In this document: positions 1 through 56,229 of the stretch, one piece after another | How positions within the stretch are numbered: position 1 is the stretch's first letter | How the letters are laid out: the number at the start of each line of letters is the position of its first letter | Source of the DNA: Chlorobiota bacterium | GTDB lineage: Bacteria; Bacteroidota; Bacteroidia; Bacteroidales; JAADGE01 | Assembly (NCBI GenBank): GCA_013153865.1 | Contig: JAADDR010000063.1 | Location: forward strand, 1 to 56,229 | Direction of reading: 5' to 3' | DNA length: 56,229 nucleotides | Made by a program: the position numbers and the translations under genes | Notes under the pieces: generated by a model | Databases searched by the model: none | What the model saw: only the letters and a program-made list of their open reading frames with translations | Told to the model about the DNA's origin: nothing

Positions 1-1218
1 GTTTTTCTGCCGGTATTTATACTATTTATTTCTCCTTATATTTACGGTCAAGCCGATACCACCGAATTTAAAGTGGGAAATAAAAAACTGATTATTATCG
101 ATAAAAAAATACAAAAACAAAACGCTCTGTATAACTTAGAAAAAGCCAAAGAATCATTTGCTTACGAAATTGCCGAAGCGGAAAAACAAATAAAAACATA
201 CGAAGAAATAATAAAACAAAGAGAAAAACTTATAAAAGAACGCGAAGAAGTATTAAAAAACAAAGAAAACATAATTAAACAATCTGATTTCGGCAAAACG
301 GCTGATTATACCTCCGAAGACTTAAATAACCTGTTAAAACAAAGAATGGAGCGTATGTTTTACCTGCAAGACTTAGAAAGACTGAAAAGCGAAACGGAAC
401 ATCAAAAATTTTTAATAGAATTAAACCGAAAAAAAATAGAAGCTTTCGAAAAAGGATTGGAAGATATAGACAAAAGTATCGCTGAAGTTAAAAAAGAAAT
501 ATCAGGGCTGAATAAAGAACTTAAAATAGAAACCGAAAAAAAATCGCGCAAAGAAGTCGCTTCCGCTATAAAACATCAAAGATTTAACGCACATTGGGCA
601 GGTTTCGAACTCGGAATCCTGAACTTTACCGACTCAAAAGGTAACCTGCTGAGCGACGACGATTTAGGCTTTTTGGCAATTACCCCCGAAAAAACAATAA
701 GCTATGCCTTAAACATAATAGAATATAATATTCCCCTAAGTAAAAATAAATTATTCGGACTTGCAACAGGTGCCGGAATGGAATGGAACAGCATCGCACT
801 TAAAGAAAACATTAACCTGTACGAAGACGAAAACGGAAACCTTTGTGCCGAATATGTTAATCCCGACGACATAAAATACACAAAAAACAAACTGAATGTC
901 GCATATGTTACCGTGCCTTTAATTATTGAAATTCAAATTCCGACAAAAAAACGAAGATTCTTTTTCGGAGCCGGAATTACCGGAAGCATAAGAACATGGT
1001 CTAAACAAAAACAAAAATATACTTCCGACGGAGAAACATATAAAAATAAAATAATCGATGATTTTCGCTTATCTCCTTTTAAATACGGAGCAACGGCAAG
1101 AATCGGGTACGGAGATATCGCCGTTTACGTAAATTACGATTTTATTTCTCTCTTCAGAACAGGCACCGCACCCGAAATGTTTCCGGTTTCCGTAGGCTTT
1201 AAAATAGCGGATTTCTGA
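1..1218 (+). CDS. 5'-truncated outer-membrane protein: signal-peptide-like start, long K/E-rich coiled coil, C-terminal beta-barrel-like domain ending in Phe
   Basis: Frame 1 is open from nt 1 with no stop before the listed GTG at 73. It reads VFLPVFILFISPYIYGQADTTEF, which looks like a signal peptide, so the true start lies just left of the window. The C-terminal ~200 aa has alternating aromatic/hydrophobic strands and a terminal ...GFKIADF, typical of OMP barrels. Confidence 0.6.
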   Translation, partial: VFLPVFILFISPYIYGQADTTEFKVGNKKLIIIDKKIQKQNALYNLEKAKESFAYEIAEAEKQIKTYEEIIKQREKLIKEREEVLKNKENIIKQSDFGKTADYTSEDLNNLLKQRMERMFYLQDLERLKSETEHQKFLIELNRKKIEAFEKGLEDIDKSIAEVKKEISGLNKELKIETEKKSRKEVASAIKHQRFNAHWAGFELGILNFTDSKGNLLSDDDLGFLAITPEKTISYALNIIEYNIPLSKNKLFGLATGAGMEWNSIALKENINLYEDENGNLCAEYVNPDDIKYTKNKLNVAYVTVPLIIEIQIPTKKRRFFFGAGITGSIRTWSKQKQKYTSDGETYKNKIIDDFRLSPFKYGATARIGYGDIAVYVNYDFISLFRTGTAPEMFPVSVGFKIADF

Positions 1219-1255
1219 CAAAACCTCCCCCGGAATTACTCAAAAAGAAATTAAT

Positions 1256-1294
1256 AAAAAACTTTGCATTTTTGTTTTTGTGCAAAGTTTTTTT
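1256..1294 (+). terminator. Rho-independent terminator after the coiled-coil/barrel gene
   Basis: Stem aactttgca (1260-1268) pairs with tgcaaagtt (1281-1289). The loop is 12 nt and a T-run follows to 1294. The hairpin starts 38 nt after the stop at 1218. Confidence 0.75.
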
Positions 1295-1451
1295 ATTTTT
1301 ATACTTTCGGAAAGTTTTTTTTAATTAAAAAAAGTAGGATTTTAGTAAAAATAACACATCGTTGGTCAAAAAAAATACGAACAGACATTAAAAAAAATAA
1401 CTTTTGCAACAAACTAAAATTCGACAGAAATAGGACAAAACATATCACATC

Positions 1452-4400
1452 ATGAAAAAAAATATACTATTTATTTTATTCCTGTATTTATCTTCGGCGG
1501 TTTTTTCTCAAGTAAACAAAAACGGACTGCCGTTTGTAACCAAATATACCGACAAAGATTACGGTGAAGTCGGGCAGCTGTGGGCAATTACCCGTGATAA
1601 CAGAGGAATTATGTATTTCGGCTGTAATTACGGTTTGAAAACATACGACGGCAGAAGCTGGAAAACATACAACAACCCATACAGCACAATTATACGATCT
1701 TTAAACACCGATAAAAAAGGCTTGGTATATTACGGTGCTGAAAATGATTTCGGAGTTTTTCTTGCCGGAAAATCCGGAGAACTCGAATTTCACTCTTTAT
1801 TCAGAGATAAATTTAAAGCGGATTCGGTAAACTTCGGATCGGTTTGGAAAACCGTTATTGCCGAAAACAGAGTTTATTACATGTCATTCGAAAAATTATT
1901 TTATGTCGATTTGCCGCTCAAATTTTCCGGCGATTCATTAACAAACGAAATAAAGATAATACCTCCGTCAACAATGTTTCATAACTCTTTTGAAGTTGAC
2001 GATGTTTTTTATATCAGAGAATGGGAAAAAGGACTTTGCACAGTCGAAAACGGAAAACTTAAGCTCGTTCCCGGAGGAGAAAAATTTGCATTCTTGAGAA
2101 TATACGTAATGTTTCCTTACGATAAAAACAGAATACTGATAGGAACAAGAGAAGAAGGCTTCTTCTTATTTGATAAAACAAAAAACAAAAACACCGTAAC
2201 ACCCTTTAATATAGAAAACAACCAAGAAATAATAAAAAGCGCAATATATACCGGAACAAAACTTTTAAACGGAAAATTTGCTGTAGGAACATTAGCCGAC
2301 GGAATATTCGTAATAGATAAAAACGGAAAAATAATCAACCATTATAACGAAAAATTCGGATTACCGTCTCAATATATCTTGGCAATGTATTATAATTCCG
2401 GAAACCCCGACGCTAAATTATGGTACTTTTCTCAAGATAACGGAATCTTTAATCTCGATATATCCGGAAACATTACCAAGTGGGATAAATCTTTCGGAAT
2501 AGACGGAATCGTTAACGATATTATACGATATAAAAGCAAATTGTATTTTACCGTAAATAACAGTTTACTGTACCTGAACACTAAATCAAAATACCCGGAA
2601 TTTCATAATATCTATTCGGAAAATGAAAACGTTTGGAAATTTCTTGAATTTAAAATACCCGGAAGCAACAAAACAAAACTGCTTATGGCATCCGTTTCCG
2701 GAATATTCGAAATAAAAGACACTCTGGTATCTAAAATTGCCGATATTAACAATGTTCGCGTACTGACTCAATCCGAACATTACCCGGAAAGATTATATAT
2801 AGGAAGCGACGACGGATTGGCATACATGAATTATACGGCAGGATCATGGTCTGAATTAACAAAAAAAGAAAACTTTCCCAATTCTGTATGCGACATTCTG
2901 GAAACCGACAAATATCTGGCAACGGGAGTTTTCAACAAAGGCATTTATATCTTTAAAAACTTTGATGACGAAAACCCGGTATATATCAACGAATCAAGAG
3001 GTTTAAACATCTTCGGGTCAGAATATTTTCTTAAAAAAATTAAAGACAAAACAATAGCGGTAACAGGTTCCGGATTATATTTTATTAACGATTCTCTGAG
3101 AGCTTTACCTTTTGATTACTTCGGAAAACAATATTGCGATACGACAACCGGCATATATCTTCTTGAAGAATTTAACGATAAATATTGGATGTCCGTTTAT
3201 TCCAACGATATAACGAATCCGAATCATCGTTTAATCAGATTTAAAGAAAAACCGAAACTCGTTAAAGACAGCATTTTTGCCAATATATTACCGAGAAAAA
3301 TAACCTTTTGCCTGTACCCCGACAATAATATTGTTTGGATAGGCAACGAAGGAGGGCTGTTTACGTTCGACCGCACAAAACAAAAAAATTATAAAGTCCC
3401 TTTTCATACCGTTATAACTCGAATTTTAACATCCGGAGATTCGGTATTGTTCAGCGGTAACTTTATGAGCAATGAAGGCGGGTTCTTTATCCCGTCTTTA
3501 CAACAATCCGAAGACAAAATTCCGGTTTTGCCGTTTAAAAGCAATAACTTGGTTTTTGAATGGGCTGCACCTTATTTCGAAAAAGAAAAAGAAACACTAT
3601 ACAGCTACAGACTTATCGGCGAATCGGACGAGTGGTCCAAATGGTCGAAAAAAACAGATATCCGTTATACGAATTTATACGAAGGAGAATACACGTTTGA
3701 AGTTAAAGCAAGAAATATTTATAATGTCGAAAGTACGGTTGCAAAATATAAATTTGTAATACTGTCGCCTTGGTACAGAACAATTTGGGCATACCTGTTG
3801 TTTTTTATTCTCGGAATTCTGTTTATATTGCTAATTATAAAGCTTTATACCAAAAAGCTGAAAAGAGAAAACGAAAAATTAGAACAAACAGTTAAAGAAA
3901 GAACGGCGGAAATCCGTATGCAAAACGAAGAAATTACCGCACAAAGAGACGAAATACAAGCCCAAAAAGAAGAAGTAGAAAAAGCAAAAGATAAAATAGA
4001 AAAACAACAAAAAAGCATTATGGACAGTATCCATTATGCCAGCAGAATACAAGAAGCAGTATTACCTCCCGACGAATATTTAGACGAAATTCTCGGTAAC
4101 CATTTTGTACTGTTTCGTCCGAGAGATATTGTCAGCGGAGACTTCTATTGGGCTACGCAACGCGACGGAAAAACGGTTATAGTTGCGGCAGACTGTACCG
4201 GACACGGTGTACCCGGAGCTTTCATGAGTATGCTCGGAATGTCTTTCTTAAACGAAATAGTAAATAAAGAAGGTATATTGCAGGCAAACGTAATCTTAAA
4301 CAGACTGAGAGAAAACGTTAAAAAATCATTAAGACAAACAGGTAAAGAAAACGAAGCAAAAGACGGAATGGACATAGCTCTTTGTATTATCGACAAAGAC

Positions 4401-4787
4401 GAAATGAAATTGCAGTTTGCCGGAGCATACAATCCTTTACTGCTTTTAAGAAACGGCGAAATAACACGAATAAAAGCCGACAGAATGCCGATAGGAATAT
4501 ATTTAAGAGAAAAAGAATCTTTTACAAACAATATTATAGACCTCGAAAAAGGAGACTTATTGTATATATTCTCCGACGGATACGTCGATCAGTTCGGAGG
4601 CGAAGACGACTCTAAAATTCGTTCGGCTAACTTTAAAAAAATATTGCTCGAAAATCACAAAAAACCTCTCGACGAACAAAAAGCCGCATTGGTTAAATTT
4701 TTGGAAGACTGGATGAATCATACCGACAAAACCGGACGAAAATACAAACAAGTTGACGATATTTTGGTTGTGGGAATAGAAATATAA
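1452..4787 (+). CDS. Periplasmic-sensor protein phosphatase: signal peptide, two-component-regulator propeller repeats, Y_Y_Y domain, TM helix, coiled coil, PP2C/SpoIIE phosphatase domain
   Basis: The N-terminal ~750 aa has the repeated propeller-type pattern. The Y_Y_Y-like motif is YSYRLIGESDEWSKW...YTNLYEGEYTFEVKARN. The TM helix is WAYLLFFILGILFILLIIKLY, followed by an E/K/Q-rich coiled coil. The C-terminal SpoIIE/PP2C motifs are HYASRIQEAVLP, SGDFYW, AADCTGHGVPGAFMSM, DGMD and FSDGYVDQ. Confidence 0.85.
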   Translation: MKKNILFILFLYLSSAVFSQVNKNGLPFVTKYTDKDYGEVGQLWAITRDNRGIMYFGCNYGLKTYDGRSWKTYNNPYSTIIRSLNTDKKGLVYYGAENDFGVFLAGKSGELEFHSLFRDKFKADSVNFGSVWKTVIAENRVYYMSFEKLFYVDLPLKFSGDSLTNEIKIIPPSTMFHNSFEVDDVFYIREWEKGLCTVENGKLKLVPGGEKFAFLRIYVMFPYDKNRILIGTREEGFFLFDKTKNKNTVTPFNIENNQEIIKSAIYTGTKLLNGKFAVGTLADGIFVIDKNGKIINHYNEKFGLPSQYILAMYYNSGNPDAKLWYFSQDNGIFNLDISGNITKWDKSFGIDGIVNDIIRYKSKLYFTVNNSLLYLNTKSKYPEFHNIYSENENVWKFLEFKIPGSNKTKLLMASVSGIFEIKDTLVSKIADINNVRVLTQSEHYPERLYIGSDDGLAYMNYTAGSWSELTKKENFPNSVCDILETDKYLATGVFNKGIYIFKNFDDENPVYINESRGLNIFGSEYFLKKIKDKTIAVTGSGLYFINDSLRALPFDYFGKQYCDTTTGIYLLEEFNDKYWMSVYSNDITNPNHRLIRFKEKPKLVKDSIFANILPRKITFCLYPDNNIVWIGNEGGLFTFDRTKQKNYKVPFHTVITRILTSGDSVLFSGNFMSNEGGFFIPSLQQSEDKIPVLPFKSNNLVFEWAAPYFEKEKETLYSYRLIGESDEWSKWSKKTDIRYTNLYEGEYTFEVKARNIYNVESTVAKYKFVILSPWYRTIWAYLLFFILGILFILLIIKLYTKKLKRENEKLEQTVKERTAEIRMQNEEITAQRDEIQAQKEEVEKAKDKIEKQQKSIMDSIHYASRIQEAVLPPDEYLDEILGNHFVLFRPRDIVSGDFYWATQRDGKTVIVAADCTGHGVPGAFMSMLGMSFLNEIVNKEGILQANVILNRLRENVKKSLRQTGKENEAKDGMDIALCIIDKDEMKLQFAGAYNPLLLLRNGEITRIKADRMPIGIYLREKESFTNNIIDLEKGDLLYIFSDGYVDQFGGEDDSKIRSANFKKILLENHKKPLDEQKAALVKFLEDWMNHTDKTGRKYKQVDDILVVGIEI

Positions 4788-4812
4788 ACATAAAAAACAA
4801 AGCAAATTAATA

Positions 4813-4843
4813 ATCCTCGTTTGCAAAAACGGGGATTTTTTTT
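4813..4843 (+). terminator. Rho-independent terminator after the sensor-phosphatase gene
   Basis: Stem atcctcg (4813-4819) pairs with cggggat (4830-4836) with one G-U pair. The loop is 10 nt, followed by eight T residues. Confidence 0.75.
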
Positions 4844-4897
4844 ACCTTTATCATATCGTAAACTTTTCGACCGTAAAAGACAAAAAATACAAAAATT

Positions 4898-5485
4898 ATG
4901 AAACTTACCGATAAAAAAAGAGAAGAAAGAAACAGAATAATAGAATCAGCAAGAGACGTATTTAAAAAATACGGATTTAAAAAAGCTGCGGTAAGCGATA
5001 TTGCGGCTGCCGCCGGAAAAGCAAAAAGCTCGGTTTATTATTACTTTAAATCAAAAGATAAAATTTATAATGCCGTTATATTTTCGGAAGCAAAAAAATA
5101 TCGATACAGGGTTTCCGAAGCCGTTAAAAAAATAAATAATCCGGAACTTCAACTTAAAGAATACATATTAATACGCTTACAAACCGATAAAATGTATTCA
5201 AACTTTTACGAAGCCGTGCATAACTTTTCGGAACAGGACAAATTTATAAAACGATTAAAACAAATATACGATAAAGAAGAGTTTGAAATATTCAGCAATA
5301 TACTCGAAAACGGCGTTAAAACGGGTTTTTTTGATGTGTCGGACATAAAATATACTGCCGTGGGAATTGTTACGGCAATGCGCGGAATAGAGTCCGTTTT
5401 GTTGCATAAATACGAAGACTCGAAAGCCGAAGCCGTTATAGATAATGTTTTAAAAATTATTCTTTACGGAATAGTTAAACGTTGA
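4898..5485 (+). CDS. TetR/AcrR family transcriptional regulator
   Basis: The N-terminal HTH segment is FKKYGFKKAAVSDIAAAAGKAKSSVYYYFKSKDKIY. The size (195 aa) and helical C-terminal half are typical of TetR regulators. Confidence 0.85.
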   Translation: MKLTDKKREERNRIIESARDVFKKYGFKKAAVSDIAAAAGKAKSSVYYYFKSKDKIYNAVIFSEAKKYRYRVSEAVKKINNPELQLKEYILIRLQTDKMYSNFYEAVHNFSEQDKFIKRLKQIYDKEEFEIFSNILENGVKTGFFDVSDIKYTAVGIVTAMRGIESVLLHKYEDSKAEAVIDNVLKIILYGIVKR

Positions 5486-5497
5486 TATAAAAAACTT

Positions 5498-5541
5498 GCC
5501 GCCGAAAAAGTATTTTAATTTCTTCTTCGACGGCATTTTTA
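5498..5541. terminator. Probable bidirectional terminator between convergent TetR and asnS genes
   Basis: gccgccgaa (5498-5506) pairs with ttcgacggc (5526-5534), 8 of 9 bp. A T-run follows on the + strand (5536-5540). An A-run (5490-5494) precedes it, giving a U-run on the minus strand. Confidence 0.5.
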
Positions 5542-5567
5542 TAAAAGGCATTAGATTAAATTCATAC

Positions 5568-7085
5568 TTACGGGCGCAATCTTCCGTAATATCTCGGGAA
5601 AGGTATCGTTTCTCTGATATGTTGCGTTCCGCAAATCCACGCAACGGTTCGTTCCAAACCCAAGCCGAAACCCGCATGAGGAACGGAGCCGTATCTTCTT
5701 AAATCCAAATACCATTCAAATTCTTTCATCGGAAGTTTGTGCTCTTCTATTTTTTCGAGCAACAAATTCAAATCGGTTTCTCTTTCGCCGCCGCCTACTA
5801 TTTCGCCGTAACCTTCGGGAGCCAAAACATCTACGCCTTTTGCAAGTTCCGGATTTTCGGCATCGCGTTTCATGTAAAATGCTTTTATTTGATGAGGCCA
5901 GTTATAAACCATAACCGGAACGTCAAACATGCGGGTTATAACCGTTTCGTCCGAACCTCCGAAATCGTTGCCGTATTCGAAATTAGCGGCGGAATCAATC
6001 CATTTGGGTATGTTTCCGGCTTTTATTTCGAGTTTTCGTATTTCGTTTTTAAGTGTATCTATACGGTTTTGAAGAAAATTACGTTTTCCCTTTTTTACTC
6101 CTCCGGCAATTATTTTCTCTTTTTCGGATATTTCTTTTTTGTTTGCCTCTATCTGTAATTTAATATCGTTTAAGTCGGCTTCGAGAACTTCGATACTTGT
6201 TTTTCCGTTTACTTTTTTCTTGCCTTTAATTATGTCAACGGCTTCGTCGTAAGTTAAACGCGGAAATTTTTCGGTTGCAATTTTTTTAAATACGGTTGTG
6301 TCTCTTTCGAGCATTTCCAATTCCGTTTTACAGTTTTCCAAAACATCGCCCGTAATGTATTTTATAAAACTTTCGATAACGTCCATATTCATGTCGTTAT
6401 CATGAAATGCCATTTCCGGCTCAATCATCCAAAATTCGGAAAGATGACGGCGTGTTTTTGATTTTTCGGCTCTGAAAGTAGGACCGAAAGTATAAATTTT
6501 ACCCATTGCCATAGCCATTGCTTCGCCGTATAATTGTCCGGTTTGAGCAAGGTATGCCGGTTCGTCGTAAAAATTCGATGCAAAAAGGGTAGTGGAGCCC
6601 TCGGCGGCATTAGGCGTAAATATCGGCGAATCGGTTTGTACGAACCCTTCTTTTTGAAAAAAATTGTTAATTGCAAAAATAAGACGGTTTCTTATTTTAA
6701 GTATTGCCCATTGCCGGCGCGAACGAAGCCATAAATGACGATGGTCCATTAAAAACTCGATGCCGTGTTCTTTATTGCTTACGGGGTAATCAACAGATGT
6801 TCCGATAAGTTCCAAATCCGAAACATGAAGTTCGTAACCTCCTATTTGGCGTTCGTCTTTTACTACTTTTCCGGTAAGTTTTACGGAACTTTCTTGTGTG
6901 AGCTTACTTGCTTTTGCAAAAATTTCTTCGCCGACATCCTCCAGATTTACAATACATTGTGCAAAACCGCTGCCGTCGCGCAAAATCAAAAACTCCAAAC
7001 CTTTGCTGCTTCTGCGATTGGTAACCCAACCTTGTGTTTGTATATTTTGTCCTTCGTAATCTTTAAAATCTTTTATTTGTATCAT
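5568..7085 (-). CDS. asnS: Asparagine--tRNA ligase (class IIb) carrying an extra coiled-coil insertion
   Basis: It has an N-terminal OB-fold (GWVTNRRSSKGLEFLILRDGSG). Motif 2 is FRAEKSKTRRHLSEFWMIEPEMAF and motif 3 is GFGLGLERTVAWI, with a C-terminal IPFPR. At 505 aa it is longer than the AsnRS lengths I recall. Confidence 0.9.
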   Translation of the reverse strand: MIQIKDFKDYEGQNIQTQGWVTNRRSSKGLEFLILRDGSGFAQCIVNLEDVGEEIFAKASKLTQESSVKLTGKVVKDERQIGGYELHVSDLELIGTSVDYPVSNKEHGIEFLMDHRHLWLRSRRQWAILKIRNRLIFAINNFFQKEGFVQTDSPIFTPNAAEGSTTLFASNFYDEPAYLAQTGQLYGEAMAMAMGKIYTFGPTFRAEKSKTRRHLSEFWMIEPEMAFHDNDMNMDVIESFIKYITGDVLENCKTELEMLERDTTVFKKIATEKFPRLTYDEAVDIIKGKKKVNGKTSIEVLEADLNDIKLQIEANKKEISEKEKIIAGGVKKGKRNFLQNRIDTLKNEIRKLEIKAGNIPKWIDSAANFEYGNDFGGSDETVITRMFDVPVMVYNWPHQIKAFYMKRDAENPELAKGVDVLAPEGYGEIVGGGERETDLNLLLEKIEEHKLPMKEFEWYLDLRRYGSVPHAGFGLGLERTVAWICGTQHIRETIPFPRYYGRLRP

Positions 7086-7114
7086 TGTTTGTTTGTTTTC
7101 GGGAATTTAACAGG

Positions 7115-7122
7115 CAAAAATA
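7115..7122 (-). promoter_or_regulatory. Candidate Bacteroidota -7 promoter element (TAnnTTTG) upstream of asnS
   Basis: The minus strand reads TATTTTTG about 30 nt upstream of the asnS ATG. I found no convincing -33 TTG at the expected spacing. Confidence 0.3.
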
Positions 7123-7202
7123 ATTATTATTATTTATTTTTCTAAAAAAACACTCGAGGTAATTTAATGTAATTCCGTATGTAAGATTTTATTAAATTGA
7201 CC

Positions 7203-7224
7203 CGAAAAATTCATGAATTTTTCG
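7203..7224. repeat. Perfect 22-bp palindrome in the asnS-lepA intergenic region
   Basis: cgaaaaattca/tgaatttttcg is exactly self-complementary. Confidence 0.9.
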
Positions 7225-7229
7225 AAGCT

Positions 7230-7257
7230 GAAAGTAAAAAGTTGAAAGTAAAAAGTT
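7230..7257. repeat. Perfect 14-bp tandem direct repeat, two copies
   Basis: gaaagtaaaaagtt occurs at 7230-7243 and again immediately at 7244-7257. Confidence 0.9.
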
Positions 7258-7385
7258 TAGCCGGCATTTTTGCTTATTTTTTGCAGCCCGAATTAGGGTT
7301 GTGGTATTTTATGTAAATTGTGCTGTAATACTTTGAGCTTTATGCTTTTAATTTTTAACTCCCTATTATTTGTGAATAATTGGGT

Positions 7386-9173
7386 TTAATCCAACTTTAA
7401 TACGGCGAGGAAAGCGTTTTGCGGAATTTCGACGTTTCCTATTTGCTTCATACGTTTTTTACCTTTTTTCTGTTTTTCGAGCAGTTTTCGTTTTCGCGTA
7501 ATATCTCCGCCGTAACATTTTGCCGTAACGTCTTTTCTTACGGCTTTAATGGTTGAACGAGCTATTATTTTGGAACCTATTGCGGCTTGTATGGGCACCG
7601 CAAATTGTTGGCGGGGTATTAGGTCTTTCAGCTTATCGGTCATTTTTCTGCCGAATTTGTATGCGTTATCTTCGTGAATGAGCGTAGAAAGTGCATCTAC
7701 CGTTTCGCCGTTTACGAGTATGTCGAGTTTAACGAGTTTTGCCGGGCGATATTCCGATTGCTGATAGTCGAAAGAGGCATATCCTTTCGAGATGCTTTTC
7801 AGTTTGTCGTAAAAATCGAATACAATTTCGGAAAGAGGCATTTCAAAAGTAAGTTCGGCTCTGTCGGAAGATAAATAATGTTCTTTTTTTAATTCTCCTC
7901 TTTTGTCGAGGCATAATTTCATAACTTGTCCGTAATATTCGGTTTTTGTAATTATTTGAGCTTCTATGTAGGGTTCCAGTATTGTGTCTATTACGCCGGC
8001 TTCGGGTAATCCGGACGGATTATGGACTTCTATTGTTTCTCCTTTTTTTGTTTTTACGATATAAGAAACATTAGGAACGGTGGTAATTACGTTCATGTTA
8101 AATTCGCGGTCGAGGCGTTCCTGAACTATTTCCATGTGCAAAAGACCCAGAAATCCGCAACGAAATCCGAAACCGAGAGCTAATGAAGATTCCGGCTCGA
8201 AAGTCAGCGATGCGTCGTTAAGTTGCAGTTTTTCTATCGAATATCTTAAATCTTCGTAGTCTTCGGTATCTATGGGATAAATACCCGCAAACAGCATCGG
8301 TTTTACTTCTTCGAATCCTTCTATTGCCGTTTCGCACGGATTGTCGAAATGCGTAATCGTATCACCTACTTTTACTTCTTTTGAATTTTTAATGCCGGAT
8401 ATAATGTAACCTACGTCTCCGGCTTTAAGTTCTTTTTGAGGTTGTTGTTTTAATTTTAAAACTCCTATTTCGTCGGCGTAATAATCTTTTTCGGTATTAA
8501 AAAATTTTACGTGGTCGCCTTGTTTTATTATACCGTTAACTATTTTGAAATAAGCTATAATACCTCTGTAAGAATTGTAAACGGAATCGAAAATCATTGC
8601 TTGCAAGGGAGCGTTTATATCGCCTTCGGGCGGCGGCACGTCGTTTATTATTCTTTTTAATATTTCTTCAACTCCCATACCTGTTTTTCCGCTTGCTTCT
8701 ATAATGTCTTCGCGTTTTCCGCCGAGAAGTTCCATTATTTGGTCTTTTACTTCTTCGGGCATGGCGGTATCCATGTCCATTTTATTTAAAACCGGTATTA
8801 TTTCCAAATCATTGTCTATTGCCATGTATAAGTTGGAAATTGTTTGAGCTTGAATGCCCTGTGTTGCATCTACGACCAATAAAGCTCCTTCGCATGCGGC
8901 TATCGAGCGTGAAACTTCATACGAAAAATCCACATGTCCGGGTGTGTCTATAAGGTTAAGTTTGTAGGTTTCGTTTTCGTATTTGTAATCCATCTGTATG
9001 GCATGACTTTTAATTGTAATGCCTCTTTCTCTTTCGAGTTCCATATCGTCTAATACCTGTGCCTGCAAATCTTTATCGGCAACTGTTCCGGTGTATTCCA
9101 AAAGCCGGTCGGCTAAAGTGCTTTTTCCGTGGTCTATGTGGGCTATGATACAAAAATTTCGTATGTTTTTCAC
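7386..9173 (-). CDS. lepA: Translation elongation factor 4 (LepA/EF4)
   Basis: The N-terminal G-domain reads [30 protein letters not shown] and NKMD. The conserved LepA C-terminal region reads [34 protein letters not shown]. Confidence 0.97.
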
Positions 9174-9249
9174 TTCTGTAATTTAATTCTTGAATATTTT
9201 AACTTGCAAAAATACACTAAAAATTTTAATACGAAATTCGGATTATCTT

Positions 9250-10704
9250 TTATGCCGGATTCGGATTATCGTATTTTTGTTTTTCGGGTTCGTGAAACAA
9301 ATCTGCCGCTACTATTATTGCCGTAAATCCCCAAAACGGAACCGACGCTTTGTCGGTATTTAAGAAGTTGTTTAAAAAACCGTGAATATAGTATGTTATA
9401 AGTCCGGAGAGCAAACTTATTACAAGTATTTTCATGTTTTTGTCTTTTGCCCTGTAATAAACTTTAATTCCGGTTATAATTGTTAAAATTATAATTGCCA
9501 AAAAAGTAAGAGTTCCGAGAATGCCGGACTCCGCCAGCGGTCCTATGTATTCGCTGTGGGCATTGCCTACGTCTCCGAAATCGGTGCTTATAATGGTTCG
9601 GTCGTAAGACATTTGATATGGTGCGTATTGAAACATGTAAGTTCCCGGACCGAAGCCGAAAACGGGGCGTTCTTCAAACATTTTAAATGCGGAATTCCAA
9701 CGGTTTATACGTTCCAGATTTGATGCGTCGGTAGCTATATTGGTAACGGAACTTACGTGTTTTTCGAGGTCCGACGATGAATCCTGACGATTTTTTTTAA
9801 GAGTATCGAGAATTTGAAACTGGAAAATAAAAAACAGACCGACGAGGGTTACGGCCGAAAATATGAGTATGTACCGGTTTATTTTTAATTTTATGATTAT
9901 AAAAACCGCCAAAACCGCCGCCACGCTTATCCATGCCGCTCGCGAGTAAGAGAATACCACGGCAAAAAGAAACAGTATCAATAAAAAGAAGTTTATTATT
10001 TCGAAACTTTTATTTTCTTTTTTTATAAACAGCCACCCGGTTAATACCGGAATATACATTGCCAGCAAAGCTCCGTATGAAGTATGGTCGTTGTAAAAGG
10101 GTTTCATAACGCCCTGTGCGATTTTTTTTACGAACAATCCTACGCTTATATGATTTATAAGAGAATAAAAAACTACAATCGTAAAAGACAGTATGTATGC
10201 CCAAATAAATTTTTTTATAAAATTTTTGTCTTTAAAAAAATAAACGGCAAGAAAATAAAACGGTATAACAAACCAAAATCGCGAAAGAAAAAATTTAAAC
10301 GATACCGCCGGTATAGAGCTTGTTATGCTTGTTACGAATATCCACGTCAAGTTAATTGTTATTGCAATCGATACCGGATGCCGGAATATTTTTTTGTCGA
10401 TTTTTTGTCCGGTAATGTGTTTAAGAATAAAAATAAGTAAAAATGCAACAAACAAGGGTTCTGTCGGAATTGACACGTCAACGGGAGCATCAGGTAAAAA
10501 TTCGGAGAGCAATATTGAAAGAGGCGTAAAAAAAACCGAAGCAAGAAATACGAGTTTTATATCTGTTATAAGATACCATATAAGCAGAAAAACAAAAGGA
10601 ATAAAAATACCGTAATAAATATCGAAATAAATGAGAACAACATTTATTAAGATATAAATAAAAGATGCCGCGAAGAGCAACTTATTGTTCTTTATAATGT
10701 CCAA
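9250..10704 (-). CDS. O-antigen ligase / O-antigen polymerase (Wzy_C-type) family membrane protein
   Basis: The protein is polytopic with more than 10 hydrophobic helices. It has the characteristic segment FSYSRAAWISVAAVLAVF and a large loop containing NAHSEY. Confidence 0.7.
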   Translation of the reverse strand: MDIIKNNKLLFAASFIYILINVVLIYFDIYYGIFIPFVFLLIWYLITDIKLVFLASVFFTPLSILLSEFLPDAPVDVSIPTEPLFVAFLLIFILKHITGQKIDKKIFRHPVSIAITINLTWIFVTSITSSIPAVSFKFFLSRFWFVIPFYFLAVYFFKDKNFIKKFIWAYILSFTIVVFYSLINHISVGLFVKKIAQGVMKPFYNDHTSYGALLAMYIPVLTGWLFIKKENKSFEIINFFLLILFLFAVVFSYSRAAWISVAAVLAVFIIIKLKINRYILIFSAVTLVGLFFIFQFQILDTLKKNRQDSSSDLEKHVSSVTNIATDASNLERINRWNSAFKMFEERPVFGFGPGTYMFQYAPYQMSYDRTIISTDFGDVGNAHSEYIGPLAESGILGTLTFLAIIILTIITGIKVYYRAKDKNMKILVISLLSGLITYYIHGFLNNFLNTDKASVPFWGFTAIIVAADLFHEPEKQKYDNPNPA

Positions 10705-10714
10705 AAGTTACGGT

Positions 10715-11734
10715 TTAATCGGTTTCTACTTTTTCTTTGAAGTTCTTAAAGAAGTCGGCGAAAGCAACAAACAAAACTGCAAAAACAAAACTTGAAAGCG
10801 TTGTAAGAACAACAATAAGCCATCTTACGGGTTTTGATTTTTTTTCTGCCGGTTCGGCTTTTTCAACGATGTATATGTTAGAAAGGTTTTGTCCGTACTC
10901 CACGCCGGCTTCTACCCATTTTCCTTTAAGGTCGCTGAGCCGTTCTTGTTCAAATTCGATAAATTTAGATAATTCCAGTGATATATGTCCGTATTTTTCC
11001 AAACTTTTTAGTTTGTTTTCAAGATACTTAATTCCGGATTTTGATATTTTTCCGGAAGCTATACCTTCGGCAAGTCCGGAAGAATATGCCGTAACCTGCT
11101 CGGTGTAATCCAAGACACCCATTTTATTTAAAACCGAAAGCGAATCGGATATTTCTTGTATTTGACGGTTTAATTTTTTGTATTCGTGTTCTACTATAAG
11201 CAAAGCTTTCCAAGCTCTTTTTTTATGCAGGTTATTTAATACTGTATCGGCATATAAGGATATTTCGTTGGCAATATCCGCCGCATATTCGGGGTCTTTG
11301 TCCAAAACATCTATGCGAACGGATTGAAATTTTGTTTTTTTGAACGATATGTTGTCGTCATACGTATCGTAAAGTTTGGTTTTGGCATAACGTTCCGTTG
11401 TATCGATATCGTAATGCTCCGTTAAATTAAATTTATCGACTATATGATTTATTATTTCGTTTGATTGAAGTATTTGCAAAAGTTGTTCGGTTTCTTCTTC
11501 TTCTCCGAATGCCATTAAATTTCCTTTTGCGTTGCCGAGCAATGCTTTCGATACCGAAACCGAAGATGCCGGATACAGAATTACCGTTGATTTATACATA
11601 GGTGTAATTAAAAGCGATACAATAATCGAGGCAACGGCGCCCAGAACGGTAATTAAAATTATCGGTTTTCTTTTTTTGTAAAGAAAAACAAGAATGTCTT
11701 GCGAGTCGTTTGAGAAATTATTTTTATCTGTCAT
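10715..11734 (-). CDS. Wzz-like polysaccharide chain-length determinant family protein
   Basis: The N-terminal TM helix is followed by PMYKSTVILYP (Wzz-type). There is a long helical periplasmic region and a C-terminal TM helix (WLIVVLTTLSSFVFAVLFVAF). Confidence 0.6.
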   Translation of the reverse strand: MTDKNNFSNDSQDILVFLYKKRKPIILITVLGAVASIIVSLLITPMYKSTVILYPASSVSVSKALLGNAKGNLMAFGEEEETEQLLQILQSNEIINHIVDKFNLTEHYDIDTTERYAKTKLYDTYDDNISFKKTKFQSVRIDVLDKDPEYAADIANEISLYADTVLNNLHKKRAWKALLIVEHEYKKLNRQIQEISDSLSVLNKMGVLDYTEQVTAYSSGLAEGIASGKISKSGIKYLENKLKSLEKYGHISLELSKFIEFEQERLSDLKGKWVEAGVEYGQNLSNIYIVEKAEPAEKKSKPVRWLIVVLTTLSSFVFAVLFVAFADFFKNFKEKVETD

Positions 11735-11741
11735 AGTTTTT

Positions 11742-13043
11742 TTATTCCGTTATAATAATAGAATATTTCTTTTTTCCTTGTCGTATAACGATGTATTTGT
11801 CGTTTATGAGATGTTTTTTGTTAATCGGTTCGTCGGGGTTAAGAAATTTTTCCATATTTATGCTCAGTCCTTTGTCTTTTATCAGACGTCTTACTTCGCC
11901 TTTCGATTTGAAAACAGGAGTAATTTCGGCTGTTAAATCGAAAATGTTTATTCCTTTTTCGATAATTTCTTTTTTTACGGTAAAATGCGGAACGCCTTCG
12001 AAAACATCATTGAAAGTTTTTTCGTCCAAAGTTTCGAGTTGTTCTTTTGTACCTTTTCCGAATAAAATTTGCGAAGCCGTTACGGCGGTATCGTAAGCGG
12101 TTTTTCCGTGAACCATAACGGTAATTTCTTCTGCAAGTTTTTTTTGCAAAATACGTGTGTGAGGAGCTTCTTTATGTTCTTTTACGAGATTTTCTATTTC
12201 GTCTTTGTTTAAAATCGTAAATATTTTAAGATATTTTTCGGCATCGTCGTCTCCGGTATTTATCCAAAACTGGTAAAATTCGTAAGGCGATGTTTTTTCC
12301 GGATCGAGCCAAATATTTCCTTTTTCGGTTTTACCGAATTTTTTTCCGTCCGATTTTGTAATAAGCGGGCTTGTAAGGGCATAAGCTTTTCCCTGCAACA
12401 TTCTTCTGATAAGCTCGGTTCCCGTCGTGATGTTTCCCCATTGGTCGGAACCGCCCATTTGCAGTTTGCAGTTATGTTCTTTGTAAAGATGTAAAAAATC
12501 GTATCCTTGAACCAATTGGTAGCTGAACTCCGTAAAAGAAAGTCCTTCTGCATCTTTATCGCCTGATGCGTTCATTCTTTTTTTTACGGAATCTTTGGCT
12601 ATCATGTAATTTACGGTTATGTGTTTGCCTACATCCCGTATAAAATCAAGAAAAGAGAATTTGCTCATCCAATCGTAATTATTGAGCAAGAGAGCTTTGT
12701 TTTCTTTGTCTTCCGAGAAATCAAGAAATTTTTCCAGTTGTTTTTTTATAGCTTCCTGATTGTGTTTTATGGTATCCAAAGTAAGCAAATTACGTTCTTC
12801 CGATTTTCCGGACGGGTCGCCTATCATTCCGGTTGCACCTCCTATTACGGCAACGGGGCGATGCCCTGCTCTTTGAAAATGTTTAAGTAACATTACGCTT
12901 ACAAGGTGTCCTATGTGTAAAGAATCAGCCGTAGGGTCTATTCCTACATAAGCGGCAACGTTTTTTTCTTTAAGAATTTCTTCGGTTCCGGGCATGATAT
13001 TGTGCAACATGCCTCTCCATTTTACTTCTTCGATAAAATTCAT
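11742..13043 (-). CDS. tyrS: Tyrosine--tRNA ligase
   Basis: It has the class I HIGH motif (SLHIGHLV) and the KMSKS equivalent (KFGKTE). A C-terminal S4-like domain is present. Length is 433 aa. Confidence 0.95.
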
Positions 13044-13105
13044 ATATTATTTTTTTTGCAAAGATAATTATTCTCGTTAAGAGATAAAGAAAAGCAAAAT
13101 GTTTT

Positions 13106-13603
13106 TTATTTTAAGAAATTTACGGTTTTTATTGTTGCGGGAGCCGTAAGTTTTACGGTTTTGTAAAAACGACTTTTTCTTTCGTATTTTCCGGGTAAAA
13201 GTCCCGAATGTGAAACGAAAAGTAAAATGATGCTTGTAATATACAGGTATTTTATTGCGGAAGTAAGCATTCCGAGTATGATATTTACGGGTTTTTTCAT
13301 ATTTACGTTACTCGAACTTTGTGCTTTATCCGCAACAATATTCGAAAGCCAAAGGGTTGCCGAAAATAATACGGCGAAAATATATATGTCGAGATTACTT
13401 ATTCCTCCTCTCCATTTTGCTCCGATAAAGTTTGCAAGTTCGGTCGAAACAAGACCGAAAACGGCAATGCCCGCCAATATTGCGAGCAAAGATAAAGAGT
13501 GTACTACAGGACCTCTTTTGTATCCTTTAAATAATGCCCAAATTAAGACAACGGCAAGTAATACGTCTATAATACTTATTCCCGAAATATCAACATTATC
13601 CAT
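13106..13603 (-). CDS. CvpA family membrane protein
   Basis: It is 165 aa with four hydrophobic helices. The N-terminus IIDVLLAVVLIWALFKGYKRG is typical of the CvpA (colicin V production) family. Confidence 0.65.
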   Translation of the reverse strand: MDNVDISGISIIDVLLAVVLIWALFKGYKRGPVVHSLSLLAILAGIAVFGLVSTELANFIGAKWRGGISNLDIYIFAVLFSATLWLSNIVADKAQSSSNVNMKKPVNIILGMLTSAIKYLYITSIILLFVSHSGLLPGKYERKSRFYKTVKLTAPATIKTVNFLK

Positions 13604-13647
13604 TTCAATAATTAAAAATTTATCGAAACAAATTTACATTAAATTTT

Positions 13648-14490
13648 TTAATTTGAAAGATTAAGCGGTTCGGATTCGGCTTGAAGTATTTCGTCGGTTG
13701 AGTTTCGGCTTACGAATGCTATAAGTGTTAACCGGTTAAGATTCCATTCGGTATCCGGATAAAAGGTAAATTGTTTTTCGAAAGTATCGCCTTTTTTTGC
13801 CGAATTAAGTATTTTTTCTCCGAAAGCTCCGTTTATTCCTTTTTTGAGCATATATCTGTGGACGTATTCCGGATTGTATGTGTTTTCTACTTGTTGCGGT
13901 GCGACTATGCTGTCTTCGGTAACATATAGTCCGAGATTAACGGCTTCTTGAATATCGCCGAGAAATTCGGCAGTTATGTTTACCGAAACACTGTTTTCTT
14001 CTTGATTGTAAGAAGATTCTATTATGATGTTTACTTCCGGATTTATGTCGTAAACGGCATCAACGGCTGCGCGCCAAGTATCTTTTCCGAGTACGGTATT
14101 TCCGTTAAATTCCGTTCTGTTTATCATTCCGGCGGGTAATCCTTTTGCCGATATGCCGTAAACTTCGTCTAATGTTGTTCCGGTTTCGGTTCTGAAATCT
14201 TCCGGAAAATCGGGTTCTGTCGGTAATGCAAAAAAACCGACATGCACGGCGAGGGGTATTACATGGTCGCAATAATCGTTTTTTATTTCTTCAAGAATTT
14301 CCGAAGCGGCGGGGCAGTTAGGGCAACGGTGTCCGGTATAATCTTCGACAAGAATTTTTCTTATGGGAACCGGTTGCGTTTCGTCGCCGCAGGTTCCTTC
14401 TTGTTTTTCTTTTAAAGGATTATTTATTTGGTCGCATGCAAAAAATAATAAAAATCCGGACAGCAGTAATATTGTTTTCAGGTATTTCAT
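13648..14490 (-). CDS. Omp28-related thioredoxin-fold lipoprotein
   Basis: The lipoprotein signal is LLSGFLLFFAC. The Omp28-family-like core VEDYTGHRCPNCPAA contains a CxxC motif. Confidence 0.65.
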   Translation of the reverse strand: MKYLKTILLLSGFLLFFACDQINNPLKEKQEGTCGDETQPVPIRKILVEDYTGHRCPNCPAASEILEEIKNDYCDHVIPLAVHVGFFALPTEPDFPEDFRTETGTTLDEVYGISAKGLPAGMINRTEFNGNTVLGKDTWRAAVDAVYDINPEVNIIIESSYNQEENSVSVNITAEFLGDIQEAVNLGLYVTEDSIVAPQQVENTYNPEYVHRYMLKKGINGAFGEKILNSAKKGDTFEKQFTFYPDTEWNLNRLTLIAFVSRNSTDEILQAESEPLNLSN

Positions 14491-14509
14491 TTTCTTAATT
14501 TTGTTTAAA

Positions 14510-16186
14510 TCAGAAAGTTGTACTTACAGTTAGAGAAAATCCGTTTGAAGCAGGCACGTTTCTGCAAACACCTCCCACGCACGTAACTCCTTCGCGTTGT
14601 TTTCCGTATCCTAATTGTATTCGGTTTGCGCCTTTTGTATATCCTCCCGATATTATGTAATAATGATTTCGGTGTTGTGTGTCGGGGTTTCCGTAGTTGT
14701 ATTGGTCGGAAACGGCAAAAAACCAATGCGGCGAACTTGTGTATTCGAGAGTGAACATATACCAATCGCCGTAGTCTTGTTTTTCTCCGGAAGGTTCTTT
14801 TCCGGTAATTAATATTTCGTTTTCAATGCGCAGAGCATTTTTAGAATTAAATTTATACGTGAAATCCAAAATTCCGATATCGGCGTGTAAAGTTCCGTAT
14901 TTTCCCTGAATTACGAGTTTGTTGTAATCTTCGTACATGTATATTGCCGAAAATTTGAGTTTTTTACTGATTTTTTTATGTATTTCGATATTAAAGTCTC
15001 TGAAATAGAGCTCGTCGCCTATTGCGAAAAAATCGGAAGTATATCCGTCGAGGTCGGGTATTTCGGCATCCGGGTCAACGATTATTTTTTCCGTTTTGAT
15101 TGAATTAACCTGTGAATAGTTTAAACTTATGTTCATTCCGTATTTGCCTCCGAGCAAACTTCCTCTTTTCATGTTATAAAATATTTCCACGTTACCGCCG
15201 ACTTGCCCGTTCGGCTGTGTTGCAAAAGGATACATCGCCGCAAAAGCATACGTGTGGGTTTTTGCTACCGCGGGCAGATAGTTGATGTTAAGATCGTTTA
15301 TGCTTGCCGCTCTGTCGGAACGAAAACTCATATTATCGAGGCGTAAGACATTTGCCAATATTCCGATTCCTTTTTTAGACCAAGATGTATTAATAAGCAA
15401 TGCGTTTCCGTCTTTAAATATATTTCCGTTATCGGAAGATGGGTCATTTATTTTGTATGCGTATTCCGATGCCAGAATGAATGAATTTCTCGATAAATTT
15501 ATTCTGCCGGCAAAGGCACCTACATTTTCGGGGAAATTATAAACAGGGTCAAGATTTTTTTGATATTTACTTACGAAACTGCCGCCGATAATAATACGGG
15601 TTTTTTTATCTTCAAATTTTTTAAAAGTTTCGTTTACGGATATTTCGGCATCTGTTCCTCTTACGATTCCCGGACCGTATTCCCAGTAAAGTTTTTGTTT
15701 TCCTATAAGTCCGGTAATTCTTATTCCTTTTACGGGCATGTATTTAATGCGAAAACCGTCAAGAGCATTGTCTGTTCCGAGAGTTTTGTCTTCGTATGTT
15801 CTGAGTATAAGACCGTTTCCGAATTGTTCGTAAAAATTACCGGCGGTAATTTCTATTTCGTCGGTTTTGTAGGTAACATATCTGTTTGCTATGCCTTGTC
15901 CGTTGTATCTTTGGTCGAAACCGAGCATTGTGTTAAGATATGCTTCGTATCTTATACCTGCCGAGAAGTTGCCTTTTACGTATGTTATGTTTGCATAAGC
16001 GTTGGTTCTTATTATGTCGTCAACGGCTTCGGCACCGGTAAGGGAATCTTCGGCATAAGTTTGCATGTTTATTTCAAAATTTCCGTGAATTTCGCCGTAA
16101 TCTTTTTTGTTTTCGTTTTGCGAGAACGAAATGTTCGGGAATAAAACATGGAAACATAAAATTATCGTTAAGAAAAATCTGTTCAT
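14510..16186 (-). CDS. Outer-membrane beta-barrel protein (DUF6029-like)
   Basis: It has a signal peptide and alternating beta-strand pattern throughout. It ends in ...LTVSTTF, preceded by a CVGGVC motif. Its position between tlpA-like and Omp28-like genes matches a neighbourhood I recall for DUF6029, which I could not verify here. Confidence 0.6.
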   Translation of the reverse strand: MNRFFLTIILCFHVLFPNISFSQNENKKDYGEIHGNFEINMQTYAEDSLTGAEAVDDIIRTNAYANITYVKGNFSAGIRYEAYLNTMLGFDQRYNGQGIANRYVTYKTDEIEITAGNFYEQFGNGLILRTYEDKTLGTDNALDGFRIKYMPVKGIRITGLIGKQKLYWEYGPGIVRGTDAEISVNETFKKFEDKKTRIIIGGSFVSKYQKNLDPVYNFPENVGAFAGRINLSRNSFILASEYAYKINDPSSDNGNIFKDGNALLINTSWSKKGIGILANVLRLDNMSFRSDRAASINDLNINYLPAVAKTHTYAFAAMYPFATQPNGQVGGNVEIFYNMKRGSLLGGKYGMNISLNYSQVNSIKTEKIIVDPDAEIPDLDGYTSDFFAIGDELYFRDFNIEIHKKISKKLKFSAIYMYEDYNKLVIQGKYGTLHADIGILDFTYKFNSKNALRIENEILITGKEPSGEKQDYGDWYMFTLEYTSSPHWFFAVSDQYNYGNPDTQHRNHYYIISGGYTKGANRIQLGYGKQREGVTCVGGVCRNVPASNGFSLTVSTTF

Positions 16187-16197
16187 TTTTTTCGTAT

Positions 16198-16222
16198 TAA
16201 AAAAGCCGGTATTTTTCCGGCT
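16198..16222 (-). terminator. Rho-independent terminator (minus strand) after the tlpA-like gene
   Basis: agccgg (16204-16209) pairs with ccggct (16217-16222) across a 7-nt loop. The A-run at 16199-16204 gives a U-run after the stem on the minus strand. Confidence 0.55.
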
Positions 16223-16241
16223 GATTATTACAGAATGCGGA

Positions 16242-16751
16242 TTATTTTTTTTCCGATGCGAGTTTTTTCAGAATTTCGTATATTTCGTCTTCGTCGCCGG
16301 GAGAATAGGAGTTGTGCTGCCATACAATTTTTCCGTTTTTGTCCAGTATAAAAGAATGCGGAACGTTTATCACGTTCATGGCTCTTTTAAAATCACCGTT
16401 GGGGTCGAGCAGTATTTCAAACTCCCAACCTCGTCCGTTTACGAACGGTGCCACTCGGTTCATGCTTTTGCTGTCGTCTATCGAAACGGCATATACTTTA
16501 AATCCGGTTTCTTCTTGCCAATCGACGTAGTTTTCGTCAACGGCGATAAGTTCTTTTATGCAAGGTTTGCACCATGTAGCCCAAAAACTCAGGAATATCG
16601 GACCGTCGGCATTTTTGATGCCGGCAGTATTAAAAGTTTCTCCGTTAAGGGTTTTGATATTTACCGAAGGTAAATTGTTTTTTTCGGTATCTTGTCCGTA
16701 TGAATATACGAATGATATTATAAGAAATAATACAATAATTATGCGGTTCAT
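16242..16751 (-). CDS. TlpA/ResA-like periplasmic thiol:disulfide oxidoreductase (thioredoxin fold)
   Basis: FLSFWATWCKPCIKEL contains the CxxC active site. I chose the internal start MNRIIIVLFLIISFVYSYGQ, a clean signal peptide. Its ATG overlaps the upstream stop as TAATG at 16749-16753. Confidence 0.85.
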   Translation of the reverse strand: MNRIIIVLFLIISFVYSYGQDTEKNNLPSVNIKTLNGETFNTAGIKNADGPIFLSFWATWCKPCIKELIAVDENYVDWQEETGFKVYAVSIDDSKSMNRVAPFVNGRGWEFEILLDPNGDFKRAMNVINVPHSFILDKNGKIVWQHNSYSPGDEDEIYEILKKLASEKK

Positions 16752-17455
16752 TATTTTACGATTAGTTTTTTCGTGTTTATAATTTTTCCGTCGGAAATAA
16801 AAGATACAAAATAAATACCGGCATTCAGTTTTGCTATGTTTATTTGATTTTTTTGTGTTTTTAAAGGTGCGCATTCAACGGTTTTTCCTATTATATCGGT
16901 AATTTTTATTTCCGGATTTATCAGGTTTGCCGAGATGTTTACGTTTAAAATATCTTTTGCGGGGTTGGGATACAGAGAAAATTTAAAAGTATTCGGTTCG
17001 TTTACGAAAGCTGCATCTGTATCTAATGTAAAGGTGGCGTTATTGTCTTCGTTGCCTTCTTCATATACTTTAATTGTTACAAAAGCATGTTCGGAACTGC
17101 CGTTTGAAATATATTCCACATCTGCTTCACCGTTTGTTCCGTACGTTTCTCCCGCCCCTAAACTCACGGCTTGTCCTATTGTTACCGGAACAGCTGTAAT
17201 TTGGACGCATTGATCGCAAGCGCAAACAGATAATCCCGTTGCATCATCAGGTACTGCAAAATCAATTACTTCAACAATAAATGTTATTTCTTCACTGCCT
17301 TCGTTAGTTATGTTAAAATATACTTTGTCGGGAGACGACGGCAAGTGAGCCGTTTGGTTTGTTAAATCGTTTCCGTTACTGTCTTTTAGGGTAATTTGCC
17401 CGAAAACATGCGTATATAAAAAAAGTATCGAAATTAAGGTAAATAAATGTTTCAT
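16751..17455 (-). CDS. Secreted protein with T9SS type-A C-terminal sorting domain and a CxCxxC motif
   Basis: It has a signal peptide. The C-terminal ~80 aa (SLYPNPAKDILNV...AGIYFVSFISDGKIINTKKLIVK) matches the Por/T9SS CTD pattern. The internal motif is SVCACDQCV. Confidence 0.75.
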   Translation of the reverse strand: MKHLFTLISILFLYTHVFGQITLKDSNGNDLTNQTAHLPSSPDKVYFNITNEGSEEITFIVEVIDFAVPDDATGLSVCACDQCVQITAVPVTIGQAVSLGAGETYGTNGEADVEYISNGSSEHAFVTIKVYEEGNEDNNATFTLDTDAAFVNEPNTFKFSLYPNPAKDILNVNISANLINPEIKITDIIGKTVECAPLKTQKNQINIAKLNAGIYFVSFISDGKIINTKKLIVK

Positions 17456-17471
17456 AATCAGTTTTTATTTT

Positions 17472-17524
17472 TTAAAAAGAGGTTGTTTAAAAATTCTAAA
17501 AAATGTTTATTCTTAAACAACCTC
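17472..17524 (-). terminator. Strong hairpin terminator (minus strand) after the 763-aa T9SS cargo gene
   Basis: A perfect 12-bp stem joins gaggttgtttaa (17479-17490) and ttaaacaacctc (17513-17524). The A-run at 17474-17478 gives a U-run after the stem on the minus strand. Confidence 0.65.
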
Positions 17525-17538
17525 CGGTAATAAATACC

Positions 17539-19830
17539 TTATTGTCTTGATATTATAAGTTTTTTAATTATTTTGTTGTTTTTTGTTTTTATCTCTGCAA
17601 AATATGTTCCGCTTTTTAATTTTGATATGTTAATAAATTGGTTACCGGAAACATTTTTTTCGTGAAGCATCATCTTTCCCGTTACATTAAATATTTTTAC
17701 ATCGGCGTTTTTTACATTTAGAATCTTTATTTTATCAAAAGCAGGATTCGGATAAACGGAAATATTTTCAAGATTTTTATCTTCAACGGAAATTACATAT
17801 TCCAAGTCCGTAAGTTTTAATTGAACGGCATTTCTTACGGTTCTGTCGTTTACGTTTCCGTTGTTTATGTCGCTTACGAGAGCAACTAAGTATAATTGTT
17901 CTGTATTCCAATTATCGTTTAAGGAATAAGAATATGTTTTTTCGTAGTAATCACCGGCATTTGTTGATGTGGTTATTTCGTCGCCGAGTCTTTCCGAAAC
18001 GGCATCTCTTGTTGCATACCTGTGAATCCAATTGTCTGCCCCTGCTTGATTGTTTGCCGGAATGCTGTCTTCTGTTATCCATAAAGAAACGCCGACGGTG
18101 TGTGAAACATCTTGCAGAAAATTACCGCTTACGGTAACGTTAATATTTCCGTTATCCGAATATGTTCCGTCAATATTTACGGTAACTTCCGCGGGAACCA
18201 TATAGCGGCTGTCTATTCTGTTTGTTCCGAAATTATCGCCGTCCCAAAAAACCGGACCGGGATCAACGCCTCCGTAATTATCGTTATCAAGTCCGTTATA
18301 TTCTCTGTCGAACATTCCCGCAGGGGCATAAGTGCTTTCTCCACTGTTGAAAAACTCCAAATGAGCGGTATTTTCGGGAATAGTAAGCCAATCGGTATAA
18401 TATCCGGAATGGTGGCACATCATTATAAAATAAGGATTTTCGGAAAAATGCTCTTCAAGAGTTGTAAGAACCGGAGGGCAATTCGGGCATTGCTCAGTGG
18501 TAAATTGTTCTAAAAGAACATATCTTTGTGTTTTGCTGTTTGAGACTTCAATGCTTTTGCTTACGGAATTATTATTTGTATTTGTTTCGCCGCCTCCGTT
18601 TACGTTAGAGATAACGGCTGTTACGGTATAATTCCCTTCCGCATTGAAACTGTATGGAACATCATGAGTAAATGTATATGATTCGTTATAAGGAATATTT
18701 ACTCCGGTAACGCTGTAAACGGAACTTTCGTCTCCTCCGTCAATATTATATGTTACGTCAAAAGATGTTATATCGTTTTCACCTCTGTTAATTATTTTAC
18801 CTTTTACGGTAATATTTTCTTCGGGAGTACAATAAAGAGGAGTGAATAATTTTTCTGCAAAAACGTCCAATTCGTTTATAACCGTAATATTTTTTGTTAA
18901 GGTATCATTTGCCGTGTTATCATCGTTTCCGTTCCCGTTTATATTTGAACACCATACCGAAAGAGTATAATTGCCGGATACAGCATTCCATTGAGTGCCG
19001 TGCGTAAATGAATAACTCTCGCCGGCATTAATATTTGTATTAATATTTTCTGTTTGTACCGTTCCGTTATCAACCTGCCAATTAAGGTCAAAAGAATTGA
19101 TTTGATTTGTTCCGAAGTTCATTAAAACTCCCGTTATGTCAACAGGTCCTTCGGAAACAATATCATTTGTCGTTATGCTTGTAAGTGCTGCATCATAGGC
19201 CGGAGCATCACCTATTCCTGCTTTAATGTTCCAATTATAAGTTAAAGTTGATGACAGGTCATTTAAATGAGTCCAAGAACCGTTCCATATCATAAAATTT
19301 CCGTCATTGTTTACAGGTCCGTCATCACTGCTTGCAGGATATCCTCCGGAAAAATCTCCGAAATATCCTATCATTAAATCTTTTGAGGCATCTATTACAT
19401 ACGGCGGTGCTAAAAAAACGGTAGTCCAATCGCCGTCGGGATTAGGAGTAAAAGATTGTGAAACAACCGGGGTTCCGGGAGTTCCCGATCCGGATTCTTC
19501 GTATATTCTAAGTTCGCAGGAATTGACATATTCCGGCTGGCTTATGAGAACCATTACTTCTTGAATTTGTCTTCCGTCGTGGGCGGTAAGAGAAGATGCC
19601 GGAATATGAATAAAACACCCGAAACTCGCTGCACTTCCTGTTCCTATTGAATGAGCGGGATCTCCGCAATAATAAATCCAGTCTGTTACTGTTCGTGAGG
19701 AATTTTCAGGCGATTTAATCTCATTTTTAATTTTTGTTTGATAAAATAAATTGTTTTTTGTTCTTTGTGAAAAAGATGTTGTAGTATAAATAAAAAACAA
19801 CGAAATAAAAAGAAATGTAAATTTTTTCAT
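17539..19830 (-). CDS. Large T9SS cargo protein: N-terminal domain, two tandem Ig/CARDB-like repeats, Omp28-like thioredoxin-fold domain, T9SS CTD
   Basis: It has a signal peptide and two ~105-aa internal repeats. The segment VLLEQFTTEQCPNCPP parallels the CPNCP motif of the 13648-14490 lipoprotein. The C-terminal SVYPNPAFDKIKIL...GTYFAEIKTKNNKIIKKLIISRQ is a T9SS sorting domain. Confidence 0.75.
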   Translation of the reverse strand: MKKFTFLFISLFFIYTTTSFSQRTKNNLFYQTKIKNEIKSPENSSRTVTDWIYYCGDPAHSIGTGSAASFGCFIHIPASSLTAHDGRQIQEVMVLISQPEYVNSCELRIYEESGSGTPGTPVVSQSFTPNPDGDWTTVFLAPPYVIDASKDLMIGYFGDFSGGYPASSDDGPVNNDGNFMIWNGSWTHLNDLSSTLTYNWNIKAGIGDAPAYDAALTSITTNDIVSEGPVDITGVLMNFGTNQINSFDLNWQVDNGTVQTENINTNINAGESYSFTHGTQWNAVSGNYTLSVWCSNINGNGNDDNTANDTLTKNITVINELDVFAEKLFTPLYCTPEENITVKGKIINRGENDITSFDVTYNIDGGDESSVYSVTGVNIPYNESYTFTHDVPYSFNAEGNYTVTAVISNVNGGGETNTNNNSVSKSIEVSNSKTQRYVLLEQFTTEQCPNCPPVLTTLEEHFSENPYFIMMCHHSGYYTDWLTIPENTAHLEFFNSGESTYAPAGMFDREYNGLDNDNYGGVDPGPVFWDGDNFGTNRIDSRYMVPAEVTVNIDGTYSDNGNINVTVSGNFLQDVSHTVGVSLWITEDSIPANNQAGADNWIHRYATRDAVSERLGDEITTSTNAGDYYEKTYSYSLNDNWNTEQLYLVALVSDINNGNVNDRTVRNAVQLKLTDLEYVISVEDKNLENISVYPNPAFDKIKILNVKNADVKIFNVTGKMMLHEKNVSGNQFINISKLKSGTYFAEIKTKNNKIIKKLIISRQ

Positions 19831-19892
19831 TACGGAATAATTTAAGAGTTAATTCTCTTTTTTGATAGAAGATAGATAAAAGGTTGCATTTT

Positions 19893-20600
19893 TTATTTAA
19901 ATAAATGCTTTATTTTATATTTCAGTCCCGTCCAACCTGTTTTTCTTCCGTAAGGAGATTCGCTTTTGTAGTTAAATTGCCATGATAAGCCGAAGTTAAG
20001 AGTATTGAAGCTCATATCTCTCGCTTGTCCGTTTTTGTAAATATTTCTCATGCTTATGTAATATCTGACAAAAACATCCAAAGCTTTAAATTGAAATCCG
20101 GCATTTCCAATGAATCCGTATTCGTAATTATTGTTTTCAAAGTCGTAGTAATAGACGGGGTCGGTGTCATGGTTATTTACGGTTAAAGACAAATATCTGT
20201 CTGTTTTCAGCAAAAGAGAGATTTGCCCTCCTAAACCGATGTGCCAGAAAATAAATTCGTATCCTTGTTTAAATTTTAAGAAAACGGGAACTGATAAATA
20301 ATAATCTTTTTCGTTAACGGTAAGCAAACTGTTATCAAGCAGAGGTACGGGTTCCGAGAATTCGAAATTAAATAAAGAAAAGTTAATTTCGCTTTGTGCC
20401 GACAGATGTTCGCCTATGCGATTATCAAGATATAATCCGCCGAAATATCCCGTTTTTTTATTATACGAATCGGGTTTATCGGCACCGAATAATCCTGTTT
20501 TGTTTATTCCGCCGGAAATACCGTATCTTACAAATTGTCCTGATGCGTTTGAAAAAAATATCAGAATAAAAAATGCGGAATAAAAAAAAATCTTTTTCAT
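19893..20600 (-). CDS. Small outer-membrane beta-barrel protein (porin-family/PorT-like size class)
   Basis: It is 235 aa with a signal peptide and the segment YGISGGINKTGLFG. The pattern is alternating strands rich in aromatic residues. Confidence 0.6.
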   Translation of the reverse strand: MKKIFFYSAFFILIFFSNASGQFVRYGISGGINKTGLFGADKPDSYNKKTGYFGGLYLDNRIGEHLSAQSEINFSLFNFEFSEPVPLLDNSLLTVNEKDYYLSVPVFLKFKQGYEFIFWHIGLGGQISLLLKTDRYLSLTVNNHDTDPVYYYDFENNNYEYGFIGNAGFQFKALDVFVRYYISMRNIYKNGQARDMSFNTLNFGLSWQFNYKSESPYGRKTGWTGLKYKIKHLFK

Positions 20601-20695
20601 TAATGAATTTAATAAATAATTACAAAATTATATCTTTGACAAAATTTCAATTCTGAAACAAAAATAATATTTAATTTAAAATTTGCCGTTAAACC

Positions 20696-22213
20696 GTGAA
20701 AATTATAAATAAAATAGTAAATAAAGTTACACAAAAACGGCTTTTGCAGATAGAAAATTTCAAAAAAGATCCGGTATCTGTTCAATACAAGCTGTTGCAA
20801 AATCTTACGGAATCGGCAAAAAACACGATTTTCGGAAAAGAACACAATTTTTCGGAAATTTCAGATAATTTTTCCGCGAAAAAATTTCAAGATAAAGTGC
20901 CGGTAAGAGATTATACCGCATTAAAACCTTATATCGACAGAATAAGAAACGGAGAAAACAATGTTTTGTGGCACAGTCCTGTTAAATGGTTTGCAGTATC
21001 TTCCGGAACAACATCCGATAAAAGCAAATTTATTCCGGTAAGCAGAGAAGCTCTTGAAGACAACCATTTCAGAGGCGGGAAGGACATTATAATTGTTTAT
21101 TCAAGTCAATACGAAGACACTAAACTCGTAAAAAGCAAATCGTTGGTTATAGGCGGAAGCAGGCAAATAAGCACTTTTGACAATAATTTGTATTACGGTG
21201 ATTTATCAGCGGTTATAATAGAAAATCTCCCTGTATGGTCTCATTTTTTAAGAACACCGAGAAAAGAAACGGCTTTAATGCCCGAGTGGGAAGAAAAACT
21301 GCAAAAGATGGCTGAAGAAACAATATACGAAAATGTTACGAGTATTACCGGAGTGCCTTCGTGGACTCTGGTTTTATTGAAATATATTTTGGAAAAGACG
21401 GGAAAAAATAATATAGCGGAGATATGGCCCGATTTTGAGTTGTTTATTCACGGAGGCGTTAGTTTTAAACCTTATCGTGATATATTTAAAAAGATAATGC
21501 CCCCCGGAACCCGTTACCTCGAGACTTATAATGCATCAGAGGGTTTTTTTGCTTTTCAGGATGATTTAAGCAGCGATGATATGTTACTTGTATTGGATAC
21601 GGGTATTTTTTACGAATTTATACCGCTTTCGGAAATTTTTGACGAAAATCCTCCGGTATATACGGTCGAAAATGTCAAAAAAGATGTAAATTATGCTCTC
21701 GTTATAACCACGAACAGCGGACTTTGGCGCTACATAATAGGAGATACGGTTCGATTCACGTCTTTATTCCCTCATAAAATAAAAATAACCGGGCGTATAA
21801 AACATTTCATAAATGCTTTCGGCGAAGAATTGATTATAGAGAATGCCGAAAAAGCATTAAACGAAGCAACAAAAAAAACAAATTCGGAAATAAAAGAATT
21901 TACCGCCGCACCTGTTTACATTTCGGATAAAAATACCGGAGCGCATCAGTGGTTGATTGAATTTGTGAAAAAACCGGAAGACATCAAAAAATTTGCCGAA
22001 ATTCTTGACGAAGAACTTAAAAAAGTAAACTCGGATTATGCCGCAAAACGTCATAAAGATTTAACATTAAGAATGCCGGAAGTTATAGAAGCAAGAGAAA
22101 ATTTGTTTTACGATTGGCTGAAAAAGAAAGGAAAACTCGGCGGACAAAATAAAATACCGAGACTTGCAAATAACCGTATTTACATCGACGAATTGTTGCA
22201 AATGAATAATTAG
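20696..22213 (+). CDS. GH3 (auxin-responsive promoter) family adenylate-forming enzyme
   Basis: It is ~505 aa with a GTG start. The segments WFAVSSGTTSDKSKFIPVS, YNASEGFFAFQD and WRYIIGDTVRF match the bacterial GH3 family pattern. Confidence 0.8.
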   Translation: MKIINKIVNKVTQKRLLQIENFKKDPVSVQYKLLQNLTESAKNTIFGKEHNFSEISDNFSAKKFQDKVPVRDYTALKPYIDRIRNGENNVLWHSPVKWFAVSSGTTSDKSKFIPVSREALEDNHFRGGKDIIIVYSSQYEDTKLVKSKSLVIGGSRQISTFDNNLYYGDLSAVIIENLPVWSHFLRTPRKETALMPEWEEKLQKMAEETIYENVTSITGVPSWTLVLLKYILEKTGKNNIAEIWPDFELFIHGGVSFKPYRDIFKKIMPPGTRYLETYNASEGFFAFQDDLSSDDMLLVLDTGIFYEFIPLSEIFDENPPVYTVENVKKDVNYALVITTNSGLWRYIIGDTVRFTSLFPHKIKITGRIKHFINAFGEELIIENAEKALNEATKKTNSEIKEFTAAPVYISDKNTGAHQWLIEFVKKPEDIKKFAEILDEELKKVNSDYAAKRHKDLTLRMPEVIEARENLFYDWLKKKGKLGGQNKIPRLANNRIYIDELLQMNN

Positions 22214-22218
22214 TTCGT

Positions 22219-23013
22219 ATGCCGAAAATATATACATTTATATTTTTTGTTGTTTTTTGCGGATTTGGTCGGGATGTTCGACCGAAACCCGTTGTTAATT
22301 CGGTTTCGGATAAATTATATGCCGATAATTTTGATAATGTTTACTCCGTGTGCGGAGCATCTTTAATAAAATACGATTCGTCAGGAGAGCAAAAAGCTGT
22401 TTTTGACAGTCCTTACGCCGAAAAAATAACCTTTATAGATACAGGAGATCCTTTAAAAATACCTGTTTTTTACGAAAATATTAATCGTATAATTTTTCTC
22501 GATAACAAGTTGACTGTTTGTGCGAATAATGTTAACCTTTCGGATTTAGGCATATACGGAAAAGCATTAATATGCAGAAACGAAACCGGAGGATTATGGG
22601 CTGTTGATGTTTACGAAAGCAAATTATTTAAATTTGATGTCGAGTTTAATTTATTATTTGAGAAGACTCTTTTCGAGATTTCCGACAATATTGTTTTTGT
22701 TGCGGCAAACACCCGGTTTTTGTTTTTACGAACCGAAAAAAACGATGTCTTTGTTTTTGACAATAACGGTAATTTTCTTTTTAAAACCAAACAAAAAATA
22801 TCATTTGATTTTCAGATATGCGATAATCTTTTAAGTTATTTTGACGTAAACGAAAATGCTTTTAAAGAATATGACTTTACCGAAGATACTTTTTTTATTA
22901 CAAAATTTTCGGATAAAATAAAATTTTACGATGCGGTAAAATCTCCCGGTTATTTGTTTTTATCCGATAAGAAACAAATATATTCCGTAAGTATAAAATC
23001 AATGAAAGAATAA
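22219..23013 (+). CDS. Hypothetical protein, beta-rich and possibly propeller-like
   Basis: The 264-aa ORF starts 5 nt after the GH3 gene. It has a hydrophobic N-terminus and repeated short beta-strand/turn segments (e.g. DVFVFDNNGNFLF). I recognise no family. Confidence 0.55.
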   Translation: MPKIYTFIFFVVFCGFGRDVRPKPVVNSVSDKLYADNFDNVYSVCGASLIKYDSSGEQKAVFDSPYAEKITFIDTGDPLKIPVFYENINRIIFLDNKLTVCANNVNLSDLGIYGKALICRNETGGLWAVDVYESKLFKFDVEFNLLFEKTLFEISDNIVFVAANTRFLFLRTEKNDVFVFDNNGNFLFKTKQKISFDFQICDNLLSYFDVNENAFKEYDFTEDTFFITKFSDKIKFYDAVKSPGYLFLSDKKQIYSVSIKSMKE

Positions 23014-24231
23014 ATAAGCAATGATAATTGCGGCAACAATTCCGACAAAATCGGCAATTAAACCCGCCGTAACGGCATAACGCGTGTTTTTAATCCCGAC
23101 CGAGCCGAAATACACGGCAATTATATAAAAAGTGGTATCCGTGGCACCCTGAACGACAGATGCCGTTTTTCCGGCAAAAGAATCGGCACCGTATGTTTTC
23201 ATTATATCAATCATCATTCCTCTTGCTCCGCTTCCGCTTAGGGGTTTCATCAGTGCCGCGGGCAATGCATCTGTAAAATCTGTATTTATTCCAGCCGATT
23301 TAAAAATAAACGCAAATCCGGAAATCAAATAATCCATTGCTCCGGATGCCCTGAATACACCTATTGCTACAAGTATGGCAATCAGATAAGGTATTATTTT
23401 TACGGCAATTGCAAAACCTTCTTTTCCGCCTTCCGTAAAAGCTTCGTAAACATTAATTTTTTTAACGGCTGCAAGTATTATAAACAAAATTATTATGCCG
23501 AATAAAATTAAATTACTTGCAACCGAAGATATGTCCGCAATTTTATCTTTGGGAAGTTGTTGCAGATACCATATTATACCGAAAACAACGGCACTTATGC
23601 TTCCGAGATAAGCTAAAACGGTTTTGTCGAACAAATTTATTTTTTGATATATCGAAACGGTAATTAAACCTGCGAGAGTAGAAAAGAATGTTGCCAGCAG
23701 TATAGGAATAAAAATATCGGAAGGGTCCGCAGCTCCGAGCTGTGCCCTGTAAACCATTACGCTTACCGGAATAATGGTAAGACCGGAAGTGTTTAAAACC
23801 AAAAACATAATTTGTGAGTCCGAAGCCGTATTTTTATCCGGATTTGTTTTTTGCAGTTGTTTCATTGCTTCGAGCCCGGCAGGTGTTGCCGCATTATCCA
23901 GTCCGAGCATGTTAGCCGCTATGTTCATCATTATAGAACCGTATGCCGGATGGTCTTTTCCGAGTTCGGGAAATATTTTGCGAAAAAAAGGATTTATTAA
24001 TTTTGAAAGTATTTTTATGACACCGCCTTTTTCTCCTATTTTCATAATGCCGAGCCATAAAGTTAAAACTCCGGTAAGTCCGAGAGATATTTCAAATCCG
24101 GTTTTTGCAGATTCGAAAGTGCTTTGCACCATTTCCGGAAAAACGCTCAAATCTCCGAAAAAAATTAATTTTATAAGACCAACCGCAAATGCAATAATAA
24201 AAAAAGCAATCCAAATATAATTTAATGCCAC
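22999..24231 (-). CDS. Nucleoside-recognition-domain membrane protein (fused SpmA/SpmB-like)
   Basis: It is 410 aa and polytopic. The N-terminus MALNYIWIAFFIIAFAVGLIKL...GLTGVLTLWLGIMKIGEKGG is typical of the SpmA/SpmB family. Confidence 0.8.
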   Translation of the reverse strand: MALNYIWIAFFIIAFAVGLIKLIFFGDLSVFPEMVQSTFESAKTGFEISLGLTGVLTLWLGIMKIGEKGGVIKILSKLINPFFRKIFPELGKDHPAYGSIMMNIAANMLGLDNAATPAGLEAMKQLQKTNPDKNTASDSQIMFLVLNTSGLTIIPVSVMVYRAQLGAADPSDIFIPILLATFFSTLAGLITVSIYQKINLFDKTVLAYLGSISAVVFGIIWYLQQLPKDKIADISSVASNLILFGIIILFIILAAVKKINVYEAFTEGGKEGFAIAVKIIPYLIAILVAIGVFRASGAMDYLISGFAFIFKSAGINTDFTDALPAALMKPLSGSGARGMMIDIMKTYGADSFAGKTASVVQGATDTTFYIIAVYFGSVGIKNTRYAVTAGLIADFVGIVAAIIIAYLFFH

Positions 24232-24296
24232 CGGTTTTAGTTTTTTTACAAAAATAAAATAATATTTCTTTTACCTTTGCATTTTCCGAAAACAAA

Positions 24297-25775
24297 ATGG
24301 GAGTTATTGCAAAACAGTCGATAAAAGGTTCGGTATATACTTATGCCGGAGCTTTAACGGGATTTATAAATACGGGATTGCTTATGCCCGAATTTTTTGC
24401 TCCCGAGCAAATAGGTCTCGTAAATTTGCTTATAGCTTTTACTTTAATTTTTTCTCAACTCGGTAATCTGGGATTTTCGGGTGTTATAACCAGATTATTT
24501 CCGTATTTCAGAAACAACGAAAAAAAACATAACGGTATATTAACTCTCGGATTATTAATTTCCGTTGCCGGATTTTTACTGACTTTGCTGCTGTTTTTTA
24601 TTTCCGAAAAATATCTTGTTAAGAGTAATTACAAAACATCGGAATTACTTTCGGATAATATTTTTTATGTTCCGGTTCTGACATTTTTTATGATATTGTT
24701 TTATCTGTTCGATAATTACAATAAAGTATTGTTTGATGCCGTTTCGGGAATCTTTTTAAGAGAGTTTTTTGTCCGCCTTGCCGATTTGTTTATAATTATT
24801 CTGTATATTTTCGATTATATCGATTTTAAAACATTCGTATTTTGGTATATCGTAATATTTGCTTTGCCTTCGGTTATACTTATGTTTATTTTGATTAAGC
24901 GAAAGGTGTTTTACTTAACCGGAATTAATAAAAATCTGCTTTTAAAATTAAAAAAAGAAATCATAGGCATAAGTTTATTTTGGATTCTTTCCGGATTTGC
25001 GGGTATAGCCGTTCAGTCCATAGATAAATACATGACAAATTATTATCTGGGATTGGCGGCGTCCGGGATATATGCGGTAACTTTTTATTTCGGAATGCTG
25101 GTTATTATGCCGGCGCGTTCGCTTCGTAAAATATCTTCCGTTATTATTGCCGAAGCATGGAAAAAAAATGACATTAAAACAATTTCCGAGATTTACGAAA
25201 AAAGTTCCGTAAATTTATTTATCGCGGGTTCTCTTGTTGTTATCGGATTGTGGGTAAATATTGATAATATTTTTGAAATAATACCTGAATATGCAGCCGG
25301 CAAATATGTTGTTTTGTTTATTTCGCTTTTGAGTTTGGCTGACATGTCTTCCGGAACGGCAGCCGCAATTATAGGTAATTCCGGGTATTATAAAATTAAT
25401 GCTTACGTTATGTTTTTTACTTTGTTAAGCATAATAATCACAAATTATTTTTTTATAAATTTATGGGGATTAAAAGGTGCGGCGTTTGCTTCGTTTATTT
25501 CTGTTTCTTTTGCGGTATTTTTTCGTTTTTTGTTTCTTTATAAAAAATATAAACTTCAACCTTATTCTCTCAGGCATGTTAAAATTTTATTTACCGGGCT
25601 TTTAACTTTATTTGTTAACTTTTTAATTCCGGAAATTGATAATGTTTTTGCCGATATTGTCGTAAGATCGTTTGCCGTATCCGTTGTTTTTGCAAGTTTG
25701 ATATATTTTTTTAAGGTTTCCGAAGATGTTAATTCTTTTGTTTTAAAAATAATCGATAAATTAAAATCTTCTTAA
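24297..25775 (+). CDS. Polysaccharide/oligosaccharide flippase (MOP/Wzx-like) family membrane protein
   Basis: It is 492 aa with about 12-14 TM helices. The N-terminus KQSIKGSVYTYAGALTGFINTGLLMP is typical of the polysaccharide biosynthesis protein family. Confidence 0.7.
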   Translation: MGVIAKQSIKGSVYTYAGALTGFINTGLLMPEFFAPEQIGLVNLLIAFTLIFSQLGNLGFSGVITRLFPYFRNNEKKHNGILTLGLLISVAGFLLTLLLFFISEKYLVKSNYKTSELLSDNIFYVPVLTFFMILFYLFDNYNKVLFDAVSGIFLREFFVRLADLFIIILYIFDYIDFKTFVFWYIVIFALPSVILMFILIKRKVFYLTGINKNLLLKLKKEIIGISLFWILSGFAGIAVQSIDKYMTNYYLGLAASGIYAVTFYFGMLVIMPARSLRKISSVIIAEAWKKNDIKTISEIYEKSSVNLFIAGSLVVIGLWVNIDNIFEIIPEYAAGKYVVLFISLLSLADMSSGTAAAIIGNSGYYKINAYVMFFTLLSIIITNYFFINLWGLKGAAFASFISVSFAVFFRFLFLYKKYKLQPYSLRHVKILFTGLLTLFVNFLIPEIDNVFADIVVRSFAVSVVFASLIYFFKVSEDVNSFVLKIIDKLKSS

Positions 25776-26579
25776 ATCGGAATATTTAAACTGCCATTCC
25801 GGTATTTTTAAATTTTCGGTATCTGTAAAGTTATACCAAGGTGATATGTCCGGATTATTAAGATTTTTAACAATGTGTATTTCTTGTGCCGGCATATAAC
25901 TTTGTGCAAGCATAAAGATTATTTGTCCTTTATCGTTTTTTGCCGCGTCAACAACAATTACCGCATGCCCGTAAGGTTTGCCGCTTTGTATGAATACATC
26001 TCCCGGTTTAATGTTTTTTTCGGGATTGCTGACCGGTGTAAGTTCTTTTTTTAAAGAAGATGTGTTGGCATACGAAAAAATATAATTCATATAATTTCTG
26101 AAAGTTTTATACGAACGGTCGTTTCCGGCATATGATATATAATAATGCGGCTTGCCGTCGCTTAAAAAGTTAAAATGAATGCTTTCGTAATTTTCTTGGG
26201 CATATAAATATTCGGCACGCAAACGCATTACGGCATCGGCACATTGCTGTAAATCTCTTTTCCCGACATCGAATTTTAAAACGGCAAAATGCAAATCCTG
26301 ATTGTATTTTAAACTGCCGTCATACAAGCGAAGTTTATTATTTTCGGTTTTTAATTTAACGTTTCCGAGCCAAAATCCGAAACTTCCCGAATCAAGTTTT
26401 ATTCTGTGATATCCTTCCGGAAGCGGAATTGATTTTATATCGGGATATTTTGCTTTTTCTTGTAATTCAATGCGGTATTTTAAATTGTTATTCGAATAAG
26501 TATCAATTTTTTTATTTTGAGAATTACATGCGGAAGCAAACAGCACGAAAAATAAAAATATTATATTAATGAATTTCAT
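25761..26579 (-). CDS. Secreted/lipoprotein of unknown function (DUF4846-like)
   Basis: It has a signal with Cys (FVLFASAC) and is 272 aa. The core PGDVFIQSGKPYGHAVIVVD is reminiscent of papain-like/amidase folds. The family assignment is from memory only. Confidence 0.5.
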   Translation of the reverse strand: MKFINIIFLFFVLFASACNSQNKKIDTYSNNNLKYRIELQEKAKYPDIKSIPLPEGYHRIKLDSGSFGFWLGNVKLKTENNKLRLYDGSLKYNQDLHFAVLKFDVGKRDLQQCADAVMRLRAEYLYAQENYESIHFNFLSDGKPHYYISYAGNDRSYKTFRNYMNYIFSYANTSSLKKELTPVSNPEKNIKPGDVFIQSGKPYGHAVIVVDAAKNDKGQIIFMLAQSYMPAQEIHIVKNLNNPDISPWYNFTDTENLKIPEWQFKYSDLRRF

Positions 26580-26631
26580 TATATTTTATTTAAAGGGCAG
26601 TATTAAAATTTTTTCTTGTTTTATTTCATAA

Positions 26632-28158
<1,527 letters not shown>

Positions 28159-28255
28159 ATTAAGACCCTGCAGGGTTTGTTTTGATTATTTTGCCCGAAA
28201 TTTTTATCAGTTACGGCATATATCAAACAATAGTTGCATTTAGAAAATACGATAA

Positions 28256-29146
28256 ATGAACCCGAACCAAAAAAAAGCATACATTTATGCAATATCGGCG
28301 GTATTACTGTGGTCAACGGTTGCCGTATCGTTTAAAATCGCTTTAAGATATGTTGATTTTTTGCAATTATTGCTTTTTGCATCCTTTACGGCAATTATTG
28401 TTTACATTATTATTGCATTTATCGACGGAACTTTCGGCGAATTATTCAAAACAAACAAATATGAACTTTTATATTCGGCATTTGTCGGATTTTTAAATCC
28501 TTTTTTATACTATGTTGTTTTATTTAAAGCATATTCTTTGCTTCCGGCACAAATAGCGCAACCGCTCAATTATCTTTGGCCTGCCGTTTTGGTATTGCTG
28601 TCGGCGCCTTTACTCGGCGAAAAACTTAAATTTTTAAACATATTGTCTCTTTTTGTCGGATTTACCGGCGTATATATAATTTCTACGCGAGGAAATTTTT
28701 TCGGCTTTAAGATAGAACAACCTCTCGGCGTGGCTCTTGCCGCAGGAAGCTCCGTTATTTGGGCATTTTCGTGGATTTTTAATCAAAAAGACAAACGCAG
28801 CGAGCAAAAAAAACTGTTTTGGAACTTTATTTTCGGATTTTTTTATACGCTTATTGCCGTTTTACTTTTTTCAGAATTAAAATTGCCCGAAATAAAAGGA
28901 ATATTTGCCGTTATGTATGTAGGTCTTTTCGAAACCGGAATAACTTTCTTTTTTTGGCTTAAAGCGCTACAACTAACCGAGCGAAACGATAAAATAAGCA
29001 ACCTGATATTTTTTTCCCCTTTTCTTGCTTTAATTTTTATACATTTTGTATTAGGAGAAAAAATTTTTTACACTACTTATATAGGATTAATTTTAATTAT
29101 CGCGGGAATTTTTATTTCAAAAATTGAATTAAAATCAAAAAAATAA
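28256..29146 (+). CDS. DMT superfamily (EamA-like) transporter
   Basis: It is 296 aa with ten TM helices arranged as two EamA-like halves. Confidence 0.8.
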   Translation: MNPNQKKAYIYAISAVLLWSTVAVSFKIALRYVDFLQLLLFASFTAIIVYIIIAFIDGTFGELFKTNKYELLYSAFVGFLNPFLYYVVLFKAYSLLPAQIAQPLNYLWPAVLVLLSAPLLGEKLKFLNILSLFVGFTGVYIISTRGNFFGFKIEQPLGVALAAGSSVIWAFSWIFNQKDKRSEQKKLFWNFIFGFFYTLIAVLLFSELKLPEIKGIFAVMYVGLFETGITFFFWLKALQLTERNDKISNLIFFSPFLALIFIHFVLGEKIFYTTYIGLILIIAGIFISKIELKSKK

Positions 29147-29163
29147 ACATTTTTACGGAAAAA

Positions 29164-29712
29164 TTGACAAAAGAAAAATACATACTCGGCATTGATCCCG
29201 GAACGGCATTTACCGGATACGGAGTTATTAGAATTATCGGTAAAACACCGCAACTTGTTACTTTGGGATATATAGAACTCTCAAAAATAGAAAATCCTTA
29301 CGACCGTTTAAAACGAATTTACGAAAGAACAATTCAACTGATAGAAACTTACCCTGTTTCGGAATTTGCCGTTGAAGCACCTTTTTTCGGCAAAAACGTT
29401 CAATCAATGCTGAAACTCGGCAGAGCACAAGGGGTTGCCATAGCCGCAGCACTGTCGAAAGATTTGGATGTTTACGAATATTCGCCGCGTAAAATAAAAC
29501 TCGCCGTTACCGGAAACGGAAATGCCTCGAAAGAACAAGTTGCGGCATTTCTGCAAAATACTTTAAAACTTAAAGAAATTCCCGCAAAACTTGACGCCAC
29601 CGACGGACTTGCCGTTGCCGTATGTCATCATTATCAAAATAATTATTCGGTAAAAGGAGCGGCTAAAAGCTGGAAAGAATTTATCAATAAAAATCCCGGA
29701 CGGGTAAAATAA
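29164..29712 (+). CDS. ruvC: Crossover junction endodeoxyribonuclease RuvC
   Basis: The ORF has a TTG start. ILGIDPGTAFTGYGVI, FAVEAPFFGKNVQSMLKLGRAQGV and DATDGLAVAVCH are RuvC motifs. Confidence 0.9.
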   Translation: MTKEKYILGIDPGTAFTGYGVIRIIGKTPQLVTLGYIELSKIENPYDRLKRIYERTIQLIETYPVSEFAVEAPFFGKNVQSMLKLGRAQGVAIAAALSKDLDVYEYSPRKIKLAVTGNGNASKEQVAAFLQNTLKLKEIPAKLDATDGLAVAVCHHYQNNYSVKGAAKSWKEFINKNPGRVK

Positions 29713-29808
29713 AAATGCTTTTTTTTAAGTTATTGTTAAATAAAACTTATCAACTTGCTTTATTATTAATGATTTAATTATTAAATTTGTATTGTAAAAC
29801 ATTTTTTT

Positions 29809-29845
29809 GCCGGTTTGTTAAATACTTTTCAGTATTTTAACCGGC
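29809..29845 (+). terminator. Nested hairpin downstream of ruvC and upstream of the SPOR gene (terminator or regulatory structure)
   Basis: The outer stem joins gccggtt (29809-29815) and aaccggc (29839-29845). The inner stem joins aaatact (29820-29826) and agtattt (29831-29837), with loop tttc. It is followed by tgtatttta, only moderately U-rich. Confidence 0.45.
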
Positions 29846-29876
29846 TGTATTTTATTGATTATTAAAACCAAAAATT

Positions 29877-30899
29877 ATGAAAGTTGTCAAATTTTTTATT
29901 GCCGTATTTGCTTTGTTTTTATTCTCCGGGCATCTTGATGCTCAAAAAGTAACATATGCTCCGGCAAAGAGTTTGTTTAATGCCGAACAGACTAAAGTTT
30001 TAGAGAAAGCCGAAAAATATATAAACAAAGCCGATTCTAAAATCAGCAAAGCCGAAGCGATAGAGAAAAAATACGAAAAGAAGAAAAAAAAGAAGAAAAA
30101 ATATAATAAAAAAACATGGGAAGCCAAAAAATACAGAATTTTGGCAGAGAAAGATTATTTAAAGGCATATCAAGATGCATCGTCGGTATATTCGGAAATA
30201 ATTGTGGGAACAACCTATTACGACGAAGCTGATAAAACTGAGGCAAAAGCATTAAACGACGAAGCCGTTTCTTTAATAGAAGATGCCGACAAAAAAATGT
30301 CAAAATATAATAAAAAAACAGGTGATTCAAAATACCTTAAGAAACTTTCTTACTCAAGTTTAAACAGTGCTTTAAGCAGTGCAAGAACTCTTAAAGAAAG
30401 TGCTTATTCAAAACAAACGGAAGCTCTGGATATAGTTCTTAATCAAGGAAGAAAAAAAGAACAAGACGAAAAAGATAACAGAGCTTGGGCAACAGCTCAA
30501 AATATAAACACAATAGCGTCTTATCAAGATTATATAGACAATTTCCCCTCGGGAAAATATGTAAGCAGAGCTCGTCAAATGATAAGACAATTACAGGAAG
30601 AAGCAAAAAGAGCAAATACTCCGGTTAAATCCGATTATGTTTTTAAAGTTCAGATTGCGGCATCAAGAACACCCTTGCCGAATTATGAACTTGCCTCAAA
30701 ATATTCAAACACGTCGGAAATAGAAAAATCATATTCAGGCGGATATTATAAATATTGGGTAAAATCGTTTCCCGTTTATTCGCAAGCCGCGGCATTCAGA
30801 GACCAATTATTAAGTACAACTGTTCCGGATGCTTTTGTGGTGGTTTTCGATAAAGACGGTAACCAACTTGAAGTAACCGATGAGATGAAATCTCATTAA
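29877..30899 (+). CDS. SPOR (peptidoglycan-binding) domain protein with K-rich coiled-coil N-terminal region
   Basis: It has a signal peptide. The C-terminal ~75 aa YVFKVQIAASRTPLP...YYKYWVKSFPVYSQAAAFRDQLL...DAFVVVFDKDG fits the SPOR domain pattern. Confidence 0.7.
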   Translation: MKVVKFFIAVFALFLFSGHLDAQKVTYAPAKSLFNAEQTKVLEKAEKYINKADSKISKAEAIEKKYEKKKKKKKKYNKKTWEAKKYRILAEKDYLKAYQDASSVYSEIIVGTTYYDEADKTEAKALNDEAVSLIEDADKKMSKYNKKTGDSKYLKKLSYSSLNSALSSARTLKESAYSKQTEALDIVLNQGRKKEQDEKDNRAWATAQNINTIASYQDYIDNFPSGKYVSRARQMIRQLQEEAKRANTPVKSDYVFKVQIAASRTPLPNYELASKYSNTSEIEKSYSGGYYKYWVKSFPVYSQAAAFRDQLLSTTVPDAFVVVFDKDGNQLEVTDEMKSH

Positions 30900-30926
30900 T
30901 AATAATCCGACAAAAATATTTTTTGA

Positions 30927-30958
30927 GAGAGAAGATGCACTTGTGTCTTCTCTTTTTT
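30927..30958 (+). terminator. Rho-independent terminator after the SPOR gene
   Basis: agagaaga (30927-30934) pairs with tcttctct (30945-30952) across a 10-nt loop, followed by a T-run to 30958. Confidence 0.75.
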
Positions 30959-31021
30959 TGATTAAAAAAGTGTATTTTTGCCGAAATATTTAAAATTTAA
31001 AAAAATATCGCAAATCAACCT

Positions 31022-32269
31022 TTGGCAGAGCGTTTAAGACCGAGAACATTAGACGGTTATGTCGGACAGGAACATCTTGTCGGGAAAGGAAAAGTTTTGC
31101 GAAAAATAATAGAAACCGGCAATTTGCCGTCTTTTATTCTTTGGGGACCGCCGGGTGTCGGAAAAACAACTCTGGCAAAAATTATCGCAACAACTCTCGA
31201 ACGCCCGTTTTATACGCTGAGTGCCGTAAGTTCCGGAGTAAAAGACGTAAGAGAAGTAATAAAAAAAGCAAAAAGCAAAGCTTTTTTTTCAAATCCTTCT
31301 CCGATTTTATTTATCGACGAAATACATCGTTTCAGCAAATCGCAGCAAGACTCGTTGCTTGCCGCCGTCGAAGAAGGTGCGGTTACGCTGATAGGGGCAA
31401 CCACGGAAAATCCGTCTTTCGAAGTAATTTCTCCTTTGCTTTCGAGATGTCAGGTTTACGTGTTGAAACCTTTAAATGTTTCGGATTTAAGAAAATTAAC
31501 GGAGAATGCGATAAAAAACGATACCGAACTTAAAAAAAAGAATATAGATATTGCGGAAACCGATGCATTGTTTCTGCATTCCGGAGGTGATGCCAGAAAA
31601 CTTTACAATATTATAGAACTTGCGGTAAATTCTTTTGCGGATAACGAAAAAATAACAATAAACGATAAAATCGTTACGGACGTATTACAAAGCAAACAAG
31701 CCGTTTACGATAAAAACGGCGATATGCATTACGATATTATTTCGGCATTTATAAAATCCGTTCGCGGCAGCGATGCCGATGCGGCTGTATATTGGCTTGC
31801 AAGAATGATTGAAGGCGGAGAAGATCTTAAATTTATAGCACGCCGTTTGATAATACTTGCCGCCGAAGACATAGGTCTTGCAAATCCGAACGCTTTGCTT
31901 ATGGCAAACAGCTGTTTTAATGCCGTTAATATTGTCGGTTATCCCGAATCTCGCATTATATTGTCGGAAGCAACGATTTATTTGGCTAATTCTCCGAAAA
32001 GCAATTCGGCATACAAGGCAATAAACAAAGCACAAGAAACAGTCAGGAAAACCGGCAATTTGCCTGTTCCTTTGCATCTCAGAAACGCTCCGACCAAATT
32101 AATGAAAGAACTCGGATACGGAAAAGATTACAAATATCCGCATAATTACGAAAATAATTTTGTAACACAACAATATCTTCCCGAAGAACTTAAAAATATA
32201 ACCATATACGAAGCTCAAAACAATCCGGCGGAAGAAAAAATGAAACAACAAATAAAAAAACGCCGGTAA
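31022..32269 (+). CDS. rarA: Replication-associated recombination protein A (AAA+ ATPase RarA/MgsA)
   Basis: AERLRPRTLDGYVGQEHL, Walker A (GPPGVGKTT) and Walker B (LFIDEIHRF) are present. The C-terminal MgsA domain reads YDIISAFIKSVRGSDADAAVYWLARM. TTG is the first possible start after an in-frame stop at 30998. Confidence 0.92.
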   Translation: MAERLRPRTLDGYVGQEHLVGKGKVLRKIIETGNLPSFILWGPPGVGKTTLAKIIATTLERPFYTLSAVSSGVKDVREVIKKAKSKAFFSNPSPILFIDEIHRFSKSQQDSLLAAVEEGAVTLIGATTENPSFEVISPLLSRCQVYVLKPLNVSDLRKLTENAIKNDTELKKKNIDIAETDALFLHSGGDARKLYNIIELAVNSFADNEKITINDKIVTDVLQSKQAVYDKNGDMHYDIISAFIKSVRGSDADAAVYWLARMIEGGEDLKFIARRLIILAAEDIGLANPNALLMANSCFNAVNIVGYPESRIILSEATIYLANSPKSNSAYKAINKAQETVRKTGNLPVPLHLRNAPTKLMKELGYGKDYKYPHNYENNFVTQQYLPEELKNITIYEAQNNPAEEKMKQQIKKRR

Positions 32270-32299
32270 AAAAAATATTAATGACAAACTTTAAATATT

Positions 32300-33121
32300 A
32301 TGATTGAAAAAATTCCGAATATAAAACATATTAATGATAATAATTTTTTTTTACTTGCCGGACCCTGTGTAGTCGAAAGCGAAAAAAATGTTTTTGAAAT
32401 TGCCGAAAAATTGCTTGATATTACCGAAAAACTTAAAATACCGTATATTTTTAAAGCATCTTTTAAAAAAGCCAATCGTTCCAGAATAGATTCGTTTACG
32501 GGCATAGGCGACGAAAAAGCACTGAAAATTTTACGAAAAGTAAAAGAAAACCTGAAAATACCGACGGTTACCGACATACATTCTCCGGAAGATGCAAAAA
32601 AAACGGCAGATTTCGACATAGACGTTTTGCAAATTCCCGCATTTTTGTCGAGACAAACAGATTTGCTTGTTGCCGCCGCAAAAACAGGTAAATTCGTTAA
32701 TATAAAAAAAGGACAATTTATGTCGCCCGAATCGATGAAATTTGCCGCACAAAAAGTAAGCGAAAGCGGAAATACTAATATTATGCTTACCGACAGAGGA
32801 ACAATGTTCGGTTACGGCGATTTAATAGTTGATTTTCGTTCGGTTCCTATTATGCAAAAAACCGGATACCCTGTTATAGTTGACATAACACATTCGTTAC
32901 AGCAACCGAACCAAACAAGCGGTGTTACCGGCGGACAACCCGAGATGATAGAAACAATAGGTAAAGCGGCAATTGCTGCGGGGGCAGACGGTATCTTTAC
33001 GGAAACTCATCCTAATCCTGCGGAAGCAAAATCGGACGGAGCAAATATGCTGCGGTTGGATGCGGTTTACGAATTATTAAACAGACTGGTTAAAATAAGA
33101 AAGGTTATTAATACGTTTTAA
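32300..33121 (+). CDS. kdsA: 3-deoxy-8-phosphooctulonate (KDO-8-P) synthase
   Basis: FFLLAGPCVVES, YIFKASFKKANRS, LQIPAFLSRQTDL, DITHSLQ and ETHPNP are KdsA motifs. Length is 273 aa. Confidence 0.95.
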   Translation: MIEKIPNIKHINDNNFFLLAGPCVVESEKNVFEIAEKLLDITEKLKIPYIFKASFKKANRSRIDSFTGIGDEKALKILRKVKENLKIPTVTDIHSPEDAKKTADFDIDVLQIPAFLSRQTDLLVAAAKTGKFVNIKKGQFMSPESMKFAAQKVSESGNTNIMLTDRGTMFGYGDLIVDFRSVPIMQKTGYPVIVDITHSLQQPNQTSGVTGGQPEMIETIGKAAIAAGADGIFTETHPNPAEAKSDGANMLRLDAVYELLNRLVKIRKVINTF

Positions 33122-33125
33122 AATT

Positions 33126-33569
33126 ATGAAAAAAATATTAACCTTATTATTTGCGTTTTTATTTTCTGCTGTATCTTTTGCACAGACCGGAACTTTAAAA
33201 ATAAAAGTTTCCGGCATAAAAAGTCATAAAGGAAACATAAAAGCGGCTTTGTATAACGAAGAGGGAAAAGAGTCTTTTTTAAAAGATTTAAAAAACGTGT
33301 ATTCCAAAAAACAGACAGCCGTAACCGGCGATGAGGTAACAATAATATTTAAAAATTTGCCTTACGGCGTTTATGCCGTTTCTTTGTTTCAGGACGAAAA
33401 CAACAATAATATTTTGGACAGGGCAAAAATAGGATTTCCGATTGAACCTTACGGTGTTTCGGGAAATAAAAAAACATTCGGTCCGCCCCGGTTTGACGAT
33501 TGTAAATTTGAACTTAAAACGCCTTTGTTATATAAAAATATTATTCTCGGAAGTTTCGGCGGGAAATAA
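33126..33569 (+). CDS. DUF2141 domain secreted protein
   Basis: It is 147 aa with a signal peptide. GTLKIKVSGIKSHKGNIKAALYN... and GFPIEPYGVSGN fit the DUF2141 pattern. Confidence 0.7.
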   Translation: MKKILTLLFAFLFSAVSFAQTGTLKIKVSGIKSHKGNIKAALYNEEGKESFLKDLKNVYSKKQTAVTGDEVTIIFKNLPYGVYAVSLFQDENNNNILDRAKIGFPIEPYGVSGNKKTFGPPRFDDCKFELKTPLLYKNIILGSFGGK

Positions 33570-34362
33570 TTTTTGCGGAGCAATTTTCGTCAACTCTTTC
33601 TTCGTTCCAGCAATGCCATTCCGAATCGCCGAAATATCGTAAATCTTTTATTCTGCCGGTAATATCCGAAGATGCATATTGAATAATCGTATGATTTTCG
33701 GTTGCTTTTTCGAAAATGTCGAGATATTTGTTGTATTGCCCGTCAACAGAATCTTTGTAAATGATGTAATTACCGTTATTTTCGTCAATAAGTAAAGTAG
33801 TTATCTTTAATGTTTTTTCGGTTTCGGATTTAACGTCTTGTTCGATGTTAAGATATTTTAATACCGTATTGCTTGTATCGGGTTTGTTAATAAGCCAAAA
33901 ACCCGTCGATGAATCCGGGAAAAAGTATCCGTCGATTAAAAGCAGTTCGTTATAAACAGTATCGTTATCAATAAACAGAGATACGAACATCTTTGTTAAA
34001 ACCGAATCGCTTTCCGCAATTTCGAAATATTTTATGTCGTAAGTTTTTTCTTCGGAAAATATTTTTTTTGAAATAAGCCAAGTGTTATTATCCTGATATT
34101 CAAGCTCGTTTTGTGATAATGATTCGTATAAATCACCGTATGTTTTAAGAGAGTCTTCAAATAAAGTTTTCCACATTAAAACGGTATTTCTGGCAGCTTC
34201 GTAGTTACTTGCCGAATCTCCGGGTGCGGAAAAGTATGAAAGGTCGGGGCGAATGTTTTCGTATGCGGGTAAGTCCGGAGCGGGTTTATCGTCTTCGGCG
34301 CATGAAAAAATTACCGTAAGTAAAACAAACAGAATAAATATTTTCGGTTTAAGATGTTTCAT
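33541..34362 (-). CDS. Hypothetical lipoprotein
   Basis: It has a signal plus lipobox-like TVIFSCAEDD and is 273 aa. I recognise no family. It overlaps the convergent DUF2141 gene by 29 nt. Confidence 0.6.
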   Translation of the reverse strand: MKHLKPKIFILFVLLTVIFSCAEDDKPAPDLPAYENIRPDLSYFSAPGDSASNYEAARNTVLMWKTLFEDSLKTYGDLYESLSQNELEYQDNNTWLISKKIFSEEKTYDIKYFEIAESDSVLTKMFVSLFIDNDTVYNELLLIDGYFFPDSSTGFWLINKPDTSNTVLKYLNIEQDVKSETEKTLKITTLLIDENNGNYIIYKDSVDGQYNKYLDIFEKATENHTIIQYASSDITGRIKDLRYFGDSEWHCWNEERVDENCSAKIISRRNFRE

Positions 34363-34427
34363 TATCTTACAAAATTACAATTTTTTGTTTTAGAATGATG
34401 TAAATTTTTTATTTATTCGGCGGCAGC

Positions 34428-34458
34428 TTGATTTAAAACTTTAAATTTCGTAGCTTTG
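34428..34458 (+). promoter_or_regulatory. Candidate Bacteroidota promoter (-33 TTG / -7 TAnnTTTG) for the 124-aa coiled-coil gene
   Basis: TTG at 34428-34430 is separated by 20 nt from TAGCTTTG at 34451-34458. The ATG is at 34488. Confidence 0.45.
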
Positions 34459-34487
34459 TCTTAATTATAACGAAAATAAATTTAACC

Positions 34488-34862
34488 ATGGAAGACAAAG
34501 AACTTTTCTTTAAAGAAGCACAAATTATTTCCAAGGAATTGGAAAATAAAATTGAAAAAGCAAAACTTTACGCCGAAAAAAAACGCAAGGAACTTGAAGC
34601 CGAAATAAAAGCAATGGAAGAAAAAAAAGCGAGTTTCGACAGTGAACTCGAAAAGTTGAAAGAAATACCGGACGATAAGTTCGAAGCGGAAATGAAAGCG
34701 TTTAAAGAGAAATATAAAACAGATACGATTATTGATACTCTTGACCAAAAATTTACCGAGTTTGCCGAAAAAACCAAAAGTTTTTTAAGCGATTTGGGTA
34801 ATAAAGTTTCCGATTTTTATCACAAACAGGTTGATAAAAAAGACAAACCCGAAGATTTGTAA
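34488..34862 (+). CDS. Hypothetical K/E-rich coiled-coil protein
   Basis: The 124-aa ORF has its own promoter-like motif. It is strongly helical and charged, with no signal peptide. Low complexity makes the coding call less certain. Confidence 0.55.
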   Translation: MEDKELFFKEAQIISKELENKIEKAKLYAEKKRKELEAEIKAMEEKKASFDSELEKLKEIPDDKFEAEMKAFKEKYKTDTIIDTLDQKFTEFAEKTKSFLSDLGNKVSDFYHKQVDKKDKPEDL

Positions 34863-34935
34863 GGATATGATATTTTACGGTTAATTTTCTGCAATAATTA
34901 AAATTTTCGGGAAATACAAAAGTTGTAATTTGTTG

Positions 34936-35703
34936 TTAAAAATCGACATCTACGGTAACGGGGCAGTGGTCGGAGTGTTTTACTTCCGGAAGTATTGATG
35001 CCGCAATAATTTTATCTTCAAATTCTTTGCTTATCATGTGATAGTCGATACGCCAACCTTTGTTGTTGTTGCGGGCATTTGCGCGGTAACTCCACCATGT
35101 GTAATTGTGCGGTTCGTGATTAAATTTCCTGAAACTGTCAATAAATCCGTCATCGACGAATTTTTGAAACCACTGGCGTTCTTCGGGAAGAAAACCGGAT
35201 GTGTTTTGCTGTTTTTCGGGATTATGAATATCTATCCAAAGCCGGCAAATGTTGTAATCGCCGGAAATTATTAAATTCGGTCGTGTTTTTTGCAGTTTGT
35301 TAACGTAAGTTCTGAAATCTTCGAGCCACTGCATTTTAAATGCTTGTCTTTCGTCGCCGCTCGACCCCGAAGGGTGATATACGCTTACAACCGATACGTT
35401 GCCGAAGTCGGCTCTTAAAAAACGTCCTTCGTTGTCGTATTTTTTTATACCCATGCCGTATTCTATGTTATCCGGTTTTTCTTTGGTAAGTATTCCTACT
35501 CCGCTGTAACCTTTTTTTTGCGCCGAAAACCAGTAGGAATGATACCCGAGATATTCAAAAAGCAAAGAGTCGATTTGTTCGGGTTGTGCTTTGGTTTCCT
35601 GTATGCATAATATATCCGGATTTTCGTTTTTAAGCCATTCGGCAAATCCTTTTTTAAGTGCGGCTCTTATGCCGTTAACATTGTAAGAAATTATTTTTTT
35701 CAT
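34936..35703 (-). CDS. xth: Exodeoxyribonuclease III (AP endonuclease)
   Basis: IISYNVNGIRAA, DILCIQETK, GDYNI and HSDHCPV are ExoIII/EEP-family motifs. Length is 255 aa. Confidence 0.93.
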   Translation of the reverse strand: MKKIISYNVNGIRAALKKGFAEWLKNENPDILCIQETKAQPEQIDSLLFEYLGYHSYWFSAQKKGYSGVGILTKEKPDNIEYGMGIKKYDNEGRFLRADFGNVSVVSVYHPSGSSGDERQAFKMQWLEDFRTYVNKLQKTRPNLIISGDYNICRLWIDIHNPEKQQNTSGFLPEERQWFQKFVDDGFIDSFRKFNHEPHNYTWWSYRANARNNNKGWRIDYHMISKEFEDKIIAASILPEVKHSDHCPVTVDVDF

Positions 35704-35722
35704 GTTCGGGTAAGCGAAGTTT

Positions 35723-36250
35723 TTATTTGTTTATGTCGGTTAATCCGTCGGGCAGGTCAAATATAATTATTTTTTTTTCGATATTTATCGATTTAAGGAA
35801 CTTGTCGTTTACCGGTATTAATATTTCTTTGTTGTCGGGCGAATATACGGTAAGAATCGGGTTTGAGGGTATGTTAAGGTATGTTCCGGATTTTCCTATG
35901 AATTTTTCGTTGTCGAATACGTCAAAATTTTCGGGTATGAATATTTCGTTTTCGTAAGTTTTTTTTATGTTTTTTTTTTCGGTAAGGACTTTGCAACCCG
36001 TAAGTTTTTCGATGTCTTTGTCAGTATCTATATTGTCGAATTTAACGAGCATTCCGGATTTTTTGTATGCTTTGGGCGGATATGAAAAGAAAAACGGAAC
36101 TTTGTTTCCGTCTGTAATCAGGAAAATAAGCTCCGTTTTTTTCAGTTTGTCGAAACGTATCGAAAGTTTTACGACTGCTTCACCTTTGTAGCCGTGAGTT
36201 TTAATTATTTCACCGATTTCAACCAAATCAAGTTCGTCAATCGGTATCAT
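35723..36250 (-). CDS. rimM: 16S rRNA processing protein RimM
   Basis: I start the gene at the internal MIPIDELDLVEIGEIIKTHGYKGEAVVKL, the RimM N-terminal pattern, which lies 4 nt after the rpsP stop. A PRC-barrel-like C-terminus is present. The longer listed ORF (to 36397) only adds a poly-K frame that overlaps the rpsP tail. Confidence 0.85.
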   Translation of the reverse strand: MIPIDELDLVEIGEIIKTHGYKGEAVVKLSIRFDKLKKTELIFLITDGNKVPFFFSYPPKAYKKSGMLVKFDNIDTDKDIEKLTGCKVLTEKKNIKKTYENEIFIPENFDVFDNEKFIGKSGTYLNIPSNPILTVYSPDNKEILIPVNDKFLKSINIEKKIIIFDLPDGLTDINK

Positions 36251-36254
36251 AATT

Positions 36255-36836
36255 TCAGTCTTCTTTTTTTTCTTCCGTTTCTTCTTTTTTCTCTTCGGCT
36301 TCGGGTGCTTCCGCTTTTGCTTCTTCGTTTGCGTTTTCTTCGGCAACTTTTTCGTTTTCTTCTTTTGCTTCTTCTTCGGGTTGTTGCTTAGCGGCAATTT
36401 CCTCGGCTCTTGCTTTGTTGATTTCCTCTTCTATTTTCAAGCGTTTTTCTTTTTCCGCTTTTGATTCGGCTTTAAGTTTGTCTTTTTTCGCTTGAATTTT
36501 TTGCTCTTTGTCTTTCAACCAAGCATTAAATTTGTTTTCTGCTTCTTCTTCGGTCAAAGCACCTTTGGCAACGCCTTTCAAGAGGTGGTTTTTGTATAAA
36601 ACGCCTTTGTATGAAAGTATTGCGCGACAAGTGTCCGTAGGAATTGCTCCGTTTTGAAGCCATTTCAACGCCTTATCGAAATTTAGATCAATAGTGGCAG
36701 GATCGGTATTCGGGTTATACGAACCGATTCTTTCAATGTACCTACCGTCACGCGGTGCCCTGCTGTCTGCAGCAACAATGTAATAGAACGCTCTTCTTTT
36801 GCGTCCGTGTCTTGCTAGTCTGATCTTTACAGGCAT
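36255..36836 (-). CDS. rpsP: 30S ribosomal protein S16 with long K/E/A-rich C-terminal extension
   Basis: [42 protein letters not shown] is the S16 core. About 100 extra charged residues follow, an extension I recall as common in Bacteroidota. Confidence 0.93.
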
Positions 36837-36870
36837 GTTAAATAAAATTTAGTTAGTTAAAAAATGACTG

Positions 36871-36901
36871 CAAATGTATGATTTTATTTTTTTTACGACA
36901 A
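36871..36901 (-). promoter_or_regulatory. Candidate Bacteroidota promoter for rpsP-rimM
   Basis: On the minus strand, TTG (36899-36901) is separated by 20 nt from TACATTTG (36871-36878). The rpsP ATG lies 35 nt downstream. Confidence 0.5.
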
Positions 36902-36974
36902 AATATTTTAAAAATATTTGATATTTGTATTTATTGCTTTTTTTTTGTTGTTTAATTTTTATGTTTTATGTCGA

Positions 36975-37700
36975 ATGATTGAAAAGACCGGAGGTATTTT
37001 GTTGCATCGTATAAAGTATTCCGATTCGCGGTTGATTTTAAAAATATTTACCGAGAAGTTCGGTTTGCGTTCGTATATGTTTTATTTGTCGAAAACGAAA
37101 AACAAGAAACACGAACAGAATATTCTTCAACCTTTGTATGTTTATGATTTGGAGGTTTACGACGGCGGCAAATGCAATATTTGCAAAATAAAAAACATTT
37201 CTTTGAAAGTTTTGTTTAAGTCTCTTCCTTTTGATATTTACAAGCAAAGTTTGTCGATGTTTTTGTCGGAATTTATTTTAAAAATATCCGCCGACAACGA
37301 GCCTGACGATATTTTATTTGATTTTATTTTCAATTCGGTAAAAGAATTGGACGAAATGCAAATATCCGTTGCCGATTTTCATTTGTTTTTTTTGTATCGT
37401 TTATCCGGGTATTTGGGTATTTTGCCTGAGAATAATTATTCCGATTCGCATAAAATATTTGATTTAAAAACCGGAAGATTTATTACCGGGCATCCGTCTC
37501 ATTCTTTTTTTTTAGACGAGAAAATGAGTTTTAATTTATATAAATTGGCTTGTTCGCAAAAATACGAAACATTAAGTCTTCGTCTTAATAAGAATGACAG
37601 AGCCTCTTTGCTTAATGCTTTGATTGATTTTTATAATTTACATCTCGGGCGTCCGGGCAAAATGAAATCTCCGGAAATATTAAAACAAGTTTTTTCGTGA
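36975..37700 (+). CDS. recO: DNA repair protein RecO
   Basis: The gene starts at MIEKTGGILLHRIKYSDSRLILKIFTEKFGLRSYMF, the RecO OB-fold N-terminus. The listed ORF start at 36918 only adds a hydrophobic leader that is unlikely to be real. Confidence 0.85.
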   Translation: MIEKTGGILLHRIKYSDSRLILKIFTEKFGLRSYMFYLSKTKNKKHEQNILQPLYVYDLEVYDGGKCNICKIKNISLKVLFKSLPFDIYKQSLSMFLSEFILKISADNEPDDILFDFIFNSVKELDEMQISVADFHLFFLYRLSGYLGILPENNYSDSHKIFDLKTGRFITGHPSHSFFLDEKMSFNLYKLACSQKYETLSLRLNKNDRASLLNALIDFYNLHLGRPGKMKSPEILKQVFS

Positions 37701-37704
37701 TTTT

Positions 37705-39393
37705 TTATATTTGTGAGTCTCTTATCGATTCCGAAACGTTAATTACGTAGTCTCCGAGTTTTTCGCATGACGAGAATATTTCGTTATAGAATATTCCTGT
37801 TTTATATTTATATTTTTTTGCTTTTATGTTTTTAATGTGCTCTTCTCTGAGTTTATTTCGGAAACTGTTTATTTCGTTTTCTATTTCGTATGCTTTGGTG
37901 ATATCGACTTCGGCATAATCTTTATTAAGGTTATTGAGCATTTCGTCGAGAGCTTTGTCTATTAAAGCATACATATCGGAAATGTTTTTTGAAATATCAT
38001 CCGGAAATTCCACTTTGTTTTCGCGTTTAAGTACGAGAGCTTTTGCCAAGTTTGTGCATGAATCTCCTATGCTTTCGATATTATCTATTATTTCGAACAT
38101 CCCTCTTATTTTAAGCGAACCGGATTTGCTGAGTTCTCCTTCCGAAATTTTTGCGAGATAATCTGCAATTTCCACTTCCATTCTGTCCGAAATTTCTTCG
38201 TATTTTTCAATTTTTTTGAACAGTTTTTCGAATTTTTTTTCTTTTTGTGTATTGCTCAATTCTTTAACAAAACCGAACATTTTGGTAACCCTTTCTCCGT
38301 AAACGTATATTTCTTTTCTTGCTTGTAATATTCCGAGTTCGGAGGTTGAAACCATACCTGTGTTTATGTATTTTAAGCGGAATTCTTCGTCTGAGTCTTT
38401 GTCAGGAACCATTTTTATTACTATTTTTTCTATTAGTTCTACGAACCATACCATTATGAATGTATTCATAACGTTAAAAGATGTATGGAATAGCGATAAT
38501 GCCACCGGTATTGATGATGCGTCGGTAAGCGGAGAGGGGCTTCCGGATTCGATAACAATCCGGTTAATAAATTTAATTACGGGATAAAATAGTATGAGTA
38601 TCCATATTACACCGAAAACATTGAAAATAAAGTGGGCTCTTGCGGCGCGTTTTGCCGATACGTTTGCAACCGTTGCGGCAAGGTTTGCGGTTATTGTTGT
38701 ACCGATATTTTCTCCGAGTACCATTGCCGCCGCCATTTCGAAAGATATAATTCCGTTGTAACATAATACGAGTGTCAGAGCCATTGTAGCGCTTGATGAT
38801 TGTATTATAACGGTAAGTAATGTTCCTACGGCGAGAAAAATTAATAATGAGATGTATCCCAGGTCTGTATAGTTTCCGAGGAAATGTAAAAGTTCGGGGT
38901 TGCTTTTTATGTCCGGAACTGATTCTTTTAAATATCCTAAACCAATAAACAGTAAAGAGAAGCCTATTATCAGTTCGCCCCATGATTTACGTTTGGTATT
39001 TTTTGAGAACAGCAGCGGGAATCCGAGCCCGATAAGCGGTATTGCTATGCTGCTCATATGGACTTTAAATCCGAGTATCGAGATAAGCCATGCGGTAACC
39101 GTGGTTCCGATATTTGCACCCATTATAACGCCTATTGATTCGGCGAGGGAAAGTAAACCCGCATTAACAAAACTTACAACCATAACTGTTGTTGCGGACG
39201 AAGATTGTATTATTGCGGTTATTAAAAATCCGGTAAAAATTCCTTTAACCCGATTTGATGTCATGGCGGCAAGAATGCTTCTCATCTTGTCTCCCGCCAC
39301 TTTTTGCAGGGATTCGCTCATAAGTTTCATCCCGTATAAGAATATTCCCAAAGAACCGATTAAGGTCAGGAATTCGGCTATTCCGTATTTCAT
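37705..39393 (-). CDS. Na/Pi cotransporter family protein with C-terminal PhoU-like domains
   Basis: It is 562 aa. The N-terminal polytopic region carries duplicated QSSSAT(T/M) motifs and GANIGTT/GENIGTT. The C-terminal ~200 aa is helical and PhoU-like. Confidence 0.88.
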   Translation of the reverse strand: MKYGIAEFLTLIGSLGIFLYGMKLMSESLQKVAGDKMRSILAAMTSNRVKGIFTGFLITAIIQSSSATTVMVVSFVNAGLLSLAESIGVIMGANIGTTVTAWLISILGFKVHMSSIAIPLIGLGFPLLFSKNTKRKSWGELIIGFSLLFIGLGYLKESVPDIKSNPELLHFLGNYTDLGYISLLIFLAVGTLLTVIIQSSSATMALTLVLCYNGIISFEMAAAMVLGENIGTTITANLAATVANVSAKRAARAHFIFNVFGVIWILILFYPVIKFINRIVIESGSPSPLTDASSIPVALSLFHTSFNVMNTFIMVWFVELIEKIVIKMVPDKDSDEEFRLKYINTGMVSTSELGILQARKEIYVYGERVTKMFGFVKELSNTQKEKKFEKLFKKIEKYEEISDRMEVEIADYLAKISEGELSKSGSLKIRGMFEIIDNIESIGDSCTNLAKALVLKRENKVEFPDDISKNISDMYALIDKALDEMLNNLNKDYAEVDITKAYEIENEINSFRNKLREEHIKNIKAKKYKYKTGIFYNEIFSSCEKLGDYVINVSESIRDSQI

Positions 39394-39497
39394 TTGAACG
39401 ATTGCTGTTTAGATTTTATACTGCAATATTAAATAAAATTTTAAAATATTCGGTTATTGATGTTCTTGTCTTGTGTTAATTAAATGTTAAGTTTGGG

Positions 39498-39528
39498 TAA
39501 AAAAAGAGGCTGCGTATTTGCAGCCTCT
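39498..39528 (-). terminator. Rho-independent terminator (minus strand) ending the long minus-strand gene run
   Basis: A perfect 10-bp stem joins aagaggctgc (39503-39512) and gcagcctctt (39519-39528) across a 6-nt loop. The A-run at 39498-39504 gives a U-run after the stem on the minus strand. It lies 27 nt after the stop at 39555. Confidence 0.8.
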
Positions 39529-39554
39529 TGATATACAAAAAGTTTTATTTATTT

Positions 39555-40328
39555 TTAGAATATTGTTATTGTTGCGTCTTTAGCACCTTTTTGCGATACT
39601 TTTATTTCGCCGCATGCATCGGATTTAAAATCCAGGTTAACCGGGTCTTCTCCGTCGATTTTTACTGTCATGTTTCCTTCGTAAGGATAGGGGCATGCAT
39701 CGTTTGCGAAAAATTCTATTTTCATGTTTTCCGTTTCGGTCGTAAAGTGTTCTCCGTTTCTGTTTATGCCGTCCGAGCTTCCTGAAATTTCCATTTTAAA
39801 TGCGTTTAGCAAACTGAAGGAATATTTCAGTTCGGCGGTATTGTATATAACATGTGAACCGTCGGCATAGTCGAGTCTTAGGTTTTCGGCTTTAACGTCG
39901 AAATAGAATCCTGTAAGGTTTGTTCTGTAAGTTGCGGTAATTGTTCCTGATACGCCTTCGTTTTCAACAGAATAGTCGATAAACGTGATAGTAACGGAGC
40001 CCATTCCTTCGTTGTCGAAAGCACCTTGTTGAGCGGTTACTCTTATTGTTCCGTTTCTGGTTAATCCGGCGTCGTCAGTGCAGTTATCGAATGTAAGTTC
40101 GAAACCGTCGTCGAAATCGTTGTAAGAAAAATTGCAGTCGGATGATTTAAGTGCTTTGGCACCGTCGCTTCCGCTGTCGGCAAGAGCAAAAGCATCAGCC
40201 ATAATGTATGTTCCTCTTGCGGCGTCTTCTGCTGATTGTGTGTCGGCGTCGCCGTCTTTACATGCCGAAAAAGTTATTACAAATCCTAATAAAAGGATTA
40301 TTGAGAATTTTAAATTTGTAAGTTTCAT
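39555..40328 (-). CDS. Hypothetical lipoprotein
   Basis: The signal plus lipobox is LLGFVITFSACKDGD. It is 257 aa, acidic and beta-rich. I recognise no family. Confidence 0.6.
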   Translation of the reverse strand: MKLTNLKFSIILLLGFVITFSACKDGDADTQSAEDAARGTYIMADAFALADSGSDGAKALKSSDCNFSYNDFDDGFELTFDNCTDDAGLTRNGTIRVTAQQGAFDNEGMGSVTITFIDYSVENEGVSGTITATYRTNLTGFYFDVKAENLRLDYADGSHVIYNTAELKYSFSLLNAFKMEISGSSDGINRNGEHFTTETENMKIEFFANDACPYPYEGNMTVKIDGEDPVNLDFKSDACGEIKVSQKGAKDATITIF

Positions 40329-40415
40329 AATTTATTAATTTAGTTTATTATTAAGGTTAATAGAATATATTGTTTAACGCAGCGGTTAAAAATATTAATA
40401 TTTAAGGTTTTATTT

Positions 40416-40733
40416 TTATTTAGAAATAAGAACGGAAAACATTTTTTCTATAATATCCGATTTGCGGATAATAATGTATGCCGTTGCCGAAAGGAATACC
40501 AGAATAACGGCAAGTCTGATATTTGCGGCTTTTTTTTGTTTTTTTGTTATGTCTTTACTGTAGCTTCGTCTGAATTTTCCTTTAAAGTCGGGTTTGTATT
40601 CTCCTCTTTTTATTGCTTCTTTTTTATCTTTTTCTTTTTTAATTTTTTCTTCGAGATTTTCTTTTCTTTTGTCGTAATATAACGGTTTGTATTTATATTT
40701 TCTGTATTCAGGGAGTTTTATCAGTGTTTTCAT
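40416..40733 (-). CDS. Small K-rich protein with a single C-terminal TM helix
   Basis: It is 105 aa. A highly basic N-terminal ~70 aa is followed by LAVILVFLSATAYIII. It sits in the same orientation within the gene run. Confidence 0.5.
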   Translation of the reverse strand: MKTLIKLPEYRKYKYKPLYYDKRKENLEEKIKKEKDKKEAIKRGEYKPDFKGKFRRSYSKDITKKQKKAANIRLAVILVFLSATAYIIIRKSDIIEKMFSVLISK

Positions 40734-40769
40734 TTTGTTGTTTTATGTTTAGAGATGCAAAAAGTTTGC

Positions 40770-42257
40770 TTATTCCATAAGACCTATATCTTTATTATTT
40801 CCGCATATTAAGAAATGCATCCCGAAACTTAAGTTTATTGTTTTAGTATTTTTGATCCAATCGTCGGAGAAATCGCTTTCGTTTGCAGCCCAGAAAGGAG
40901 CCGCTATATTGTCTGAAACGATATACATTTGGAACGGTCCTATTTTATATGCGAATCCTAAACCGAGGTTGTTTGCGGAGCTGTTCATTAAGGAATAGGA
41001 TAGAGAGAAAGACCATGCTTTAAAGAAATTGGTGTTTGCGGACAGGGTATATGAAGAAATCAGACTGTTGTTGACGAACATGCCTTTGTAGAGTAATCCC
41101 AAGTCGAAGTTGTTTGTTATTTTAAAATCTGCTCCGAGGTATATTTTTGAGTTTAAACCGGTTGTGTATGTTGCATCTTCTATGTCGGGGTTAAAAACGG
41201 TTAAGACGGTATCTATTATGTCTTCTTCGATGTCGTCGGCAAGGGAGGAGTTGTCGCCTGTAATGTCGTCTAAGCTGTTTATGTATTTTGATATATCGAC
41301 ACCGTCGAATATAAATTCTGCTTTTTGTGTCATTATTTTCGGGCTTGTTTTCCATTTTATGAAACCGAAATCGGTAAGTGCCGCGGAGAGGTTTAAGCGG
41401 TCGTTTATTTTGTATTCTATACCGAGGTCTATGCCGAATCCCGTATTTTCCGGAAATGTGTAAAGCGACGGGTCGTCCGTTCTGCTTGTATCGACGTCTA
41501 TATCGTTTATGTATCCGTCGTCGTCGTAAGTAAAGTCCCAGGGTATTACGGATGCCGATTTCATGTCTATGTCGGAAATAAATGTCCATTCATACATTCC
41601 GTCGTCGTCTGTGTTTGTGTACCAGTCTATTTTGAGGGTAGAGCTTTTGAGGTTTCCGTAACCGGTAAGGAATTTTAAGCGTCCTCCCACGTTTAAGTTT
41701 TCGTTTATTTTTTTGGATACTCCGGCGTATATTTCGCGATACAGGATAAAATTTTGATTAAAATCGAAGCTCAGAGGGGTGCCGTTTTCTCTGTAGTTAC
41801 CGCGTCTTATTTCTATCAGTGCTTTTGGATATTTGAAATATTCGGAGCCTTTGTAGTTTATTCCGAAACTTATGTTCATATCATTTTTAAGGGTAATGCT
41901 TGCGTTTATGATTGAAAAATTTGTTTCGAAATTTATGTTGTTGTTGTCTTTAAGGGCTTTTTCTATTCCGTCGAGGTCTATCATAAAAGAATCGACAGTG
42001 TAAGGTTTCGGTTTTATTGCATCATTAACGGTAAAACCGGAATGTCCGAGATTTATGTCGAAATTTGGAATTAGAGGAAGGTCTATAAATATTTTACATC
42101 CTGTTTGTTTTGCGGGATTTTGGTATGTTGCCTGCGGCAAATGTTGCATCCAGTATGTTGTGTTATTTTGGGAAATAACGGGTGTATTGTTTGATATTAT
42201 TATAATGCTTGCGAAAGAGATTAAGAGCAAATATTTTTTTATGTTCATTTTCGGCAA
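40770..42257 (-). CDS. Outer-membrane beta-barrel protein of unknown function (possibly DUF5723/PorP-SprF-like)
   Basis: It has a signal peptide (LLISFASIIIISNNTPVISQ). The mature N-terminus NNTTYWMQHLPQATYQNPA is followed by an alternating strand pattern through to the C-terminus. The family name is recalled, not verified. Confidence 0.55.
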   Translation of the reverse strand: MPKMNIKKYLLLISFASIIIISNNTPVISQNNTTYWMQHLPQATYQNPAKQTGCKIFIDLPLIPNFDINLGHSGFTVNDAIKPKPYTVDSFMIDLDGIEKALKDNNNINFETNFSIINASITLKNDMNISFGINYKGSEYFKYPKALIEIRRGNYRENGTPLSFDFNQNFILYREIYAGVSKKINENLNVGGRLKFLTGYGNLKSSTLKIDWYTNTDDDGMYEWTFISDIDMKSASVIPWDFTYDDDGYINDIDVDTSRTDDPSLYTFPENTGFGIDLGIEYKINDRLNLSAALTDFGFIKWKTSPKIMTQKAEFIFDGVDISKYINSLDDITGDNSSLADDIEEDIIDTVLTVFNPDIEDATYTTGLNSKIYLGADFKITNNFDLGLLYKGMFVNNSLISSYTLSANTNFFKAWSFSLSYSLMNSSANNLGLGFAYKIGPFQMYIVSDNIAAPFWAANESDFSDDWIKNTKTINLSFGMHFLICGNNKDIGLME

Positions 42258-42262
42258 AGTTT

Positions 42263-43486
42263 TTAATTGTTTGTATCTACGTTAAAATCGACTTTTACGG
42301 CAATTTGTACATCCATGGTATAGTTTCCCAGTATTTTAACAAATTGTCCGGTATATGATTCGTAGGTGTTTAGTTTTGTCATTACTATAAGTTTTGATGC
42401 GTGCCTTTGTATAAGGTTTTGTACTCTTTCTTGGTTTATAGCGGTATATACGGTGCTTTCGTAAGGTATTGTTACGATTCCTTGTGCGTCTGTTTCGGCT
42501 GCTTCGAGGTGCCATCCTTCGTCGGTTATGTCGTTAAGTCCTGTGTCCGTAAAAACTGAATCCAGAACTATTCCGGGTTCACCGGTTGCGGTTGTGTCGG
42601 TAAGGTATATTTGGGATATTGCGTCAACGGGAAATCCGTTTCCGAATTTAACTTTAAGAGTTACGGATTTTATTCTTTCGTCGTTGAATATATCGAAGCC
42701 GGTTGTGTCGCTCATTATTATTGTATCGAGTCTTGCGTCGAGAGGAAGGTCTATATCTACGTCAACATTCATTTCTTCTGTTCCGGTTACGTTGAAGGGC
42801 AGTGTTTGTGTGTCGTGACTTCCTGTTGACAGGTAAAATGATATGTATTTGGGTACCGGAGCAAAAACTTCGGCGAGAACCGGAACGACAGATGTGTCGA
42901 TAACAATGTCGGTATGTTCGAATGTTCCGGATGTAACGGGAGCAGAAATTGTAAATTCGTCGGAGCTTGTGTGTGTTAAAGCTGTTCCGTCTTCTTGGTG
43001 AAAGGTAAGGGTATCCATTCTGAAGAAAGTTACAATAGGTATGTAGTTGTCTATATGAAAAGTTATTGACGGGTTTTGGAAGAACAGTTTTCCGCTTAAT
43101 AATTTGTCGTAAACTTTCATTTTCGATGTGTCGGTTTGCATTGCGAAACTGTCTGCCGGAACGGGAGTGCCTGCAGATGCCGGATATGGTATGTTGTATA
43201 TGTCTTCCATTTTCGGGTTAAACATATCTTTATAGTACATGCGAAGATGTACGAGTCCGTTTTCGTCGACTTCCGCCCAGAGTGTAGAGTCGTTATCCGG
43301 CAGGAAGTTGAGGAGTGTAAGTTCCGAGTTGACGATAGGTGCGGCAAAACTTCCTTCGAAATTAAGAGAATCGGCGGACAGTTTGTCTATTTCGTCTAAA
43401 GAGAAATCGCTTCGGCATGAGTTTATACTGAAAACCGATATTGTTAATAATATTGCCGGGATAAAATGTTTTATCAAGTTTTTCAT
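42263..43486 (-). CDS. Hypothetical lipoprotein
   Basis: I chose the start MKNLIKHFIPAILLTISVFSINSCRSD, a signal plus lipobox. An alternative upstream ATG lies at 43522. The protein is acidic and T/D-rich, and I recognise no family. Confidence 0.6.
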   Translation of the reverse strand: MKNLIKHFIPAILLTISVFSINSCRSDFSLDEIDKLSADSLNFEGSFAAPIVNSELTLLNFLPDNDSTLWAEVDENGLVHLRMYYKDMFNPKMEDIYNIPYPASAGTPVPADSFAMQTDTSKMKVYDKLLSGKLFFQNPSITFHIDNYIPIVTFFRMDTLTFHQEDGTALTHTSSDEFTISAPVTSGTFEHTDIVIDTSVVPVLAEVFAPVPKYISFYLSTGSHDTQTLPFNVTGTEEMNVDVDIDLPLDARLDTIIMSDTTGFDIFNDERIKSVTLKVKFGNGFPVDAISQIYLTDTTATGEPGIVLDSVFTDTGLNDITDEGWHLEAAETDAQGIVTIPYESTVYTAINQERVQNLIQRHASKLIVMTKLNTYESYTGQFVKILGNYTMDVQIAVKVDFNVDTNN

Positions 43487-43533
43487 TGTTTGTACAGGTT
43501 TTGTAAAAAGGTTTAAATGCAAAGTTATAAAAA

Positions 43534-46290
43534 TTATTTGATATAATATTTATACAGATAATTATCTTTGTTTCCGACAATTAACGAGAACCGGGGATTA
43601 CGGTCGAAAACCGTAATGCTGAAAAGTCCTGTTCCCGCCAGCGGAAAGCCTTTGCATAATTTTCCTTTGTTGTTAATTAAATAAATTTTTCCGGAGGCGC
43701 TTGCTCCTGTTCGTATGTCTTTGTCTCCGAATTTATAAACGGAAATATTTCCGTTTATTTTTTCGTCGTAAGAATACGAGTATAGTCTTTTTTTGTTTTT
43801 TCCGTCGAATACATCGGTTTGGTTTTTATCCGTAAAAATATATTCGGGGATATTGTCTCCCGTTATATCTTCATAAACGAAGAAATGGTTTCTTGTGTAT
43901 GTTTTAAGTTCTGTTTTTTTAACTTTTCCGTTTTCGTATATGTAATAGACCGTTCCTGCGGGGTTGCTTACGCAGAAGTGAGCTTTGTCAGCTGCATTGT
44001 CTTCAGCGAAATATATTTCGGTATTTTCCGATAACGGAATGTTTACTTCCGGAGATACTCTTACCATGCCTTTACGGTTAAGTATGTAGAGTTTGTTTTT
44101 GTCTCTGAATACGATGTAGTCTTTGTCGTTGTTTTTAAAGTGCCGGATTTTTTGTGTTACGTTTGTTTCTGTTTTGTCGAATTTCCATCCCGGTATTATT
44201 TCGCCGTTTTTATCGAACAGATATACGTTTTTGTTTGCGCATGCGACGAATATTCTGTAGTTTCTGTTTTGGTCGTAATCGAACAGTGCTATTCCGTTGA
44301 CGGCTTTTGATTTGAGTTTTACGGGGTATCCTTCGAGCCAGTTTCCTTTTCTGTCTATGCAGTATATTTTATTTTCGGTGTTAAACAGAAGTTGAAGTTT
44401 GTTGTTTTCGTAATAGTCTATTTGGTATATGTCGCTTATTATTTTGCCGTCGAGTTGTCTTGTCCATAATATTTTGCCGTTTTTGTCTATAAGGTATAAT
44501 TTGTTTGCCGCATCTTGTATTACTATTTCTTTTTCGTCGGTGTTGTGGTTGATTACGATATAGGGTTTTGTGGCGATAAGTGTGTCTAAACGTACTTCCC
44601 AAACGGTTTCGGATATTTCGCGGTTAACGGAGTTAAGGCCTATATCGACGGTTGTATAAATCGGGTATGCATCGAAAATAAATTGGATTGCCGGGCCTTG
44701 TATGCGTTTGAGGGAGGAAAGACTTTTGTCGAATTTTTTTATTGTTTTTTCTTTAAGTGTTTGTTTTATTTTTTTTGCGGAGTGGAATATATCCGCATAT
44801 AAAAAGATGTTTGATTCGTCGGGCAGTGATTTTAAGAACCGGTAGTTTGGTGATTTGCGTTTAAAAGTTTTGTCTTTTTCGTAATTGTAAATAAGGTCTT
44901 TTATGTCGCCGGTATTGTTTCCGAAAACCATAAAATCGTCGAGCAGGGTGCAGTATCCGAGATTATTGTTTTTGAATACTTCGCCGTAGAATATTTCCGG
45001 TATGTTTTTTACGGGCAGTTTAATTATTTTGTAATTGTCTTCTTCGGTGTTGAATATTTGTATCAGGTTGTTTTTTTCGATTTTTTCTTTTTCGGCATAT
45101 TTTGTAATTATGTTATCGAAGAAGTCTTCGGCTTTTGTTTTGTTTTTGTATTTTATAAAGACGTATTCCCGCTGGTTTTTGCCGTTTTTGTTGATATCTT
45201 CCCATATAAGTGCTATTTCGTCTGATGTTACGGCATATAAATCCGTTTCGTCTTCTTTTATTTTAAATTTTTTGTAAAATTCGGCTAATTGAATTTGAAA
45301 GTTATTAAGGTTTTTAATTCTTGCCAGAAAGTCTTCGTATTTGTATTTAAATTCGTTACCGTTTTTTATGTTAAATGATAAAAAGAATGCTGTTTTTTCG
45401 GGCATTATTCCGAGAACGTCGCTTTTTTCGGGGTTTGTATTTTTAAATACCGAAAGGAATTGCATTTCGGGTTTTAGAATTGTGTGTCCGGTAAGTTTGA
45501 GATGTTTTCTTTTGAGAGAGATGTCGAAAGCAGACCAGTAAGCTGTATTTTGCAGCAGTTTAAGAGTTTTTTTAAAAGAATTATTGAAATTATTGCCCGT
45601 ATTAGAGAAAAATCGTTCGTAATTCAGGAATATTTCGGCATCGCCGCGGTTTTCCGTTTTTTCGTAAAGATTTTCGAATGCCGGATTTTTTTGCAGTCCT
45701 ATTCCGCTGTTTATTGTTTTTATTGATTTTTGGATAAGTATTTCGGAGAAACTCAGAAGCATGTAATCTTTGTAGAACGTGAAAACTAAATGTTTGTTTT
45801 TTTTTGAGGTTTCGGATAGTATTTCAGCTCCGGCAAATTCGGTTTTTTTTATTTTTGCATGCGGGTTAATTTCTTTTAATATTGTTTTTATAAGTTCTTT
45901 ATTTTCGTTGTTGTTTTGGGCTCCGGTTGCGAACAGGAAAGCTGATTTGCCGTGTCCTTGGGGGTGTGCCGACAGAATTACGTTTTTTTCGCTGAAGAAT
46001 TTTTTAATTTTTTTGTTGTCGTGAATCAGTGAGTCGGCAAATAGTATGTTTTCGAAAAATTTTTCGGTAAATAAGTTTCCTGCGAGAGTTTCTTTAAGGT
46101 CTTCGTTTTTTGATATTTTGTTAAGCAGATAATTGATGTCGTCTGTTTCGATAAAGAATGAAACGTCCGGCGGTATTGCATTTATTACCGGGGGTAATTT
46201 ACGGCTTTTTTCTTCGAGTTTTATTGACAGAAATATTACTGCCGATACCGCTATTACGGATATTATTATTAAAAATTTATTGTTTAGCAT
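43534..46290 (-). CDS. Large membrane-anchored protein: N-terminal TM anchor, ~550-aa unknown region (DUF3352-like start), C-terminal beta-propeller-like repeats
   Basis: It is 918 aa and the N-terminal anchor is FLIIISVIAVSAVIFLSI. The C-terminal third carries a recurring motif (NKLYLIDKNGKILW, NKIYCIDRKGNWLEGYP, NVYLFDKNGEIIPGW, NKLYILNRKGMV, GKIYLINNKGKLCKGFP). Its start overlaps the dusB stop by 14 nt. Confidence 0.7.
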   Translation of the reverse strand: MLNNKFLIIISVIAVSAVIFLSIKLEEKSRKLPPVINAIPPDVSFFIETDDINYLLNKISKNEDLKETLAGNLFTEKFFENILFADSLIHDNKKIKKFFSEKNVILSAHPQGHGKSAFLFATGAQNNNENKELIKTILKEINPHAKIKKTEFAGAEILSETSKKNKHLVFTFYKDYMLLSFSEILIQKSIKTINSGIGLQKNPAFENLYEKTENRGDAEIFLNYERFFSNTGNNFNNSFKKTLKLLQNTAYWSAFDISLKRKHLKLTGHTILKPEMQFLSVFKNTNPEKSDVLGIMPEKTAFFLSFNIKNGNEFKYKYEDFLARIKNLNNFQIQLAEFYKKFKIKEDETDLYAVTSDEIALIWEDINKNGKNQREYVFIKYKNKTKAEDFFDNIITKYAEKEKIEKNNLIQIFNTEEDNYKIIKLPVKNIPEIFYGEVFKNNNLGYCTLLDDFMVFGNNTGDIKDLIYNYEKDKTFKRKSPNYRFLKSLPDESNIFLYADIFHSAKKIKQTLKEKTIKKFDKSLSSLKRIQGPAIQFIFDAYPIYTTVDIGLNSVNREISETVWEVRLDTLIATKPYIVINHNTDEKEIVIQDAANKLYLIDKNGKILWTRQLDGKIISDIYQIDYYENNKLQLLFNTENKIYCIDRKGNWLEGYPVKLKSKAVNGIALFDYDQNRNYRIFVACANKNVYLFDKNGEIIPGWKFDKTETNVTQKIRHFKNNDKDYIVFRDKNKLYILNRKGMVRVSPEVNIPLSENTEIYFAEDNAADKAHFCVSNPAGTVYYIYENGKVKKTELKTYTRNHFFVYEDITGDNIPEYIFTDKNQTDVFDGKNKKRLYSYSYDEKINGNISVYKFGDKDIRTGASASGKIYLINNKGKLCKGFPLAGTGLFSITVFDRNPRFSLIVGNKDNYLYKYYIK

Positions 46291-47281
46291 TTTCTGTCGA
46301 GTGAGAGTTTCCGTATTTTAGTTTTATTTGGTCTAATATATCGTAAATTTCGTTAATATCGGTCGAAGTTAATAATTTTAATCTTGTTTCTTTAAAATTT
46401 TTAAGACCTTTGAAGTATAGAGCGAAGTGTCGTCTCATTTCGAATATTCCTCTGTTTCCGTCTTTGTATTTAATTGATTTTTTGAAGTGTTGTTTTGCTA
46501 TATCGACTTTTTGGTTTATGTCCGGTTCGGGTAATATTTCTCCTGTTTTGAGGTAGTGTTTGATTTCTTTGAAAATCCAGGGTCTTCCTATGCTTGCTCT
46601 TCCTATCATTATTCCGTCGGGTTTGTATTTTTCAAAGGCATTTTTTGCCGATATGCCGTCGGTTATGTCGCCGTTTCCTATTACGGGTATGCGGATGTTA
46701 GGGTTTTGTTTTATTTTTCCTATAAGAGTCCAGTCCGCTTTTCCTTTGTACAGTTGGCTTCTTGTTCTTCCGTGAATTGTAAGGGCTTTTATGCCCGTGT
46801 CTTGCAGTTGTTCGGCGATTTTGTCGATTATTATGCTGTCGTTATCCCATCCGAGTCGTGTTTTTACCGTTACCGGCAGTTTTACGGCATTTACGATTGC
46901 TTTTGTCATTTCTATCATTTTGGGTATGTCTCTCAGCATTCCGGCGCCGGCTCCTCTTGTTGCTATTTTTTTTACGGGGCATCCGTAGTTTATGTCGATG
47001 AGGTCGGGACCGGCTTCTTCTGCAATTTTGGCGGCTTCTACCATTGCGTCGATTCTGTGACCGTAAATTTGTATTCCGGCGGGGCGTTCGTCGTTGTCTA
47101 TTACGAGTTTTTTCAGTGTTTTGTCTATGTTTCTGATAAGAGCTTCGGATGCGACAAATTCGGTGTAAAGCAAATCGGCGCCGAATGATTTGCATATTTT
47201 GCGAAAGCTTCTGTCGGTAATGTCTTCCATGGGTGCAAGCAGAAGCGGATATTCGGGTATTTTTATGTTACCGATTTGCAT
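46277..47281 (-). CDS. dusB: tRNA-dihydrouridine synthase (DusB-like)
   Basis: LLLAPMEDITDRSFR, DINYGCPVKK and LTIHGRTRSQLYKGKADW are Dus-family FMN-binding TIM-barrel motifs. Length is 334 aa. Confidence 0.92.
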   Translation of the reverse strand: MQIGNIKIPEYPLLLAPMEDITDRSFRKICKSFGADLLYTEFVASEALIRNIDKTLKKLVIDNDERPAGIQIYGHRIDAMVEAAKIAEEAGPDLIDINYGCPVKKIATRGAGAGMLRDIPKMIEMTKAIVNAVKLPVTVKTRLGWDNDSIIIDKIAEQLQDTGIKALTIHGRTRSQLYKGKADWTLIGKIKQNPNIRIPVIGNGDITDGISAKNAFEKYKPDGIMIGRASIGRPWIFKEIKHYLKTGEILPEPDINQKVDIAKQHFKKSIKYKDGNRGIFEMRRHFALYFKGLKNFKETRLKLLTSTDINEIYDILDQIKLKYGNSHSTENAKQ

Positions 47282-47310
47282 ATTTATTCCGGTTAAAATC
47301 CGCAGCGGTT

Positions 47311-48861
47311 TTATCCGAGTTTTTTAAGCAGATTTTTGATGTTAACTTCGTTATCTACGGTTTCGAGTATGTTTTCGGTTTTTATTCTTTTTTGTTCCAT
47401 CGTGTCTCTGTATCTTATTGTTACGGTGTTGTCTTTTAAGGTTTGATGATCTACGGTGATGCAGAACGGAGTTCCGGTTGCGTCTTGTCTTCGGTATCGT
47501 TTCCCTATTGAGTCTTTTTCTTCGTATTGACAGTTGAAGTCGTATTTCAGCATGTTAAGTATTTCTCTTGCTTTTTCGGGCAGTCCGTCTTTTTTTACCA
47601 ACGGCAGAATTGCGACTTTAACGGGTGCAAGAGCGGGCGGGATTCTGAGAACTGTTCTTGTTTCGGTTTTTCCGTTTTCTTTTTTGATTGTTTCTTCGTC
47701 GTATGCGTTTGAGAGAATTGCGAGGAACATTCTGTCAACTCCGATTGATGTTTCTATTACGTACGGGACGTATGATTTGTTTGTTTCGGGGTCGAAGTAT
47801 TGCAGTTTTTTGCCGGAAAATTCTTGGTGTCGCGTGAGGTCGAAGTCGGTTCTTGAATGTATTCCTTCGAGTTCTTTGAATCCGAACGGGAATTTAAATT
47901 CTATGTCTGTTGCGGCTTTTGCGTAGTGTGCGAGGTTTTCGTGGTCGTGAAAGCGGTAATTTTCGTTGCCGAGGTTTAGTGCTTTGTGCCATTTTATTCT
48001 GGTATTTTTCCAGTATTCGAACCATTTGTCTTCTTCGCCGGGGCGGATAAAGAATTGCATTTCCATTTGTTCGAATTCCCGCATACGGAATATGAATTGT
48101 CTTGCCACTATTTCGTTACGGAATGCTTTTCCGATTTGTGCGATTCCGAAGGGGAGTTTCATACGTCCTGTTTTTTGGACATTGAGGTAGTTTACGAAGA
48201 TTCCTTGTGCGGTTTCGGGTCGGAGGTATATTTTGTCGGCATTTTCGCTTACCGAGCCGAGTTTTGTGTCGAACATAAGGTTGAATTGTCTTACGTCCGT
48301 CCAGTTTTTGCTTCCGGAAACGGGGCATGTAATGCCTTCGTCGATTATTATTTGTTTTATTTCGGCAAGGTTGCCTGTTTCGGTTGCTTTTTTAAATCTG
48401 TCGAGTATTGTGTTTATTTTTTTTTGTCTTTCGATTATTCGTGAGTTTGTTTCTCTGAATTGTTTTTCGTCGAATGCATCGCCGAATCGTTTTTTTGCTT
48501 TTTCGATGTCTTTATTTATTTTGGCTTCTATTTTTGCGACGTGTTCTTCTATGAGGACATCTGCCCGGTATCTTTTTTTGGAGTCTTTGTTGTCTATTAA
48601 GGGGTCGTTGAAAGCTCCTACGTGTCCTGATGCTTTCCAGACTTCGGGGTGCATGAATATTGCGGAGTCAACTGCAACGATATTTTCGTGGAGTTTTACC
48701 ATTGAGTCTTTCCAGTATCGTTTTATGTTTTCTTTGAGTTCGCTTCCGTTTTGTCCGTAGTCGTAAACGGCGCTTAATCCGTCGTATATTTCGCTTGATT
48801 GAAATACGAATCCGTATTCTTTTGCGTGTGCTATAACTTTTTTGAATTTGTCTTCGGTCAT
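47311..48861 (-). CDS. glyQS: Glycine--tRNA ligase (homodimeric class II type)
   Basis: YGFVFQSSEIYDGLSAVYDYGQNG, LRPETAQGIFVNY, IAQIGKAFRNEI and ETSIGVDR are present, with a C-terminal anticodon-binding domain. Length is 516 aa. Confidence 0.95.
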   Translation of the reverse strand: MTEDKFKKVIAHAKEYGFVFQSSEIYDGLSAVYDYGQNGSELKENIKRYWKDSMVKLHENIVAVDSAIFMHPEVWKASGHVGAFNDPLIDNKDSKKRYRADVLIEEHVAKIEAKINKDIEKAKKRFGDAFDEKQFRETNSRIIERQKKINTILDRFKKATETGNLAEIKQIIIDEGITCPVSGSKNWTDVRQFNLMFDTKLGSVSENADKIYLRPETAQGIFVNYLNVQKTGRMKLPFGIAQIGKAFRNEIVARQFIFRMREFEQMEMQFFIRPGEEDKWFEYWKNTRIKWHKALNLGNENYRFHDHENLAHYAKAATDIEFKFPFGFKELEGIHSRTDFDLTRHQEFSGKKLQYFDPETNKSYVPYVIETSIGVDRMFLAILSNAYDEETIKKENGKTETRTVLRIPPALAPVKVAILPLVKKDGLPEKAREILNMLKYDFNCQYEEKDSIGKRYRRQDATGTPFCITVDHQTLKDNTVTIRYRDTMEQKRIKTENILETVDNEVNIKNLLKKLG

Positions 48862-48878
48862 TTTTCTGAATTTTGCCG

Positions 48879-48886
48879 CAAATTTA
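48879..48886 (-). promoter_or_regulatory. Candidate -7 promoter element (TAnnTTTG) for glyQS
   Basis: The minus strand reads TAAATTTG 18 nt upstream of the glyQS ATG. There is no clean -33 TTG. Confidence 0.3.
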
Positions 48887-48942
48887 ATTTAATTATCTTT
48901 TTAAGCGTTAATTTAGTGTTAAAATATGAATAAGTCCTGTTT

Positions 48943-50115
48943 TTATATACTCAGGAATGACAGTATGAAAGATACTACGGTAATTATTATTCCGGTAATA
49001 AATACGTTGTATGATATTCTTAAAAGTTTGTATTTTTTTGCGAGGACTTTTCCGAGTGCGTATTGGTCGTGAATCATTGCCGAATAGAGGTCGTCTTCGT
49101 TTTTCATTACTTCTCTCAGAGCTTTTTCGTATTTTTCGAGTTCCATGTTGTAGAAGTTTCCGAAGAATAACAGGTTTACTTTTTTTTGTTTCAGGTCTTC
49201 TTCCGTAAAAGTTCCGGATGATACGACGGGGCGTGTTGAGAGTATGGCGAATATTACCGTAACGACACAGAATAACAATACTATAATTACCGGTATTATT
49301 ATGTTCGGCATTTCTTCGAATTTAGATATAAGAAATGTCATTGATATTGACATTATGATTGTGTTAACGGAAATCAGTATGTTTGATTTTTTGTCGGCAA
49401 TGGAGCTTAGGTTTATTTGCATTCTTGCGGTATTTCTGAGCATTGATTCTACACCGCGCGAGTATTTTCTTGTTTTTTTATTTTTCTTTTTTTTGTCTTT
49501 TTTCTTTTTTTTCATGTTTTCTATTTCGGTTTGCAGTTTTTTCAGTATTTTTTCTTTTTTCGGTTGCAGTTCTTTTTTTGCAAATTCCGTATGATATTTA
49601 TGGTTGAGAAAAAATTGTTCGGATTCGAGATAAAATTTTTGTTTGCTTATGTTTTTTCCGGAGATGTTTTCTTTTTCTTCTCTCATTTTTTCTATTATTT
49701 TAAAATAAAATTCTTCGGTAAGGTGGAAAAGATCGGCATCGCAAAGGATTTCGGCTTCCGGAGAATCCGGTGATTGCGGTGTTCGGGTTGCTTTTATGCA
49801 TTTTTTTATTTTTGAAATTGTTTTTTCGTCTATACCTTTATTTTTTAAAAAGTCGGCAGCTATTTCGGCGCCGGTTTCTTCGTGGTTTTCCGGATTTATG
49901 ATGTATCCGGTGTCGTGAAACCAAGCGCAAAGTTTTACGAGGTTTATACTGTTTGAGTTTAAACCGGATTTTTTGCCTATTATTTCGGCTTTTTCGGCAA
50001 CGTATTTTGTGTGTTCGATTGTGTGAAATTTGATATTTTCGGGCAGTTTTTCGGATAAAAGTTTTGTAACGTAATCGGCTGCTTCGTTTATTAAGTCGTT
50101 GTTTATTGTGTTCAT
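48943..50115 (-). CDS. HD-domain phosphohydrolase fused to a C-terminal 3-TM module resembling the Pycsar effector (DUF5706) family
   Basis: I start the gene at MNTINNDLINEAADYV; the upstream ATG at 50199 would overlap the preceding gene. The HD motifs are HTIEH, WFHDTGY and CDADLFH. A poly-K linker (KKKKKDKKKKNKK) follows. The C-terminal module reads MLRNTARMQINLSSIADKKSNILISVNTII... with TM helices, STRP and FFGNF. Confidence 0.7.
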   Translation of the reverse strand: MNTINNDLINEAADYVTKLLSEKLPENIKFHTIEHTKYVAEKAEIIGKKSGLNSNSINLVKLCAWFHDTGYIINPENHEETGAEIAADFLKNKGIDEKTISKIKKCIKATRTPQSPDSPEAEILCDADLFHLTEEFYFKIIEKMREEKENISGKNISKQKFYLESEQFFLNHKYHTEFAKKELQPKKEKILKKLQTEIENMKKKKKDKKKKNKKTRKYSRGVESMLRNTARMQINLSSIADKKSNILISVNTIIMSISMTFLISKFEEMPNIIIPVIIVLLFCVVTVIFAILSTRPVVSSGTFTEEDLKQKKVNLLFFGNFYNMELEKYEKALREVMKNEDDLYSAMIHDQYALGKVLAKKYKLLRISYNVFITGIIITVVSFILSFLSI

Positions 50116-50155
50116 TTTAGTATGTTTATGTTTTGTTAACGGTATAAAAAGTTTG

Positions 50156-53100
50156 TCAGAATGTATAACTGAAGCCGAAGTTAATAAAATTATCTTCAAC
50201 AGATTTGTTATAAGTGAGAGTAAGTGCGGTAAAGTTAAACGGTATGAGCCAAATGCCTGCTCCGTAGCCGTCGTGCCAAGTCGGGGAATCTTGATTTTCG
50301 TAAAATACTTTTCCCGTGTCGTTAAAAATCATAATTCCGGCTTCGCCGTTGAGCAGGTATGTTCTTATGTTTTTAATTTTAAATCTTATTTCGGTATTTT
50401 GGAATAAGTATGCGTCTCCGGCGAATCTGTCTGCTCTGAAACCTCTCAGGTTTGTTTTTCCGCCTAGAAAATTAGCCGTCATGAAATCGTATTCGCCGAT
50501 GTTTACGGCGCCTCCGAATCTTAAAGCGAGAACGATTCGGGGGTCTTTTCTGAAGCTTAGAAACAGTCTGATGTCAGAGTTTATTTTTACAAAATTTTCA
50601 TTGTTTTTATTTATGTCGTAAAATCCTGCAATTTTTGTTTTCCACAGTATGCCTCTTTCGGGCCTTATTTTATTGTTTAGGGTATTTACGGTATATTCGG
50701 TGTTTATTCCCGTGTAGTTATGTTCGTTGAATGCCGAAGCCGGCAGTTGTTCGGCAATGTCGCCGATGAATCTTCCGGCTGTGTCGGTAAGTTCGTAGTA
50801 TTTGTAAAATATTCCCAAGGTGTAATTAAAGTTTTTTCCTGTTGTTTTTTTCAGTGCGGGATTAATCATTATGTGTTTGTATCTTAGTCTGTAGTAATAT
50901 TCGGAGTCGTATGTTTTAACCGTTTCGTTTCCCAGACCGTAAAAATTATTTACGTTGCGCGGGAAATTAAGTTCGGCGTTTATCGACAAGTCGAAGTTTT
51001 GCGATATTGAAGAAAACAATCCGTTGTATTTAAATGAAAATGCTCCGGTTTTAAATGCGATATTTCCGGTTATTTTTTGGATAATCGAGTCTCGAAAGTT
51101 GTATTTTTTTATTTTTGTTCCTATTCCTATATATGCACCGTCGTCAATTTTGTATCCGAAATAAAGTAAGGGAATGGTTTTGTCGTATTTGAATTGAAAT
51201 CTGTCGTATTTATTAATTGATTTATTTTTTGAGAGTTGCATTCGTGTTTCGTTTTTTGTAACGAATTTGTTTTTTTTGTCTTTTCGGTCGTAAATTATTG
51301 TTTTTTTGTTTAATCCGGCAACGTGTGACGTGTCGATAAATGTATCGTTACCTTTTCCTCCTATAATTCGTATTTTTATTCCTTTTTTACTTTTACCGGA
51401 AATAACGAAGGTGTCTTTTCCTTTTAGTCCGTAAAGTCTTATTTCTTTTGTTTCGTTTTTTATAAATTCCCGTTTATATATTTGTTTTTCGGGTTTGTTT
51501 TTGTGTAAGGTATAGACGGTGACTTCAGTGTTTCCGTTTTTTTTTCTTTTAACTTCAAAAAGGTCGTTTTTGTTTGTTCCGGTAACATCAACGGCTTTTG
51601 CAAGGAATTTATATAGTTTTTCGGCATATTCCGGAAGGTATTTAAGTCTGTATTTTAATTTTTCTTCGGTAAAATTTCCTATTGAATCGCAGATATTTTC
51701 CGGCATTTGCGATATTGCTCTTTTTATGACGGAATCGGTTATTTTAAGTTTTATGTCTTCGGCGGTTTTTTTCCAGTCGTTCAGATCGGGTTCCGTTATG
51801 AAAGTTCTGTCGAAGTGTCTGGCATTGAAAGCCAATCCTTCGACATCTTTAAGAGAGTCGTTAAATCCTTGAAATTTACGGGCTATCCATTTTTGTTTAA
51901 GTATTTTCATAGCCAGTCCTTCGTTTACGAAAAAAACTTGGTCTCTGTCTCTCGGTATCGGCTTGTATATTTTATTATTTTCGGTTTTAAATTCCGCCCA
52001 TCTCCATTGGTCGTCGTGTCTGTCCCAGTCGTTAAGCAGTATGTCGAATATGCGAGCTCTCATAACTGCTTTTTGGTCAACGGTGCAGTCTGCGTTTTTG
52101 TGAATTTTTTTAATAACTTTAGTTGTGCTTATTATTTTTTCGGAATTTCCGAAGCTTGCGACGTCTTTTCTGTTTCCGGCAGGTCTTTCTTCAAATAAAA
52201 AAACTTGCCGGGCTGTTTTGTCTTGATAAATTCCGAATCCGGGGTCGTCGGGTATCCAAAAGATTTCGGGGTTTGTATGCATAATTCCCGCGGCGTCGGC
52301 AAGAACCGGAACAACTACTGCCGCAAAGGGGTTTGATGCCGAGACACCGTCTTGCAAGATGTCTACGGCGGCGGTATTACGAAATTCCGGAGGCAGTGCT
52401 TTTTCTACGGATTTGTTTATTGAGCGTAATACATATTGCTTGTTGTCGGGGTTTTTCATTCTTAAAGAAAATGTTTGTTGACCTCCTCCTCTTTTAATAA
52501 TCGACAGGCCTCCTTTTTGTGTTCTTATGTCGAAAACGGGGAATTCCGTTTCTGCGGCCCAAATGTTTCGATAGTTGTTTCCTGTCATAAAGCGTCGGAA
52601 TTTGCTTACTTTGTCATATTTATCGTTTATTTTTGTTTTTACGACAGTATCCGTAATGCGAAAATTTTCGGCATATTTTTTTTCTTTTTCGGGATTATAA
52701 ACCGGTTTGTTGAGTATTGTTTTTTCGAATATTATTTTTTCTTTTCTTTCGGATGTTATAAATTCCAGTTTAACATCTCCGTTTTTGAAAAATATAAGTT
52801 TCCCGAAACCTTTTCCTGAATATGCAAAATTTGTTTTGTTGTTTTTTTTTGCCGTGAAAGATGCTTTTCCTCCGCTTCCGCTTATTATATGTCTTAATCC
52901 GTTTTTATTTACGTATTGCAGGTTGTGTTCGTGTCCGGCAGCGTATATTACGTCGGGGTATTTTTTAAAGACGTTTGTCATCAGACGAATAAATTCTTTG
53001 TATTCGGGATGTGCCGTATCTTGAATGTTCCCCAGATATTTTCTGTATCCGGTGTATATTATTCCCGGTAAGGGTATGAATAATGCGGGGTTTAGGTTTC

Positions 53101-53821
53101 GAAGCGGAAAGATATAGTCGGATAAGGGGAAATATCCGCCGTGTTTTCCTATGCTGTATAGGGGGTGGTGTGTTGCGAATATTATTTTTTTATTTTTGTT
53201 TCGGTTAAGGATATCGTCTATACGCAGGTATAAATCGGCTTCGGATTTAAAAATACATTCTTGGTCTGTTTCTTGATTCGTGTTTTTTTGAAACCATTGT
53301 TGCGAGTCGAATATTATCAGGGTAATGTCTTCTGACAGGTTAATTTCTTCGGGACCGGAGCATGCATTGTCCGGACGGTAAACGTTTCCTTTGTTAAGGT
53401 ATTGTTCTATGTATTTTTCTTCGTTTTTTACCGATTCGTAACCGTCTTTTTTGCCTTTTGCCCAGTCGTGATTTCCCGGGAGCATAAATATTTTTCCGTT
53501 GAAAGGTTTAAAAATTTCGAGTATTTTTTTCAAGTTTTTTTCTGCTTCGGGGAAGTTTTTTTCGGATGAATCCGGCAGTCCGAAAGGGTAAAGTATGTCT
53601 CCTAAGATTATAACGGCTTTTTTTGACGAGTCGGCATCTGAATATTTTTTAAAAAAGTTAAGGTTTGAGAGTCCTGCGGAGTCTGTTCTCAGGTCTCCGA
53701 TAAGATATATCGAATAAAGAATCTCGGAATGTTTGTTTTTGTTGTCGTTTTGTGCATAAGAGCTTATTGCGATTACGGTATATGCAATTGTTATTATTAT
53801 GTTTTTTATTTTTAATTTCAT
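50156..53821 (-). CDS. Calcineurin-like metallophosphoesterase fused to a large middle region and a C-terminal Omp85/BamA-type beta-barrel
   Basis: It has a signal peptide. The metallophosphoesterase motifs are LIGDLRTD, ILGDILYP, LPGNHDW, ATHHPLYS and AAGHEHNLQY. The C-terminal ~350 aa barrel contains GGKTNLRGFRADRFAGD and ends in ...GFSYTF. Confidence 0.8.
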   Translation of the reverse strand: MKLKIKNIIITIAYTVIAISSYAQNDNKNKHSEILYSIYLIGDLRTDSAGLSNLNFFKKYSDADSSKKAVIILGDILYPFGLPDSSEKNFPEAEKNLKKILEIFKPFNGKIFMLPGNHDWAKGKKDGYESVKNEEKYIEQYLNKGNVYRPDNACSGPEEINLSEDITLIIFDSQQWFQKNTNQETDQECIFKSEADLYLRIDDILNRNKNKKIIFATHHPLYSIGKHGGYFPLSDYIFPLRNLNPALFIPLPGIIYTGYRKYLGNIQDTAHPEYKEFIRLMTNVFKKYPDVIYAAGHEHNLQYVNKNGLRHIISGSGGKASFTAKKNNKTNFAYSGKGFGKLIFFKNGDVKLEFITSERKEKIIFEKTILNKPVYNPEKEKKYAENFRITDTVVKTKINDKYDKVSKFRRFMTGNNYRNIWAAETEFPVFDIRTQKGGLSIIKRGGGQQTFSLRMKNPDNKQYVLRSINKSVEKALPPEFRNTAAVDILQDGVSASNPFAAVVVPVLADAAGIMHTNPEIFWIPDDPGFGIYQDKTARQVFLFEERPAGNRKDVASFGNSEKIISTTKVIKKIHKNADCTVDQKAVMRARIFDILLNDWDRHDDQWRWAEFKTENNKIYKPIPRDRDQVFFVNEGLAMKILKQKWIARKFQGFNDSLKDVEGLAFNARHFDRTFITEPDLNDWKKTAEDIKLKITDSVIKRAISQMPENICDSIGNFTEEKLKYRLKYLPEYAEKLYKFLAKAVDVTGTNKNDLFEVKRKKNGNTEVTVYTLHKNKPEKQIYKREFIKNETKEIRLYGLKGKDTFVISGKSKKGIKIRIIGGKGNDTFIDTSHVAGLNKKTIIYDRKDKKNKFVTKNETRMQLSKNKSINKYDRFQFKYDKTIPLLYFGYKIDDGAYIGIGTKIKKYNFRDSIIQKITGNIAFKTGAFSFKYNGLFSSISQNFDLSINAELNFPRNVNNFYGLGNETVKTYDSEYYYRLRYKHIMINPALKKTTGKNFNYTLGIFYKYYELTDTAGRFIGDIAEQLPASAFNEHNYTGINTEYTVNTLNNKIRPERGILWKTKIAGFYDINKNNENFVKINSDIRLFLSFRKDPRIVLALRFGGAVNIGEYDFMTANFLGGKTNLRGFRADRFAGDAYLFQNTEIRFKIKNIRTYLLNGEAGIMIFNDTGKVFYENQDSPTWHDGYGAGIWLIPFNFTALTLTYNKSVEDNFINFGFSYTF

Positions 53822-53825
53822 GATT

Positions 53826-54761
53826 TTATTTTTTCGGAGAGAATTTGAGTATTGTTGCTTTTTTGTTTTTGCCTTCGTTTGAGATAAAAAGTGTTCCGAC
53901 AGAGTCGAAGCAAATACCTTCGGGTTGCGGGAATATTTTTTTGTCGAGTTTTGTTACCGACAGTATTTTACCTTTCGGAGACAGTATTATTAGTGATTTC
54001 CCTACCGAAGCCGTTATATAAATATTTTTGCTTATGGGATGTATTGCTATTCCCGAGGGTTGAAAACTTATGTCACCGTCCGGAAGGTTTATCAGGTTTA
54101 GAGATTTGAGACCGAGTTTTGCAGCATGATTATAATTTTGATATTTTTTTACGGAATCGGTATTTATCAGTAAGAACGGTGATGGTTCAAGTTTTTCGGT
54201 TTTAATGTTGAATTTATAAACGGCTTTGTATTTTTTATGTTTTTTGTTTTTCGGGAAAGGGTATCCTTTGCATGCTATCAGGAGATTTTCGGAGTTACTG
54301 TCTGCACACAGTCCTTCGATATTATTTTTTTCGGTAAGAAATGTTTTGTGTTTTACTATTTTACGTTTGTTTTTCGAAAATATGTTTTTTATTTCATATA
54401 ATGTTCCGTTGCTTTTAACAGCCCACATGTTATTTTTTATTATTTCGAGTGCTTCGAAATCGCCTTTGCCTGCAAAATGTATTTTTTGTTCTGTTTTTCC
54501 GGTGTTCAGGTTAAACAGGTATATTATTCCTTTTTCGTCTTGTATGCATGCAAGTTTTTGTTTTCCTGATACGGTAAGACCGGATATTTCTTTTAATTCT
54601 TCGGTAAGCCGGTAAGTTTTGTCCGGTTCGGATAGTGAGTAGGGAATGTTTGGATTTTCGGGGATGTTTGTATTTTTATTTTCAATAATTAAAAATATTA
54701 CGGATGAAATGAATATTGCCGATAATGTTATAATGCTTATTTTTTTTATTCCTAGGGTCAT
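53826..54761 (-). CDS. SdiA-regulated-type beta-propeller protein with N-terminal membrane anchor
   Basis: It is 311 aa and the anchor is IITLSAIFISSVIFLII. The segments YRLTEELKEISGLT, FEALE, EGLC, PSGIAIHP and PEGICFD resemble the SdiA-regulated (YjiK-like) domain. Its ATG directly abuts the cyclase stop (TAAATG). Confidence 0.65.
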   Translation of the reverse strand: MTLGIKKISIITLSAIFISSVIFLIIENKNTNIPENPNIPYSLSEPDKTYRLTEELKEISGLTVSGKQKLACIQDEKGIIYLFNLNTGKTEQKIHFAGKGDFEALEIIKNNMWAVKSNGTLYEIKNIFSKNKRKIVKHKTFLTEKNNIEGLCADSNSENLLIACKGYPFPKNKKHKKYKAVYKFNIKTEKLEPSPFLLINTDSVKKYQNYNHAAKLGLKSLNLINLPDGDISFQPSGIAIHPISKNIYITASVGKSLIILSPKGKILSVTKLDKKIFPQPEGICFDSVGTLFISNEGKNKKATILKFSPKK

Positions 54762-56084
54762 TTATTTTATACTTTTCAGTTTATATAATAAAATACGTTT
54801 TTTGCTGCCCTTAATTTGTGCTTCTTCGAGTTTTTCGAAATCGGCTTTGTTTTTTTTATCAAGTTCTTCGAAAACATTTTTGGAAATAAGCATATTTGTA
54901 TTGTATTTTTTGTTCAGTTGCTCTATTCGAGATGCTATAATAACTACTTTCCCGGTTATAGAGAATTGTTTTCGCTCGGAAGATCCGATGTTTCCGGTAA
55001 CAGCCTCGTCATAATGTAATCCTATACCTATTTCTGTTTCGGGAATATTTCCTTTACGGCATTCGTTTTTGAGTTTTTTGAGTATTTTTTTAGATGCTTC
55101 TGTTGCATTTAAGCTGTTGTTTTTCAGTGAAACCGGAGCTCCGAATGTAGCCATAAAACCGTCTCCGAGAAATTGATTGATTACTCCTTCGTATTCTTGA
55201 ATAATGTCAATCATAAAACCGAACAGACTGTTTAAATACGTAACAACTTCTTCGGGTTGTCGTTGTTCTACAAACGGGGTAAAGTTTCGTATATCCAAAA
55301 ACATGATACAAACTTTTTTTCTTACTCCGGAGAGTTCGTTTTTATTTTTAAGAATATTTTCGGCAATTTGCGGTGATATTTGTTGTCCGAATAAATTTAT
55401 TATTTCATTTTTTTCCTGAATGTTTTTTCTTATTACCAGTATTTTCTTTTTTATCAGGTCTGCCGCAAATCCGGCAGCAATACCTGTAATAATCATAATT
55501 AATCCTTCTCCGAGATATTGCATTCCGGTTAAATCCGGTTTCATGTTGTTTGTAATATTACTGAAATTTGAATAATATACCGATATTAATATAAATTCGG
55601 AAGCAGCTAATATGCCTGAAAAAACAGACAGTCTGAAGTTGAGGTGGAATGTTGATAAAACTATGAAAATAAAAAAAGTCAGAGATGCCGGAGTTTGTAA
55701 TATTACGGTATTGTTTGAGTATTCTACTATAAAAATCAGTAAAAGGCTCAGAAGACTTATTTCGGAGAAGATATTAAAATATTCGAAAGTATATGCGGAA
55801 AATATTTTACGTTTTTTATTTAGAACAAGAAAGATTATGAGTTCGTATATTATGATAATAACCGTAAATATTAAAATTGCGTAAATTCCTATATTTGTTC
55901 CGAATAATTTAAAATACGGTTCTTTGTAAAAAAAATAAATTATTATTAAGAAAAAAGCTTCGAAGCCCAAAAGTCCTATAAGTATGGCTGCCCGTAAACG
56001 TTCGCTTTCAAAAAATTCAGAATAAAACAATTCGTTTGCGGATATTTTATCGTAAGATATTTGTTTTTTATTGTTGTTGCGCAT
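54762..56084 (-). CDS. Membrane-anchored (about 6 TM) class III adenylate/guanylate cyclase-domain protein
   Basis: ATG at 56084 is preferred over the TTG at 56111. The N-terminal ~220 aa is hydrophobic. The C-terminal catalytic domain reads KVCIMFLDIRNFT...FLGDGFMATFGAP...GIGLHYDEAVTGNIGS...FSITGKVVIIASRIE. Confidence 0.85.
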   Translation of the reverse strand: MRNNNKKQISYDKISANELFYSEFFESERLRAAILIGLLGFEAFFLIIIYFFYKEPYFKLFGTNIGIYAILIFTVIIIIYELIIFLVLNKKRKIFSAYTFEYFNIFSEISLLSLLLIFIVEYSNNTVILQTPASLTFFIFIVLSTFHLNFRLSVFSGILAASEFILISVYYSNFSNITNNMKPDLTGMQYLGEGLIMIITGIAAGFAADLIKKKILVIRKNIQEKNEIINLFGQQISPQIAENILKNKNELSGVRKKVCIMFLDIRNFTPFVEQRQPEEVVTYLNSLFGFMIDIIQEYEGVINQFLGDGFMATFGAPVSLKNNSLNATEASKKILKKLKNECRKGNIPETEIGIGLHYDEAVTGNIGSSERKQFSITGKVVIIASRIEQLNKKYNTNMLISKNVFEELDKKNKADFEKLEEAQIKGSKKRILLYKLKSIK

Positions 56085-56180
56085 ATTTAAATTATACCGA
56101 AAATAATGCAAAAATATGACATGTCGGTGAAAAATACCGTTAAAATTACAAATATTTCGAATTTATATTCCCCGAAAATT

Positions 56181-56218
56181 AAAAAACAGTTTCAATTTTA
56201 AACCGAAACTGTTTTTTT
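56181..56218. terminator. Hairpin with flanking A/T runs, upstream of the cyclase gene; likely terminator of a minus-strand gene beyond the right edge
   Basis: aacagtttc (56185-56193) pairs with gaaactgtt (56205-56213). The hairpin is flanked by an A-run (56181-56186) and a T-run (56212-56218), so it could act in either direction. Confidence 0.55.
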
Positions 56219-56229
56219 CTGGTATCTTA

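Follow-up and report, generated by a model that had tools for sequence, protein, structure and literature searches.

Gene Organization and Transcription

Four closely packed genes occupy the minus strand between positions 48,943 and 56,084 of the window, the whole 56,229-nt stretch of DNA that was analyzed. In their order of transcription they encode a class III nucleotidyl cyclase (54,762–56,084), an anchored beta-propeller protein (53,826–54,761), a 1221-residue outer-membrane protein (50,156–53,821) and an HD domain fused to a three-transmembrane PycTM module (HD-PycTM; 48,943–50,115). The cyclase stop codon abuts the propeller start codon (TAAATG, 0 nt), 4 nt (AATC) separate the propeller gene from that of the 1221-residue protein, and exactly 40 nt lie between the latter and the HD-PycTM ATG at 50,115. 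The cyclase gene starts at an ATG; the mechanical list of open reading frames instead begins it at a TTG at 56,111. The GC content of the module is like that of the rest of the window, and its neighbors are the housekeeping genes glyQS and dusB. The open reading frames and junction sequences thus agree with the layout given in an earlier note on this DNA, and profile-HMM searches recovered every domain that it had named in the four proteins.

A hairpin at 56,181–56,218 of the minus strand, with a 13-bp stem followed by a U-run, forms the 5′ border of the module. Its minimum free energy was −17.4 kcal/mol (z = −3.9), and none of 200 shuffled sequences folded into an equally stable RNA. The hairpin is the terminator of an upstream Usp gene on the same strand, since the stop codon of that gene, seen on the native contig, lies 28 nt before it. 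A match to the Bacteroidota −7 promoter-like motif TAnnTTTG, TATTTTTG, is present at 56,109–56,116 (minus strand), 24 nt before the cyclase ATG. At the 3′ boundary, a spacer of 81 nt separates the module from glyQS (ATG at 48,861) and contains a second promoter-like match, TAAATTTG, at 48,879–48,886 (minus strand), as had been claimed. These two are the sole minus-strand matches to TAnnTTTG between 46,000 and 56,229, with none inside the four-gene module. The motif was not enriched across the window (86 found, 78 expected), and TATTTTTG was not significant alone. Terminator-like and sigma-70-like matches within the module were no more frequent than expected by chance. The compact layout, the upstream terminator and promoter-like motif and the lack of internal ones are consistent with the proposal that the module is its own transcription unit, but the minus strand is A-rich in this region, so the motif pattern fits a single unit without proving it. 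Judging by their spacing only, the four genes are probably co-transcribed.

Class III Nucleotidyl Cyclase

The 440-residue product of the first gene (54,762–56,084) matched the Pfam Guanylate_cyc profile (PF00211) at 6e-23 (81.7 bits, cut-off 21.9). Hydropathy analysis gave six N-terminal hydrophobic segments. In its six-transmembrane anchor, single catalytic domain, metal-binding Asp pair and Arg, the protein resembles the six-transmembrane class III adenylyl cyclases of the Rv1625c/Cya type; such enzymes, having one catalytic domain, must homodimerize. Both metal-binding Asp residues (in FLDIR and GDG) are invariant among orthologues, and the catalytic Arg is retained in GKVVIIASR, where Ile replaces the transition-state Asn. 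The specificity pair is Gln (INQFLGDG) and Ser (FSITG); neither canonical pair, Lys/Asp-Thr for ATP or Glu/Cys-Ser-Gly for GTP, nor the transition-state Asn was found in the protein. The Gln/Ser pair and the Asn-to-Ile replacement are invariant across all 440-residue orthologues. Rv0386 also carries Gln in place of the adenine-specifying Lys; the present cyclase differs from Rv1625c and Rv0386 in its Ser and its Ile. Because the specificity pair is Gln/Ser, the identity of the cyclic mononucleotide is uncertain, and with Ile for Asn and a noncanonical pair, the protein is a putative cyclase with a putative product, which counts against the interpretation favored below.

Searches of PDB sequences gave Cya2 (2e-24), OaPAC (PAC; 3e-17) and CyaB (2e-16) as the best matches. 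The solved PycC, cytidylate cyclase 8jsf, matched at 7e-5, and assignment to the immune PycC clade was rejected because physiological class III cyclases are far closer. The PADLOC PycC profile does not discriminate here, since a response-regulator (REC) cyclase used as a control scored 86.7 bits and the present cyclase 95.2 bits.

HD-PycTM Protein

Residues 1–200 of the HD-PycTM protein (49,516–50,115) form a cytosolic HD phosphohydrolase domain (Pfam HD, 2e-11), whose ligands H31, H35, H67-D68, D126 and D128 are invariant in an alignment of 18 sequences. Foldseek matched the domain to HD hydrolases with a probability of 1.00. The nearest were uncharacterized HD hydrolases and the NTP pyrophosphohydrolase YpgQ; these stand-alone YpgQ-like proteins (PDB 5dqw, 2pq7, 2pjq and 3djb) gave TM-scores of 0.6–0.7 on the target and likewise have the H..HD..D metal ligands intact. 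Unlike them, the present domain continues through a Lys-rich helix into a three-transmembrane, channel-type module. A further resemblance of the fold is to the C-terminal domain of PPX/GppA. HD-GYP proteins and PDE10A were weaker matches (E 0.04–0.6), behind the YpgQ-like hydrolases. The HD fold named previously was therefore confirmed, but the cyclic-nucleotide (cNMP) phosphodiesterase role proposed with it is possible rather than indicated. That the closest structural matches of the domain are something other than cNMP phosphodiesterases also counts against the interpretation favored below.

The C-terminal module, residues 215–390 plus the stop codon (48,943–49,473), is a true PycTM homologue (PF18967, formerly DUF5706; Pfam 6.5e-33), as had been suspected, and the PADLOC PycTM match (1.6e-17) covered the whole effector profile. 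It accounts for three transmembrane segments, in agreement with the three hydrophobic segments detected by hydropathy. The alignment revealed highly conserved cytosolic segments, YSRGVESM..IADKKSNIL and KVNLLFFGNFY..LGKVLAKKYKLLR. NCBI names the orthologues "Pycsar system effector family protein."

Propeller and Outer-Membrane Protein

The propeller gene (53,826–54,761) encodes a six-bladed NHL-type beta-propeller (Pfam SdiA-regulated, 4e-8) with PDB matches to the Pizza and PknD NHL propellers. It carries one N-terminal hydrophobic anchor segment by hydropathy and is predicted to be periplasmic.

The 1221-residue protein begins with a signal peptide ending in ...SYA/Q, followed by a metallophosphoesterase domain at residues 38–360 (52,742–53,710; Pfam Metallophos 5e-10, weak Metallophos_C) in which the motifs GDxxY, GNHDW, HHP and GHEHN are nearly invariant. 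The domain had been read as CpdA-type. That reading did not hold: the only PDB sequence matches at E < 0.001 were purple acid phosphatases (PAP/TRAP) and Toxoplasma GAP50 (3tgh), and GDxxY is present. The mammalian-type purple acid phosphatases (ACP5/TRAP; PDB 1qfc and 1ute) share the GDxxY/GNHD/HH/GHEH set and an extracytoplasmic site; the present domain differs in its low identity to them and in being embedded in a large outer-membrane protein. With a signal peptide and an Omp85 barrel in the same protein, the metallophosphoesterase is extracytoplasmic and is unlikely to degrade cytosolic cNMP.

Between this domain and the barrel, the AF2 model (pLDDT 84) and Foldseek point to a domain of protein-kinase-like fold, unannotated in Pfam, at residues 385–745 (51,587–52,669), which the earlier note had overlooked. 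Its best Foldseek match was Rio2 (probability 0.99, E 4e-4, with TM-scores of only 0.24/0.36), and YihE, Stt7 and macrolide phosphotransferases were also matched; Pfam and PDB sequence searches with the domain gave no match. The motifs RGGGxQ, DWDRHxDQWRW and PRDRD are invariant in it, their assignment as kinase motifs being our own reading. The domain was present in 2326 representative clusters, always at the same position, in proteins of about 1230 or about 870 residues. The phosphatase domain is absent from the ~870-residue members, so that the kinase-like domain (~360 residues) and the barrel, retained in both, are the invariant core of the protein. An extracytoplasmic kinase-like domain has no obvious ATP supply, which counts against the interpretation favored below.

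A beta-rich linker with two RTX-like GGxGxD repeats (residues 746–900; 51,122–51,586), delimited by DSSP of the AF2 model and sequence reading, leads to the Omp85-family beta-barrel (residues 901–1221 plus the stop codon; 50,156–51,121). The barrel matched Pfam Omp85 at 1e-12 (48.5 bits, cut-off 24) over positions 10–325 of 325, and NCBIfam Omp85_fam at 3e-19, under the subfamily cut-off. PlpD-type (type Vd) fusions consist of a patatin passenger, a POTRA domain and an Omp85 barrel. The present protein has in common with them a signal peptide, an enzymatic N-terminal passenger and a C-terminal Omp85 barrel; it differs in its passenger, here purple-acid-phosphatase-like and kinase-like domains with the RTX-like linker. 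It may also differ in lacking a POTRA domain: Pfam gave no POTRA match before the barrel, and the AF2 model had only beta strands from the kinase-like domain to the barrel, with no POTRA-like alpha/beta element.

Conservation of the Module

Homologues of HD-PycTM numbered more than 6400, of uniform length (~394 residues), in at least 554 species across the Bacteroidota and their allies. Linkage was analyzed in a sample of 80 species loci. The gene for the kinase-like-Omp85 protein lay within 10 kb of HD-PycTM in 67 of the 80, at a median gap of 244 nt, and in 56 of the 57 loci with at least 8 kb on both flanks. The pair occurs Bacteroidota-wide and in some Chlorobiota/Ignavibacteria, with 40–70% identity between orders. 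At least three orientations were found (co-directional upstream, co-directional downstream and divergent) over at least five orders; the loci span Bacteroidales/Marinilabiliales-type genomes, Flavobacteriales, Chitinophagales, Sphingobacteriales, Cytophagales and a Chlorobiota MAG. The phylum-wide core thus consists of the inner-membrane HD-PycTM protein and the outer-membrane kinase-like-Omp85 protein, with or without the purple-acid-phosphatase domain. An NHL propeller usually accompanies it (SdiA-type in 35 of the 80 loci, a distantly similar NHL lipoprotein in 17 more), and Bacteroidales and Cytophagales lineages add a membrane-anchored class III cyclase. Other neighbors included a GAF-domain protein, the next most frequent (41 of 80 loci), a 622-residue pyruvate-kinase-like protein (15 loci), a secreted histidine phosphatase (12 loci) and PPK1, between HD and propeller (11 loci). 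A search of a phage collection for the core pair gave no match. Plasmid matches were on large non-mobilizable replicons of 105–860 kb, the full-length ones on replicons of 238–860 kb.

A cyclase was near the module in 23 of the 80 loci, in at least six gene orders that include cyclase-propeller-phosphoesterase-HD, cyclase-phosphoesterase-HD, cyclase-HD-phosphoesterase-propeller and cyclase-HD-PK-propeller-phosphoesterase, as well as a cyclase convergent with HD. On Fulvitalea plasmid pFA2, the phosphoesterase and propeller genes point one way and the HD and cyclase genes, next in order, the other. The linked cyclases belong to three non-orthologous families: the 440-residue six-transmembrane type, a type of 365–400 residues, and a REC-cyclase. 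In the reciprocal test, confined to the 43 cyclase orthologues whose downstream flank reached 1.5 kb or more, 35 adjoined a module gene, and HD-PycTM lay within 200 nt in 26. The unit is therefore conserved and adjacent in other genomes, and its link with class III cyclases is specific. In Flavobacteriales, Chitinophagales and Sphingobacteriales, most loci had no cyclase within 10 kb, so the core can apparently work without a linked one, a point against the interpretation favored below; rather than a universal component, the cyclase is an accessory that certain lineages add to a wider core.

Discussion

The explanation that we prefer, to which we give about an even chance, is an envelope module conserved in the Bacteroidota, rather than a defense system, in which a cyclic-nucleotide-controlled inner-membrane channel/hydrolase is coupled to phospho-processing in the periplasm and outer membrane. 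The six-transmembrane cyclase would sense a membrane or envelope cue and make a cyclic mononucleotide. By analogy with Pycsar and Pucsar effectors, this nucleotide would act on the PycTM module as a regulated channel or gate, and the fused HD hydrolase would process the nucleotide, either terminating the signal or acting on an NTP. The inner-membrane step may be functionally coupled to extracytoplasmic phosphoryl chemistry, for which the anchored propeller would be responsible together with the phosphatase/kinase-like passenger that the Omp85 barrel carries.

It is possible, though we consider it rather unlikely, that the core pair and propeller handle phosphate, polyphosphate or nucleotides, or serve envelope biogenesis, by a mechanism without cyclic nucleotides, the cyclases being a lineage-specific regulatory addition or answering a shared cue with no effect on PycTM. 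Conservation of the core pair extends well past the lineages with linked cyclases, PPK1, pyruvate-kinase-like protein and histidine phosphatase recur as phosphoryl-transfer neighbors, the HD fold is closest to YpgQ and also like PPX/GppA, and the metallophosphoesterase is of acid-phosphatase type. However, the recruitment of three independent cyclase families in many gene orders and the adjacency of ~80% of orthologous cyclases would be difficult to account for if no direct functional tie existed. In addition, the only characterized relatives of the three-transmembrane module are cNMP-activated effectors, and the neighboring GAF-domain protein has a fold that can bind cNMP.

Pycsar systems were reportedly described by Tal et al. 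in 2021; Pycsar and Pucsar transmembrane systems pair a PycC or PucC cyclase with a PycTM or PucTM effector. As in those systems, a cyclase of class III fold is genomically coupled here to the same three-transmembrane module (PF18967); two genes intervene in the window, and the cyclase lies directly upstream of HD-PycTM in many related loci, directly adjacent in 26. PycTM effectors act as cNMP-activated pores or hexameric channels (PMC11224242; bioRxiv 10.64898/2026.08.12.744502). An abortive-infection defense of Pycsar type with extra genes, in which phage triggers the cyclase, cNMP opens the PycTM pore and the cell dies, would account for this arrangement, for the PADLOC PycC and PycTM matches and for the NCBI label, yet we regard it as very improbable. 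The PycC profile does not discriminate, and physiological class III cyclases are much closer than the solved PycC. PycTM here forms one protein with an HD hydrolase, the cyclase is membrane-anchored and of physiological type, and the obligate partner is an outer-membrane enzyme. The earlier note was right to set the locus apart from a canonical two-gene Pycsar system. Pycsar systems are patchy and fast-evolving, and rapid evolution has been reported for immune cyclases, whereas the module is phylum-wide, of nearly a single architecture and slowly evolving, lies among housekeeping genes away from any defense-island context, and gave no phage match; the label "defense-like" is for these reasons unsupported.

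Inherited synteny of four functionally uncoupled neighbors is scarcely credible and already disfavored: uniform arrangement within single orders such as the Flavobacteriales could be simple inheritance, but adjacency outlasts inversions and reshuffling over at least five orders even as all the remaining flanking genes turn over, non-orthologous genes fill the cyclase slots, and a randomly placed gene in a 4-Mb genome would be expected within ±10 kb in ~0.5% of cases, against 56 of 57 for the core pair. The cyclic-nucleotide-controlled envelope module keeps the linked unit, the domains and the inner- and outer-membrane parts of what had been proposed as an undescribed envelope signaling or defense-like system, and drops the defense; our literature search found no account of such a four-gene envelope module. 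As the four genes stay linked across the Bacteroidota, the module looks like an undescribed housekeeping system of the envelope and not like a phage-defense locus.

Organization and boundaries of the module

Four minus-strand open reading frames fill positions 48943-56084 of the window, encoding in order a cyclase (54762-56084), an anchored propeller (53826-54761), a metallophosphoesterase-Omp85 protein (50156-53821) and HD-PycTM (48943-50115). The junction sequences gave the same close packing as the earlier note: the TAA of the cyclase gene abuts the ATG of the propeller gene (0 nt), only 4 nt lie between the propeller gene and the third, the third gene and the HD-PycTM ATG at 50115 are 40 nt apart, and an 81-nt spacer precedes glyQS. 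The hairpin placed upstream of the module (56181-56218) was also recovered, with a 13-bp stem followed by a U-run and an RNA fold far more stable than that of shuffled sequence (z = -3.9). On the native contig (JBPLVC010000004.1, L081) a same-strand Usp gene stops 28 nt ahead of the hairpin, which indicates that the hairpin is the terminator of that gene and sets the module apart.

The promoter-like motif TAnnTTTG had just two minus-strand matches in 46000-56229, one 24 nt ahead of the cyclase ATG (56109-56116) and one ahead of glyQS (48879-48886), and none on that strand within the 7.1-kb module. The motif was not enriched window-wide (86 observed vs. 78 expected). It occurred 11 times on the plus, non-coding strand of 48943-56084 and never on the coding strand, a pattern for which the marked A excess of the latter (AT skew about -0.3) is the probable reason. 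The proposal that the module is its own transcription unit agrees with the motif placement and the hairpin boundary; in an A-rich coding strand and for a motif at background frequency, this placement is compatible with a single transcript and no proof of it. Terminator-like and sigma-70-like matches inside the module were at chance level in scans that are uninformative for Bacteroidota. The GC content of the module was like that of the remainder of the window, and Rfam and tRNA scans of the window were empty.

Just past the high end of the window (L081:1479-3870), a 273-aa tandem-Usp protein is encoded upstream on the same strand as the module. Divergent from it is the gene for a 471-aa soluble protein in which a class III cyclase domain (5e-43) is fused to an HD domain (2e-6), a second cyclase/HD combination adjoining the module. 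Downstream, glyQS, dusB (46277-47281, minus) and the gene for a 918-aa DUF3352/beta-propeller protein (43534-46290, minus) are tightly packed, the last sharing 14 nt with the 3' end of dusB. A phosphate-related gene, a Na/Pi cotransporter-PhoU fusion (37705-39393, minus), sits some 10 kb downstream of the module; no conserved linkage of it was seen in other loci.

Domain composition of the four proteins

Profile searches returned the domains that had been named from the sequence (Guanylate_cyc, SdiA-regulated, Metallophos, Omp85, HD, and PycTM). By hydropathy, the 440-aa cyclase has six hydrophobic segments. Its class III cyclase domain (aa about 230-440; Pfam 6e-23) retains the Arg and the two metal-binding Asp residues. 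Gln occupies the purine-specifying position with Ser as its partner, and Ile takes the place of the transition-state Asn; all three are invariant among orthologues. Product prediction from the Gln/Ser pair was abandoned: the pair fits no AC rule, GC rule or EaPycC F/R/Q pattern (PMC11224242), and the product is unpredictable for that reason. The 311-aa second protein has one N-terminal anchor and a six-bladed NHL-type propeller (Pfam SdiA-regulated 4e-8; Pizza and PknD in the PDB).

The third protein (1221 aa) consists of a signal peptide, a metallophosphoesterase, a domain of about 360 aa, a beta-rich stretch and a C-terminal Omp85 barrel (Pfam 1e-12). The metallophosphoesterase keeps the conserved GDxxY/GNHD/HH/GHEH motifs, and its only significant PDB sequence relatives were mammalian-type purple acid phosphatases and the related Toxoplasma GAP50. 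Being an acid-phosphatase-type enzyme outside the cytoplasm, it is unlikely to have the role in cyclic nucleotide degradation foreseen for it. The middle domain had no PDB or Pfam sequence match at E-values up to 10, and only fold comparison of its confident AF2 model (pLDDT 84) was informative. The best matches were protein-kinase-like, led by Rio2 (prob 0.99) and followed by YihE, Stt7 and macrolide phosphotransferases. We read its invariant motifs RGGGxQ, DWDRHxDQWRW and PRDRD as a putative Gly-loop, catalytic loop and metal-binding Asp, respectively. The domain family comprises 2326 representative clusters at 50% identity, and the domain always lies near residue 400 in proteins of about 1230 aa or, where the phosphatase domain is missing and the protein has about 870 aa, near residue 40. 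This constant placement argues that the kinase-like domain and the barrel are the invariant core. Between these two, the beta-rich stretch carries two RTX-like GGxGxD repeats (GLKGKDTFV and GGKGNDTFI; 51338-51430, minus), whose conserved Gly and Asp residues suggest a small Ca-binding beta-roll.

In HD-PycTM (390 aa), the H..HD..D ligands of the HD domain (aa 1-200) are intact. Its nearest structural relatives were 2pq7, 2pjq and the NTP pyrophosphohydrolase YpgQ, with HD-GYP, the PPX/GppA C-terminal domain and PDE10 ranked lower. A Lys-rich helix connects the HD domain to a 3-TM PycTM module (Pfam 6.5e-33), and HD-PycTM matched PADLOC PycTM profiles over their full length; the suspected similarity of the C-terminal segment to DUF5706/Pycsar effectors holds.

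Conserved linkage across genomes

An alignment of HD-PycTM homologues was used as the query against one genome per species. At least 554 species had matches, and the best 80 loci were analyzed by tblastn and ORF clustering. An Omp85 gene lay within 10 kb of HD-PycTM in 67 of these 80 loci and in 56 of the 57 with both flanks of at least 8 kb, at a median gap of 244 nt. The Omp85 gene is co-directional and upstream in the window and many Bacteroidales, co-directional and downstream in Prolixibacteraceae-type, Chitinophagales and Sphingobacteriales loci, and divergent in Flavobacteriales, some Chitinophagales and Cytophagales. No conservation of other flanking genes around the pair was seen in the best 80 loci. 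An SdiA-type propeller was present in 35 of the 80, and a distantly similar NHL lipoprotein in 17 more. Examples of genera with the core pair are Flavobacterium and Pedobacter; the cyclase-linked form occurs, for instance, in Maribellus, Draconibacterium and Mariniphaga.

Class III cyclases were found in 23 of the 80 loci, where their placement among the module genes follows at least six different orders. Three families are represented, namely the 440-aa orthologue, a membrane paralogue of 365-400 aa and about 25% identity that fills the same slot before the propeller, and a REC-cyclase. The pFA2 chromid of Fulvitalea axinellae shows a further layout (MPE< propeller< HD-PycTM> cyclase>; NZ_AP025316.1). 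The reciprocal test took metagenomic cyclase orthologues that share at least 50% identity and have no less than 1.5 kb of downstream sequence; 35 of the 43 adjoined a module gene, and HD-PycTM lay within 200 nt in 26; none of six more distant cyclases (<50% identity) was linked to the module. The adjacency that the earlier note put up for testing was seen from both directions. That it was kept through repeated rearrangement across orders, and that non-orthologous cyclases were recruited, argue for functional coupling and not inherited synteny. The core is formed by HD-PycTM in the inner membrane and the kinase-like-Omp85 protein in the outer membrane; a propeller frequently joins them as a third part, and a cyclase, restricted to some lineages, as a fourth.

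Other recurrent neighbors of HD-PycTM point to a phosphoryl/nucleotide theme. They include a GAF-domain protein of about 790 aa (41/80 loci; e.g., L009:13184-15556), a 622-aa pyruvate-kinase-like protein (15/80; e.g., L001:6680-8545), a secreted histidine phosphatase (12/80; e.g., L013:14767-15396) and PPK1, located between HD and the propeller (11/80; e.g., L037:11209-13218). In two further retrieved loci (L135 and L141), the pyruvate-kinase-like gene directly follows the cyclase and HD is absent. None of these four genes, nor the Flavobacterial NHL lipoprotein, occurs within the window. Two Mariniphaga sediminis loci (L015 and L016, on scaffolds 2 and 12 of one assembly) had the same tblastn coordinates, identities and E-values for all module genes over 21 kb; judged by these tblastn values, the region was duplicated recently over a large stretch or else is an artefact of the assembly.

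Housekeeping or defense

The earlier note had regarded the module as possibly defense-like, and NCBI names HD-PycTM orthologues 'Pycsar system effector family protein'. The module cyclase scored 95 bits against the PADLOC PycC profile; a response-regulator cyclase used as a control scored 86.7 bits on the same profile, so the match was dropped as evidence for Pycsar. Faster evolution has been reported for immune than for physiological cyclases; the orthologues of the module cyclase keep 60-70% identity across families. The nearest solved relatives of the module cyclase by PDB sequence search were physiological (Cya2, 2e-24; OaPAC, 3e-17; CyaB, 2e-16), with a solved Pycsar cytidylate cyclase at only 7e-5. 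HD-PycTM has more than 6400 homologues of uniform length, 40-70% identical across orders, and the module neighbors include glyQS and dusB. No phage match was found, and plasmid matches were confined to large (105-860 kb), non-mobilizable replicons. All tests run favored housekeeping over defense, and these comparisons point to a housekeeping module.

The Fulvitalea HD-PycTM orthologue (L164:8980-10200) is named a Pycsar effector despite lying in the conserved phosphatase/propeller/cyclase module on a 437-kb non-mobilizable replicon, likely a systematic mis-annotation as a defense gene. Automated tools would probably also call Pycsar wherever a cyclase lies directly upstream. The practical warning is that an antiphage label from a defense-annotation pipeline, or from an NCBI product name, will be wrong for this housekeeping module.

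Proposed mechanism and significance

Characterized relatives of the 3-TM module are exclusively cNMP-activated pore or channel effectors, namely PycTM (PMC11224242) and the hexameric PucTM, with a channel of about 15 Å (bioRxiv 10.64898/2026.08.12.744502). For this reason, the best-supported mechanism is one in which the membrane cyclase would make a cyclic mononucleotide, this nucleotide would control the PycTM module, the fused HD domain would process a nucleotide, and this would be linked to phosphoryl reactions taking place in the periplasm or at the outer membrane. Signaling from cNMP to PycTM would then be as in Pycsar, whereas the role of the module differs and its partners are unprecedented. 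A more specific reading, which we consider improbable, makes HD-PycTM a hexameric, cyclic-nucleotide-gated channel of the inner membrane with a housekeeping function. Pycsar/Pucsar pore effectors would be relatives of this physiological form and may have evolved from it. The channel, the kinase-like-Omp85 protein and the anchored propeller would make up a previously unknown Bacteroidota trans-envelope system, in which an extracytoplasmic kinase/phosphatase pair receives nucleotides, or a different phosphoryl donor, through the channel and modifies a substrate in the envelope or on the surface.

We found no literature on HD-PycTM fusions, on the Omp85 family with phosphatase and kinase-like domains, or on the linkage of the two. 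The chance that their trans-envelope pairing is categorically new is modest. The Riemerella metallophosphoesterase 'MPPE' was set aside as a precedent; it is a T9SS-secreted effector and a different protein.

The analysis defines an outer-membrane family, uncharacterized and very widespread (about 2300 clusters at 50% identity), in which an Omp85 barrel bears a phosphatase and kinase-like passenger, and gives this family an obligate inner-membrane partner. To our knowledge, cyclic-nucleotide signaling in Bacteroidota envelope biology is poorly known, and the module points to such signaling. If the proposal is true, the Pycsar-type 3-TM effector would have a relative outside immunity, spread through the whole phylum and connected to membrane cyclases, which would offer a tractable route to cNMP gating of the 3-TM channel family and to the origin of defense effectors.
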